The notes beneath the pieces were generated by a model. It searched no databases. It saw only the letters and a list, made by a program, of their open reading frames with translations, and was not told the DNA's origin. The position numbers and the translations under genes were made by a program. A DNA stretch of 63,816 nucleotides, counting the filler, from Craspedostauros australis (taxonomy: Eukaryota), in assembly GCA_030167865.1 (NCBI GenBank). It is 19 parts of 19 records of this genome, joined end to end, with 100 filler letters (N's around TTAATTAATTAA, not from the genome) between each part and the next. Parts side by side here need not be neighbours in the genome. Positions count along the whole stretch, not along the records: positions 47,251 to 50,508 come from JALAGF010003171.1; positions 50,609 to 53,966 come from JALAGF010003173.1; 17 more parts are not named here. One strand, 5' to 3'. Positions 1 to 63,816 of the stretch are shown piece after piece; within the stretch, counting starts at the first letter, position 1, and each line of letters begins with the position of its first letter.

Positions 1-81
<81 letters not shown>
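1..81. repeat. (AAC)n microsatellite
   Basis: About 27 perfect AAC units from base 1. In the frame of the downstream glycosyltransferase ORF it reads as poly-Thr with no stop before Met at 173. Confidence 0.95.
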
Positions 82-82
<1 letters not shown>

Positions 83-1708
83 CCGCAGCAAGGCCAGGAA
101 CACTGTGATGAATTCTTCGATATCCTGCCGAACCACAACATCGACCACCGCCATGCCTGCATCCAAATACACATGCGCGGAATGCAGAGCAACAATGGTG
201 ACGATCCATCCATGCTTCTGGAGTGGACGGCCTTCCATGCAAATCAGTTGGCGAATGATATTCCAAATCTCAGTGACAGCTACTTGGTGCTGCGGGACAC
301 CACCATCTTTCTGCGGCCCATCCAGCTCATGGCATCGCATCCAAAAGGCAACGATGGATGGATGGTCATGGAAACAAGAGCCGCGAACGGGTTTGTTCAA
401 CAAATGAGTACCCAGTCTGTGCCATCCGTGGCATCGTTGCTATCAATGTACGCCACACATCGTCAAGACAACCATGATCCAGCAGACAACACAAGCAACA
501 GCGTTAGCGGAGAAAGTCTAACGTACGAGTACCATGGCTGCCGGATGCAAAAGAATGACTACAGAGCGATAGCGTCAAGGATACATGGTACAGGTGCATC
601 CGACAACATGCCGGCATTCCTGAAATGGAAAATGGACGCGGCATGTCCGCATCCATCACTGCAACGGATCGGAATCTGGCATGACTTCCATCCACCTCCT
701 TGGGGTGGTGGGAATCAGCTCCTCCTTGCTCTGCGATACGGTTTGGAGAACATTTGGAATCGGACGGTCATCGCAAAGAGCGATCCCCAAGGCAAGTTGC
801 TCATCAACAACTCAACAGATACCTTGCTTGCGAATGCCATCGCATTCAAAGGCAAGACGACGATACTGGATCGAAAGCTGAACAGCTCCAATCTGGCCTT
901 GGTCCATCGCATCGATGGTCCATACTACGTTGCGCGATACTTTCGTCCTCTTGGTGTGGAGGATCCAAAAGTACCCAAGGAAGATCGACGAACTCAAGGC
1001 TTCAATCGTAAATACGCTTGCGCAACTGTGGTCCAGTCGCAATGGAGCATGGATGCCAATCTGGACATCCAGCTCAAGCTGCGCAATCCAATTGTTGCTC
1101 CCAACACTATCAATCCTACCATCTTTCATCCACCATCCGACAGCGGCAACCACAGTGAGAGCAACGACAACAACCACCACAATAGCAACAACGATCCCAC
1201 CACACGCAAACGCGAACGCATCGTCGCATCATCCCATTCGAACAATCCGCACAAAGGATTCGATACAATGCTGTGGCTGGATCAGAATCTCAATTTCGAT
1301 ACCTGCGAATTCGTGTACATGGGTGACATCCCAGCCAAAGGATTCGAGCCACGCAACATCCAGCTCCTCAAATCAGGGACATCGCAAGATCTGGCTGACT
1401 TTCTGTGTACTGGCGATCTCTACCTGGCACCATGACGTGGCGAACCGGCCTCGAACGCTGTGATGGAGGCGCTGGCGTGCGGATTGCCGGTCGTCTACCA
1501 AGAGGGCAGCAGTCATGGCGACTTGGTCCGTGATGCAGGGAGGGGGTTCACCGCAGCAGACAATGGGCTGTTGACGATGATCGATGTCGTGGCGCGAGAT
1601 TTGGGAACGTACGTGCGTGCAATTGAAGTCCCATCTATTGAAGCTGTGTCCAAGACATATCTGGTGTTGATGCGGTGGTGCTTCCACATGAAAGGGTTGG
1701 TGTTTTAA
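2..1708 (+). pseudogene. GT-B fold glycosyltransferase (family 4-like), 5'-truncated by window edge, interrupted by one in-frame TGA at 1433-1435
   Basis: ORFs 173..1435 and 1460..1708 share a frame. Motifs: PPWGGGNQ, HRIDGP, QSQWS, NPHKGFD, and across the stop LAP*RGEPASNAVMEALACGLPV (GT4 E-x7-E signature). Confidence 0.75.
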
Positions 1709-1736
1709 GTCGCAATAGCTCTATTGGCCAGCTGGA

Positions 1737-1767
1737 TCGATTGGTTGGTTGGTGGTTGGTTGATTGG

Positions 1768-1815
<48 letters not shown>
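1737..1815. repeat. (GGTT)n/(GATT)n tetranucleotide microsatellite
   Basis: ttggttggtt... grading into perfect GATT units, between two convergent genes. Confidence 0.9.
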
Positions 1816-1816
<1 letters not shown>

Positions 1817-1961
1817 AACTGGCACTTGACCGCGCCATGAGTGGATGGCCGTGCCGACGTCTTTATGGCATTATACATACAATAAAACTGTGAAACACAG
1901 AGTAGTCGTGGTGCTTCTAATTGGTAGTAGGTATATTCATCAATGAGTCTGTGTTATGCAC

Positions 1962-3512
1962 CTACGCTCCATGCTCCTGTTGCCAAGTCGCAAGGAAATC
2001 AACGATCTCAGTGTGTCCAAGATCTGCAGCAATAATCGCAGGTGTGCAGTTGCGGCATAGCACATTGATGTCAGCATTGCTGGACTCGACCAGATACTTG
2101 ACAACATCCAAGTGACCGCGGACACATGCAGCATGAAGTGAGGTGAGGCCTTCGTTGTTTTGTGCGTTGACATCGGCGTTGGAAGACTCCAGTAGATACT
2201 TCACAACATTCATGTGACCGTTTAAGCATGCAACATGAAGTGAGGTGACGCCGATGGTAGTTTGTGCGTTGACATCGGCGTTGGAAGATTCCAGTAGATA
2301 CTTGACAACATTCAAGTGACCATTTTGACATACAATATGAAGTGGGGTGAAGCCGCCACTGTCTTGGATATTGACGTCGATGTTGGAAGATCCCAGAAGA
2401 GACTTTCCAAGATCAGTCTTGCCGTTTAAGCATGCAATATGAAGTGGGGCTAAGCCGTGACGGCCTTGGACGTTGACGTTGACGTTGGGAGATTCCAGAA
2501 GAGACTTTGCAACTTCCAAACGGCCGAATAAACATGCCGCAAATAATGGAGTGCAGCCTTCGCTGATTTCTGTATTGACATCGGCGTTGGAAGAGTCCAA
2601 CAAATATTTGACAACGTTCGAATGGCCGTATAGGCAGGCATTATAAAACGGAGTGGCACCACGAGCATCTTGGACGTTGACATCAGCATTGCATGAGTCC
2701 ACCAAATACTTCACAACCTCCAAAGGGTCACGTCCAGAGTACTCAACATTCAATGAAGCATATTGATTCCACCTCCGAAAATCGGGGGGAGTGGATCGTA
2801 TTTCGTCCCTGCGCTCCATCATTTCCGAAGCGCCACTTTGGCATGCATAATGCAGCAGCGTGCAGCCAGCACTATCCACGATAGTGACATCGACGTTGAG
2901 CGATTGCACCAAATACTTCATGCAGTCCAGATGACCTCCCAAGCATGCCCATTGAAGTGGAGTGAGGCCGCGAGTGTCCCGAACATCGATGTCTGCATCA
3001 CATGAGTCCACGAGGTACTTCGCGCAATCCAAATGGCCATGATGGAAAGTGCACTGGAATGCAGTTGCGCCACGGCGACCAGGGATGGATATGTCAGCGT
3101 TGCATGCTTCCACCAGGTACTTCACGCAATCCAGGTGGCCATTCCAGCATGCTGACACAAGCGGGGTGCTCCCATTGTTGGATTGGATGTTGATGTAGGT
3201 CGAGCTTGATTTCAACAGATACTTCACACAAGCCAAGTGGCCTTTGCTGCATGCTCGATGCAGGAGAGTCTTGCCATTGTCATCCTTGATGCTACCGTGA
3301 TCGTCTCTTGGATTCTTGTTCTTCCATTTCTTCAACACCTTCAGATTACCGCGCTTGGCAGCGCGAAGGAGTTTGTCTTTGGTGATGTTGGGCATGTCGG
3401 CGTCACGATTGTTGGCTGCGACGTGTGATGTGGCGGTATTGTGTGAGTGATGTCCGAAAGCTGAAGCAATCCGCGACAGTACATTGCGGATGAATGAAGA
3501 ATAGAAACACAT
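1962..3512 (-). CDS. Ankyrin-repeat protein (about 12 repeats)
   Basis: Repeated G-x-T-P/S-L-H-x-A-C-x-x-G-H-L-x-V-V-K-Y-L motifs and near-identical 99-bp units at 2117-2314. Start is probably ATG 3512 or 3395; the ORF-track start at 3605 lies inside the LTR. Confidence 0.9.
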   Translation of the reverse strand: MCFYSSFIRNVLSRIASAFGHHSHNTATSHVAANNRDADMPNITKDKLLRAAKRGNLKVLKKWKNKNPRDDHGSIKDDNGKTLLHRACSKGHLACVKYLLKSSSTYINIQSNNGSTPLVSACWNGHLDCVKYLVEACNADISIPGRRGATAFQCTFHHGHLDCAKYLVDSCDADIDVRDTRGLTPLQWACLGGHLDCMKYLVQSLNVDVTIVDSAGCTLLHYACQSGASEMMERRDEIRSTPPDFRRWNQYASLNVEYSGRDPLEVVKYLVDSCNADVNVQDARGATPFYNACLYGHSNVVKYLLDSSNADVNTEISEGCTPLFAACLFGRLEVAKSLLESPNVNVNVQGRHGLAPLHIACLNGKTDLGKSLLGSSNIDVNIQDSGGFTPLHIVCQNGHLNVVKYLLESSNADVNAQTTIGVTSLHVACLNGHMNVVKYLLESSNADVNAQNNEGLTSLHAACVRGHLDVVKYLVESSNADINVLCRNCTPAIIAADLGHTEIVDFLATWQQEHGA

Positions 3513-3581
3513 CGTGTGGACGTGACGAGATGATGTGAGTTGTCGCTGATGTGATATGAGAGGAATGGAGTATGTATGCGA

Positions 3582-3899
3582 TGTTGAAACAACAACTCTT
3601 GCCACAGTCCCAACCCGGCAATGAACCGGAGCGATAGACTAGAAGCAGAGAAGTGAGATTGTTGTGGGTGGTGTAATCAGATAGTTTACACAAGTTTGTG
3701 TGCTTTTGTTTGCTTTGCCTGTTTTGCTTGTTTGTTGTTCTTGTTCGCCATCTTCTTGCTGTTTGCCTTGTGCTGCGCAGCATGATGTTGATGATGGCTC
3801 CCAGCCGTTGATTTGCATCGGTGGTTGGCATTCGCGTCCTTGCTCCGTCCGGATTCCATTCCGGCGGTTTTGTTCCGCTCAGAGTCTACTGCACCAACA
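3582..3899 (-). mobile_element. 3' LTR (318 bp) of Ty1/copia element
   Basis: Bounded by TGTTG (3582) and CAACA (3899). On the minus strand it is preceded by purine-rich GAAGGAG (PPT-like), just after the RNase H motif. Confidence 0.7.
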
Positions 3900-6800
3900 C
3901 ACTCCTTCGATCCAATGAGGGCCTGCTTGTAGGTCTTGGCCTTGGTTGGATTGGCTTCTGTGCGGTTGAGGATGAGATCACGGAACTTGCGGAACTTGGA
4001 TCCCTGCACTGGCTTGGTGAAGAAATCGCCGATCATGTCGTCGGTCGGGCAGTATTTGACACAGATCTGTCCTTTGTTGATCCTGTCGCTGACGAAGAAA
4101 TAGCGCATACTGATATGACGCGTCTTCTTGCCGCTTGAGCCCCTGCCGTTGTTCTCAAGCAACATGGTGCTTTGATTGTCCTGATGGATGGTGGTTGGCT
4201 CCACCTTGATGCCTTGCTCCTCGAGGAAGTATCGAGTCCAGAGCACTTGCGGCATCACGTCGTCCACGGCAACGAGCTCGGCTTCCGTTGAGCTCTTGGT
4301 GTTCAGCTTCTGCTTGGTCGACACGCCGTAGATGGTGCCGGCCCCGGTGGACATGTGTGCTCCAGTGTGGCTGCGCATGTCGCCATGCACGCCAAAGGAT
4401 CCGTCGACCCACCACTGCACATTCTCGAGCGAGGACCCTCCAAGAGTGAGAGTCATATCCTTGGTGGAACGGAGATACTTGATAACGCGGGTGAGCTTCT
4501 TGTAGTCATCCTCGTCAGGTGCCTTGACACGAGTGCACAGGAATGCGACTGCGGTCTGCAGGTCTGGTCGTGCACGCTTGCACAGAAACAGCAGCTTGGC
4601 CACGGTGTGGTGGAACAGATCGGCTGTCTCCTGATCCAGCTTGACTGGGTTGTTCTCGTTGATGTCGAGCAGATGCTCAGCTGCTGGCGTGGTGGCTTTG
4701 CCATGCATGTTTGCCGGTACTCCTTCGAGAATGCCATTGATGTACTCGCTCATGCCAATCTGCACCTGATCGGGATTGGAGAAGTCCAGTTGCATGCCAA
4801 GATAGTCATGGACCTTGCCTCTGGTGACAGCGAGCGGGCTGTGCTTGCCATATGCCTCGCTGAGCATCTGGAGCACATCGTCGACGACCGAGCTGTCCTT
4901 GTGAGAGATCTTCAGGTCGTCGACATGCCAGACGACAGTACATTGGCTGCCGTTGACGTCCTTGTTGGCCACGCACCAATCGTATGGGTTGATGGTGAAT
5001 CCATCTTCCACGAGGGTGGTCGTCAGATCCTTCCACCACTGAAGTGCGGCCTTGAGGGTTCCGTACAGCGCCTTCGTCAGCTGCACGTAGATGGACGATT
5101 GTCCTCGCTTCTGGTTGACGTATTTCTTGTACACATCAGGAGCGATCTTGGCAAGTAGCTCAGCCATGCGTCCTTCAATGAGGACATGCACGATCTCGCC
5201 TTTGTCAAAAGTGGTCTGAAGGAATGCTCCGGGGACGTCGGCGGTGGCAACGTCTCTCCCTTCGTGTGCATCGACAATGCATGTGAGCATCAGTCCGAGC
5301 AGGGAGACGGTGGGGGAGCTGGTTTCCTCCTTGGTCATGTACAGCCGCTGTGGTCGGCCGTCCGCACACCCCCGTCCCTTGATGAGACCGGTGCGCTTCT
5401 CCTTCAGATACATGAGGTATCGCAGCGACTTGCGACGCTCGTCCTTGGAGAGCTGATGCCAATGCTTTGGCTCAAATCCTTCCATGTCATGCACTTGCTT
5501 CAGCTCCTTGCTGATTGCATCCTCTCCGCGTTCGTTGAACAGCTTGAGGCCTCTCTTCCAATTCATCTGCTCGGTGAGAAGAGTGTATCCCACCTTCTCA
5601 TCGCAGACTTTGTCCTCCGCATTGGTTGACACCTGCACCATCGTTGCATGGGCTCCTGTGTCGGTGGTGCCCACGTTGTGCAGCCTGGCATAGTCAGGTC
5701 GCGGTCCTCCACGAGTGCGGCGTCCTTCCTGCTCCGGTTCCTGTTCATCGGCAGCGCCGTCCACTCCTGGATCATTGGGACCACCTGGCCGAGCTTGCAT
5801 TTCGTTGACGAACTCGTGCACGACGTCATGGATGGGTGCGATCAGCGGATCAATGGCTGGCTGGTCCATTGTCTCTTTGGCGGGCAAGAGTGCGCCGGCT
5901 TCCTCTTGCTCAAGTCCAGCAGCATCAGGATCGTGATCATCGTCGTGATCGTCCTCGTCCGCGTCACTCGGGACAAAGGTGCTGTCATCATCGCTGCCAC
6001 TGTCATCCGCCTCCTCATCCTCCTCCTCCTCCTCCTCTTCATCATCATCATCGTTGCCGCCCTCTGCGCCGACATAGAGCTCCAGCGGATCGTCGCTGGC
6101 CTCCGACTCATCAGCGGGATCGTAGTCCGCATCGTTTGGATCATCATCATCGGCATCATCGCCGTCCGAGTCATCGTCATTGGAATCCTCATCTGACTCG
6201 ATGTCAGCATCAAGCGACTCTTCGCTGGCCTCAGATTCGTCATCTGGATCGTAATCTGCGTCATTGGGATCGTCCTTGGTTGCACCGATGGTCGGCAACA
6301 TCACGATGTTGTCGTGTGAATCTGTGAACACGATGTCATTCTGGCCTTTCTTCTGCTTGGCAAGATCGTGAACGTGTTTAATCACAGCATCTGGCATCGG
6401 CAACTCCGTCCAGTTGTTACGGTGCAGGATCCTTCCGGTGAGAAGGCTGTAGAAGTGGTAGCTTCCCTGGTCGTTTCCAGATGGTCGCAGTGCAAGTGCT
6501 GCGATGGTTCTGGGATGCATGCTGTTGTCATGCTGTTCGTGCGTCTGCACGTACGTTCCAAATTCCGCCTTGCAGTGCTTGTGGAAGTCAAGCTTGCGTC
6601 CAACCACAATCTCAGCCGGACTCATTCGCTTGGAGATCCCGTCGTGATGCGGGAACATGTTCAGCCAGTACACAGCGGTGTATACCATCTCAATGAGGAG
6701 GCCTGGCGGGTACTGCTTGAATGGCAGCGCGTTGTACATGCTGCGGGTGCGTTCTTTGATAGTCCGAATGTATCTCTCAACTGCTGGGACGTGCTCGTCA

Positions 6801-8350
6801 CGAGCTGTGACGTTGAGCGCTGTCCCTGCTGCTGCGAGTGCGCCGCGGATGGGCTCGAACTGGTTGTTGGTGAGGACCATGACCACCTTGAATCCACGCT
6901 GTTGGTAGACCCGCACGATCATCATGATGCTCTTGGTGATGGATGTGCTAGACTCGGAGTCTAGTTTGTGAGCAGTGCCAAGCTTGATGTGCTTTGCAAT
7001 GGTGACGAGGAATGGGATCTTGTTCACCTTCATGATGTCCACGGAGAGTGTGACTTCCTGATACTGACGCAGGATGGAGAAGGGCAAAGCAGTGATTTCT
7101 GCTTGCACTTGCGGTGATGTGGTGCGAGCCGTCTTGCCTTTGAGTGATCCGAGATCAGGACCGAAGATGAGCTCGGCATTGCGAATGTCCTTACTGGTGA
7201 CGGGGCAGTTCTGGATCATGTTGTTGTTTACATACTTGATGTAGTTGCGAGTGGACGGACGACCAATGCGCTGCTGGACAGAACGGGCAAGCTGAGCACG
7301 TGAGTAATCGATAGACGAGAACTTAGACTTGTTACCCGCTACAGTAGTCACCAGGACAGATCCGCGGTACACTGTCGTGTCATGGTAGTAGAGGCCAGAG
7401 CTGGACTCTTCGAAGGCCTTGGTGGTGCCGTCCGGCTTGTGGATGATGAACCGGTTGTCACCAGCGCTGTCGAACGTGATGCGGAAACGATCCTTGATGT
7501 TGCTGAGCGAGAGTATGTTGGCCACTCCGTCAGGATGATACCACACTGCGCCGTACCCTGGGAGAGTGCCCATCAGGTTGGTGGTTGCTGTCCCGGCGTT
7601 GCAGTGAACAGTGAGGTATTCATCGACCTCGTGGATGTCGTAGAGATATCCACCATCAGCGAAGATGTCGACCGTTGACTGGTTGTCGAGCAGCCACCAT
7701 GTGTCCGGGATGGGATTGGGCGACTGGTTGAGCGCGTAGTTGTGGTAGTTGTGATCTCCTTCATCGTTGGCTCCGTGTGGCGCACCTGCGGTGACGAGAG
7801 TGCTGGCGTCGGTGCCTGCTGGTTTGCTGTTGGCGCCGTTAACGGTGGCAAAGGCCGCGCCCTTGTTGCTTGGACCGCCAGGTTCAGAGTTGTACTTGGG
7901 GTTGTTCTGGAAGTTCTCAAGCATTTTGTATGCATCGGTCACGCCACTTGGATAGTTGTTGCTGCCCAGGAGGTAGTCATTGTGAAGGGTTTCGACGAGC
8001 TTGCCGTAGCGTCCCTGGTCGGCGCCCTCCAAGAATGCGACTGCAAGGAATCGCTCGCGTCGGATCGCGTGGATGTTGGCCCGATTGTCATCGGTCAGTT
8101 CATCGTGTGCCGACAGCTCCACGGCCATGTCGTTGAGGCCATCATGTCCAGTAAGGTTGGCATCAATGCTCTTGTTGACTTCGATCTGTGAGAGGAACGT
8201 CTCGTAGTATTCAAGGAGTGGCTGATGAGGTGTCTGGCGGATCGCGTAGAACGCCTTGATTGCCTTGTAGATGGTGACGGCGATGTTCTCACTGGAGTTG
8301 ATATCGAACGACACGTTCTTGATGACTTCAAGGAGCTTGAGTGGGTCTTG
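3686..8350 (-). mobile_element. Ty1/copia (CoDi-like) gag-pol polyprotein, 5' end lost at contig edge
   Basis: Single 1542-aa ORF in copia order: gag (FLAVAFLEGAD), protease WLLDNQSTVDIF, integrase (SVDIMKV...EHVPAVER), acidic linker, RT (ADVPGAFL, KALYG, WHVDD), RNase H (WWVDGSF, SSTEAE, DNQS, DFFTKP). Confidence 0.95.
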
Positions 8351-8450
8351 NNNNNNNNNNNNNNNNNNNNNNNNNNNNNNNNNNNNNNNNNNNNTTAATT
8401 AATTAANNNNNNNNNNNNNNNNNNNNNNNNNNNNNNNNNNNNNNNNNNNN
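8351..8450. other. Artificial contig spacer N44-TTAATTAATTAA-N44 (first of 18)
   Basis: Identical six-frame-stop spacers start at 8351, 9460, 14149, 16662, 18185, 19665, 21544, 23597, 27174, 28873, 31249, 41958, 43130, 44552, 47151, 50509, 53967 and 62685. Confidence 0.97.
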
Positions 8451-9459
8451 ACTGCACCATTGCCCTGATACGATGAGCCATGTAGATTCTCATCTGATCA
8501 CTGCAGAAGTCGACTGCGCGTGGCATCGTTTCCACCTCCTCCAAAACGTTGTCATCTGTAATCCATTGCCTAGCAGCTTCAACAGCTGTCTTGGCACGGA
8601 TTGGAAAGAACGTCATGGCAGCAGCGCATTTCTTGCAGACGTGCTTCGATGGCTGCCGATCACATTCGGTGAGAGCAAATGTTGCAGAGTGGAGATGGTC
8701 ATCATCACACTCAANTTGCATATGGGAGTTGGTATACTCCCATCTCACAAAGGTGAAAGTAGCATCAGCATCATCCACCAGCATGGAAACTTCAGTGCGA
8801 AGATCCGCAGTTGCATCGTTGTCAGGGAGTAATTCCAAGATCCTCTCCATCATGAGTTTGAACTCAGTGATGACGTTGGATATGTCCATGTAGTAGGAGG
8901 ACAAGGCGGTGTGGGATGTGCCACATCTTGTCAAGAGCTTGAGGAGGTCAAGGAAGGTGGGAAAGCCAACCGCACTGTTGTTGTCCTTGATGTAGTTGCG
9001 GAACAGTTCCCTTGGCGGAGTACTGTCGCGAACAAAGATTGGCAAATTATCGTAGACAATGCCATCGAGCATCACAGTACGCGATCTGCCGCCCTTGTAG
9101 TGCCCNATGGTTGTGATGTACGAGATGGCATTCTTGAGGGAGTCTTCGGGTGGACGGAAAGGCCGCTCTATTTTGGGAATTGACTTCCCAGAAAGAAGCG
9201 TGTCTGCCAAATCCTTGAATCGACTGTGTGTGTCTTGGCGCATGGTGATTCGAGTGTTGGCAACCTTGGCTTGTTCTTCTGTTGGTAGGGCGCGATAGTG
9301 CAATTGCAGGATACGCTCACATTGTGTGGCACCGCATGTGCATGCCAGCATCGCACGTGCAGCTCTGGAGAAATTGTTGTTTCCAAAGAAGGTGAAGAGG
9401 CAGACAGTCTCCAACAATCCTGCAGGAGGGAGAGCCTTGTCATGTCGGACATACTTGAT
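8451..9459 (-). CDS. Partial ORF, possible DNA-transposon (Sola-like?) transposase segment
   Basis: Open frame of over 320 aa across the contig, with CTCG, H..FAL..C....H.CKKC and YMAHRIR..Q motifs. Family assignment is from recollection only. Confidence 0.35.
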
Positions 9460-9559
9460 NNNNNNNNNNNNNNNNNNNNNNNNNNNNNNNNNNNNNNNNN
9501 NNNTTAATTAATTAANNNNNNNNNNNNNNNNNNNNNNNNNNNNNNNNNNNNNNNNNNNN

Positions 9560-10090
9560 CCAGCTCACAACTACCATAGCGACATCTGGGTTGTGTGTGT
9601 TGATGGTACCCACTGTCGCATTGAGGAACCAAACCATCCCACACTGCCACAAGACAAGACCTACTATTCACACAAGTTTCATCGTGCAGGGATGAACTAT
9701 GAACTAGCATTGGCAGTTTCAGAGAGTCGGTTGATTTGGATGAATGGGCCATTCAAAGCAGGAACAAACGATGTATCTATATTCAAAGACCACGGTCTGA
9801 AGCAGAAACTCGAATCCATAGGAAAGATGGGCATTGCTGACAATGGGTATGTTGGGTATCCAACAATCCTCAGCACACCGAACACCGATGACAGCCCAGA
9901 AGTTGCAAAGTTCAAAGCGCGAGCGCGCATGCGTGTGGAGGCATTCAACAATCTCACAAAGACCTTCGGTGTGTGCAGCAGCAAATTCCGACACAAAGTG
10001 CCAAAATTCTCCACCTGCTTTGAGGCCGTCTGCGTTCTGTGCCAATACAAAATGGAACTTGAACAGCCAATCTTCGATACATACGTCTGA
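9560..10090 (+). mobile_element. PIF/Harbinger-like (DDE_Tnp_4) transposase, catalytic C-terminal half
   Basis: VDGTHCRIEEP, YYSHKF, GPFKAGTND, IADNGY, RARMRVEAFN, KFRHK. Confidence 0.85.
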
Positions 10091-10247
10091 GCACATAAAG
10101 CAGACATCAATAGAGTACTACTGTTTCTTGGAATGCCAACTTTTAGATATTATTGTTGATGCGTGTGATTGTGTGCTCCGCAAAACTGTGGATCTTACCA
10201 TGTATAGAAAAATGCTACAATGAAGTGTCGCATGCTAAATTGATTGG

Positions 10248-12077
10248 TTATGGTTCCCCGCTTTTGAATCGCTTGTTCTGCATGGTCTCATCATGCATCA
10301 TGAAGTCGAGAGTGTGCTGACCGTCTGCGATGTGGCTCCGCATGCTCGCAATTGCTTGACTGGCAAGTGCGAGAACTTCCGAATCATGCGAGGAGCTGTC
10401 TTCTGTTGATGCATACTGGCTTGATGGCTCTTGTGCAGCAGCAACAGCCAAAGAAGAGAGAGCGCTGTCCCCATCTCCACTAGATGTTTCAAATGCTCTA
10501 TATGCTTGAGGGTTGTACGAATTGTTTGCTGGGGGAGCTTCCTGCACTGGAGGGATGCCACCCGCTGAAGAAACTGCGAGAGGTTGGTGGATTTCGTTGG
10601 TCCGAGCTCCCCCACGGAAATTGGAGGAGCTGTGGACTGGGAAAGGGGCTGGTGTGTTGGCGGAGATGTTGCATTTCGAGCTCATCTCAGATGCAACTGT
10701 GTACTCATCGTACATGGATGGTGCGTCAGTCCCATTGCAGCCTATGATTGTGAACAGTGAGAGAGTCAAGTCGAGCCAATTTGAATGTGATGGTTAGAAC
10801 GATTAGGACGTAGAGCACTCTTCATGCATGCAAAGCCCCATCAAAGCATACCTTCATCGTCTTCTCCACTCAGCTGGCGAGCAAGACGGCTCTTGCGGAT
10901 CTTCTGCGCAGGACCGCGTTTCTCAGGTTCGATATCTGCGCGTGCAACCTTCCACACAACGTATCGCTCAGAAACGCCAGAGCTGGGTGTCTCTTTCCAC
11001 TTTGCACGGATCAGTTTGGGGTCGATGATGCCATCCTCGGAGTCCTCCTGAATCTCGGTCACGTCCAATACATGATCGCTGGGGAAGATCAGACGTATCT
11101 GTTTGAGTTCTGGCCCTCCACTCTTTGGGAGCTTGTTGATGGCGTTGTCTAAGCCTGCGAGCTCATCAGGTGTCAGCTTCTTGGCAAAGTCTTCACGATT
11201 TTCGAAAAACGCGTGTTCGATGGCTGGTAGTGTGATGAGCACCTCATTGTTGGCAATGATCTGTGCCATGTACACCTCAATGTTGTTGTAGGCCCGGGTG
11301 ACTCGTTGTTCGATCTGACATATGATCATGTATCCTTGGAACATGGAGATGTTGTGGTTGGCACGGGATTTGATGGCAGGGATGTTAGTCAGAGGCACCA
11401 CCTTCACTTCTCGATTCGCATGAAAATTTGCGATGTCAACGGTCGTGGTTGCTGTGGATAAGAAGAGGGAAAGATGATGACAAAGAAGCAAGGTGGTGTG
11501 AGTTGGGGGGGGGGGGTTGCATTGTGTTTCATTGCATTGCAGACAATGTAAGGGACCCACCAATGTTTCCTTGGCTTGAATCCATCTTCAATTGATGCTG
11601 TGGGGTATGCAGCAATGATTTTGGACTGATGAGTCTGCTCGACGATGGCGTTGGCTTCACAGACAGTGCGTATTTGGTTTGATTTGGCGATGACAAGCTG
11701 AGATGTTGGATGCTGGATGTCAGATCATCAATACTGTTGCTTGTGGATGGCGTTCTCTGCAGCTGTTGTGGTCCTCTATTTCTCTTGATGCCAAGAGCCT
11801 TGATTACTTTCTGCTCGTAGTCAATGGTGTTGAGTTGCTTCCACTTGACTACTTTCTTGCGGATGGCATTCCGACGAGCAGACAGTTTTTCGCCGTAGAG
11901 TTCCGGATTCCTGTCGCAGAGTATCTTCGTTGGCTGCTTTCCAAGACGGTTGAAATGCTGGATACCTCCTTCGTCTTCGATGTCTTGAGCAAGGGAGGCA
12001 AGGACACACGTTGGCAGGCGGATGCGCTGCGGGCTGGCGTATGGTGGTGGTGTCTGTTTCGGTGGTGTCGATGGCAT
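10248..12077 (-). CDS. Three-exon uncharacterised gene convergent with the transposase (putative accessory gene A)
   Basis: Consecutive ORFs 11529-12089, 10841-11563 and 10248-10769 are linked by GT..AG introns at about 11453-11560 and 10742-10850. N-terminal helical motif LAQDIEDEGG...LCDRNPELYG...RRNAIRKKVVKWK. Confidence 0.55.
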
Positions 12078-12431
12078 GATTATGATCAAGACGCGAATTT
12101 GAGAGCATCAACCACCACAATGAAGCAACGCCGGCCCAGCGGCGAAGAAACAATAACCGGCAACAACCCACGACGATGCCAATCGAAACCTGACGATGTT
12201 CAGTGGCACAACCACACAGCAGCTCGACGTACGAACCTTGCTGCCAATCAAACCGTCGAGGAGCATGTCCAGGACTCTCTCTGTCCGTCCTCACGCACCA
12301 CGGACGACCTCGTGCCCTGTCCTGACGTTCGAACCAACGATACAGTTTGCATTTTCCTCAGCTGTTGGCAGGTACTAAATTAGCCCCACAGAAGGCGGCG
12401 TCACCACAACCAAGAGACATCGCCAGAAGAA

Positions 12432-13508
12432 ATGGACAGCGACAGCGGGCCAATGCCACAACCCACATCGGAAACAGAGAGATCGAGGATCACAGGAAAC
12501 TTGATCCATGAAATCACACACGCACATGTTTCAAAAACAGAGGGGTGCATCATGGTGATGACAAAACAAAACCAAGACACCTCAAAGGAGGCACAGGCAT
12601 CGACCACAACAACAATGGCACACCACAAGAACAGGCCACCAAGTACAAGGAAGACCACCCCATGCCTGTCAGCAGGGCGTCTGCGCGTGAACACCAAGAC
12701 CACGCCTCAAACAACATCCATCCAGGGCAACAGGAGAATTTCCTCGACGCCCCATGCTTCAACGCCAACCCCTCCAATGCAGCAAGGTATGGACACTCAT
12801 CGGCAGATACCATCAAGGTGCACAACCAAGTCAGCACGCCCATCATCAAATCTTGTTGCAACAAGAAACAGGATGGCTTGTGCAAAGCCAGCTGCACTGC
12901 CACGGAAAACCAACCCAACAGGCACCTCAAAACTGGCATTCATCGAGCCTGCTGTTGAATGGCGCCACAGCAAGGCAAAGGAATTGCTTCGTGAAGCCAT
13001 CGTCAGAGGAGACATTTCAAAGGTGGGACAAAAGCGAGGCCAGAAGCAAAAAGAAAACAATCCTCCTCCACCACGGGAAGTCTATCATATGATACCGGAG
13101 CTTTCAAAGTATGATCCAGCAAAATTTGCAGGTCGTCTGAATACCCTCCGACGACAGATTGCCGCAAATGATGAACGGAAAGAGATTGACCAGCGTGCTT
13201 TTGACAACTATGCAAACAATCACACAAAACCAGCAACGAACCATCTTGGAGAACCACAATGGGAGGGATCAGATATCCAAACATCTCTGAAAACTGCAAT
13301 GAAGAACAACGAAGGCAATGGCATGACAATTCGGCAATTCTATGACTCCAAGGAGGTGTTCCAAACAGTGCCAATGGCCAAATTCAGAAATCATGTGGCA
13401 CAAGAGCAGCGCCTCCGCAAATACAAGAACTATTTGAGCAATAGAGAGCAGTCAAAGAATGACAAGATAGAGGCACTCCGAAGAAAGGGTGCATCGAAAA
13501 CAAAATAG
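12432..13508 (+). CDS. Basic protein with two tandem W-x-x-S three-helix (Myb/SANT/MADF-like) domains (putative accessory gene B)
   Basis: EWRHSKAKELLREAIVRG...VY...YDPAKFAGRLNTLR and PQWEGSDIQTSLK...FYDS...FRNHVAQE. The true start is uncertain. Confidence 0.6.
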   Translation: MDSDSGPMPQPTSETERSRITGNLIHEITHAHVSKTEGCIMVMTKQNQDTSKEAQASTTTTMAHHKNRPPSTRKTTPCLSAGRLRVNTKTTPQTTSIQGNRRISSTPHASTPTPPMQQGMDTHRQIPSRCTTKSARPSSNLVATRNRMACAKPAALPRKTNPTGTSKLAFIEPAVEWRHSKAKELLREAIVRGDISKVGQKRGQKQKENNPPPPREVYHMIPELSKYDPAKFAGRLNTLRRQIAANDERKEIDQRAFDNYANNHTKPATNHLGEPQWEGSDIQTSLKTAMKNNEGNGMTIRQFYDSKEVFQTVPMAKFRNHVAQEQRLRKYKNYLSNREQSKNDKIEALRRKGASKTK

Positions 13509-13809
13509 AGTAGAGTACTGCAGTATGGATTCCTGATATTGTGCAACTAGTTCTCCAATGATGTCTCTGATAGTTGTGTGGACAAGGGCAGTGGAGCGCG
13601 AAATTAGGCACTCTCTCCCTACTCCCTGCAAAGAACGGAAAATGCGTTGAGCTTGCAAGCGACAACACTAGTTGTGGAGTTTTGTGGGTGATGAGTCGTG
13701 TTAAAGTAGACTAAAATAGAGCACACCCAAAACCATCCACGCTGATTGCAGGACATCACTCTCCAAAGATGCTTCCTCGAGATGTGCCCCACGCTTCTGG
13801 GCTACTGTG

Positions 13810-13983
13810 AAAACGTGCCCTAAATAGGGCATCTTTTCAAAACGTGCTCTAAATAGGGCACCTTTTCAAAACGTGCTCTAAATAGGGCATCTTTTCAAAA
13901 CGTGCCCTAAATAGGGCATCTTTTCAAAACGTGCTCTAAATAGGGCACCTTTTCAACACGTGCCCTAAATTAGGGCACGTTTT
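13810..13983. repeat. Tandem array of six 29-bp palindromic units
   Basis: Unit AAAACGTGC(C/T)CTAAATAGGGCA(T/C)CTTTTC starts at 13810, 13839, 13868, 13897, 13926 and 13955. Confidence 0.95.
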
Positions 13984-14249
13984 GTTTCGCTGCAGCTGAG
14001 AGACATTTCAATCACGGATTGAAACTAAAAACTGTCGGAGACGACATCCAAACCGCGACTAAATAACTCGCATTCATGGCTGCAAATGTCCGTAAAAGCA
14101 ATTGTGTTGTTGTCCGTTAGTCCGATAGTCCGTTTTACCGGAAGCCCCNNNNNNNNNNNNNNNNNNNNNNNNNNNNNNNNNNNNNNNNNNNNTTAATTAA
14201 TTAANNNNNNNNNNNNNNNNNNNNNNNNNNNNNNNNNNNNNNNNNNNNG

Positions 14250-15054
14250 TGTCGAGATGTACATGTGAGTATATGTCGAGGTGTACGTGTATATGTGCAT
14301 CGTTCACCCGTTATTCTCTCATACGCACTTGGACGGTATAACTACATTCGTGTCGATAGTACACTGTGATTCGTCAGAATTACAGTGGAAATGGAACACA
14401 CGAAAAGGGGCAAGATTTCTGGAGGAAATTTGCAAACAACGATTTCTGAGAGAATTGGAAGATCGTCCGTCCATCCATCAATGGTACCAAGAGAATCTCG
14501 AGGTACTTCCCAACTAAACCTCAGATGANNNNNNNNNNNNNNNNNNNNNNNNNNNNNNNNNNNNNNNNNNNNNNNNGAGAGCAGAAGGACGCCTACTGAC
14601 GTCGACAGGATGTCATCGTGTCACCACGTCAACATCTGTCTCCAAGTCAGAGCAGGAGGCAAAGATCCGATGACCGAAGGACATCAGGATCATGGATACA
14701 GAAGGTGAACTTCAAATGGCAAGTACTCATGGAGTAGGAACCAGTACTGAATGAACGGAGTGTCGAATGTGGAGTACGCATCGAGCACGGAGTATCGTGT
14801 AGCATGAGCACACGATATTGAGAGAGAGAGAGAAAGAGAGAGAATACAGAGAGGGGCGAGAGAGCATCTCGTGTACTGACTCATAGTCGGAGACTGAATC
14901 TACAAAACAGATTGAAGCACCGAGAGCATCGGGCAAGAGAACGGGCGTACACCGAGAGGATTGGAGTAGCCAAGTAATGAAATAGCAAACAGACGACTAT
15001 CAACCAACACCATCTTCCACGATCGTAGGTTACCGTGAGCGGAACTTGCCAACA
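14250..15054 (+). mobile_element. LTR-like repeat family A (~800 bp), copy inserted in a Harbinger transposase
   Basis: TGTCGAG...GCCAACA; reverse complement of the copies at 27296 and 39966. Right flank TAGG; the only visible left-flank base is G, consistent with a TAGG TSD. Confidence 0.85.
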
Positions 15055-16091
15055 TAGGAAGGGGAGTGAGGAGGCGGCGGAAGGTCGCTGTGAGAGTATG
15101 ATTGCCCCCACTCTGCGCACTGACGCAAGTGTGTGAGAGTAGAGTTGTATGCAGAGTGCTTGTGCTGCTTGCTCTTCTTGACCTTGATCACTTTGCCCTT
15201 CAGATTCTTGGCGGTGCTGAAGGCGGCATCTGCAGCGACAGCTGTTCCCTTTGGGAGCTTCATGATGTGCTCGTAGATGTGCGCCCAGACACAGGACGTG
15301 GAATCGTGAAAGCTGCCGGGAGTGTTGACCGCACAGTTGACGACTCGCCCTTTCAAGTTCCAAACCAGCACGAGATTGCGGTTGACGTCCTTGGTCCACC
15401 CATTGAAGTCGCGGTTCTGCTCGGCGGGAAGCACTGGTGCGTGGCTGATGAGCTTCAAGCCATCAATCACTGCTACGACGCCAGGCGCAGCAGGGAAGGA
15501 CTTGCTGATGTCCTTCATGTCATCGAGGGCGTCATCGCTTCTATCCCAGAACACCTTGGCGAGGTCATGCATGATTAGTGCTTCTAGCACTGCGTCCATG
15601 CCCAAGTTGAGGTAGTCGTGGAAGACGCTAACGATGCAACCGAATTGGGGTGAGAGGTTCTTGAGCTCGGCCTTTGAAGTGAAATACTTCAAGACGATTG
15701 CAGTCACATCAATGTGCGTGAATCTGCGACGCTTCAGATCCCATTGACGCGGGGCCACAGATCGTTGGTTGACCGGAAGAGCCTCGATGGATGGCTTCAA
15801 GACAGCGGCGAGTTGGACGAAGGACTCCCTGGTGATGCCAACGAAGTTGTAGAACTCCATGGCATCACCATGTGCAAGAATGTTTTGCCAGAAGGTGCCG
15901 GTGTCATACGAGAAAACCCCTGAGCTCTTGTAGCGGCCTCTGCACAAAGCAGTGGGCAAGCTGTCGTGGAGGTAGTCGGCCACAGCGAACGTGAGAAGAC
16001 GCTGCTGTGCCATTAGTTGTTCGGCGATGATGATGAGGACGGTAGCGGTGGCTACCTCGCTGCGGCGTTGGAGGAAAGAGGAGTAATCCAT
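15055..16091 (-). pseudogene. PIF/Harbinger (HARBI1-like) transposase, frameshifted and truncated by repeat-A insertion
   Basis: IDGLKL, FNGW, NTPGSFHDS, ADAAF, LRQCAEWG. An extra G at ~15105-15109 shifts off the EWGNHTLTATFRRL..PLP continuation. Confidence 0.85.
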
Positions 16092-16386
16092 GATGATAGA
16101 GCAGATGCCAATAATATAACACGAAACGCAAATCATACCACAAGCTCTTGGAACAAGCTACATGAAGGAAGGCCACGACGTGCATGAAAGGAGATGGACA
16201 ATCGACATAGATTGATGGTGCATGCAAGGGAGGAAGTGGAGGGTCGCGTGACGATACTTGACCGACAGAGGTCGATAAAAACTGATGCCAACGCTTGTGA
16301 GGGAAGAAATCACATCGACTCGAAATTACCGTTGGAGGAGCGATTTGAGAGGAAGGCACGAGATGAGATCTCGACGAAAAGTGAGA

Positions 16387-16428
16387 GTTGAGTTATGAAC
16401 GGTCTTTTTGGGGCGTTCATAACTCAAC
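16387..16428. repeat. Perfect 15-bp inverted repeat with 12-nt loop
   Basis: GTTGAGTTATGAACG (16387-16401) and CGTTCATAACTCAAC (16414-16428). Confidence 0.85.
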
Positions 16429-16557
16429 ACCAGGATTTCATAATTTTTTCGATTGACGTTATACGCTCGTTTCGGTCCTGGTCACCCCCTGTTCGAAAGG
16501 TATCTTGTGTTCATAATGGAGTGATCTGATTGGCTTAGAAGCCGATAATATGAAATT

Positions 16558-16577
16558 ATGAGCCACGCAAACACCTC
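16558..16577 (-). mobile_element. Candidate 5' TIR of the Harbinger element
   Basis: Minus strand reads GAGGTGTTTGCGTGGCTCAT (PIF-like G..TGTTTG), flanked by CAG/CTG, about 490 bp upstream of the transposase ATG. The partner TIR is not in the window. Confidence 0.4.
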
Positions 16578-16761
16578 CAGTGGAACACCGCATGAAGATC
16601 AGCAACATTCCAGTGGCACGCCCGGTTAAGAGAATTGTGTGAGTGAGGCAAAGAATGCAAANNNNNNNNNNNNNNNNNNNNNNNNNNNNNNNNNNNNNNN
16701 NNNNNTTAATTAATTAANNNNNNNNNNNNNNNNNNNNNNNNNNNNNNNNNNNNNNNNNNNN

Positions 16762-18184
16762 GCACAAGAAGTCCAGATTCGAATGGATGCGACGACAACG
16801 AATCCGGGAGATCGTGGCGACGGACACCATATTCTCCAACGTCAAATCTTTTGGAGACGGATACTCCATGGCGCAAATCTTCTATGGAACATCCTCCCAC
16901 ATGATCAACGCATACGGCCTGAAGAAGAAAGAAGGGGTCTTCGTCGCCTTCCAGGATTTCATCAGGACAGAGGGGGCACCATGGGCCTTCCACAGCGACA
17001 ACGCGAAGGAACAGACCGGAGAAAAGGTCCTCAAGCTTCTTAGGGACCTCCACATCAAATCAAGGCTGACAGAACCGCANNNNNNNNNNNNNNNNNNNNN
17101 NNNNNNNNNNNNNNNNNNNNNNNNNNNNNNNNNNNNNNNNNNNNNNNNNNNNCGGACAGGGGCACCACCAAAAGCATGGTTCCACGCTTTCCGATACATG
17201 TGCTACGTGCACAACCACACATCAGACCCGTCCCTACGATACGCGATCCCATACACCGTACGACATGGAGAAACCGTCGACATCTCTGCGCTCTTGACCT
17301 TCCAATTCTACGAGAAGGTCTTGTACCATGACCCCAACGCTTCCTTTCCGAACTCGAAGGAGAAGTCAGGATACTGGCTTGGTGTGGCAGAATCCCATGG
17401 GGACTTCCTCACATACCACGTGCTAGATGACGAATCTCGACGTGTACTGGTACGAAGCGTGGTTCGCCCCTTCAGGAAGGGTATAAACAACAACAGGTGT
17501 GTCACCTTCGACCAAGACATGGACCCCGAGGCGGATAACCCTAGCACACGGACCCTGCTGGAACTGTCCGGTACCCCACAAGGACGGAAGACCAAGATCC
17601 CACCTAAGAGAGGGTACGCAGCGACGGCCAAGACGACACACCCGCGGGCATGGGAGCACAAGACCGACAAACTGGCGCGACCCACCAGGATCCCTGATTC
17701 AGGGGAGGCACGGAACACAGGACCCGTCACCCAATCCCAAACGCTAACCAAACGGACAGCGAAGACACCCACGACGCGTACCACCGGGAAGGACAATCCG
17801 CGAACGAGCCCCGATGCGCCAGACAGGGGAGACTCTGACCCAGGGTCTTCGTATCTTCCATGTTCCTCAGGACCACCATCATACCAACGCATGGATAACG
17901 GCCCCAAAGAAAGGGGAGGGAATAAGAGGACCAAGCAAAACAAACGATCTGTTTTGTCAACAGGTACCAGGAAAGGCATCCCATGGAAGAACATTGTCCA
18001 TGGAACGATCAGATCCATAATCCAGACCATCGCAGCGGACCCAGTCACGACAGGCGTGAACACCGTGCCACCGCAAAGGGTACCCACCCTAACAAACCAT
18101 CCAGGGAACCCGAAGCAGAACCCACCAGGGTGCAACACGAACATCCCATGGGACACGACATCCATCTCTTTTGCCTGCAACCTC
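16762..18184 (+). mobile_element. Ty1/copia (CoDi-like) integrase fragment
   Basis: VATDTIFS, FHSDNAKEQ, TGAPPKAW, DISALLTFQFYEKV, GYWLGVAESHGD. Confidence 0.85.
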
Positions 18185-18284
18185 NNNNNNNNNNNNNNNN
18201 NNNNNNNNNNNNNNNNNNNNNNNNNNNNTTAATTAATTAANNNNNNNNNNNNNNNNNNNNNNNNNNNNNNNNNNNNNNNNNNNN

Positions 18285-19395
18285 GGAATACGTATGTGTA
18301 TACGTGGACGATCTCATGGCGGTCATGTCTGACCCACGCTCCTTCTTCGACACTCTCACTTCGCAGTACGGCTACAAGCTCAAGGGCGTCGGCCCCATCT
18401 CCTACCATCTAGGAGCAGACTTTGGAAGAGACAACGACGGCACAATGAAAATCAGCGCGCGTTCCTACATCAAACGCATGCTCACGAACTACGAACAGAT
18501 GTTCGACGGACCACCCAACAAGACCAGCTGCCCCATGGACAAAGACGACAGTCCTGAGCTCGATACGACACCCGAGCTCGGGGAGATCGATCGAACCAAG
18601 TACATGTCGTTGATCGGAGCACTCCAATGGTGTGTGTCTCTGGGAAGNNNNNNNNNNNNNNNNNNNNNNATGACTCTCTCCCGTTTCCGTGCATCACCAA
18701 GAGCAGGACACATGGACAGAGTGAAACGCATCTACGGGTACCTTCGCAAATACCCAGACGCCTCCATCCGCTTCCGAACCGGAATCCCCAACCATGAAGA
18801 ACACTACGACATCCCACAGCACGAATGGATGTATTCTGTGTACGGACCCAACCGAGAGGAGCTGCCGGCGGATGCACCAACAGCCAAAGGCAAACCCGTA
18901 CGTACCACGACTTTCGTTGATGCAAATCTCATGCACTGCAAGGTGACTGGGAAATCAGCAACTGGTATCGTGCATCTCATCAACCAAACACCCATCGAAT
19001 GGTTCTCGAAGCGACAGTCCACCGTGGAAACGGCCACCTACGGATCAGAATTCGTAGCAGCACGGTTGGCAACCGAACAAATCCTATCCATCCGCCTGAT
19101 GCTGTGCGAAATGGGAATACCTGTGGATGGCCCAAGCTGGCTCTTTGGTGACAACCAGAGCGTAGTCACATCCTCCACCATCCCAACCAGTGTACTATCC
19201 AAGAGACACAACGCNCTGGCCTACCACCGAGTCCGATCGGCCATCGCNGCTGGNACNATGTACTTCATCAAGATCAAGGGAAACCAGAACATCGCCGACA
19301 TCCTCACGAAATTCCTTCCACGATCGGTTTTCTGGGACCTCATCCAACCACTGTTGTTCTGGAAGGGCAACACCGATCCCAATCACAACAAGTGA
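18285..19395 (+). mobile_element. Ty1/copia RT-RNase H fragment
   Basis: YVDDL, YHLGADF, FVDAN, TYGSEFVAA, GDNQSV, ADILTK. Confidence 0.92.
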
Positions 19396-19420
19396 CTGCG
19401 AAAAGATACGTTTCGGGGAG

Positions 19421-19664
19421 TATTAGCACAACGCTTTATTCACCTGATTCGTTTTCTGATTAGTCTGTCCTTGTATGTGCTGAAACGATGCTTTACTCCG
19501 ACACATGCTTTTTGGCATAAGAGGGACACACTAGAGAGAACATCAGAGATTCGGTCTGGCCACCACCCGGCAAACATATGATGCCCAATTCGACCTGATA
19601 TACTTCCCAACTAAACCTGAAATGACAACACACCCGACGACCTCAAGCATCATCAATGGAATGT
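19421..19664 (+). mobile_element. Start of putative 3' LTR after PPT GGGGAG
   Basis: CGGGGAG at 19414-19420 follows the pol stop. 19601-19664 is similar to repeat family A (TACTTCCCAACTAAACCT...CAATGGAA). Confidence 0.5.
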
Positions 19665-19764
19665 NNNNNNNNNNNNNNNNNNNNNNNNNNNNNNNNNNNN
19701 NNNNNNNNTTAATTAATTAANNNNNNNNNNNNNNNNNNNNNNNNNNNNNNNNNNNNNNNNNNNN

Positions 19765-21543
19765 TGATGTCGGATTCGAAGTAGGCGAATCCGTCGCAAC
19801 GCTTGGCGCTGACGAAGGCTTTGCTGACGGCGATTCACTTCCCCTTCTTGTCGGTGCTGATGTTGGATTTGCTGTCGGTGATTCCGTCGCAACACTTGGA
19901 GACAACGATGGTGCGGTCGAAGGCGATTCGCTGTGTTTTTCAGTTGGCGCAGATGTTGGATTGGAAGTAGGCGAATCCATCGCAACACTTGGAGTTGCTG
20001 ATGGTGTGACAGACGGTGATACGCTGTTCTTCTTTGTTGGAGCCGATGTTGGGCTACTCGTCGGCGTCGCAGTTATCACGGTGGGTGCCGATGTTGGGTC
20101 GGAAGTTGGCGATTCTGATGCAACACTTGGCGCTGACGTTGGAGCGCTGGTCGGCATCACCGTTGCGTCGCTTGGTGCTGATGATGGCTCTTCCGATGGA
20201 GATCCGCTATCTTCTTGCGTCGGGGTTGACGAAAGATCTTGTGACGGAATGAACGAAGGTGACACTGATTCAGAACTTGGTGCGTCTGACTCTGACGAAG
20301 GCTCGACACTGGACATCGTGGGAAGTTCGCTTGTCTCGCTTGGCGTCAACGAGGGGACAGATGATGGAGAAGCACTTGACAGAGTCGGTATCTCTGACGG
20401 GAATCCGCTTCCTGCGATCGGTACCGCGGACGGTGTCGCGCTTGGAGAATCACTTGACGCACTGGGTGTCAATGACGGGGTTGGCGATGGCATCTCGCTA
20501 CCTGATGGAACCTCGCTGGACTTTGTCGGTGCTGCACTTGGTACCTCGCTCTGCAGCGACGGCATCGCAGAAGGCGATCTACTCGGGACATCACTGGATG
20601 CACTCGGTGTTGATGATGGTGCTGAGGATGGTGCTGATGATGGAGACTCACCATTTGATGGCAAGCTGCTCGGCACATCACTTGACGCACTGGGTGTCGA
20701 TGACGGGGTTGGCGATGGCATCTCGCTACCTGATGGAACCTCGCTGGACTCTGTCGGTGCTGCACTTGGTACCTCACTCTGCAGCGACGGCATCGCAGAA
20801 GGCGCGAACGAAGGCGACCTACTCGGGACATCACTGGATGCACTCGGTGTTGACGATGGTGTTGACGATGGTGCTGATGATGGAGACTCACCGTTTGATG
20901 GCAAGCTGCTCGGCACATCACTTGACGCACTGGGTGTCGATGATGGGGTTGGCGATGGCATCTCGCTACCTGATGGAACCTCGCTGGACTTTGTCGGTGC
21001 TGCACTTGGTACCTCACTTTGTAGCGACGGCATTACAGAAGGCACGGACGAAGGCGACCTACTCGGGACATCACTGGATGCACTCGGTGTTGATGATGGT
21101 GCTGAGGATGGTGCTGATGATGGAGACTCACCATCTGATGGCAAGCTGCTCGGCACATCACTTGACGCACTGGGTGTCGATGACGGCGCCGCAGATGGCG
21201 ACTCACTGCCAGACGGATTTCCGCTCGGAGCTCGACTGTTCGAAGAGGTACTGCTCGGAACATTACTTGACGCACTCGGCTGTGTTGATGGTGCCGATGA
21301 TGGTGTTTCACTGCTCGATGGTTGGGCACTTGGAATCTCACTGGATGCACTGGGCTGTGCTGACGGTGCAGAGGATGGAGACTCACTTCCGGATGGCCGT
21401 GCACTTGGAACATCACTCGATGTGCTCGGGATGGATGATGGTGTCAGTGACGGATTTCCACTTGGGACATCACTGGATGCGCTCGGCGTCAATGTAGGCA
21501 TCGTTGATGGCATCTGACTGGTTGAAGGTGCGCTACTCGGCAC
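19765..21543 (-). CDS. Mucin-like Ser/Pro/Thr-repeat protein, upstream part (partial)
   Basis: Open across the whole contig with PSxxPS repeats and ~240-bp tandem units. Confidence 0.85.
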
Positions 21544-21643
21544 NNNNNNNNNNNNNNNNNNNNNNNNNNNNNNNNNNNNNNNNNNNNTTAATTAATTAAN
21601 NNNNNNNNNNNNNNNNNNNNNNNNNNNNNNNNNNNNNNNNNNN

Positions 21644-23596
21644 CGCAGGAAGCGGATTCCCGTCAGAGATACCGACTCTGTCAAGTGCTTCTCCATCATC
21701 TGTCCCCTCGTTGACGCCAAGCGAGACAAGCGAACTTCCCACGATGTCCAGTGTCGAGCCTTCGTCAGAGTCAGACGCACCAAGTTCTGAATCAGTGTCA
21801 CCTTCGTTCATTCCGTCACAAGATCTTTCGTCAACCCCGACGCAAGAAGATAGCGGATCTCCATCGGAAGAGCCATCATCAGCACCAAGCGACGCAACGG
21901 TGATGCCGACCAGCGCTCCAACGTCAGCGCCAAGTGTTGCATCAGAATCGCCAACTTCCGACCCAACATCGGCACCCACCGTGATAACTGCGACGCCGAC
22001 GAGTAGCCCAACATCGGCTCCAACAAAGAAGAACAGCGTATCACCGTCTGTCACACCATCAGCAACTCCAAGTGTTGCGATGGATTCGCCTACTTCCAAT
22101 CCAACATCTGCGCCAACTGAAAAACACAGCGAATCGCCTTCGACCGCACCATCGTTGTCTCCAAGTGTTGCGACGGAATCACCGACAGCAAATCCAACAT
22201 CAGCACCGACAAGAAGGGGAAGTGAATCGCCGTCAGCAAAGCCTTCGTCAGCGCCAAGCGTTGCGACGGATTCGCCTACTTCGAATCCGACATCAACGCC
22301 GACAGAGAAGCACAGCGAGTCACCATCAAGAGCTCCATCGTCATCTCCAAGTGCTACGACGGAATCTCCAACAGCAAATCCAACATCTGCACCAACCGTA
22401 ACAACTGCGACGCCGACGAGTAGCCCAACTTCAGCGCCAACAGAGAAGCACAGCGAATCGCCTTCGACCACACCATCGTCATCTCCAAGTGCTGCGACGG
22501 AATCTCCGACAGCAAATCCGACATCAGCACCGACAAAGAAGCACAGCGAGTCACCATCAAGAGCTCCATCGTCATCTCCAAGTGCTGCGACGGAATCTCC
22601 GACAGAAACTCCAACATCAGCACCAACAGATAAGCACAGCGAATCACCGTCTGTCGCACCCTCAGCAACTCCAAGTGCTGCGACGGATTCGCCCACTTCA
22701 AATCCAACATCTACACCAACAGAGAGGCACAGCGACTCGCCTTCTGCTGCTCCGTCATCGAAGCCAAGTATCGCGACTGATTCACCCACTTCGAACCCAA
22801 CATCGGCGCCAACTGTGACAACAGCAACACCAACGAGTACCCCAACATCGGCTCCAACAGAGAAGCACAGCGAATCACCGTCAGTCACACCATCAGCAAC
22901 CCCAAGTATCGCGACTGATTCACCCACTTCGAACCCAACATCGGCGCCAACTGTGACAACAGCAACGCCGACAAGCAACCCAACATCGGCTCCAACAGAG
23001 AAGCACAGCGAATCACCGTCAGTCACACCATCAGCAACTCCAAGTGTTGCGACGGATTCGCCTACTTCGAATCCGACATCAGCGCCGACAGATAAGCACA
23101 GCGAGTCACCATCAAGAGCTCCATCGTCATCTCCAAGTGCTACGACGGAATCTCCGACAGCAAATCCAACATCGGCGCCAACCGTAACAACTGCGACGCC
23201 GACGAGTAGCCCAACTTCAGCGCCAACAGAGAAGCACAGCGAATCGCCTTCGACCACACCATCGTCATCTCCAAGTGCTGCGACGGAATCTCCGACAGCA
23301 AATCCGACATCAGCACCGACAAAGAAGCACAGCGAGTCACCATCAAGAGCTCCATCGTCATCTCCAAGTGCTGCGACGGAATCTCCGACAGAAACTCCAA
23401 CATCAGCACCAACAGATAAGCACAGCGAATCACCGTCTGTCGCACCCTCAGCAACTCCAAGTGCTGCGACGGATTCGCCCACTTCAAATCCAACATCTAC
23501 ACCAACAGAGAGGCACAGCGACTCGCCTTCTGCTGCTCCGTCATCGAAGCCAAGTATCGCGACTGATTCACCCACTTCGAACCCAACATCGGCGCC
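21644..23596 (+). CDS. Mucin-like PT/PS-repeat protein, downstream part (partial; overlaps previous contig)
   Basis: Open across the contig with APTEKHSESPS / PTSNPTSAP units and a 786-bp near-exact duplication. The first ~650 bp are the reverse complement of 19765-20417. Confidence 0.85.
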
Positions 23597-24620
23597 NNNN
23601 NNNNNNNNNNNNNNNNNNNNNNNNNNNNNNNNNNNNNNNNTTAATTAATTAANNNNNNNNNNNNNNNNNNNNNNNNNNNNNNNNNNNNNNNNNNNNCATT
23701 CGTGAATGACAATATGGAGTGGTGGCCCCAGAGAAACAAGCATATCTCGACAACTACCTATCCAATCGCCGCCAAACTTGAAGAGGGGGATTAAAAGCCA
23801 CACATTATAGTGTTCACCAAAGGAGAGCTCAAACAAACGGAGCGGCATGGACTTGCCGAGGAGGTTTGTGTCAAAAATGGTAGTTTTGGGGCCACTTCGT
23901 GTGGGACTGACGTACAAAATGTACCAGCGTCTACGGCGAAATTGACTCATACGACTAGTTACCAATTGTTACCAATGGTTACCAAAAAAATTGGCCTCCA
24001 CCCAAGCCAAAAGACACTAGTACGTAGACGTACCATTTCCGTTCACGAATATCGCAACAGTGGGAACAGCTGCTCAGTCCACCGAGACAACAATTAGACA
24101 TTCGCACATTCACCATAACGAAACTTCAACACCTCTTGATGACGTTGTGCTGTTACTCTGTGCTCTTCTGCCCGGATCAGCCCAGGAAGTTTACAAGTCA
24201 CATCCGCATTGTGGTGATGTTGGTTGTGGCTCACGGCATCCCCGTTACGAGTATGTACGTGCCGCCGATTGCATCAAGTTATTACACGCATGAAACCCAA
24301 AAGAGTTGTGAAAGCGTAAGAACGCAGATTATGAGTGTTATGGAGACCTTCTTGCACGCTGAGTTACGTGGCTGTTGCTACCTGATTGGTTGACACCTGT
24401 GTCCACGTTGTAACGCCGATTTAACCGTTTCACATGCATCCTGGTTTGGTCCCCTCGATTCGCGGTGGCTATGCTGGCCGTCGTATCGTCTTAGTTCGGT
24501 TTGTATTGGGATGTACCTGCTGTATGCCCCACGTTTGGACACCACAGGACGCTCAATCCATCGACCATGACACGTATTCACAGTCGACCACCCGCTGGAT
24601 GTTGTTGCGCAAAGGAACGA

Positions 24621-27173
24621 TCAGAAAAGGACCGCTTGAGCCTGTTGTTTCCGTTTTGGCCCTGATTGTGATTTGGTGAGCATATCCGCCAAATTGGATT
24701 CTGATGGTTCGAACGATATCACAAGTATGCCCGCAGCGATGCTTTCTCGTACGAAATGGTAGGCAATGGCGTTTGCTTTCTTTCTGAGCTGTGATGCAGG
24801 AAGGGATGTGTTGTACACCACACTTTGGTTGTCCACACGGACATCAGCAGGACCATCGAGTGGAACACCCATCATACGCAACTTGTATCGCATTCCGATG
24901 ACAATTTCGGTGGCTACCTTGAGGGCAGTGAATTCACTACCGAATGTGGATGTTTCGATGCTGTTTTGCTTCTTGCTGTACCAAAGGATTGGGGATCGAT
25001 TCAAGTACAATAGAACGCCAGTGCGAGAGCGTCTCGTGACGCGGTCACCTGCATGGTCAGCGTCGACGAAGCATGTCATTTGCACCTCCTTTCCACGTGG
25101 CTTTGGCATGTCGCCCGGTATTTGCTCGCGGGCGTCAGGGTAGAATTCCGCCCAACTCGGTTGTGTTGTCATCGGTTTGTTGATATATGCGTCATCAAAA
25201 ACAAGGCGAGAACGATCGTGAGTTTTGAGGTACGCAAACATATGAAAGAGGGCATGGAGGTGACCGATGCGAGGCGCGACACAGTATGATGCCATCATGG
25301 ACGTTTCACAGCATATGTCAATGCGCCCGAGTTCGACCGTCCATCGTAGAATACCGATCAGTTGTTGATAGAACGTTGTGTCGTCGGAATCACACAACTG
25401 TGATCCGTCAAGTTCAGGCCGGTACGCGTTTGGCAAGACACTTGGTGCTTTGGTCTTGAGTCGCCCCTTTCTGTCTGTGAGCCACTTTGTGACTATCTTC
25501 AGGGCCGACTTGATGTATGCGTGTGACCCCATACTCCATTTCGGACGTGTGGGATCAGCAGTAAGGTGAAAAGGTGCGATTGTAGAACCGAGGTAAGTAG
25601 AAGGAGGACCGATGGAGCTGGGTTTGAGGAAAAAGTGAGAGTCAATCGCATCGAGGATGCGTTGTGGGCGTTTTGATACAGCGAGGATGTCGTCTGTGTA
25701 GACAAGCACGTATTCGTAATATTCTGACCCATCGCTCGCCACAGCAGGCTTCATCCAGACGTCGCTGTCTGCACGGCAGGATGTGAAACCCAACGAATCG
25801 CGCAATGTGTCCGCCAGATGTGACCTCCACGCTGCCCCACTGGATTTCAGACCGTACAAGGCTTTGCAGATGATCGCCAGCTTGCCCTGATCCGACCCAA
25901 ACTCTGGTCCACAACGTGTGTAGATGCGCTCTCGGCATGGTGCGTTGAGATACGCGTTCTGCGCATCTGCGGCGAGTATGTCCAGGTCGTTGAGAGCAGC
26001 CAGCATGAATGCGATCCGCACGCTCTCGCGAGATACCACACTCGCGTATGTGATGGAGGCTGGAGGCTCCGTCATGTGTCCCCCAGCGACCAACCGTGCC
26101 TTTCTGGTGAGGTCCACTTTGACGGCAAAGATCATATGACACTCCATGTACTGATAGCCGATTGGATCTGGTGTGTCGGTCTGTTTGATATCAAAGGCAG
26201 GTCGTACAGCTTTCATTTCCTTCTCGATGGCTTTGCGCCATAGATCGGTTCCTGTTGCTGCATCGATGGCAAGAGCATGTCGTACGGAGTTGGGTAGTTC
26301 GACACCGAACATTTCGTTCTTTCGGACGCGCCGTCGTTTGATGGATTGGATGATACGTTGTCGTTTTCGTAGTGTGTAGGGTACCCACCACTTGAAGGCA
26401 GGTTCATTGGTGAGTCGGTTGGCTTCTGCGTATTCTGCGACACGGACAGGATCTGCTTCCTTGGCATCACGGAGATGGATCCATGATGTTGACCCGTCCT
26501 TCCAACGGATACACAGCTTCCAGCCTTTCGTGGATTTAGAGTGAGCAGAAGGAGAAGCAACAGAAGGCAAACGTTGATGATCAACAATCTCATCCATCAA
26601 CATGGTTGAATATCCATCGTCATCCACACGAGCATATACGTTCTCAGCGATTTGGTTCGCGCTGAACACTTCATGGTGTCCGTCGAGGAACTCGACTTCG
26701 TACTGAGCAGTATCAAGCATTGGGTTGGTGTGAGAATGTCCAAGGAGCTGACCGTCAGCATCGCGTTTGCGTTTCTTGACGGTGCCGTACTGCATTTCGT
26801 CCCCTGTTGGCAGCAGGACTTTCGTTGTGATGTATTTGTCAAACGCTTCGCTGGATACGTTGTCTGGCTCCATGATGGATTCCAGTGGCGCGGTATGTTG
26901 CAGGAATGCGATGTTCTCGGCCGTGTCATCGACATCGTCACCGTCATCTTCGATCACGACGCCTTCCATGCGTTTGTTCCATTTGGACCGTAACGTGTTC
27001 ATGAATTCGGTGCGTTTGTGTTCGAGGACTTCGTTGTTGGTGTCATCATGTGAGAGAGGTAGTACAGAGGATTTAGAAACAACAATGCCATTGGCGGTGA
27101 GGATATACGAGCACATGGCCTCGCCAACAGAATGGCTTGGCCCCAAGTATCGACCGAGTTGCTTGACGTTCAT
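24621..27173 (-). mobile_element. Ty1/copia (CoDi-like) pol: integrase C-terminus, chromodomain-like module, RT, RNase H
   Basis: GRYLGPSH, EIVDH...LCIRWKDGSTSW, RKARLVAGGH, KALYGLKSSG, YTDD, FVDADHAGD, TFGSEF, ADMLTK. Confidence 0.93.
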
Positions 27174-27295
27174 NNNNNNNNNNNNNNNNNNNNNNNNNNN
27201 NNNNNNNNNNNNNNNNNTTAATTAATTAANNNNNNNNNNNNNNNNNNNNNNNNNNNNNNNNNNNNNNNNNNNNATCCTGTCAACGTCAGTAGGCG

Positions 27296-28089
27296 TGTTG
27301 GCAAGTTCCGTGATTGGTAACCTACGATCGTGGAAGATGGTGTTGGTTGATAGTCGTTCGTTTGCTATTTCATTACTTGGCTACTCCGATCCTCTCGGTG
27401 TACACCAGTTCTCTTGCCCGATGCTCTTGGTGCTTCAATCCGTTTCGTAGATTCGGTCTCCGACTATGAGTCAGTACGCGAGATGCTCTCTTGCTCCTCT
27501 CTGTTTACTCTCTCTCTCAACATTGTGTGCTGGTGCTACACGATACTCCGTGTTCGATGCGTACTCTGCATTCGAAACTCCGTTCATTCAGTACTGGCTC
27601 CTACTCCATGAGTACTTACCATTTGAAGTTCATCTCCCGTATCCATGATCCTGATGCACTTTGGTCATTCGGATCTTCGCCTCCTGCTCTGACTTGGAGA
27701 CAGATGTTGACGTGGTGACATGATGACATCCTGTCGACGTCAGTAAACGTCCTTCTGCTCTCCAGATGTCACGTTCCATTGGTGATGCAGCAGTCTGTCA
27801 GATGATATCGTCATCTGAGGTTTAGTTGGGAAGTACCCCGAGATTCTCTTGGTACCATTGATGGATGGACGGACGATATTCCAATTCTCTTAGAAATCGT
27901 CCATTGCAAATTTCCTCCAGAAATTCTGCTCATTTTCGTGTGTTCCATTTCCACTGTAATTCTGACGAATCACAGCATACTATTGACACGAGTGTAGTTA
28001 TACCGTCCAAGTGCGTATGAGAGAATAACAGGTGAACGATGCACATATACACGTACATCTCGATATATTCTCACATGTACATCTCGACA
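27296..28089 (-). mobile_element. LTR-like repeat family A, full copy (794 bp)
   Basis: TGTTGGCAAGTTCC...ATCTCGACA, colinear with the copies at 14250 and 39966. No TSD. Confidence 0.85.
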
Positions 28090-28972
28090 GAGAGACACCA
28101 AGATTATTGGGAGACTCCGAGAGGCATCGGAACAATGAAATGAAATAGCAAACGAAATCGAAACAACTACCACCACCACCACCGTCAACAGTTGCAAGAG
28201 TATCTGTGAGCAGAACTTGCCAACACAGGACAGCAAGCATGAAGTAACCAAGATGATATCCAAGGATCAAGCTGGAGCGCCATTGTACCATGACAAACTG
28301 ATTAAGGCAGCAAGCATGGACTTCCCTGTGTTGGGTGGCTTCATGTTTGTCAAGATGTGGACACTTTTTCCGTCAACGGAGGTCCCAAACTTTGGTGATC
28401 GCTTTGATCAATGCAAAGATCTCACGCCTGACGAAGATCCGCCTGGGTGCAGTGAGATCAATATCAACTTCGGGTACAAGGTGAAAAATGAAGGCGATGA
28501 TGCTGATCGAGCGTCTTTTGTGATGGACACTGCAACTGTGTTGTGACCAAAAAAGTAGAACCCTGCCACCTCTGCAACTCCGAAAAGAAACACCAAATGC
28601 TCACTCAGACGCCCAACAGCAACAACCCCAACAGAAACTGAATTGCTGCACACATCAATAGTCTCAAACAAGTGAATCAATCGCAGCTTGAATAAATGCA
28701 CACTTCGTCAGCAAAACATGGAAAGTTGCCAACAGCACTGGAGTGGTACTTCTCAGGTTTGCTGGTGACTTCACTCTCGGGAGTTCAGAGCTGGTTGTTG
28801 CCGCCATGTTTGTCACTCCAAGTTGCCGTAGTATACGTGTTTCATTTCAGATTCATTTACGACCTATGGTAANNNNNNNNNNNNNNNNNNNNNNNNNNNN
28901 NNNNNNNNNNNNNNNNTTAATTAATTAANNNNNNNNNNNNNNNNNNNNNNNNNNNNNNNNNNNNNNNNNNNN

Positions 28973-29053
28973 AAGTGCGTATGAGAGAATAACGGGTGAA
29001 CGATGCACATATATACGTACATCTTGACATATACTCACATGTACATCTCGACA
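28973..29053 (-). mobile_element. Terminal fragment of repeat family A
   Basis: AAGTGCGTATGAGAG...ATCTCGACA matches 28009-28089. Confidence 0.85.
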
Positions 29054-29365
29054 CCCGGAGAGGGTGCATCACTTGCCCATTTCCCTGCTGTCTGTTCTGA
29101 TCGACGTCGTCGTCTGCATGGTTGCCATGGTTGGTTTGGTATCGGGACCTCCTGATCCGCTTTTGGTGTGGTTCTTTCATTACCAGAGGACAGACTACCC
29201 TCTTCGTGGTAGGACTGGTATCAATCACGTTCGTGTCCTTCAGCATAGTCGTAATGACATGGTATTCAAAGGCGTGACGAATCATATTCAAACATGTGAC
29301 GAATAATGTTGGGAGATGCGGTATTCATGGGTATTCCGACAAAGTCGTACCCTCGATTCCGAACA
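29054..29365 (-). mobile_element. Diverged terminus of LTR family B
   Basis: 29295-29365 aligns to 30275-30348 (ATAATGTTGGGAG...GTCGTACCCTCGATTCC..ACA). The left boundary is uncertain. Confidence 0.55.
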
Positions 29366-29662
29366 ACCCTCCGAGACATGGGCTTCCAACAGTGCAGGTC
29401 TGACCCCGATGTGTGGATGCACGACGCAGGTCCGCACTGGGAATACGTTTGCGTATACGTGGACGATCTCATGGCAGTCATGTCTGACCCACACTCGTTC
29501 TTCGACACGCTCACATCGCAGTATGGCTACAAGCTCAAGGGTGTCGGCCCCATCTCCTACCATCTAGGAGCAGACTTCGGAAGAGACAGCGACGGCACAA
29601 TGCAAATCAGCGCACGGTCCTGCATCAAACGCATGCTCACGAACTGCGAACAGATGTTCGAC
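29366..29662 (+). pseudogene. Copia RT fragment (same family as 18285-19395)
   Basis: TLRDMGF...DPDVWM...YVDDL...; from 29439 it is near-identical to 18285-18508. Confidence 0.88.
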
Positions 29663-29666
29663 TGAT

Positions 29667-30348
29667 TGTTGGAAATCCGGGGTTAGTGTTAGTAGGAACT
29701 AATAGGTTGTTAGATCGTACTGGTTCAGAACTGTGAGCTCATTCTCTTCAGCTCCTTTGCCTTTCGTTTCTCATATAGCATCTTCTGTAGCAGCATCGTG
29801 TTATACTGTTGCGTTCATGCATCTCATCATCATGAATCTTCGCTTGCATACATGAGATCATATCCGCAGGCATCCTTGTCATGCGTCTCGTCGTGCATAT
29901 CCGTAGGCATTCTTTCCATGCACCTCGTCGTGCATATCCTTATTCTACATTCCCTGCGGTACGATTCCACAGTCTTGCGTTTCTCTCTTGATCTCCTGAC
30001 ACCGAACTTTACGATTGGTGTCATGATTGGTGTCATGGATGATGCCCTTTCTGAGTTGTTCTAGTCTGTGGGTGACACGTGCCATGATCTCCAGATGGGG
30101 TGATCACCAATGTGTCGGTCATCATCTTCCTTCACATGATTTAGATGTCGTGGCCTTTTCTTGATTCATAGAGGACAGGCTTGTTTGCTTGGTAAGACTG
30201 AGGTCATTCACGTGTGATTCGTGTCGTGGGTAGAATGGACAATGTTCAATGGTGTGATGAATAATATCCAAAGGTGTGACAAATAATGTTGGGAGTTGCG
30301 GCAATCATGGGTATCTTTTCGACAGAGTCGTACCCTCGATTCCTGACA
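29667..30348 (-). mobile_element. 3' LTR family B (682 bp)
   Basis: Minus strand TGTCAGG...TCCAACA, immediately preceded by PPT-like ATGGAAGGG downstream of the RNase H ORF. Confidence 0.75.
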
Positions 30349-30422
30349 CCCTTCCATTGTCGCATCGACAACACATTACTCACACTCTCACATTCTCATA
30401 ATTTCGCGTCCTCTCCTCTCCG

Positions 30423-31248
30423 TTACTGATCCATTGTGGAACGCAGTTGGATGTAGTGATCCTTGTGCTTTTCGTAGGTCTCCTTTTTGGTATTCTTCGT
30501 AAAGCCGTCTGCGATGTTGTCTTCAGAACGCACAAACTTGGTTCTGGCCTCTCCATTTGTAATCAGTTCTCGAATGAAATGATGTCGGATGTCGATGTGC
30601 CTTGTCCTTGCGGACGTTGATGGGTTGGAGGCGATGAAGATCGTTCCGACGTTGTCGACCATCACATCTGCTGGCCTGTGCATCTTCAGTCCGATGTCGT
30701 TCATCAATTGTGTCACGAAGCGAATTTCCTTTCCTGCTTCCGACAGGGCAACGTACTCTGCTTCCGTCGAGCTGAGTGTTACGCTCCGTTGTGCCTTTGA
30801 TCTCCATATGATTGGCACTCCTTGTAGTAGGACGATGTGCCCTCCTACGCTGATGCGATTGTCTTTGTCACCTGCGAATTCACTGTCGGTGTATATTGCA
30901 ATCTTCCATGCATCGTTGGTCAGTGGACTTGGTTTCATCTTCAGTCCATATTCTCTCGTGTCCCACACGAACTTCATGACTCGTAGCATCTCCTTGTATG
31001 CTGCGGCCGTTGGCCCATCCAATACCTTGGTCAGTTCTCGCACTGCGTTGGCGATGTCGGGTCGAGAGTGTTTCACCAGGTATAGCAGCATACCAACTCC
31101 GCTTCGGTATCTGCTGTGTCGCTGCTTGTCCACTTTGGGTGCATCGCTTTGCCTTTGGATGCCCTGCCCTGGTGTCCCAGGCGTTCCGTATCGTTGCAGC
31201 TTCACCACATCGCTTCCGAACGTATCGATGATGTTCTTTAGGATGTGT
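30423..31248 (-). mobile_element. Ty1/copia RT end and RNase H
   Basis: YRSGVGMLLYL, SRPDIA, YTDSEFAGD, LSSTEAEY, RTRHID, ADGFTK. Confidence 0.93.
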
Positions 31249-31348
31249 NNNNNNNNNNNNNNNNNNNNNNNNNNNNNNNNNNNNNNNNNNNNTTAATTAA
31301 TTAANNNNNNNNNNNNNNNNNNNNNNNNNNNNNNNNNNNNNNNNNNNN

Positions 31349-33303
31349 CCAACGCCTGTTGATGACGATAACCCCAAGAAGGAGGTTGCTGGCCAACCAG
31401 CCGTTGCCATTGACGAGGCAGCTGCAGAGGCTGTCACTGAGCCATCCACCGATGCAGCCACCGATGCAACCACCGATGCAGCCACCGATGCTGTCACCGA
31501 TGCCGACCGCGCCAACGCCGACGTTGATGTCGACGATGCTGATGCCGACAATACATCCGAGGCGGAAGAAGAGGAGACAGAGGAAGACAAGAAGGCCAAG
31601 AGAAAGGAACGCCGCCAACGAAAGAGACGAATCCGAAAAGAGATCGATGACATCATCAAGGAGACAGAAGCAACAGAGCTGGAAGATGACTTCGAGCCTG
31701 AAGCCATCGAGGCACTCCACAAGGCAGCCATCACGATCTGCTACACCAAGAAGTACTACGATGTCTTCAAGGACAGCTTTAAGTACTTCCCGTCTGTGTC
31801 CAAGACACTCATGAACTTCACCCTCATCGAGGAGGCCGAGCAGTACTACTTCGAGGAGGAAGATGAGTTTCCGATGGAGTACAGCGCTGGTCTTCGATCT
31901 GTGGTGTCAATGAGAGAGGTGAAGAAGAGTGAGGATCCAGATGCCGACGACGACGATGATGGTGCGGATGATGATGAGGACTATCTGAATGCTCTGGCGA
32001 CGGAGCTGGACCTTGATTCAGATGGTGATGATGCATTTGATGACAGCGATGTGGAGGGTGAAGGTGAGGATGATGCTGCTGACGATGCCAACGCTGAGGC
32101 TACTCCTGTTGGAGCCACAATTGATAGAGAGTTTTGCAAGCCGCAGCTGTTGGACCAACTGAATTTGATCCTCCCACGAGCCCTTCGGTTGATGCCGATG
32201 CTGTTGATGATCACAGTCCTGTTGTTGCTGGGGCTGAGATTCCTGATCAACCGCCATCAGTGAGTGAACCAGGCAAAGATCTACCAGCGGAAGGAGAAGC
32301 CGAGGAAGCTGCAAGCAACGAGACTGCTGTGGAGGATCCAAGTTCCGTGTCCAAAGGCGAGCATGATTTGATTGACTCGAAATCGCCGACTGAAGTTGCC
32401 GAACCACAAACGAACGAACCAGCCGTTGGATCAGCCACTTCCAATTCAGATGATCGAGATACTGTGCTGTCTGACTTCTTGGAGGAGGCATTGAGCCATG
32501 ACCTTGACCTCAATCTCGACTCACATCTCCTCGCTCTGAGCGACACAGAGGATGCACCAACCGCAGCCCCTCCCGCAGCGAAACCGACGGAAGCCAAAGA
32601 AACAGCTGGGACCGAGAACACGACTACGAAATCGAAGCCAACCAAACAGGCAAGGGTGCTTACATCAATAAAACCTGGTCCAAAGACATCATCTCAGAAC
32701 CACCCCGGAAAATCTACGACAGCGCAACGCAAGGTCACCATGAAGCAAACAATAAAGCCATTGCAGTCGCAGCGTCCAGCATTGACGACCAAATCTAAGT
32801 CCATGGTCAATCGACCATCAAAACAGGCGAAATCCAAGACGCGCGGGCCAATTCCGAGACCCACCGCACCGCGATCCAAGTCCTCGAACAGACTCGTCCA
32901 GCCGATCGCCGTCACGACGCCGTCCGTTTCCTTCCCGCCGCTCGTCGACAGGCCGCAGGCGATCATGCTGACGGACTCGATGGACGAGGATGGCAACATC
33001 TCCGAGGACTACGTCAATCCCCGGCGCATGAAGACGACGTACTGCTCCGAGCCGTACCAGCCCACCGTCCACAGCGGACGCGCACCATGCGATCTGTGCG
33101 TGCACATGCTGTCGCACGAAGAACGGGATCTGTTCGCCATACGTGGGCGACACATCCGCGTGATGCAGACTGCGGGAGGATGTAGCAAGAGCTGCAACAT
33201 CTTCCCTCGCAAGACCGGCAGCCGCGCGCCGATCCGGCTGTGCCGCAACTGTTTCTTCAGCACCCACAATGATCGATCGAAGCATCAGGGAGTTGTGATG
33301 TAA
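31349..33303 (+). CDS. Large acidic/low-complexity protein with C-terminal Cys/His cluster (partial, frame break at ~32132)
   Basis: The frame of ORF 31796 is open back to the contig start (D/E/A-rich) and continues in ORF 32134..33303, ending CDLC...GRH...GGCSKSC..FPR...RLCRNCFFSTH. Confidence 0.6.
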
Positions 33304-34706
33304 GCAGTCGCGAAAAGAGCGGAGCAGCTGAGTGATCTGCGGACCTGCGCTAGACGAAGCTCTTTCTCTCTCTCTCAGGAAAGAGAAGCGGAAGGCTGGA
33401 AGAGGTAATGAAGAAGGAAATGAGCAGCCACGACCAAGGTTAGCGTCCTGCGCTTCTATCCTTCACCGCCGTCATCAGCATGACTGCGCCAACCTGGTGC
33501 GTTCGGCGCAGACTTTTTGGTTGGCGCCGGTGAGCCTCCCAGTCTCTCCCACGGAAACAAAGTCGACCAACACCGTTCCAGCACATTTAGGGAACAACCA
33601 GTCGAAGTTAGACTCATGAATGTAAAGCGTGCTACTATGCCACAACAAGTATTGACAGTATTGTGTGTTATTGTGGTATTGTACAATGCTGCGGTGGTAC
33701 ATGACGAGCGTAGAGAATGTATGCGTGGAGGGGCAAGGCACTCTGTCGACGAGGATCGAGCAAGTTGGGTCAGATTATCTGCTCTAATCTTAATTCCTTC
33801 TCCATAGTGTTTGACTCATTCGAGCACATTCCCAACTAGAGTCCGTCGATTCGGCTGATTTGATACTTTGTTCTGTGCCACGTTTGCGGGTGTCATCGTG
33901 GAGAATCGCCTCGCAAATTCCGTTGTTCTGGATTTCTTCTCTTTCCTCTTCTTTTGGTGGCTTCGAAACAGGAGGATCCATTCCGTTTCATTTTGCGCAC
34001 AGTGAGAGGACTCCGCGCATCATCGGAAGAGACGAACATTGATCGGCAACCAAACAGAGAGACGAACTTGAAGGTAAGGCAGGATGGTGGCTGGGTGAGA
34101 GGCAGGGCATGAGATGAGGCGATGGGATCGATGACGCTGCAGGATTCCTGGGAGCGGCAGTTTGATGCATGAGATCGTCATTGAATATAACACAACAGAG
34201 CACAACAGAGCACACCACACTCTGCGATGACAGAAAGGCAAAGAATCGAGAAGAATGAAAATGAATGGCGATGCTTGATGATCGATGGTCATGGGACTGT
34301 GTCGCCAGGGGATTGGGAGAGAGGGTTCGAGTTCTCTCTTCTCTCTCTCTCTCTTCATCGGCTGTGATGGTCAGGCATTGCTGCTGCCCATGTACCACTG
34401 ACGGTGCCAGATATACTCATACTCCCTGTTGATCCAAGACCATCCAACTCACTTTCCGCTCTCTCTCCATATCTCGCTTTTCTGCATCTTTCTTCTTCTT
34501 CTTCTTCTTCTTCCGATCTGATGCCATCACTTTCCAACTGCACATTCCGACCTGTCAATACTCGCACCCTTCACGTCTTCAGCCTCACACTCCATCTTCC
34601 CACCATCCTCGTACAAATAATAGGTGAGAAGGTAATCGCGGAAAGCTGGACCGAGATAGTGTCGGCAACGCGCAGAGCAGAGCAGAGCAGAGTGGAATAG
34701 CGCAAG

Positions 34707-36263
34707 ATGCCACCTCCGCCACCACCTTCCAAATCGTATCTCCTGGTGCTGGACACAGATTCCGAGGATAACGACAGCTCGCGTGAGGAGCGCAAGGTCG
34801 AGGAACCGCAGCCTCAAGAGGAGGAACATGACAGCGACTACGCGCGCCAGCTGGCACAGATGATGACATTCCAGCAGGAGCAGCAAGCCTGGCAGACGGT
34901 CGGCACGCCGATGTCTCACTCAAGGCGGTCCACAACGTCAACGGCGGCGCTCACAGATAGCACGCGCAGCACGCTAGATGGCAGCATCCTGGAGGATGCC
35001 AAGGAAGACTTCGACGCGGAACCTGACACTGGCAGCGACGACAACGAGACGCTCACAAAGGCGAAGCAAAAGAAGAAACGCAAAAACAAAAAGAAAAGGA
35101 AGAACAAGAAGAAGAAAGCGCAGGCCAAGGCGCAGGAGGGTATCAAGCACGTCACATTCTCGGAGGAATTGAGAATACGGGAATACGCCAGATGTTTTGG
35201 AACCGACGTCGTGCCTGCGGATGGTGGTTGGCCTTTGGGGATGGAATCCGAACCAGTCAAGGACGAGATCGTCGCCCTGGAGGACTACCTGCGTCAGCGC
35301 CAGGAGGAGCTGCACCAGCGTTGGCTCAGCGTCCAGTCCAAGGCAAGCGAAGCAGTTCAGGCCACAATGACCAAGTTGCATGGCCGTCATGCTCAAAAGA
35401 AGACAGGCGACGCGTATGGCACGTTGTACGAATCGAGGCAATGGGACTCCAAAAGCGGCATACGCAATCCCATCTTTCGATTGATTAATGAAGAGCAACG
35501 TCGCGACATTTTCCTGGAGCATGATGGCAGCAGCAGCAGTAGCAACAACAACAACAACGGCAGCAAAGGGAAGCAGGGTCGACAACGATCCAACTCCTTC
35601 CAGGTTCATTCCAACGGCAACCAATCGTCGCCACCATCCAAGCGACGTGGTAGGTCCAATTCCTTCGCGCACCACAGCAGCAGCAACAACAACAACCAAC
35701 CCAAGTTCAACGAAAAGTACAATCAAATTTATGTGCACCACGTGCGCAACGAACTGGAGCAGATCCGCAACTACCGCTCCGACACCAGCGCCACCGGCTG
35801 CAACTGCCGCAAGCTCCACGTCTACTTGCCACCCAAGGACGGCTCGGGTGGCAAGAAATCGCAGCACCGTCGCCTCAAACCCAGCAAGATCGTGCAGGAG
35901 CTCAAGAAGCGCCACGCCTACGACGAACCCAAGCACAAGCAGTGGGGCCGCGAGGAGCTGGAACGTCTCCTGCACGACATCGTCGAGCAGCAACCCTGCT
36001 GCTGGGGCGAGGACTGCTTCTGCGTGCGCAACGGCATCGATTGCCAGGCCGATGCCTGCTCGTGCTGGCATGCGTCGCATCAGATCGTGCATGCGAGCAG
36101 CACCAAGAACAACCGCACGAACAGCACGCAGGATATTCAGAAGCGTTGCGGCAACAAGAACGGCATGTACGTCGTCGATCTCGATGTCATCGACGCGTAT
36201 CGTCAGAAGCAGTTGGATGCTTTGCCTGCCAGCTTGTACTGCCATCCAACCAAAGTGGCATGA
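34707..36263 (+). CDS. CSRNP/AXUD1-like cysteine-rich nuclear protein
   Basis: Poly-Lys NLS, then KHVTF...VPADGGWPLGM, ELEQIR..R...GCNC, CFCVRNGIDCQAD.CSC, CGNKNG, matching the order of CSRNP motifs. Confidence 0.72.
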   Translation: MPPPPPPSKSYLLVLDTDSEDNDSSREERKVEEPQPQEEEHDSDYARQLAQMMTFQQEQQAWQTVGTPMSHSRRSTTSTAALTDSTRSTLDGSILEDAKEDFDAEPDTGSDDNETLTKAKQKKKRKNKKKRKNKKKKAQAKAQEGIKHVTFSEELRIREYARCFGTDVVPADGGWPLGMESEPVKDEIVALEDYLRQRQEELHQRWLSVQSKASEAVQATMTKLHGRHAQKKTGDAYGTLYESRQWDSKSGIRNPIFRLINEEQRRDIFLEHDGSSSSSNNNNNGSKGKQGRQRSNSFQVHSNGNQSSPPSKRRGRSNSFAHHSSSNNNNQPKFNEKYNQIYVHHVRNELEQIRNYRSDTSATGCNCRKLHVYLPPKDGSGGKKSQHRRLKPSKIVQELKKRHAYDEPKHKQWGREELERLLHDIVEQQPCCWGEDCFCVRNGIDCQADACSCWHASHQIVHASSTKNNRTNSTQDIQKRCGNKNGMYVVDLDVIDAYRQKQLDALPASLYCHPTKVA

Positions 36264-36449
36264 AGGTGACGCGACATCCTTCTTCGCCCATCACACCTAC
36301 ACAAATTTTAATTTAGAAATCAATCAATCGCAAGCATCAGAACCATTCTATTATTATGCTCTTGTTGTTGAGATGAAGGTTCGTGCAAACTTCCTACTTC
36401 TTCTAATTGGAGTGGAATAATCTCGAGTAGAGAAAGGGCATTCCGTCCA

Positions 36450-39140
36450 TTACATTTCTGTGTAATACAATCCGGACAGCTTCAATCCACCATCGTCCGA
36501 GCCTTGCGATTGGTCGTCGTCATCATTGTCACTGTCGATCTCATCGTCGAACGGTGCGTGGAATGCGTACATATTGTACTCTTCTTGCGTCATGGCGCTG
36601 TCGGTGCTGTTGCTTGGTCGAATCTCCAGCTCGTCTTCCTCTTCTTCGGCTGGTGCTGCTGTGTTGACTGCGTTCTTCGGTGGCGACGCGATCTGATGAC
36701 TGGCAATACGAATTGGATTCAAACAGTTGCGAACTTGACAGATGCCACCGGCAGTATTGTTCATGCACACATCACATTCTCCGCAATCGGTCGGATACTG
36801 ACATCCGAAGCAAGTGCCGCACCGTTTCAGTATGAAGTTGCCTTCGCGTTTCAGGACGGCCGTGTCATTGTCCTTCTGCGGGCGTTTCAATGCTTTGTGG
36901 ATCGGCACAGCTGGTGGTGCTGCTGCTGGCGGTGGCACTGCAACTACCGGCTTCGGCGATGAATGTTTGGCTGGTATTGCCTTCGCCGTCTTCGATTGAA
37001 CCTTGGTAAAACGTGGGGAGGATCTTGGTGATGGTGACGGTGATGGCGTCGGTGAGTCTGCGGCTGGATTGGAATCGATCACCCCATCATGATCACTATC
37101 ACCATCATCGACATCCTCATCATTGTCGGAGAATGCAGACGATGAAACAACCGATGAGGAATCGGTCGGAGGAAGTACCGCTGACGACTCCGATGAATCC
37201 TCACTGTCCGTGTTGACCAGGCCAGAGCCAAACTGAATCTCGTCATCGCTATCCTGTTGCTCCTCCTCTTCCTCCTCAATGACACGTCGCAAGCGCTTGG
37301 GGATGCTTCTGCGCTTCCCTTTCGAAGATGATCGTTTTGTGAGCTTCTTCATTTGCTTGCGTCGCGGAATTGGCGGTGTTAACGGAGCTGCTCGCCTTCT
37401 TGTTGGCGATCGCTTGGTTTGAGGTGGCGGAGACTGCATGAACAACATGGCCAGCGAATCGAATTGCTTTGCCGGTCGTTGTTTGGGAGACATTTTCATT
37501 GCCTTGCTGCTTCTTCGCCGATTTCTGGAATGAATGCCTCCTTTGGCACTGGAATTGCCATCGTCGTCATCATCTTCATCATCGTCTTCACCATGCACAT
37601 AGTCATCATCACCACCATCATCTACGTCGTCGTCGTCCTCGTCGTCCTCGTCGTGGTCAGTGTTCACGTGGTGTTCAGCATCGTCGTCATATTCGCTGTC
37701 ACTCTCATTGCCACTCGCAGCGCGTTGCCTTGACGTGCTGTTCGTTGCGCGCCGTTTCTTTGTGACAATACGCGTCACCGACTCATTATCGCTTTCAACG
37801 TCATCCTGCTCGTTGTAACTGCTGTCACTGTCGCTGGCAGCTTCTCTTTGCACAACACGTTGTCGTGCAAAATGTCTGTTGGAAGCCTTTCGCTTTGCGT
37901 CTGGAGTTGTGATGGACACCAAGGAATCGCTGCTGGACTGTTGGCGTCGACTTGCGACAGCCTTGCTCGTGTACGCTGGTGACTTCTTCTGGTCAACGAT
38001 CTTTGCCCTCGCCAGGCTCTTTCGTTTTGGTTTCGATCGCTGTGACGATGTTGACGATGACGATTTTGACGATGAGCGCGACAACGATGATGGCGAACGA
38101 TGCTGTTGTTCCTGTTCTTGCTGATTTTGCAACATGCGCGCTTGCCGGTATTGTTTGGCCGTGAGCTTTCGTCGTGTTGGCGTCACGCTCGACGAAGGAC
38201 TTTGCCAACTGCTGCTATCACTGGTGCCACCGTTCCATGCCGTGCCGTAAAGTTCGCGAGCAGGCTTGGATTTGCGCTTGACAGAACCACCACTGAGTAG
38301 CGCCAACGAATCCATTCGTTTCTGTTTCGTTCTGCGCTTCCTTGCACTTGCGGGAGTCGTCGTGCTGGAACTCTCGCTGATGACGCTCGTTGCATTCGAA
38401 GAATGATCATCCTGACACATGCGCCTTCGTTTTGTCGGCGTTACATCCGATGTGCTGCTGACCACAGCGTTGGAGTACCTTCGTTTGGGACTGGTCTTGC
38501 GTTTGGCATTTGTACGTTTGGTTGGCGGAAAGAGCGTTCGTGATGGAACATCCTGAATGGCAGATGCCAACGACATGGTAACGGATGACAAGGATGATAT
38601 TGCCGATGATGCGGATGACAAGGACGATGATATCGACGTGGCTTTGGCGCTTTGCTTGTATTGGTTCATGCTCCCGTGCATTGCACTGTTGGAGTTGCGT
38701 CCGATAGACTCCTGCGTTTTGGGTGCCCCGTCGCCTGTCGTCCCGGTCATCATGCTCCCATCGATGCTGCTCTCGAAGCTATTGGTCACGGACGACTCAT
38801 GCAGATCATGATGGTGATGATCATGACGATTCTGACGTCTACCGTGATGGGGTGGTGTGACCACAACCGTTGAAATAGGCGGAAAGTAACTGCCATTGGC
38901 ACCCCTGAATTCAGGGAAGTTGAGCTGGTTGTCCAGTCTCGGCATTGTGGGATCAGGTTGGGTCAAGTGCATCGCCTCAGTTTGGGCGAAGCCTTGCATG
39001 CCAGCATCGCCTGTGTCGTTTCTCATCGATGCTTGAGTTGCGGAGCTCTTTCTCTTGGTGTTGACGCAAGGATACCCATGGGCCTGGCTGGCAATCTCAG
39101 CTTGCGTGTAATTCATCTCTCTGTTACTCTTCACCCCCAT
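36450..39140 (-). CDS. Low-complexity nuclear protein with C-terminal CXXC-type zinc finger
   Basis: About 900-aa open frame rich in S/R/K/D with RCGTCFGCQYPTDCGECDVC...CQVRNC. Start ATG is 39140 or 39116. Confidence 0.75.
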   Translation of the reverse strand: MGVKSNREMNYTQAEIASQAHGYPCVNTKRKSSATQASMRNDTGDAGMQGFAQTEAMHLTQPDPTMPRLDNQLNFPEFRGANGSYFPPISTVVVTPPHHGRRQNRHDHHHHDLHESSVTNSFESSIDGSMMTGTTGDGAPKTQESIGRNSNSAMHGSMNQYKQSAKATSISSSLSSASSAISSLSSVTMSLASAIQDVPSRTLFPPTKRTNAKRKTSPKRRYSNAVVSSTSDVTPTKRRRMCQDDHSSNATSVISESSSTTTPASARKRRTKQKRMDSLALLSGGSVKRKSKPARELYGTAWNGGTSDSSSWQSPSSSVTPTRRKLTAKQYRQARMLQNQQEQEQQHRSPSSLSRSSSKSSSSTSSQRSKPKRKSLARAKIVDQKKSPAYTSKAVASRRQQSSSDSLVSITTPDAKRKASNRHFARQRVVQREAASDSDSSYNEQDDVESDNESVTRIVTKKRRATNSTSRQRAASGNESDSEYDDDAEHHVNTDHDEDDEDDDDVDDGGDDDYVHGEDDDEDDDDDGNSSAKGGIHSRNRRRSSKAMKMSPKQRPAKQFDSLAMLFMQSPPPQTKRSPTRRRAAPLTPPIPRRKQMKKLTKRSSSKGKRRSIPKRLRRVIEEEEEEQQDSDDEIQFGSGLVNTDSEDSSESSAVLPPTDSSSVVSSSAFSDNDEDVDDGDSDHDGVIDSNPAADSPTPSPSPSPRSSPRFTKVQSKTAKAIPAKHSSPKPVVAVPPPAAAPPAVPIHKALKRPQKDNDTAVLKREGNFILKRCGTCFGCQYPTDCGECDVCMNNTAGGICQVRNCLNPIRIASHQIASPPKNAVNTAAPAEEEEDELEIRPSNSTDSAMTQEEYNMYAFHAPFDDEIDSDNDDDDQSQGSDDGGLKLSGLYYTEM

Positions 39141-39965
39141 GTGATGGTACGAGTATGATGTTTGGGATGTGCACAGTGCGATGCAATGCAACGCAATGCA
39201 CCGCAATTGATCCTATCTTGTGATGAAATGAAATGGCAGACGAATGAACGTTGGATGAATGTCTGACGCGATGATCCAACAAGGTTGGTGAATGTCCAAC
39301 TCGCGGAGTGGAGAGTACTGTTGGATGGCTTCGAGTGATGCGTGCTCTGTCGATGGCCTTCGTCAAGATGTCAAGGGTATCTCGGCTTGTTCCTTGAATA
39401 CTCTGGTTGGGTTTGGAAGTGGGTGGTGGCTGTGTTGCTTTGGTAACAGTTGTGATGGCACAGATGGTGTTGTTGATGGGAATCAGTTCCAATCGTCATT
39501 GTTTTGGTTCAACTTTACGGCGATTGTTCTTGTTTTGGTGTGTCCGATTTCGTGGCTTCGGTTTCGACAAGTTGGCACCATGGTCGGTGTTGCGACAGGC
39601 GTCTCCCGCCAAAAATGCGAGAATCATGTCACATCGCGCCAGCCATGCCATTGGCGATATTAATAGCTAGTTGGCGACGACCGGTTGTGTGTGTATCGTT
39701 GCTCACACACAATCGCTCACAAAATGATTGTCGCAACAAAAAGCAAATCGAGGCATCATCTCAGAAAGGAGCACAATTCAACATTGGTGCCAGTCCATCT
39801 CGGAGTCACCTGCAACACTCAACACTCTGCAACATCATAGTCACATTATCACAGCTGTGACAGCAAAAGAAACACATATGAGGAAACACAGTATTGAAAA
39901 ACGCAACACACATGCAGAGAGAGAAGAATCAACAGCACGAAGCACGACTTGCTCACCAAGTTCAC

Positions 39966-40769
39966 TGTTGGCAGGTTCCGTAGATGGTAACCTTGCAATC
40001 ATGGAAGACAGCAATGGTTGTTACAATTCTGTTTGCTATTTCATTACGTTGGCACTCCGATACTCTCGGTGTCTGTTCTCTTGCCCGATGCTCTTGGTGC
40101 GTCTGTCTCTTTCACAGATTGGTCAGCCCGACTATGAGTTGGTACACGAGATGCTCTCTCGCTCTTGCTCGTATTCTCTCTCTCTCTTGATATTGCATGC
40201 TTGTACTATGCGACACTCCATGCTCAATGCGTACTCCGCATTTGACACTCTGTTCATTCAGTACTGGCTCCTACTCTGAGAGTACTTGCCACTTGAACTC
40301 CTCTCCATGTATCCATGATCTTGATGAACTTTGGTCATCAGATCTTCGTCTCCTGCTCTGACTTGGAGACAGATGTGGACGTGGTGACACGATGACATCC
40401 TGTCAACGTCAGTAGGCGTCCTTCTGCTCTCCAGATGTCACGTTCCATTGGTGATGCAGCAGTCTGTCAGATGATATCGTCATCTGAGGTTTAGTTGGGA
40501 AGTACCNNNNNNNNNNNNNNNNNNNNNNNNNNNNNNNNNNNNNNNNNNNNNNNNNNNNNNNNNNNNNNNNNNNNNNNNNNNNNNNNNNNNNNNNNNNNNN
40601 NNNNNNNNNNNNTTTTCGTGTGTTCCATTTCCGCTGTAATTCTGACGAATCACAGCATACTATTGACACGAATGTAGTTATACCGTCCAAGTGCGTATGA
40701 GAGAATAATGGGTGAACGATGCACACATACATGTACATCTCGACATATACTCACATGTACATCTCGACA
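39966..40769 (-). mobile_element. LTR-like repeat family A, solo copy with 4-bp TSD TCAC
   Basis: TCAC(39962-39965)-TGTTGG...CTCGACA-TCAC(40770-40773). Confidence 0.88.
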
Positions 40770-41957
40770 TCACTGGTCTGTTCTCACAACATCAAGTGGC
40801 TCAACCAATCATACGGACAGTTCTGTGGCTACGCACCAGCACCGAACATATCCAACGAAGCAGGAACGACGGACGCAGACGGCTTCACAACCATCGGACG
40901 GAAGGGAGCAACGCCAAGGACGGCAACGCGTCAAACATCAAAAGCAAAGAGAGTATCTTTTGCTGACAGCAACATGTACTATATCCTATCAGACAGCGAC
41001 GATGAGGATAATGAGGACAACGGAGTAGTGACTCAACTAATCCATAACAACGATGAAGATCGGAGCGAATCCAATCATGAGGATGACGAAATCCTACCAT
41101 CCGGCGACGAAGCCGACGATGACACAGGCGTCACTCCTCCGAACACACCAGCGAGGTCTACACATGGCACACCATCCAGACCTCCACCGAGCAAGCCAAG
41201 CAAACGTGGCATGGCTAGAAAGGAGAGAATCCGACGTCACGAAGCACGAGGCAGGAAGGGAGAAGCTAATCCCAAGCCAACTACAGGGAAGAGTATTCCC
41301 AGAGCTCTACGTGAGCTCGCAGACTTCAATGAACAAGGTCGAAAGGAGGAAGGCTATGAGAGCGAGTCATTATCCAACGCAGATAGTGACGAACTCAGCG
41401 ACGAGATAACCGACGAATCCAACGACGAGACTACAGATGACGAAGAAATCGCAGACGAAGGAGGGATTGAGATCACTCATCATAGCACAACAGGACTATA
41501 CGGGATGAATGCAATCATCACCGAGTCACCAGGGATCGACATCGGACTGTCGATGCAGGACGAGAACAAGGAACCAGAGAAGCACATCGAACCTACAACA
41601 TTCGATGGAGCCTTCAACCACCCAGATCCCATCCATCGAAAGGGATATCGAGCAGCCATCAAGAAAGAGTTCGACTCCATGGACACACGCAAGGTGTACA
41701 GCAAGATCAAACGAGACACCATCCCACGCGGCCGCAGATGCTGCAAATGCAAATGGGTCTTCAAGTTGAAACGTGACGGCACACATCGAGCGCGACTCGT
41801 CGCATGTGGCTATTCACAAGTCGCAGGAGTAGACTTCCAAGAGCACTACTCGCCCGTCATCCATGACGTGACTTATCGGGTCATGATGGTGATCATGCTG
41901 ATCAAGAAGATGGACTGCGCACTCGTCGATGTCGTAACGGCATTCCTACACGGAGAC
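40770..41957 (+). mobile_element. Ty1/copia integrase tail, acidic linker and RT N-terminus (interrupted by repeat A)
   Basis: SHNIKWLNQSYG, EPTTF, AIKKEF, KWVFKLK, RARLVACGYSQ, YSPV, DVVTAFLHG. Confidence 0.88.
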
Positions 41958-42229
41958 NNNNNNNNNNNNNNNNNNNNNNNNNNNNNNNNNNNNNNNNNNN
42001 NTTAATTAATTAANNNNNNNNNNNNNNNNNNNNNNNNNNNNNNNNNNNNNNNNNNNNCAGAGAGTACACCTAGGATAGCAACATGATACTGGACAGAGTG
42101 CAAGTAGAGTAGATACAGCGGGGCACCATTCGGCGTTGCCGGTGGTTTATCAACAAGTGCACTTTGGAGCACATTACAAGTGTGTGTTGTCGGTTCCACC
42201 AAACCATTCTCACCCATTCACTCATCCTC

Positions 42230-43129
42230 TCATTCGCTCATCATCCTTTGCTGNGTAAAACCTGNAGGAAATTGCATGCCACCACCAGCACCGCCGCGGC
42301 CACCGCCACCCTCNTCTCCATCCTTCTTCGGCTTGTCACGTGCGACGTCGATGCCCGGTAGCTTGGCCTTCAATCGTTTCGCAGCATCTTCCACGTCCAA
42401 ACCGCTCTTGTTACCACCGACGACCAGTAATCGCAGCTTCGACTCGAAGGGTTCGTCGGCATCCTGCATCATGCCCTCCAACAATTTGACGACCCCGCTC
42501 TCATCCGCATCATTCCCACCAACGTCCAACACTTCCAACGTGCGATGGCCGCCACGCAGCATCGGCGCGAGCTGTGCCAACCCGTCCGATCCGAGCTGAT
42601 TATTGAACAGCACGAGCTCCCGCAGCTGGCCGTGCTCAATCATNTCACGTGCGCCGGTGACNCCGCACTGCGTGCCGGTCAGATCCAACTTGGANAGCTT
42701 CAATCTGTCTTCGCCNCGCAGCTTGTTCAGTGTTGTCGCNAGACGCTGNACNCTCTGCTCGTCGAAAGNGTTGTTGGACAGAATGAGATCATCGAGCTGA
42801 TGGCAATGCCCCGCGATGGTCTCCAGCTTGTCGATGAACGATTCCAGTCCAGCCGAAGTGATGTTGTTGCTGCCGACATGCAGCACCCGCAAGCTGGAGA
42901 TGCATTTTGCGGATGCGTCGGCGAAGCAGCGATCCGCCAGCGATCGCAGCCCTTCATCTCCGATTTGGCAATTCTCCAGATGAAGCTCGGTGATTGAGGA
43001 AGTCGGAATCAACGACGCGATGCTATCCATGCCGTCGCTCTGTATCGAGGGGTTGTTGTCCAGCCGCAGCTTGAGCGATCGCTGCGACAACGACGATGAT
43101 GACGATGGCTGTGACTGCATGATGGATGC
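42230..43129 (-). CDS. Leucine-rich repeat protein (RI/NLRC3-like), C-terminal part
   Basis: LxxLxLxxNxI repeats (LRLDNN, LHLENCQIGDEG, LHVGSNNITSAG, LVLFNNQLGSDG, LDVGGN). Many Ns. Confidence 0.85.
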   Translation of the reverse strand, partial: ASIMQSQPSSSSSLSQRSLKLRLDNNPSIQSDGMDSIASLIPTSSITELHLENCQIGDEGLRSLADRCFADASAKCISSLRVLHVGSNNITSAGLESFIDKLETIAGHCHQLDDLILSNNXFDEQXXQRXATTLNKLXGEDRLKXSKLDLTGTQCXVTGARXMIEHGQLRELVLFNNQLGSDGLAQLAPMLRGGHRTLEVLDVGGNDADESGVVKLLEGMMQDADEPFESKLRLLVVGGNKSGLDVEDAAKRLKAKLPGIDVARDKPKKDGXEGGGGRGGAGGGMQFPXGFXQQRMMSE

Positions 43130-43229
43130 NNNNNNNNNNNNNNNNNNNNNNNNNNNNNNNNNNNNNNNNNNNNTTAATTAATTAANNNNNNNNNNNNNNN
43201 NNNNNNNNNNNNNNNNNNNNNNNNNNNNN

Positions 43230-44551
43230 CTTCTGGAACCTCTGATAGGAATTTCCCATTGACTGTCTCTCCTTCCTTGAGGCAGGGTTGTCGATCATCG
43301 ATTTCAGGGATGCCGTTGACTATCTCATCCTCGGTGATGGGTGGGATAGGATCCTGTTTGAGTGCTGCCTGTGTCCGTTCCAGGTTCACTGCGATGGGGT
43401 CGCTCTGGTTCTGGATACTTTGTGTCTGCTTCGCTCGTGCGAGGATGACAGGAATGCAGTTCTTCCTCAAACTGAAGAAGTGGCAGGTNNNNNNNNNNNN
43501 NNNNNNNNNNNNNNNNNNNNNNNNNNNNNNNNNNNNNNNNNNNNNNNNNNNNNNNNNNNNNNNNNNNNNNNNNNNNNNNNNNNNNNNNNNNNNNNNNNNN
43601 NNNNNNNNNNNNNNNNNGAGATATTCATAGAGGGAAAGCGGGAATACGGATTGGCTGTCTGCATAGGTCATGGTGTCAGCGTGGACCTTCCTGTTGCCCT
43701 TGGTACAGGTGATACGGACCCTGTGACCACTGTAGCCTGTGACAATTCCATGGAAGGTTCCTTTCTTCCTTGCAGAGTACAGCGCCTGAGAGCTGAGAAC
43801 GTGTTCCGGTGTGACGGAAATCCGAGGCGTCAAGCTTTCTGATGTCAATGAAAAATCGATGTCTGGCAGTGGGCTGGGTTCTGTTGCAGGATCCGTCGGA
43901 GATGCGTCGACGGGTTGGTGACGAACATTGTCCCCTGATCCGTTACTGGGATTGNGATCGGTAGTGGTGACAAGGATGTCGGGCGTCTCGCATGCGACAT
44001 CGAAATGTGGTGGCGCCTGCCGGTTGGATTCGGCCAACATGATTGCGATTGGTGTGACAGGTCTGGGTGGCCTTCTCCGGGACCTCTCTAGAGGGGTCAG
44101 CTCCTGTCGAGTTGTCGTGAGCTGGAGGGTAGTTGACGATGGGCTGATGTCCATGCGTGTTTGTTGGTGCCGGATGACATTGATGTTTCTTGTATCGGTG
44201 CGTCTCTTGCTGTGGTATGATTGCGCCTCTGGTCGATCGGTTGGCAGGTCAGGGTCGTCTTCTGCTCTGGTGACCTTGGCGCGCGGTTTCGCGGGGGATA
44301 CGATTTCGTGGTGGGGCCCTGGTTCGTATATTAAGTTCCTGAGGACTGTCTTCGATGCGATGTGACGGAAGGGGNTTTTGGAGAGTGGTTTGGTGTGCAT
44401 GTCAGCGGTGTTGTTGATTGAAGCAATGCAGCAGAGTACGATGATACCTGCGGCGATGCACTCTCGGATCTGGTGGAATGCCGAGGAGCAGTGTTTCTTC
44501 TTCAAGGGCGATGGAGGGGCCGTGGTGTTCAGTACCATTGCCTTGTTGTCT
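43230..44551 (-). mobile_element. Degenerate copia RNase H end with long downstream open frame
   Basis: DNKAMV.N...LKKKH...FHQIRECIAAG...NTADMHTKPL, then about 380 further codons (with an N gap) to the contig end. Confidence 0.6.
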
Positions 44552-44699
44552 NNNNNNNNNNNNNNNNNNNNNNNNNNNNNNNNNNNNNNNNNNNNTTAAT
44601 TAATTAANNNNNNNNNNNNNNNNNNNNNNNNNNNNNNNNNNNNNNNNNNNNCAGAGTGGTGATGACTTTTGTTGTGTTCGCTGCTGCTGCTGCTGATGA

Positions 44700-44999
44700 C
44701 GTCTGTCATCGTACGGGTGTACGGATGCCAACACCAAGTACATCACTGACAAAATACTCCGTGCGAGACACGAAACTGTTAACCGACGCATCAAGCACTG
44801 GGCCTGCCTGAGAAATGTGTGGCGACACGATCCTGACAAACACGTTCTTGCCTTTGCCTCTGTTGCCACCATTACGCAAATTGAGCTAGTTGGAGGTTCT
44901 CCTCTCTTCGACCCCGTTCCAGTAGTTGAACGAAAGCTGACTCGGATGAGATTGCGTGAGAGACTATTGGAGGAACTGAATAGCTTAATGGAGGAGTAA
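44700..44999 (+). mobile_element. PIF/Harbinger-like transposase C-terminal fragment
   Basis: Frame from 44760 reads RARHETVNRRIKHW..L..VWRHD..KH..AF..V..ITQ.....PLF, homologous to the end of 9560-10090. Confidence 0.75.
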
Positions 45000-45569
45000 G
45001 CCAATCACAACCGGACTATCTAAGTAGCGATAATTGACGTAGAACACTGACTAACACACGGAGCTTCTCTCTGACATTGTCGATTGCTTTATGATGCAGT
45101 TGCTTCGTCTGTGCCATGGTGCAATATAGTCATGTGCCTTGACGTGATGGTTTCGGAACCACGGCAGGAAACATGCTTGTGACACGCGGAGGTGGCCAAA
45201 GCGGCAACAGAGAGGGTCAGCATGGTGGACATCGCAGGTCAACACCACCAGAAAAAAGCAAGCCACGCCAGCATGGAAAAATGCCGACAGCAACGCCAAA
45301 ACGCACCAGATCCGGAACTCCGCCAAAAAAGAAACGAAGATAACCTGCAGGAGGGCCAAACGAGAAACCTAACGAACTGAACAGGAACGAAGATCCCAGT
45401 GCGGAGAAGAGTTCAATGCAAAGCAGACTGGATGCAAAGGCAAGCAACATGAAATAGGAATACGCACAAGGCAAGCAAGTCGACTGCACACACGTGCCAA
45501 TGTGGGGCATGCACAAAACAGAGGGGACAAGTGCGAACACGCTATGTGAACAATGCAGACAAGTGCAGT

Positions 45570-45945
45570 TGGTGTGTGTCGACATGTGGTGTTGTGTGGC
45601 GTGGCGTGGCGTTGCGTCGTGCGTGATGCAGTGTGATGTGGCGTTGTGTGATGGTGTGTGATAGTGTGTTGAGTGGAGTTGCGTGCCGTCGTATGTGATG
45701 TTGTGTGATGCAGTGTGATGTGACGGTGTGTGATGGTGTGTTGAGTGGAGTTGCGTTCCTTTGCGTTGCGTCGAGTTGCGGTGTGTGATGGTGCGTTGCG
45801 TTGAGTTGCGGTGTGTGATGGTGTGTTGCGTCGAGTTGCGGTATGTGATGGTGTGTGATGGATGGTATGTGATGTCGTGTGATGTTGTGCGATTTTGTGG
45901 GTGTGTGATTTTGTGTGGTGTTGTGTTGCATTGGGTTGCATGGTG
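45570..45945. repeat. TG-rich low-complexity region with ~30-bp imperfect tandem units
   Basis: GTGTGTGATGGTG(C/T)GTTGCGT(C/T)GAGTTGCG repeated at 45781-45840, plus related units. Confidence 0.8.
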
Positions 45946-46370
45946 CCATGTTCTGTGGTGCACGTGTGGAAACACGAAACGCGGGGAGAGGACGAAACAC
46001 AAACCGAAACCGATACGGATGGCGCAAAACGAGACAAGGCAGAAGAACATGGCGACAGAAAACACAAGCCACACACCTGTGGCTTGGGAAGCATAAGACC
46101 TGCCCGTGTGCGTCACAGCAAGACCGTCGATACTACCGGAGTGGGGCTATTTGACGACAACATTTCGGTCATATCAGTCCAAAGTTGGGGAAGCAATACG
46201 TGAACAAATGCAGAAAATAAGCTTTTTTTTCTGAGCGCCAATTTCCCCTGCTCCCCGAGGGTGCGACCTAGACTGCGATCATAGGAGCGGATGGGTCTGC
46301 CTTGGCTTCTGTTTCTCTGTTTGCATTGAAGGCGCATTCCTCGATGCCTTGTTGGTAGTTCGCCTTCCGA

Positions 46371-46590
46371 GCATGCGATCATACCATGTGATCATAGCAT
46401 GCGATCATAGCATGCGATCATACCATGTGATCATAGCATGTGATCATAGCATGCGATCATAGCATGCGATCATAGCATGCGATCATAGCATGCGATCATA
46501 GCATGCAATCATAGCATGCGATCATAGCATGCAATCATACCATGCGATCATACCATGCGATCATACCATGCGATCATACCATGCGATCAT
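46371..46590. repeat. Tandem array of ~17 x 13-bp units (G/C)CATGCGATCATA
   Basis: Direct reading; variants CATGTGATC and CATGCAATC. Confidence 0.95.
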
Positions 46591-47340
46591 AGGAGCGGAT
46601 GAGGAATACCGCTTTGGCTCTTCGGTCCGTGTCCCATGATAAAGAACATCTGCGAAAGTAGAAGGATAAGTGTCAGAGTGCGTGGTACGAGTACAAAGTA
46701 ATCGGAGATTTGATTTCTACGAGTACAGCGTGTGCGATGGGGATGATGCAGCACCAATGCGTACGAAACGGTACGGAAGGGTACCACTTCTGACGGTTGA
46801 CACCTCAACTGCCCACCGTCACCGCCACGGATGCAAATGACAGACGTGGGGCAACTGCCCTCGTGTATCACCTCTTTGGGCCAAACATCGAAGGGTGTAC
46901 TCTGTGAGAAGTTGCAACATTTGGAGAGTTGTATCGTTGCTCCTTTGACCACCACGCCCGCACTGATGAGTGCGATCAAGAGATTGTTGCTGCAGAAAAG
47001 CGAAGTTGCTCTCTCTGCCTCGCCCAAGATTGATCTTGTTGACATGCCTGAAATCGTTTGGAACAACTGATTTCCTCGCCCTCACAATACATCAACACCG
47101 TCATCCATAAACCACCACCACTCACAATCTCGAGAGAGACAGAGAGAGAGNNNNNNNNNNNNNNNNNNNNNNNNNNNNNNNNNNNNNNNNNNNNTTAATT
47201 AATTAANNNNNNNNNNNNNNNNNNNNNNNNNNNNNNNNNNNNNNNNNNNNTCAGTCACGAATGGAAATTGTGAGTGAGTCGTGGTAGGCGAAAAAAGAGA
47301 GTTCGCAATTTTTGGGGGGGTTCTCATGTGCTGTACTTAC

Positions 47341-47697
47341 AATGTCATGGCGCAACTCTGCCACGGCTCGGGCCATGACCCACGCCCACTTGCGGAAAGT
47401 TTTCGCGGTGACGTCCATCATCCGTGCCACCACTGTCTCCGCCAAATACATTCGAAGGAACGCGCACATCCAAAGGAGGTGCTTCGGCTTCGCGTCGAAG
47501 GGGAGAAGACCTGTGCCAATCAGGTCTTCCCAGAGGAGGTGAGTAATGTGTGGATCAGTCCCGAACATTCCGCGAAACTCTCGCAACTGTGTATCATTGA
47601 GCGTGTTCGCATCATGACGGTCCAAGTCGCGTCCCATCAGCGCAAAGCCTTCCACCGCAAATTCACCTGCGTAGCTGGCCTGCGACACAACATCCAT
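47341..47697 (-). mobile_element. PIF/Harbinger-like transposase, first exon (N-terminal HTH region)
   Basis: FRGMFG...LWEDL...PKHLLWMCAFLRMY..E...KTFRKWAW, followed by a GTAAGT donor at 47340. Confidence 0.7.
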
Positions 47698-49097
47698 GTC
47701 TGCAAGTCTTGTGTTGGCGCTGCTTCGACTACGTGGAGTACAATTTGGCACGGAGTTGTTCGAAGACAGCGTTTTGTGTGATGACAGCGACAACAGCGAG
47801 TCCACTGGTCGTGGAGGAAGTGCCTGGGCTCCATCTCGTTGTTTCCAACGTCGTACGCTGGCGACAACCACATAGTCTACAAATTAGCTCCTCCAGTTCG
47901 TGCCAACTAGTAGCATGTCGGTGTGGCATGCTCTGTACAAGTAGTGCTTCAGCCTCCCATGACTTCGATTGCATNGGATGGTGTGTCATGTCCCACTTGA
48001 TGTAATCCGTCTCTACTGTGTGGCTTACATGTGGCTACAACAATGCAATTTGCAACAGCCACGGATGTAGACATACTAGAGCAACGCGCGATGCATTGGA
48101 CTGTCTGCTGTACGCGTGCCAATAGTGGAATGATTGTGGCATGGAGTGCCAACTATACAAGCATACAAGCGCGCCTACATAGTGAAGTCGCGGTTATCAT
48201 TAGGCATCTGTTGTCCTTCAATGCAATGCAGGACATATACAGTATCAATGGTAGACTGCTCCACTCAGCTCCGTTACAACAGTCGATGCTGTCGGCTTGC
48301 TTGCTTGTCTTGCTTGATCAACACGTGACGATCAAACGACCGCGCATTTGGGTTCCGGCCCCGCGCTGCAGCGGGGTGCGTGACTTGAGTGGGACGCGGG
48401 AACGCCAAAAGAAACGGAGAAGGTGCGTTCTCGTGGGGGAGCTTTTTTGGCATGCAGCGCAGTTCGTGACCTTCATCAGGTAGTCAAGCTACATCAGTCC
48501 TACGTGGGGATGTGGAAAGATTTCCCTTGCGTCCCATCCAACATGGAAATACCACGAGGTCGAACGGTATTGTAAAATAATTTATTTTGTAATTCCGGCC
48601 CTCTCTCCCCAGCAATTCCACCCAAAAAGGGAAATATCTCACACTGCCGTCGTGGTGACATGAAGAATACGCTGAGAATAAAAAAAATAATTATATTGTA
48701 ATTCCGGGTGGAATTACAATTTAATTCTTTGGGAAGAAGGAATAATCCCTTCAACAATGAAGTGGGATTTCTTTTTAATATGGTACAGGGAGGAGCTGTT
48801 GCTGTCACTTGCGTCGATAGTGTTGTGTGTCCCACCAACATCTATGTGGGACGCCGCCGAACAAGTGCATGCCATGTAATGTGCTACGTAGACATTGCAC
48901 TTTATTAGTTCCTCTGGAAGAACGAAGCGGGAATACCAACACGACTATTACCACCACTACTATCACGCAGGCAGGCAGGCAGGCCAATACACAACTCGTT
49001 CGATTGTATCGCAAATGCGCATGAGACTGCATGCACATCAACATGCACCACAAGAGTGTGTGGTGGAAAGGAGAGTGTAAGCACACAAAAAAGGATC

Positions 49098-50358
49098 ATG
49101 GCCAAGCCGAAACGTTGGGTGTACAGCAGCACACAAGTCCAACTCCTCAAAAAACAAATCAGAAGCGGAGCCATACCACCCGAATGGACTGCAAACGACG
49201 TGTGGAAAAACTCTGAAGCCGCTCGCCAATTCATCCCAACCGAATTTGCGCGAAATCTGGCGAATCTGCGTGCGAAGGTCAGACAGGAACAAAGTAAGTA
49301 CCTTGGATCAATTACGTGTGCAATTATGACTTGATCGACTACTTTATGCTTGACTCATAAAACGTGACTCATAATTTGCGACTCGTGATTGGAATTTTCC
49401 AGTCAGGAAAGACGCCAACGAATCTCCCACCGTGTCCGAGCTTGCCGCGAACGCGAAATCGATTCGAGAAGCTTCTCGAATGATCCGGAGCGACATCGAC
49501 CTGTCAAAGCTGGACAACAACAACAACAACAACAACAACACACCAACGAAGCCACCACCGCCACCGCAACAAACAAACACCACCACCATGAAATGCGCTC
49601 CTTCACCACCAGTCGCCACCACTGACGCCGATGTCATGAAGTGGCTCGACGCAAACAACCAACACGAACTTCCAGTCACTCGCGCCTTCTACCGCAACAA
49701 GAATGGCGAGCGTATCATCGACCTCACCTTCGAACTCACCGGTGGCACTTGCCACAAAGACCTTCGTGTGCATGTTGCGCCTGGGGGCATGTCTGTCGTG
49801 CTTGAAGTAACACAAAACGCTGCTCTCGGCAACATCGAACGTGTGCACGACCATTTGCGTGATGAGTTCACGATTGCGAACAGTGTTTGGGTGGAGCTTA
49901 TTGACGACGAAAAGGCACGTGCGGATGCGGTCACCAAGTCATTGTCGCGTATGAAGCAGCGCGATGGAGCACCAGTTCGCACACAGATTGTCGATTTGCC
50001 GTTCGCTGTGACAAATCGATGGGAACGCGCTGACGATCGCGTTCTCAACGGAATTAACTACGTTGAACTTGAAGTTCCAACGAACGACAAAGAAGCGGTG
50101 GTGAGGGCACCTGTGCTGATTGTCCGCGTTGTTGAGCAAAACAGTTCTCATCCAATCGTTTCTACCGTTCCCAAAGCTCGTTCTCCACATAAACGCCCCG
50201 TGTTCGCTGGCTTGTCGCGGGTTGGGGCGACTAAGCCCCAATTCCGTGTTGACATCAACACGCGCCATACATGTCTGCCCTCCCGTTGCGATGACTCCAG
50301 CATCGGTACTGGGACATGTCATGCGCCATCTACTTTTGAAAAGGCAGGAAGAGTTGAG
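49098..50358 (+). CDS. Intron-containing putative transposon accessory gene (three-helix domain + beta-rich domain)
   Basis: Exon 1 49098-49293 (RWVYSS...LKKQIRSGAIP...VW...FARNLANLR). The phase-1 intron GTAAGT..TTCCAG 49294-49402 joins in frame to ORF 49432. Second donor at 50359. Confidence 0.6.
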
Positions 50359-50780
50359 GTAAGTAAAAGCACAATGACTCGATGACTTTCACGATCACCC
50401 ACGACTCGACGGGTGACAAAAGCACACGGACTAACACACGCAATTTTCTTCCGCTTTGCCAACTCCTTCTTCCAACAGCGCGGTGTGTTTGGGAAGGCTT
50501 TTCCCGAGNNNNNNNNNNNNNNNNNNNNNNNNNNNNNNNNNNNNNNNNNNNNTTAATTAATTAANNNNNNNNNNNNNNNNNNNNNNNNNNNNNNNNNNNN
50601 NNNNNNNNAACTGTGCCAGGCTGGGGTCCTCTCTGTCTTCCACATGGTGTTTTCATGGCATCGCCCTTTCCTTCCTGAGGTGTATGAGATGCTGTCTGCT
50701 TGTTGTGCTTTCCTCACCTCCTGCGATTGGGGTGCCACTACTGCTGCTTCCGTTTTCGTGTTCACCTGATGATTCGGCTT

Positions 50781-53403
50781 TCAACTGCTGCTGTTGCTAC
50801 TGTGATTAGCCTGTGCACCTGATCCTGATGTTGGCACTGTTGAAGTTTCTCCATGGCTTTCTGTGTTGTCATTGGTATCTCCCAGTACATTTGGAGCAAT
50901 CCCATCGGTGCCCTCATGCATGGTAGTGACTTCTCCATCGACTTTCTCTGCTCGCCCCAATTCTGTCTCTTCCGTGATTGTTGCTGCTGGTGCGTTTCCA
51001 GAAACTCGGCCTCCTCCTGCTGCTGCTCCAGTTGTGATCAGTGGTGGTGGTGGAGGTGGCATATTGGATACTCCTGCTCCTGCTGTGGTTGCTGGTGGTG
51101 GTGGTGATGGTGTGCTTCCAGAAACTTGGTCTCCTCCTGCTGCTGCTGTGGTTGCTGCTGCTGGAGGTGGAGGAGGTAGCATATTGGATGCTCCTGCTCC
51201 TGCTGTGGTTGACGGTGTGATTCCGGAAACTCGTCCTCCTGCTGCTCCTGCTATGGTTGCTGGCGGCGGTGGTGGTGGTGGTGGTGTGATTCCGGAAACT
51301 TGTCCTCCTCCTGCTGCTGCTCCAGTTGTGATCAGTAGTGGTGGAGGAGGTGGCATATTGGATGCTCCTGCTCCTCGTGCTGGCGGAGGTGGCATGTTGG
51401 ATGCTCTTGCTCCTCCTGCAGTAGGTGTGCCCGCGGTTGGGATGATCTGAGATGGGAGGAGCTCGTTTCCCAGCTCCCCATCAAGTGTCAGATCCTCATA
51501 GTCGATTGCTCGGCTGTCACGGTGATTGCCTTCAGCAGAATTGTCCAAAATTTTGATCAACAAACCATAGTGGAGGAAAGGTCTCTTCGATGGGGAGCTT
51601 GGTTGGCCTCCTGTTTTGCAGAGCCTCTTCTCTCGTCGTTCCTGTCAATGGAGCGCCAGCTTTGCCTCTGCAGCAGCAAGTCGGATTTCTTGCACTTCCA
51701 GCTCTGACTGCAGAATAGAAGTTGCCTCTGACATGACAGAGTGGATGTCTGTCATGTCAATTGTAGGTGCTCGTACTGGTGCTGGTACCGGTACTGGTGT
51801 CAGGGCTGGGGCTGGCGCTGTTGCCAGTGCCGGTGCTGGTGTGGGTGCTGGTGTGGGCGCTGGTGCTGGAGTTGCCAATGTGGCTGGTGGAAGGGTCCAT
51901 TGCGGATGAGTATTGTTGGAGTGGGATGCTGCTGTTGGGATCGTATCCGTGTGTTGAGTGTTGGTGTTGGAAATGGTGATGGTGCTGTGATTTGTGTGAG
52001 GAAATGTGATGCTGCTGTGGGGGGTTTGGTTGGCACCCACAGAATCAGGTTTCCGCGCATGAGCATGGACGTCCTCCTCCTCCACAAAACGGCATGTTAC
52101 GCCCACACGTGTTGTTTGCTCCTTCAAACGAACAGTGAGAATGAGATGCTCGTGCTCGCGGTCACTGTTATCTTTCACAGTGTGGCGCAGGATTGTAGCC
52201 CCTTTGACAGTGCAACAAGGAGTGCCACAGAACCAAGTATTGATTGGGAATGGCATTGACACAAACATTTTGCACCGTCGGTCTGCTGTGAAGGGCTCGG
52301 TTTTACACTGGCCCTTGTGCGCGAGCTTCTTCTGCTCCATGTCACCGTACCAGCCACCAAGATGTGATGCAAGGACTTGCACGACTCCACCGGGTCCACC
52401 AAGCACTTTGGGTGGGGTGTACAACAACACCACAAATGGCTGTTGTGCTCCATCAACATCATGGTACTGGATTGTCACCTCAGCATCGGTTGGTGTTGCT
52501 GCTGCAGGTAGGTAGAAGTCAATGCCCAGCATGCAATACGCTTGTCCCACTGGCGTCCAAATTTGCGATGTATGGAACACCTCAATGGTCTTGGGGAAAG
52601 CGCAAAACTCTTTCACCTTGTCCTTCTCGGACATCGCGAAGAACTGCGAGAAGCGTTCTTTGAGCGGATCTCGAATCATCAGTGATGTGGGTGAGCTGCA
52701 GCGATTCTCTGTGTAATTGGCAGTGACATCCTCAATTTCACCGTGGTAGACATCATCATCACTCTCAGACTGAGAACTCCGCGAACTCTTCGAACTGTCC
52801 GGACTCAATGATTCCAAACTATCATCCATTTGTCGTTCAGCAGTACACGAAGCGCGATTGGGGCTGTTCTTTCGTGATGTGGGTCTGGCTGCTACCTTGG
52901 AGGTGGCAGTGGCCGTGTTTGGGAGTGTGGGAGGAGATTGTTTGTTGTTGGGAGTCTTGGACAGCATGGCGTTATAGAGCCCATCTGGTGCATCCAATGG
53001 GCGCACGTCGAAGTGAAAATTGCTGTCAACGTCGGGATTGAGTTCCCCGTTGTCTGCGCACAACAAGGAGTGATTGGTATTCATGAGAGGGAAGTGAGGA
53101 AAGAAAAACAGAGTTTGAGAAGTGATGCACCACACACACATGAACATCACTGGAGAGACCAACACCATCATTGCACTCCAACTTACCAAAAAAGATCTTA
53201 TTTTGTAGCAGCTGTGACTTAATCTCCTTCCATCCTGCAGCAAAGTTCTTGCATGGGTATTTTGTCAGAAATGCGAAATGCTCCTGCAGTCTGCCTGGTT
53301 CCCAAAACCAGAGAGTGCTGTCCTTTGAAAGCTCGTAGATGAGCTGCCTGGCATCCTCGCCCTTCTTCATGAAGCGTGGATTCTTTTCCTTCTTTCGTGG
53401 CAT
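50781..53403 (-). pseudogene. Paralog-like accessory gene with one in-frame TGA and Pro-rich repeats
   Basis: Exon 1 53403-53187; intron GTAAGT..CGCAG 53186-53054 joins in frame to ORF 51645..53243. The TGA at 51645-51647 is in frame with ORF 50781..51563. Confidence 0.55.
50995..51420. repeat. Imperfect coding tandem repeats (GASNMPPPPP / GAAAGGG.VSG)
   Basis: Four SNM(P/L)PPP units within the minus-strand ORF. Confidence 0.8.
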
Positions 53404-54066
53404 GATGAATGTTGCAAGATTGTTTTTGTGATGGAAGACTGCCCAATTTGCAATGTCCAAACAACCCAAAGCTCTACATCTCTGTGCTTGAGGGGTGGCA
53501 TTGACACGAACCAAGACAGAATCAACCATACAAAAGCCAAATAGCAGTGTTCCAACACCATCACATCCCATCCCTACTGTCATGGAGGGCAGGCCTACAC
53601 NNNNNNNNNNNNNNNNNNNNNNNNNNNNNNNNNNCTGTTATCTGTAGATGGAAGAATTGCAACATACCAGTTGTACTGGTGTAACGTGATGCTCGTGGGT
53701 TCCAAGATGGGAGAAATAGTCCCGTCCAGGGAAGAGCAACATCACAATTGTCCGCGACCTGGACTACATGACAGCGCATGTATCGTCCAACAGTGATGAA
53801 GAGAGTGTGCGAAACAAACAAACAAACAAACATGGCATTGTGGAGTATGTATGGGATTGTGCAATTGTGCCAAGTGGTAGCCAGTGCCTCTATTGGGGCT
53901 TTGATGTACACAAATGCATTTATCGCCCTCTATCGGCATGGTAAATGCAAAAAGATTCATCTCTGCNNNNNNNNNNNNNNNNNNNNNNNNNNNNNNNNNN
54001 NNNNNNNNNNTTAATTAATTAANNNNNNNNNNNNNNNNNNNNNNNNNNNNNNNNNNNNNNNNNNNN

Positions 54067-54330
54067 TGATCTCCAGATGGGGTGATCATCAATGTGTCGG
54101 TCATCATCTTCCTTCACATGGTTTAGATGTCGTGGCCTTTTCTTGATTCATAGAGGACAGGCTTGTTTGCTTGGTAAGACTGGGGTCATTCCCGTGTGAT
54201 TCGTGTCNNNNNNNNNNNNNNNNNNNNNNNNNNNNNNNNNNAATAATATCCAAAGGTGTGACAAATAATGTTGGGAGTTGCGGCAATCATGGGTATCTTT
54301 CCGACAGAGTCGTACCCTCGATTCCTGACA
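54067..54330 (-). mobile_element. Terminal part of LTR family B
   Basis: Near-identical to 30085-30348, ending ATTCCTGACA. Confidence 0.88.
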
Positions 54331-54456
54331 TTGGTTGTCACCTCCTTTGCCTCAAGCAGCTCCACAATGCGTGCCTTGTCCTTGGTGGACTGCGAATGGA
54401 GCATAGCGACCGTCAGAGCATGTTGGCTTGCGACAGTTGCCATATGAGAAGCTGCT

Positions 54457-55032
54457 CAATGTCAACTCGCACATCCCCATTGGGTGTCTCCAACCCTCCC
54501 ACAAGCTGCTTCCCTCCTGTGTTCATGGCGGTGAGGCTTTTCACACAGGGACAATCGTGTACCAAGGCTAATCAAGCAACCTGGACAGACTGGAGCAATG
54601 GTGCTTGTGGTTGGATTGGTCTCCGAGGATGATGCTTGAGTGTTGTGAGTGGCTGGTCCAAGTTTGGCATCGTTGAGTTCGCTGGTGTTGGATAGTGATG
54701 GATCTGTGCCTTAGCTTGTTGCCACCATAGCATCATTTTTGCTGAAGCTGATGATGAAGCTGAAGCCGTCAAGATCTGCTGATGCGGAAGCTTCTTGATG
54801 TCGACTCGCACATCCCCATTCGGTGTCTCCAACCCTCCCACAAGCTGCTCCCCTCTTGTGTTCATGGCGGTGAGGCCTTTCACACAGGGACAATTGTGTA
54901 CCAAGGCTGATCGAGCAACCTGGACAGACTGGAGCAATGGCACTTGTGGTTGGATTGGATTGATCTCAGAAGATGATGCTTGAGCGTTTTGAGCAGCTGG
55001 TCCAAGTTTGGCATTGTTGAGTTCGCCAGTGT
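54457..55032. repeat. ~225-bp direct duplication, ~340-bp period, in CpG-depleted degenerate sequence
   Basis: ATGTC(A/G)ACTCGCACATCCCCATT...GGTCCAAGTTTGGCAT occurs at ~54460 and ~54798. Confidence 0.85.
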
Positions 55033-58000
55033 TGGACAGTGTTGGACAGTGATGGACCAGTGCCATTGTTTGTTGCGACCCCACTCTTGTCCCATTGTTG
55101 GTGTTGCTGTTCTTTTGTGCAGCATCCCCTTTGTGGCCCAGTGTGCATCCCATTGGCAGGATTGCTGATGTTTCATGTGGCGTCCCCTTGTGTGTCCCGT
55201 TGGGACATTTTTCCCGTGTCTGTTCCTGTTTCACCATTGCTGATATTTCATACCACAACTCTTGCTTCTTCTCTTCTGGACGATTGTCTCTGCATCCATA
55301 CCCATTGGCAGCATTGCTGATATTCATGTACTGTCCCCTTGTGCAACCCTTTAATTTGTGTGATATTCAAGCTTGGCACCAAGTAGGTGGATAGCCTGGT
55401 GGAGCTGGTAGTGATTGCGTCATGCATGCATCGACAAACGGATCGAAGCCGCTTGGGATCGTATCATCATCATTGCCATCGCCCACATTATCGTCACGTT
55501 GACTGGAGGCATGAGATATGCTAGCAAGAGTAATGTGGAGGCATCTGCTTGCTTCGCTATCTTGCTGTTCTGCAGTCTCCTTTCAGAACATGGTCAACAA
55601 CGATGATGCTCTTCCACCATTGAGATCTTGATGGTGCCCATTCTGCTCTGGTTCTCGCCATCAAGGTCCAAGGTTTGGCTGAAATCAGTTGCTTCCATGG
55701 CATTGCTGTGGCTGAAGTCGCCCATACCATTGTTGGGTACATCCAGCTCTTCCTCTGACGACAAACTGTCGATGGGGCCAACTGATGGATTCACGGTGCG
55801 CCCTGCTTTGTTCTGGACAGGTGCATGATGGATGAGCGGCCTCTTGAGAGCGCCAATGTGACTGGTGATTCATCATCGAAGGAAACGCCCCCAAAGTCAC
55901 CGCCATCGTTGCTTCAGCCATCTTGCAGGTCTCCATCATCAAAGTCATTGCTGCTGATGTTGATGTTGATGTTGGCATTGCTGGAGCCGATTGATGGGCC
56001 AAAGAAGTCCATCTTGCTTTGCCCGATCCGACCTGAATAGAGTTTGGTGCGTTGAAAGTGAGGAATGGTGAGCCGACGCTGTGCCAAAGGACCAAATGGA
56101 GAACTTAGACAGGAAAGCAGGATGGAGAACATGTTCCCAATTGAGTTCAATCTCTCTTTGCTTCATCACCTCTGCATTGTTGTTCGTTGTTGTGCTCAGT
56201 ATCGTGGACTGCTCAGCATCGTGGAGTGTGGTACTGTCTTCGGTGGAGTTCTCGCAGAGTCTCCATGTTGGTGAGCATGGACGAAGGGATCGTGCCGGCC
56301 TCCATCCACCCCAATCACACGATCTTTGCGGTTTTTGGCCCAAGATCGTGTTTTTGTGTCGTGGATGCCAGTTCACATCAGATTTCTCGATCGGACTGAG
56401 CCATTTGAATTCTCGTTTCCGCCCAATCCAACTTCGCCGAATGGGTGTATTGGACAACAAACAACAAGGCAGAAAGAGAGCGCACAACTCGAACAAGATC
56501 AACGATCTAACATTTCACCGTCCAAAGCTGGGGAGGCTACATTCGGCTACCATACTCTGCTCTCCTTCAAAGGTACTCAGTGTCAGTCGATATTGCCATC
56601 AGCATCAGCATCGTTATAATAAGTGATGTTATCTTGCATGGAGCACTTCACACCGCTCTACTTCACTTCACCACTATGTCCGACTTCATGACCACCATCT
56701 CATCTTCGTTGATCATGTTTGTTCTACTGTTGCTTGTTGCTTGTTCATGATGGCAAGTGTTGCGTGAAGTGGATCGTCGGTTGGATGATGCCGACGACAG
56801 TATCTTGCAGCGCAGGGGCGGCGTACCCATCGATCTGTCCGCCGAAGGCTCATCTTCCGTGCCGTCGTTCTACCATGCAACGCTCGGCTTCTTGCCTGGA
56901 GCGCACAAACTAAGAGCAAGAGGAGCTGTCACCGTTGCACGTGCCACTGCTGCTGGAGGTACTCGGCGTGTGTCCGAAGTTTCGGTTCGACATCGCACGC
57001 TGATGCAACGGTGGAGGTGATTTCGGTGCTTCCAAGGGCGCGAAATCGTTCCTGGAGGCCGAACGCAATCTAACAGATGTCGAACGCGAGGTAAATCTGG
57101 AACGATGCGATCGACGCCCAGTGGCATTGATCTTGCAGTGACGGGCGCGGCTGAATGAGTCAAGTTCTGTGACGATTGTGACGGCGATAGCCGATCGCTT
57201 TCATTCCACTCGTTTGGTAGATCGATGTGGGCTTGCTGGCCGCTTGTCGACGAGCTACTCATGATGCAGAAGATGCTGATGTTCAAGGAGATTGGAGATT
57301 TCTGGTTGTCTGACACATTTTGCATTCACAGCTTACATGGTAGTATCATATGTAGTCGTAGTTATCTCGCTCATCCCTCAAGGGGATCGTTTCAAGCATG
57401 TCCAGCGATGACTGATCGAACGAATACTCACCATCGCAGGCTAATTCATTCATGTTGGTGGCATTGTTGCGGTGAGCTATTGTAGTTGTGACCAAAATTG
57501 TGGATCATTTGGAGCTGCTCAAGGTTGACTTCATGACTCCCATGAGGATAGTAAAGATGGAGTTGACCAAGGAAGAGAGGGGGGTGCCTCCGGAGGCTGT
57601 GGTGCCATTGGGACCAACGAGGGTGATCATTCCATGAATCACCAGAGTCCACCAAGCTGACACTTGTCTCTCTCTCTTGCATCGTTCTTGGCTGATCATG
57701 CTGCTGCTATTGGTGTTGCTCTTGTTTGTGATGTGGGTGTTGTGCATGATATTCATTGATTTGCTGAGTTGCTTGCATCTGAGTTGTTGGTGATTCTGAT
57801 GCAGATGCTGATTTGTGAGATGAGGACTGGCGGCAACGAAGAGACTTGAGGATCTCGCACGATGAAGACGCCACAAGATGGATGGGATTCATCGCCAATG
57901 CTGAGAGTAGCATCCATATACATTTGAACACCCTGGCATGATTGTTTGGATGTTGCGCAGGCGTTCGCCACGAGAAATTGATCTTGTTTGGCATCTTCAG

Positions 58001-58973
58001 GGACGTCGCAGGTTCTCAACTACAAAAGCGTCTTCTGTTGTGGAGGGACCATTTTGTGTTGTGGTTGCAAGCATCCGTGGATGCTGGTGCTCTCGTCTAT
58101 CGATGGCTCATGGGACAACCACTGTGGCAATATGAGTGGTCGAATGCTGGAGTATTGGCATATGGAAATGGGGATCATCCCATCCCTCCATCATCAGGAG
58201 CGCTGATGACTCGCTGGTCAAACTTGTTGGGAACATGATCATTCAATCCACCGCCTTCTTGCGTACTCGTAGTAGTACAACGCATCGCACATATTCCATG
58301 TGCGGTTCTCAGGCAACCATGTTGCTGATTGGACTCCTTGGGGGATACGCGTACATCGTGACGTGCGATAGTTGCAATTGAGATTGTGGTCATCTTGGTG
58401 CTCCCTCCATCACGTCATCGCTGTTGGCGTCATCATCACTTTCGTGGTCGTTTCGGGTTGATGATCAGAGATCTCATTTGAACGCCTTTCTGACGTGTCC
58501 TTCTCATGAAAGAAGCTAATAAAGTACTTCATTGACACACAGAATTCGTGGAATTGGGAACATCTCAGCACGCGCAAAAGTGGTGAAGCGAGAATCGACG
58601 ATTCCCATTTGTGGTGTTCTCATGTTCGCAACAGCGATGTTGTGGGGCGTGTCGTGTTCTTTTCCTTCTTCTCGTTGTTGTGTGCACAGTTCGTGGTCAG
58701 CAAAAGGAAGGATCCGCACTCTCCGAACAGCGCTAGTGCCCTCTCCCAAACCAGGGTGCGATCAAGAAGTGGACAAACAGAGAGACGAGGAGAGAAACGA
58801 GGAGAACATTGAAACGAGGCAACCGCACACACCACACAACCCCATACTCCAACACATCAACAACAGACATGTCATGGGTAGCTCGAACAGCACACTTCCT
58901 CGACAGTCAATCCAACGCCAATCGTTCAACGTCCAACGTCAATCGTCCAGCAACCATTGACCATCCTCTCAAA

Positions 58974-60056
58974 ATGGAGAATGTTACACACAGACAACTC
59001 CTTGGTGCTGCCAAGGCAGGTGACTTGTCAGTGTTGAAGGAGTGGAAGAAGCAGAACAAGACGCAGCATGAAGGAGTTGATGTCAACAAGGTTACAGCCT
59101 TGGATAGTTCCACTCCCCTTCATAATGCATGCTGCTGGGGCCAGCTGGAGTGTGTGAAGTACCTCATCAAATCATGTGGGGCGGACATCAACTGCGAAAA
59201 CAACAATGGTTGGACTCCCCTTCATTGGGCATGCTCCAACGACAAGCTGGAGTGTGTGAAGTACCTCATCGAATCATGTGGGGCGAACATCAACTGCAAA
59301 AACAACTATGGCAACACTCCCCTTCATTGGGCATGCTCCAACGGCCACCTGGAGTGTGTGAAGTACCTCATCGAATCATGTGAGGCAAACATCAACTGCC
59401 AAAACATGTTTGGTAACACTCCCCTTCATGAGGCATGCTGGAACGGCCACCTGGAGTGTGTGGAGTACCTCATCGAATCATGTGAGGCAAACATCAACTG
59501 CCAAAACATGTTTGGTAACACTCCCCTTCACAGCGCATGCGACAACAGCCACCTGGGGTGTGTGAAGTACCTCATCAAATCATGTCGGGCGAACATCAAC
59601 TGCGAAACCAACGATGGTTCCACTTCCCTTCATTGGGCATGCATGGACGACAAGCTGGAGTGTGCCAAGTACCTCATCGAATCATGTGGGGTGAACATCA
59701 ACTGCAAAGACAACGATGGCCGCACTCCCCTTCATTGGGCATGCTGCTGGGGCCAGCTGGAGTGTGTGAAGTACCTCATCGAATCATGTGGGGCCAACAT
59801 CAACTGCCAAAACAACGATGGTGACACTCCCCTTCAAAACGCATGCGACAACGGCGAGCTGGAGTGTATCGAGTCCCTCATTAGAGGACTTTCGCCTTCA
59901 GCTCACCCACAACTGCAACAACTGCAGCAGCGCTTACAACAAAACGAACAAGCAAATGAACAACCACAACAACAATCGAGACACCAGTTGAAGCGGAAGA
60001 GGCAAGAGAATGAACACAAACACAGTACCCACAAGAGGACCAACATCAACATTTGA
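58974..60056 (+). CDS. Ankyrin-repeat protein (eight 34-aa / 102-bp repeats)
   Basis: TPLHWAC..G.LECVKYLIESCGANINC repeated. The N-cap LLGAAKAGDLSVLKEWK resembles that of the ankyrin at 1962-3512. Confidence 0.9.
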   Translation: MENVTHRQLLGAAKAGDLSVLKEWKKQNKTQHEGVDVNKVTALDSSTPLHNACCWGQLECVKYLIKSCGADINCENNNGWTPLHWACSNDKLECVKYLIESCGANINCKNNYGNTPLHWACSNGHLECVKYLIESCEANINCQNMFGNTPLHEACWNGHLECVEYLIESCEANINCQNMFGNTPLHSACDNSHLGCVKYLIKSCRANINCETNDGSTSLHWACMDDKLECAKYLIESCGVNINCKDNDGRTPLHWACCWGQLECVKYLIESCGANINCQNNDGDTPLQNACDNGELECIESLIRGLSPSAHPQLQQLQQRLQQNEQANEQPQQQSRHQLKRKRQENEHKHSTHKRTNINI

Positions 60057-60934
60057 GAAGATCGGCCATATCCTTCCAAACCGAGGACAGGACAGACACC
60101 ATCTTCTTGTGTGGACAGGGCGACCAACAACAACCAATCAAGGCAAACGCCCAAGCCCTCATCATCACACTCCCATCCATTGAGACACTGATCGACAAAG
60201 GAACCCAACTTCACCGCGCGAATGATGACGCTCACGATGGAACTGAACCCATCCAAACAACCATCCCTCTTCCCAATCTTCAACCAAAACACATCCGATA
60301 CGTCCTCCAATGCATCTACACAGCCAAGATATCCTGTACTAACAACTGTCGTGACAACGCTGCTGCTCACACTGGCACTCATGTTGGCGCCAACGCTCAC
60401 CATGATGTAGATGCCTCTCACCAGCCAACTCCCATCCTCACTGGACAGGATGATCTGCAACAGCTGATCCTTGTGGCCAACGAGTTTGGCTTCTGGCGAC
60501 TCAAGCTTGTTCTTGAAGCAGAGTTGGCCCGCAAGCATCTCACAGAAGACATCATGATAGATGCGTTGATATTCGCCCATCAACACAACTGTGTGGTGTT
60601 GAAGGATGCAGCAATGAGAATGGCAGCTGAAAGTGAGAAAGATATGTTCACTCATCTAGATTTAAGCAAACTGATTCTACAACCCCAACTGATGACGGAG
60701 ATCCAGATGTTTTGCAGTGGGGGAGCGGAGAGTGAGGGTATCGATGATGAGTACAGTCGTATGTCCATGGAGTTGTACAAGGTTGTAGATGAGGATGAGG
60801 GTACAGTACATGTGGATTCATACATGGATTGGGTGACATTGGTAAACTTCGTGCGCTCCTCGACACCCTCCATGAAGGCTGAGGCCGATGGCACTGCTGA
60901 GGAAGAGGGGCGAATCACAACAACAGCAGACTAA
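60053..60934 (+). CDS. BTB/POZ(-BACK) domain ORF, probably the frameshifted continuation of the ankyrin gene
   Basis: IPLPNLQP....VLQCIYT, LILVANEFG..RLKLVLEAEL, ALIFAHQHNCVVLKDAAM. There is no early ATG and it overlaps the ankyrin stop. Confidence 0.75.
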   Translation: MRRSAISFQTEDRTDTIFLCGQGDQQQPIKANAQALIITLPSIETLIDKGTQLHRANDDAHDGTEPIQTTIPLPNLQPKHIRYVLQCIYTAKISCTNNCRDNAAAHTGTHVGANAHHDVDASHQPTPILTGQDDLQQLILVANEFGFWRLKLVLEAELARKHLTEDIMIDALIFAHQHNCVVLKDAAMRMAAESEKDMFTHLDLSKLILQPQLMTEIQMFCSGGAESEGIDDEYSRMSMELYKVVDEDEGTVHVDSYMDWVTLVNFVRSSTPSMKAEADGTAEEEGRITTTAD

Positions 60935-61149
60935 GAAGTGAACGAATGCTAGATTTGAGTTGATGCGTAAAATTAGTGGTCAGAGTGGTATCCATTGTGT
61001 AAGGAGGCAATCAACGATGCATCCAATGTTACGCCCGGCATGTCTGTGACGTGTTATTGTGCACACGAACGCATCGTTTACAGCACAGCCTGGCTGGACC
61101 GCAAGGCATGATCTTCTAACAGCAGCAGGTTCGTGTCGTCCGCTGTTGC

Positions 61150-61945
61150 ATTGCTGATGACCATGATGCTGTGTTGTCTGTGATCTCGGTTGGTGTTCAG
61201 CACGTTCGTGTGCGGTATCATCGGACAGTGTGGCACAAAGACGGTGGTCTGGCCACCGCTGTTATCGTCGTCATCGCCGATCATACAGTTTTCAAGGATG
61301 TGGAAATAGTTGTGTGAGAAAAGGATGCGGACTCCGCGGACTTCATACATCGATTGTAGTACTCCACTACAACTTGACAGAGCGGGATGAATTGCTACTT
61401 GCCTTGTTGCTGTGACAGTCTATCGATGATATCGCACAAGACCACACAGCTACCACATGGCTCCCGATGCAGCCGACAAAGATGACGAACCAGGAGAGAA
61501 GTTGCCAATGCCAAAGCAGACAATTTCCTTGATTTGTGGATATGATGAGTGTTGATGTTCCAAGCCACGCTGGCAGCATCCTGGCACTTGTCAATTGGGT
61601 GCGTAATAGGGCAGACTGTTGCCAATCATAGCTCTGTGGGGCTTGTGGTTGGATCGTTCATGTTGTTGTGGTCCATCCAAAGTTCATCAGCACACCACCT
61701 TCGTTCCTCCTTCTTCGTGAGAGGAAACACATGTATTTGGAAACTTCCGAACAGCTTCACCACAGCCACATCATGCGGATCTGAATCGGCATGAAAATTG
61801 GAGTGTGCTCTGGATGATTTATGAAAGTCTCGTAGATGTTGTGGCGATTCATCTGAACAGCGCCGAAGGATTGCGCGCAATGGGATAGAGCAAGAACGAT
61901 GTCTGGTCCGATCAGCGTGCCTCCACACACATGCTTCATGCCATT
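61150..61945 (-). pseudogene. Trypsin-like (S1) serine protease pseudogene
   Basis: HVCGGTLIGPDIVLALSHC, HDVAVVKL and DDNSGG occur in the right order but in different frames with stops. Confidence 0.75.
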
Positions 61946-63536
61946 GTTCAGGCTTGTTGGAAGGCTCCGCGCACGGAGAATCGGTAGTAGTCAACACTCT
62001 TTCTCAAAGTGTTTCTGTTACTGTTACTGTTGTTGCTATTGATTGTTGGTGAGCGAGCATGGGAAATGAGATGATCAAGATGCTCTCTTGATCCATCTCT
62101 TCCTTGCTCTCATTGCTTGGTGCAATCCTCTTGCACCTTCATGCACATTGCTCTCATGTTGCTCGTTGATGTTGACTTGATCGTCAACATTGTTGTTTCT
62201 CTCTCGTTGTCTCGTTGTTGTTCCGTTCTCAGGTTTTGTTGAATCTGATGATTGATTGAATCTGATGGAATATTCACAACATATTTCATTCCTGTAGACC
62301 TGGTAGGCAAAGCCTTGATATGACGTCACGTGTGATGGATACTGTGGTATCCGCTGGTATCGCGGTATCCTGTCATCGTAGTATTGCAGTGTCCTCGTGG
62401 TATCTCGGTGGTATCGCTGTGTTAGAACGTAATCGTAGATGGGTGTGAAGGATACCGCACCGAGAACGTAGAGTGATCAAGTCGTTGTTGTTGGTGAGGA
62501 GAGTGTTTGTTTACTGTATTATTCGTATGGTAGTAGGAATGCTGTCAAGCTCACAAGATGGATTCTTGAGAACTGTGAGCATGAGAGAGGCATGACATGA
62601 TCTCATGCAAATTGCAAGTAAAATTAACACGGAGACAACACGGCAAATGTGCGTGTTACTGCGTGAAGATGAGGTGCAAAAGTCNNNNNNNNNNNNNNNN
62701 NNNNNNNNNNNNNNNNNNNNNNNNNNNNTTAATTAATTAANNNNNNNNNNNNNNNNNNNNNNNNNNNNNNNNNNNNNNNNNNNNATATTCAATCAATCTT
62801 GATCCATGACTTCCCTCGGGTCTGCGGTTGTGAACATCGCAACAAAACGAACGAGACAGATCGTAGCAGTATGGTGGTGCGGTGACTGAGGCTTGTTGGA
62901 AGTCGGATCAGCCTGGGGTTTGTGTTGCATCGACGTTTTGCGATGCTGTCGTGAGATTCCTCACAGCCAGCACCACAGGCAATCCTTCTGTTACAATCCA
63001 GTTGTATGGCATCATTGAGAAGGTCAATGGTATTGGTCAGGAACAGTAGTCACAGCTCATATTCTGGGTGATGACTTGATCTTCTCTCTGGCAGTTGATG
63101 TCGTGCTGTGATGAATTGAGACAAGCCAAAAGCGGCGCACCACCACATCAACGAAAATGCCGCTTGTGATGTTCCAGCCATCACGAGAAAATGAGATCCA
63201 CGCAGGAACAACAGAAGCGCCACCACCACAAGAACCCGCCGTTGTTGTTGGCGACACAGCAACCAGTCCCCTCGCAGGGACTGGGACACCCGGCAAAAAG
63301 CAACGGAAACGTATTTCGACTAGTACGACTACTTTGACATCCAAAACCAAATTTGTCACTCAGACACAAGAAGGCCGCAATTGACATTCCACGATTGGCG
63401 AAGAACGAATCTCCTTTCGAAAAACTTAGTGAGGAATTCTGTTGGACCTATTTCGGAGAAACAAAACAAGGCATTGATGCCGCTGGCCTAATTGATCGAG
63501 TCCCGTCTATACCGATGACAAACAGTTTCTAATTCT

Positions 63537-63622
63537 AAATAAATCGAATGACGGATAAATAAATCGAGTGACGGATAAATAAATCGAATGACGGATATTT
63601 AAATCGAATGACGGATAAATAA
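63537..63622. repeat. Tandem array of four 20-bp units AAATCGAATGACGGATAAAT
   Basis: Direct reading, 1-2 mismatches per unit. Confidence 0.92.
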
Positions 63623-63816
63623 GTCGCACAAGTTTGTCACTCGTGACCCAAGAAGACAAGGCCGGCAAGTGATCGAACTAATCAAGTGCACTTGGTCACA
63701 CAAGCAAACCACGAAATGGTGGCTCTCCTCGACTCTGGACGGATCACAACAGAGACGAGTGTGGAGTTGGAGTGTTATTGTCTAATAAACGTTTTATTTT
63801 GGTTACAATTGTATAA

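Follow-up and report, generated by a model that had tools for sequence, protein, structure and literature searches.

Gene content of the contig at 47251-50508

The window, that is, the whole stretch of 63,816 nucleotides analysed here, consists of some 20 eukaryotic contigs that are not linked to one another and are strung together with N/TTAATTAATTAA linkers, and positions 47251-50508 represent one complete contig of 3258 bp with a linker at both sides. A transposase exon on the (-) strand and a spliced gene on the (+) strand were found on this contig in a divergent arrangement (Table 1), and both genes extend past its ends. Because it is a contig of its own, the sequence beyond its ends provides no genomic context for either gene; windows made of chained small contigs readily give a false context. 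The transposase exon and the (+) gene adjoin on a small contig, of a kind that repeats tend to yield. Element ends (TIRs and the 3-bp TWA target-site duplication) are absent from the 3258 bp, and the inverted repeats detected on the contig are all internal to the spacer between the two genes. Comparison of the contig with all other contigs of the window by tblastn, tblastx and blastn gave a best E value of 0.047, and a second copy of the (+) gene or of the contig sequence was not found within the window. Of the 161 ORFs in the window with 110 aa or more, 75 were surveyed with Pfam, as were 8 further ORFs. Selection was visual and took the longest ORF of a given place; the frames left out were mostly overlapping antisense ones. 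RVT_2 was detected in 6 of the 75 ORFs and DDE_Tnp_4 in 1, and DDE_Tnp_4 was also present in 1 of the 8 ORFs scanned separately.

Table 1. Features of the contig at 47251-50508 and of the related transposase contig in the same window
Feature	Positions	Strand	Description
C-terminal DDE_Tnp_4 part, same transposase subfamily, on the other contig (unit 1)	9560..10087	+	Pfam E=3.3e-15, 56.5 bits
Helical segment of unit 1, previously aligned to exon 1 of the (+) gene	12960..13151	+	similarity within chance
Transposase intron 1, start	47251..47340	-	GTAAGT donor at 47340-47335; truncated by contig end
Transposase exon 1, very probably of PIF/Harbinger type	47341..47697	-	119 aa, M..ELRHDI
Region between the two divergent start codons	47698..49097	.	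1.4 kb
AT-rich repeat cluster	48574..48730	.	intergenic
(+) gene, exon 1	49098..49293	+	65 codons + 1 nt; ATG with A at -3 and G at +4
(+) gene, intron 1	49294..49402	+	109 nt, GTAAGT...TTCCAG, phase 1; junction codon ATC
(+) gene, exon 2	49403..50358	+	low-complexity Asn/Pro linker, then predicted beta-rich region, then tail with several Cys and His
(+) gene, intron 2	50359..50478	+	120 nt, GTAAGT...CAACAG, phase 0
(+) gene, exon 3, start	50479..50508	+	10 open codons; leaves contig

The (-) exon very probably belongs to a PIF/Harbinger-type (DDE_Tnp_4) transposase, as judged from its homology to a contig from a marine metagenome, L001, which was the only relative detected for the contig. The exon product matched the first exon of L001 with a BLASTP E value of 3e-17 (33% identity, 128 aa) and with a tblastn E value of 4e-15, and a phase-0 intron follows the same codon in both genes (ELADDV|gtaagt in L001 and ELRHDI|gtaagt here). 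The reading frame of L001 shifts at a G-run. Its downstream and last exon is a DDE_Tnp_4 match (E=2.2e-5) of 24.6 bits, just below the Pfam cut-off of 24.8, and also matched the DDE_Tnp_4 ORF at 9560-10087 of the window (BLASTP E=6e-20, 34% identity). Among the six frames, the proposed frame of the exon has the highest codon-usage score. The identification as a transposase first exon, made in the preliminary description, is upheld by the ORF ending at 47341 with a GTAAGT donor and by the DDE domain of the L001 homologue.

The N-terminal transposase region encoded by the exon is probably of HTH type. In a protein atlas, its first match scored 0.96, and HTH_Tnp_4 accounted for 8 of the 30 nearest clusters (best 0.92, 178 shared features), which we use only as a lead. 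Pfam gave no match at E<=1, HTH_Tnp_4 included, for the exon or for the N-terminus of L001. A homologue search of longer proteins, a weak negative as it needs shared 5-residue words, returned none; nothing was confirmed in the scans of viral contigs with alignments A2 and A1; and a PDB sequence search found designed coiled coils only. When A2 was compared by hhalign with the N-terminus of the other DDE_Tnp_4 ORF of the window (15033-16157), no similarity at the profile level was detected (probability 0.1). No acceptor of intron 1 was found within the 90 nt present (47251-47340). The catalytic DDE exon is absent from the contig, which ends at 47251, and this copy may be dead.

The (+) gene consists of three exons with 394 stop-free codons, a lower bound because the frame is open at the contig end, and both introns are of the GTAAGT..AG type. 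It is a real-looking, lineage-specific spliced gene, and its earlier description as a divergent spliced gene stands. It is very unlikely that the frame is non-functional, a chance or decayed open frame with meaningless domains. Such a reading would draw on the coding score of exon 1, which at 0.071 is ambiguous, the opposite strand scoring 0.077, on an exhaustive phmmer search with exon 2, which found 0 relatives among 1.84 billion representatives, and on the poor model of the beta-rich region described below. Against it, a 336-codon stop-free frame is improbable at about 50% G+C, (61/64)^336 being about 1e-7 per start by our own estimate; the three exons join in frame via two exact GTAAGT...AG introns; the start context is good; and the codon-usage score of exon 2 is clearly highest in the proposed frame (0.207 versus 0.060 in the next of the six frames).

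In the region between the two start codons, the stretch at 47698-47883 continues the (-) ORF upstream of its ATG; it scores weakly as coding sequence and probably represents 5' UTR. The repeat cluster contains a 25-nt unit in two direct copies, each ending TTGTAATTCCGG, and a palindrome with 21-nt arms (48685-48705 and 48710-48730) that are 90% complementary across a 4-nt spacer. The cluster gave 2 matches where 0.16 were expected, and 2 of 100 shuffles reached 2. It may be a promoter element, a protein-binding site or a small foldback insertion.

Predicted domains of the (+) gene product

The product of exon 1 was modelled as three helices (residues 11-23, 32-42 and 48-64) by AlphaFold2 from the single sequence, with a mean pLDDT of 72.4. 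This agrees with the three-helix domain proposed earlier, and the peptide strings quoted with that proposal were all found in the translations. No family was detected by Pfam at E<=1 in the exon 1 product or in the 317-aa exon 2 product, neither Myb/SANT nor YqaJ/nuclease. A search of longer proteins, again a weak negative since shared 5-residue words are needed, found no homologue of exon 1. When the exon 1 model was used in fold searches, neither a specific match nor Myb/SANT emerged, which taken alone is a weak negative; the only weak Foldseek rows were homeodomains at E ~5, which is not significant.

The region at about 49609-50163 in exon 2 was predicted to contain four strands, a 40-residue helix and three strands. 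Thus the beta-rich character claimed for exon 2 was reproduced in the prediction, but at low confidence (AlphaFold2, pLDDT 44.9). In a metagenome scan with exon 2, none of the 579 pattern matches was confirmed. A co-folding run that combined the transposase exon, exon 1 and the beta region gave no verdict, with a score of 0.00 and no controls.

An alpha-crystallin/CS-like fold had been proposed for exon 2. A predicted all-beta stretch of about seven strands would resemble HSP20 (PF00011) and CS domains, whereas the predicted 40-residue helix that interrupts these strands would set exon 2 apart from them. HSP20/CS signals were not detected in Pfam (E<=1), PDB or fold searches, and phmmer against the PDB at E<=10 listed 3 chains, none of which is an sHSP or a CS protein. 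Two HSP20 clusters were among the nearest atlas clusters of exon 2, but they scored 0.76-0.77, and shuffled proteins attain such values as well. The proposed fold is therefore without support from Pfam, PDB or fold searches, although the model, at the above pLDDT, is too poor to exclude it. The proposal had leaned on alpha-crystallin-domain partners of Harbinger-derived complexes in plants. According to a part of PMC5339849, the host alpha-crystallin proteins IDM2 and IDM3 do belong to the same complex as the Harbinger-derived HDP1 and HDP2, but no direct interaction with either was seen. The analogy of exon 2 to the plant IDM proteins is accordingly weak.

Relation to a second transposase contig in the window

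The preliminary description aligned exon 1 by eye to a domain at 12959-13155, on the contig portion 9560-14148 (hereafter unit 1, the contig at 47251-50508 being unit 2). By-eye alignments of 60-residue helical segments require a shuffle control, and this alignment did not withstand it. BLASTP gave E=0.21 over the C-terminal half only, and Smith-Waterman scores as high or higher were reached by 16 of 300 and 67 of 2000 shuffles. In a comparison of exon 1 with 441 ORFs of the window, the unrelated ORF at 3406-3885 (-) scored 47, above the 42 of the ORF that contains 12959-13155. A motif pattern written from one of the domains misses the other, because the spacing from W..S to L/I/G is off by one residue. 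The W..S.AK..L...I..G motif family, which we take to be widespread in diatom proteins, was unconfirmed here and was given no weight. Nor was there significant similarity between the two supposed internal repeats of the ORF at 12384-13505, whose score was reached by 581 of 2000 shuffles. Exon 1 matched the second of them with a z of 3.8 (7 of 2000 shuffles), but in a gapped, out-of-register alignment. Residues 185-374 of this ORF had no homologue in a search that needs shared 5-residue words, also a weak negative. No profile could be built, since neither exon 1 nor the domain at 12959-13155 has detectable relatives.

Further candidates in the window were dropped. The ORFs at 10844-11587 (-) and 51648-53264 (-) had been considered by eye as sharing the exon 2 architecture, and that at 11532-12107 (-) as a degenerate copy of the helical motif. 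BLASTP detected nothing in any of them, with shuffle z values mostly from -1.5 to 0.4 for the former two and Smith-Waterman z values within -1.5 to 0.4 for the latter. The comparison of exon 2 with 10844-11587 gave a z of 3.3 (4 of 300 shuffles as high), higher than the other comparisons of that set, and was tentatively put down to low-complexity runs.

Independent recurrence of the helical domain beside a transposase had also been claimed. As unit 2 is a contig of its own, units 1 and 2 are unlinked fragments. The ORF at 9560-10087 begins some 13 codons upstream of the first catalytic D and hence complements the exon at 47341-47697. Of one and the same transposase type, unit 1 carries only the 3' (DDE) half and unit 2 only the 5' exon, and independent recurrence is therefore not established. 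The position of the second gene also differs: in unit 2 it lies upstream of the transposase and head to head with it, and in unit 1 it follows the transposase on the same strand at a distance of 2.3 kb.

It is a substantial possibility, though less than probable, that the two units are pieces of one element family and possibly of one copy, the supposed second unit being the missing 5' half. The order would then be (+) gene, spacer, transposase exon 1, intron, DDE exon, the ORFs of unit 1 and the 29-bp tandem repeats (13810-13977). The breakpoints fit this order, as unit 2 breaks off after the first 90 nt of intron 1 and unit 1 starts at the 13 codons mentioned, where L001 has 20 exon-2 codons before the first catalytic D. 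Both halves resemble the single L001 gene to a like degree (33% and 34%), and there is no overlapping sequence between the two contigs to contradict the order. On the other side, no overlap or read evidence links the units, the nearby breakpoints could be due to chance, and a third, unrelated DDE_Tnp_4 ORF in the window (15033-16157) indicates that several Harbinger families coexist. A single element would be compatible with the explanation preferred below, but it removes the argument from independent recurrence.

Possible role of the (+) gene and comparison with known PIF/Harbinger systems

Our preferred explanation, held somewhat short of probable, is that the contig represents part of a DNA transposon of the PIF/Harbinger superfamily, in a eukaryote whose GT-AG introns are short, and jointly that the (+) gene encodes the accessory protein of the element. 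In canonical Harbinger elements, the accessory protein brings the transposase to DNA or into the nucleus. The (+) gene would be the second gene of the element, the counterpart of the Harbinger ORF1 for a Myb-like protein. DNA binding, at sites in the element ends or in the shared promoter region, would fall to the small three-helix domain at its N-terminus, and the remainder would make contact with the transposase and carry it to DNA or to the nucleus. No Pfam-recognisable Myb/SANT ORF was found among the scanned ORFs of either transposase contig, and an accessory protein of this lineage, if there is one, would therefore be the product of an orphan ORF. The contig carries no element ends, so that the place of the (+) gene inside the element is putative, and its accessory role is likewise proposed only tentatively.

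An unlikely extension is that a PIF/Harbinger lineage of marine protists swapped the Myb/SANT accessory protein for an unrelated two-part protein. It would comprise a three-helix DNA-binding head, a low-complexity linker and a novel beta-rich domain, its gene would be transcribed away from the transposase out of a shared spacer, and the GTAATTCC repeat cluster in this spacer would, with the same small likelihood, be its binding site array.

The (+) gene could instead belong to the host as an ordinary gene specific to its lineage, or be a gene fragment that was captured or is decaying, and lie beside a Harbinger insertion with no functional tie to it; we regard this as a substantial possibility, though less than probable. 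Pfam found no Myb/SANT or other DNA-binding family in the gene, which lacks recurrence in the window and in the databases searched, the likeness to 12959-13155 being noise. Furthermore, the contigs of the window are rich in mobile elements, which makes a transposase neighbour cheap, and the palindromic AT-rich cluster in the 1.4 kb spacer could mark a boundary or an insertion. However, canonical elements of the superfamily carry a second gene, as a section of PMC4482050 describes, and no other is visible on the contig. Head-to-head genes with a common spacer fit a co-regulated pair, and small unplaced contigs typically hold repeats more often than unique genes.

As known now, the locus adds another fragment of a known transposon superfamily, found beside an orphan gene in a eukaryote that is poorly sampled. 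If the orphan is a true accessory gene, it would open two new objects to study, a small DNA-binding module and a beta-rich partner domain, and would be the second departure from the Myb/SANT rule in the superfamily, after the YqaJ ORF of ISL2EU.

Sections of Han et al. 2015 (PMC4482050) describe most autonomous PIF/Harbinger elements as having two ORFs. The present contig resembles the PIF/Harbinger elements of PHIS in its very probable DDE_Tnp_4-type transposase with a putative N-terminal helical region, recognized via L001 and the DDE ORF of the window, and in the second gene adjoining the transposase exon. The (+) gene has no Pfam-detectable Myb/SANT, a domain that is typical of the second ORF in most, but not all, autonomous elements, and has an additional region predicted to be beta-rich, and unlike a complete element, the contig includes neither the ends (TIRs, TWA duplication) nor the catalytic exon. 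A further comparison is with the Harbinger ORF1/Myb-like proteins, as in PMC2836001, where PIF/Harbinger elements were studied by yeast excision assays, and with their domesticated forms, such as HDP2 in PMC5339849. In canonical elements these proteins are required together with the transposase. The (+) gene is like them in its place beside a transposase, and its product would share with them a small helical, possibly DNA-binding, N-terminal domain, as modelled; in contrast to ORF1, exon 1 has no sequence or fold tie to Myb/SANT/trihelix. The ISL2EU group of PHIS, whose second ORF has a YqaJ domain according to the same part of PMC4482050, differs from the (+) gene, in which Pfam detected no YqaJ or nuclease signal, but it shows that accessory genes of other than the Myb/SANT type have a precedent in the superfamily.

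Contig structure and the minus-strand transposase exon

The window brings together unplaced eukaryotic contigs and is rich in repeats. Its 63.8 kb are divided into about 20 small contigs by 19 linkers, each reading N44-TTAATTAATTAA-N44. Copia-type reverse transcriptase, ankyrin, LRR and DDE_Tnp_4 domains were found by Pfam among the scanned ORFs, and the genes contain short GT-AG introns. Because the window consists of joined small contigs, neighbourhood arguments across any linker are unsafe, and context ends at the ends of each contig. The contig at 47251-50508 (3258 bp) is nearly identical in extent to the 47341-50508 segment of the preliminary description, and the segment compared with it, 12959-13155, is located in a separate contig, 9560-14148. 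A Thr/His/Pro-rich, imperfectly repeated stretch with long open frames on both strands was observed at 45217-46146 (-), where Pfam detected no family.

The minus-strand exon at 47341-47697 is followed by 90 nt of intron and then the contig end. Its proposed frame was the best by codon usage (0.228 vs 0.135 for the next), with the well-supported ORFs of the window as reference. Pfam assigned it to no family, a word-seeded homologue search returned no relatives, and a PDB sequence search matched designed coiled coils only. In the protein atlas, the top match was 0.96, and HTH_Tnp_4 accounted for 8 of the 30 nearest clusters (best 0.92), which serves as a lead only. A metagenome scan gave one confirmed homologue from 140 pattern matches, a marine contig of 1603 bp (L001). 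Its first exon aligned with the window exon over 128 residues (E=3e-17, 33% identity), the aligned part includes KPKHLLWM and KT.RKW.W, and the intron interrupts both after the same codon and in the same phase. The downstream exon of L001 encodes VDGT.., ADDGY and RHETING.., scores 24.6 bits for DDE_Tnp_4 (E=2.2e-5, slightly below the cut-off of 24.8) and matches the window ORF 9560-10087 (E=6e-20), which itself scores 56.5 bits for DDE_Tnp_4. L001 thus matches both sequences, and therefore the minus-strand exon is a transposase first exon, as had been proposed. By sequence comparison, it is placed in the same transposase subfamily as the DDE_Tnp_4 ORF of contig 9560-14148.

Two observations run counter to this assignment. 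The L001 frame shifts at a G-run (960-975) inside the DDE exon, which would mean either that the copy is decayed or that this low-coverage contig contains a sequencing error. In addition, the window exon does not resemble the N-terminus of a third DDE_Tnp_4 ORF (15033-16157, minus strand, 375 aa, E=1.9e-7), which lies in yet another contig; the window therefore contains two or more Harbinger-type families.

The divergent plus-strand gene

All of the peptide strings quoted in the preliminary description were found in the translations. The three exons of the plus-strand gene, when joined, gave 394 codons with no stop. The proposed frame of exon 2 was clearly the top by codon usage (0.207 vs 0.060 for the next), and that of the short exon 1 was ambiguous. 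The spacer between the divergent genes contains an AT-rich cluster at 48574-48730, with two direct copies ending in TTGTAATTCCGG, a palindrome with 21-nt arms and a 4-nt spacer, and a further GCAATTCCACCC copy, seen by eye, at about 48613. The cluster may represent a small foldback insertion, or else serve as a binding site or promoter element.

Coordinates of the genes and orphan ORFs in the two transposase contigs
Feature	Coordinates	Strand	Remarks
Transposase exon 1	47697 (ATG) down to 47341	-	ends ELRHDI, then GTAAGT donor
Plus-strand gene, exon 1	49098-49293	+	ATG with A at -3, G at +4
Plus-strand gene, intron 1	49294-49402	+	109 nt, GTAAGT..CAG
Plus-strand gene, exon 2	49403-50358	+	
Plus-strand gene, intron 2	50359-50478	+	120 nt, GTAAGT..CAG
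Plus-strand gene, exon 3	from 50479	+	open as far as contig end
Orphan ORF series, contig 9560-14148	11532-12107, 10844-11587, 10251-10793	-	convergent with transposase
Orphan ORF, contig 9560-14148	12384-13505	+	head-to-head with minus-strand series

Exon 1 had been aligned by eye with 12959-13155 as a shared three-helix domain. This kinship was not supported: BLASTP gave E=0.21 with the C-terminal half alone aligned, the local alignment score was equalled by 16 of 300 and 67 of 2000 shuffles, and among 441 window ORFs the one that contains the segment scored 42 against exon 1 and was surpassed by an unrelated ORF (3406-3885, minus strand) with 47. The segment was also absent from the tblastn matches of exon 1 at E<=10. 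The W..S..L..I..G spacing is off by one residue between the two, so that a regular expression derived from either one misses the other. The pattern F..[NRK]L..LR, itself derived from these two sequences, occurred in six frames at these two places only, against a roughly estimated chance expectation of about three. Homologue searches detected relatives of neither, and for this reason profiles were not available; as far as was testable, no significant profile similarity was found, with tests of low power for helical segments of 60 residues.

An alpha-crystallin/CS-like fold had been proposed for the beta-rich exon 2. In the single-sequence model, which is poor (pLDDT 44.9), four strands are followed by a helix of 40 residues and then by three more strands. 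No family was found by Pfam at E<=1, no match by phmmer against 1.84 billion representatives, and none for the model by Foldseek at E<=0.001; phmmer against PDB at E<=10 gave three unrelated chains. Two HSP20 clusters ranked third and fourth in the atlas with scores of 0.76-0.77, below the 0.8 that the top match of shuffled proteins reaches or exceeds in a third of cases. These searches lend the proposed fold no support; the model is too poor to speak against it. A 539-codon open frame at 51648-53264 (-), whose repeats are rich in Ala, Pro and Thr and whose middle part is beta-rich, resembled exon 2 by eye; it showed no measurable similarity and no Pfam family.

Comparison of the two transposase contigs

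The two contigs complement each other as halves of a single transposase type: 47251-50508 holds the 5' exon only, and 9560-14148 the 3' DDE part only, beginning 13 codons ahead of the first catalytic D; the corresponding stretch of L001 comprises 20 codons of exon 2. The two may derive from a single element family or even a single copy, which is somewhat less likely than not. The plus-strand gene lies upstream of its transposase, head-to-head, whereas 2.3 kb separate the compared ORF from the transposase part upstream of it; both are on the plus strand, and minus-strand ORFs intervene. With complementary transposase halves and differing gene positions, the claimed independent recurrence of the domain beside a transposase was not supported.

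In addition to the end of the transposase, contig 9560-14148 carries at least two more sets of orphan ORFs, and Pfam found a family in none of these ORFs (10251-12107 and 12384-13505). Near the contig end, downstream of the plus-strand ORF, a 29-bp unit, AAAACGTGCCCTAAATAGGGCATCTTTTC, is repeated in 5.8 tandem copies (13810-13977). The unit contains a palindrome, and its five matches in the window are all inside this array, a possible cluster of subterminal binding sites in the element.

The element and known Harbinger systems

Contig 47251-50508 is most likely a PIF/Harbinger-type transposon fragment with a lineage-specific gene divergent from the transposase. The preliminary description as a whole was partly confirmed: the transposase call stood, through the L001 bridge, and the homology and fold proposals went unsupported. 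According to the available part of PMC4482050, most autonomous elements of the superfamily have a second ORF, usually encoding Myb/SANT, or YqaJ in ISL2EU. No Myb/SANT ORF was recognisable by Pfam among the ORFs scanned in either transposase contig, and thus the accessory protein of this lineage, if any, is one of the orphan ORFs. The head-to-head plus-strand gene is a plausible, still tentative, candidate for it; nearly as likely, it is simply a neighbouring or captured orphan gene. The analogy drawn with plant Harbinger-derived complexes is weaker than proposed: in the available part of PMC5339849, IDM2 and IDM3 belong to the IDM complex and have alpha-crystallin domains, but no direct interaction linked either of them to HDP1 or HDP2.
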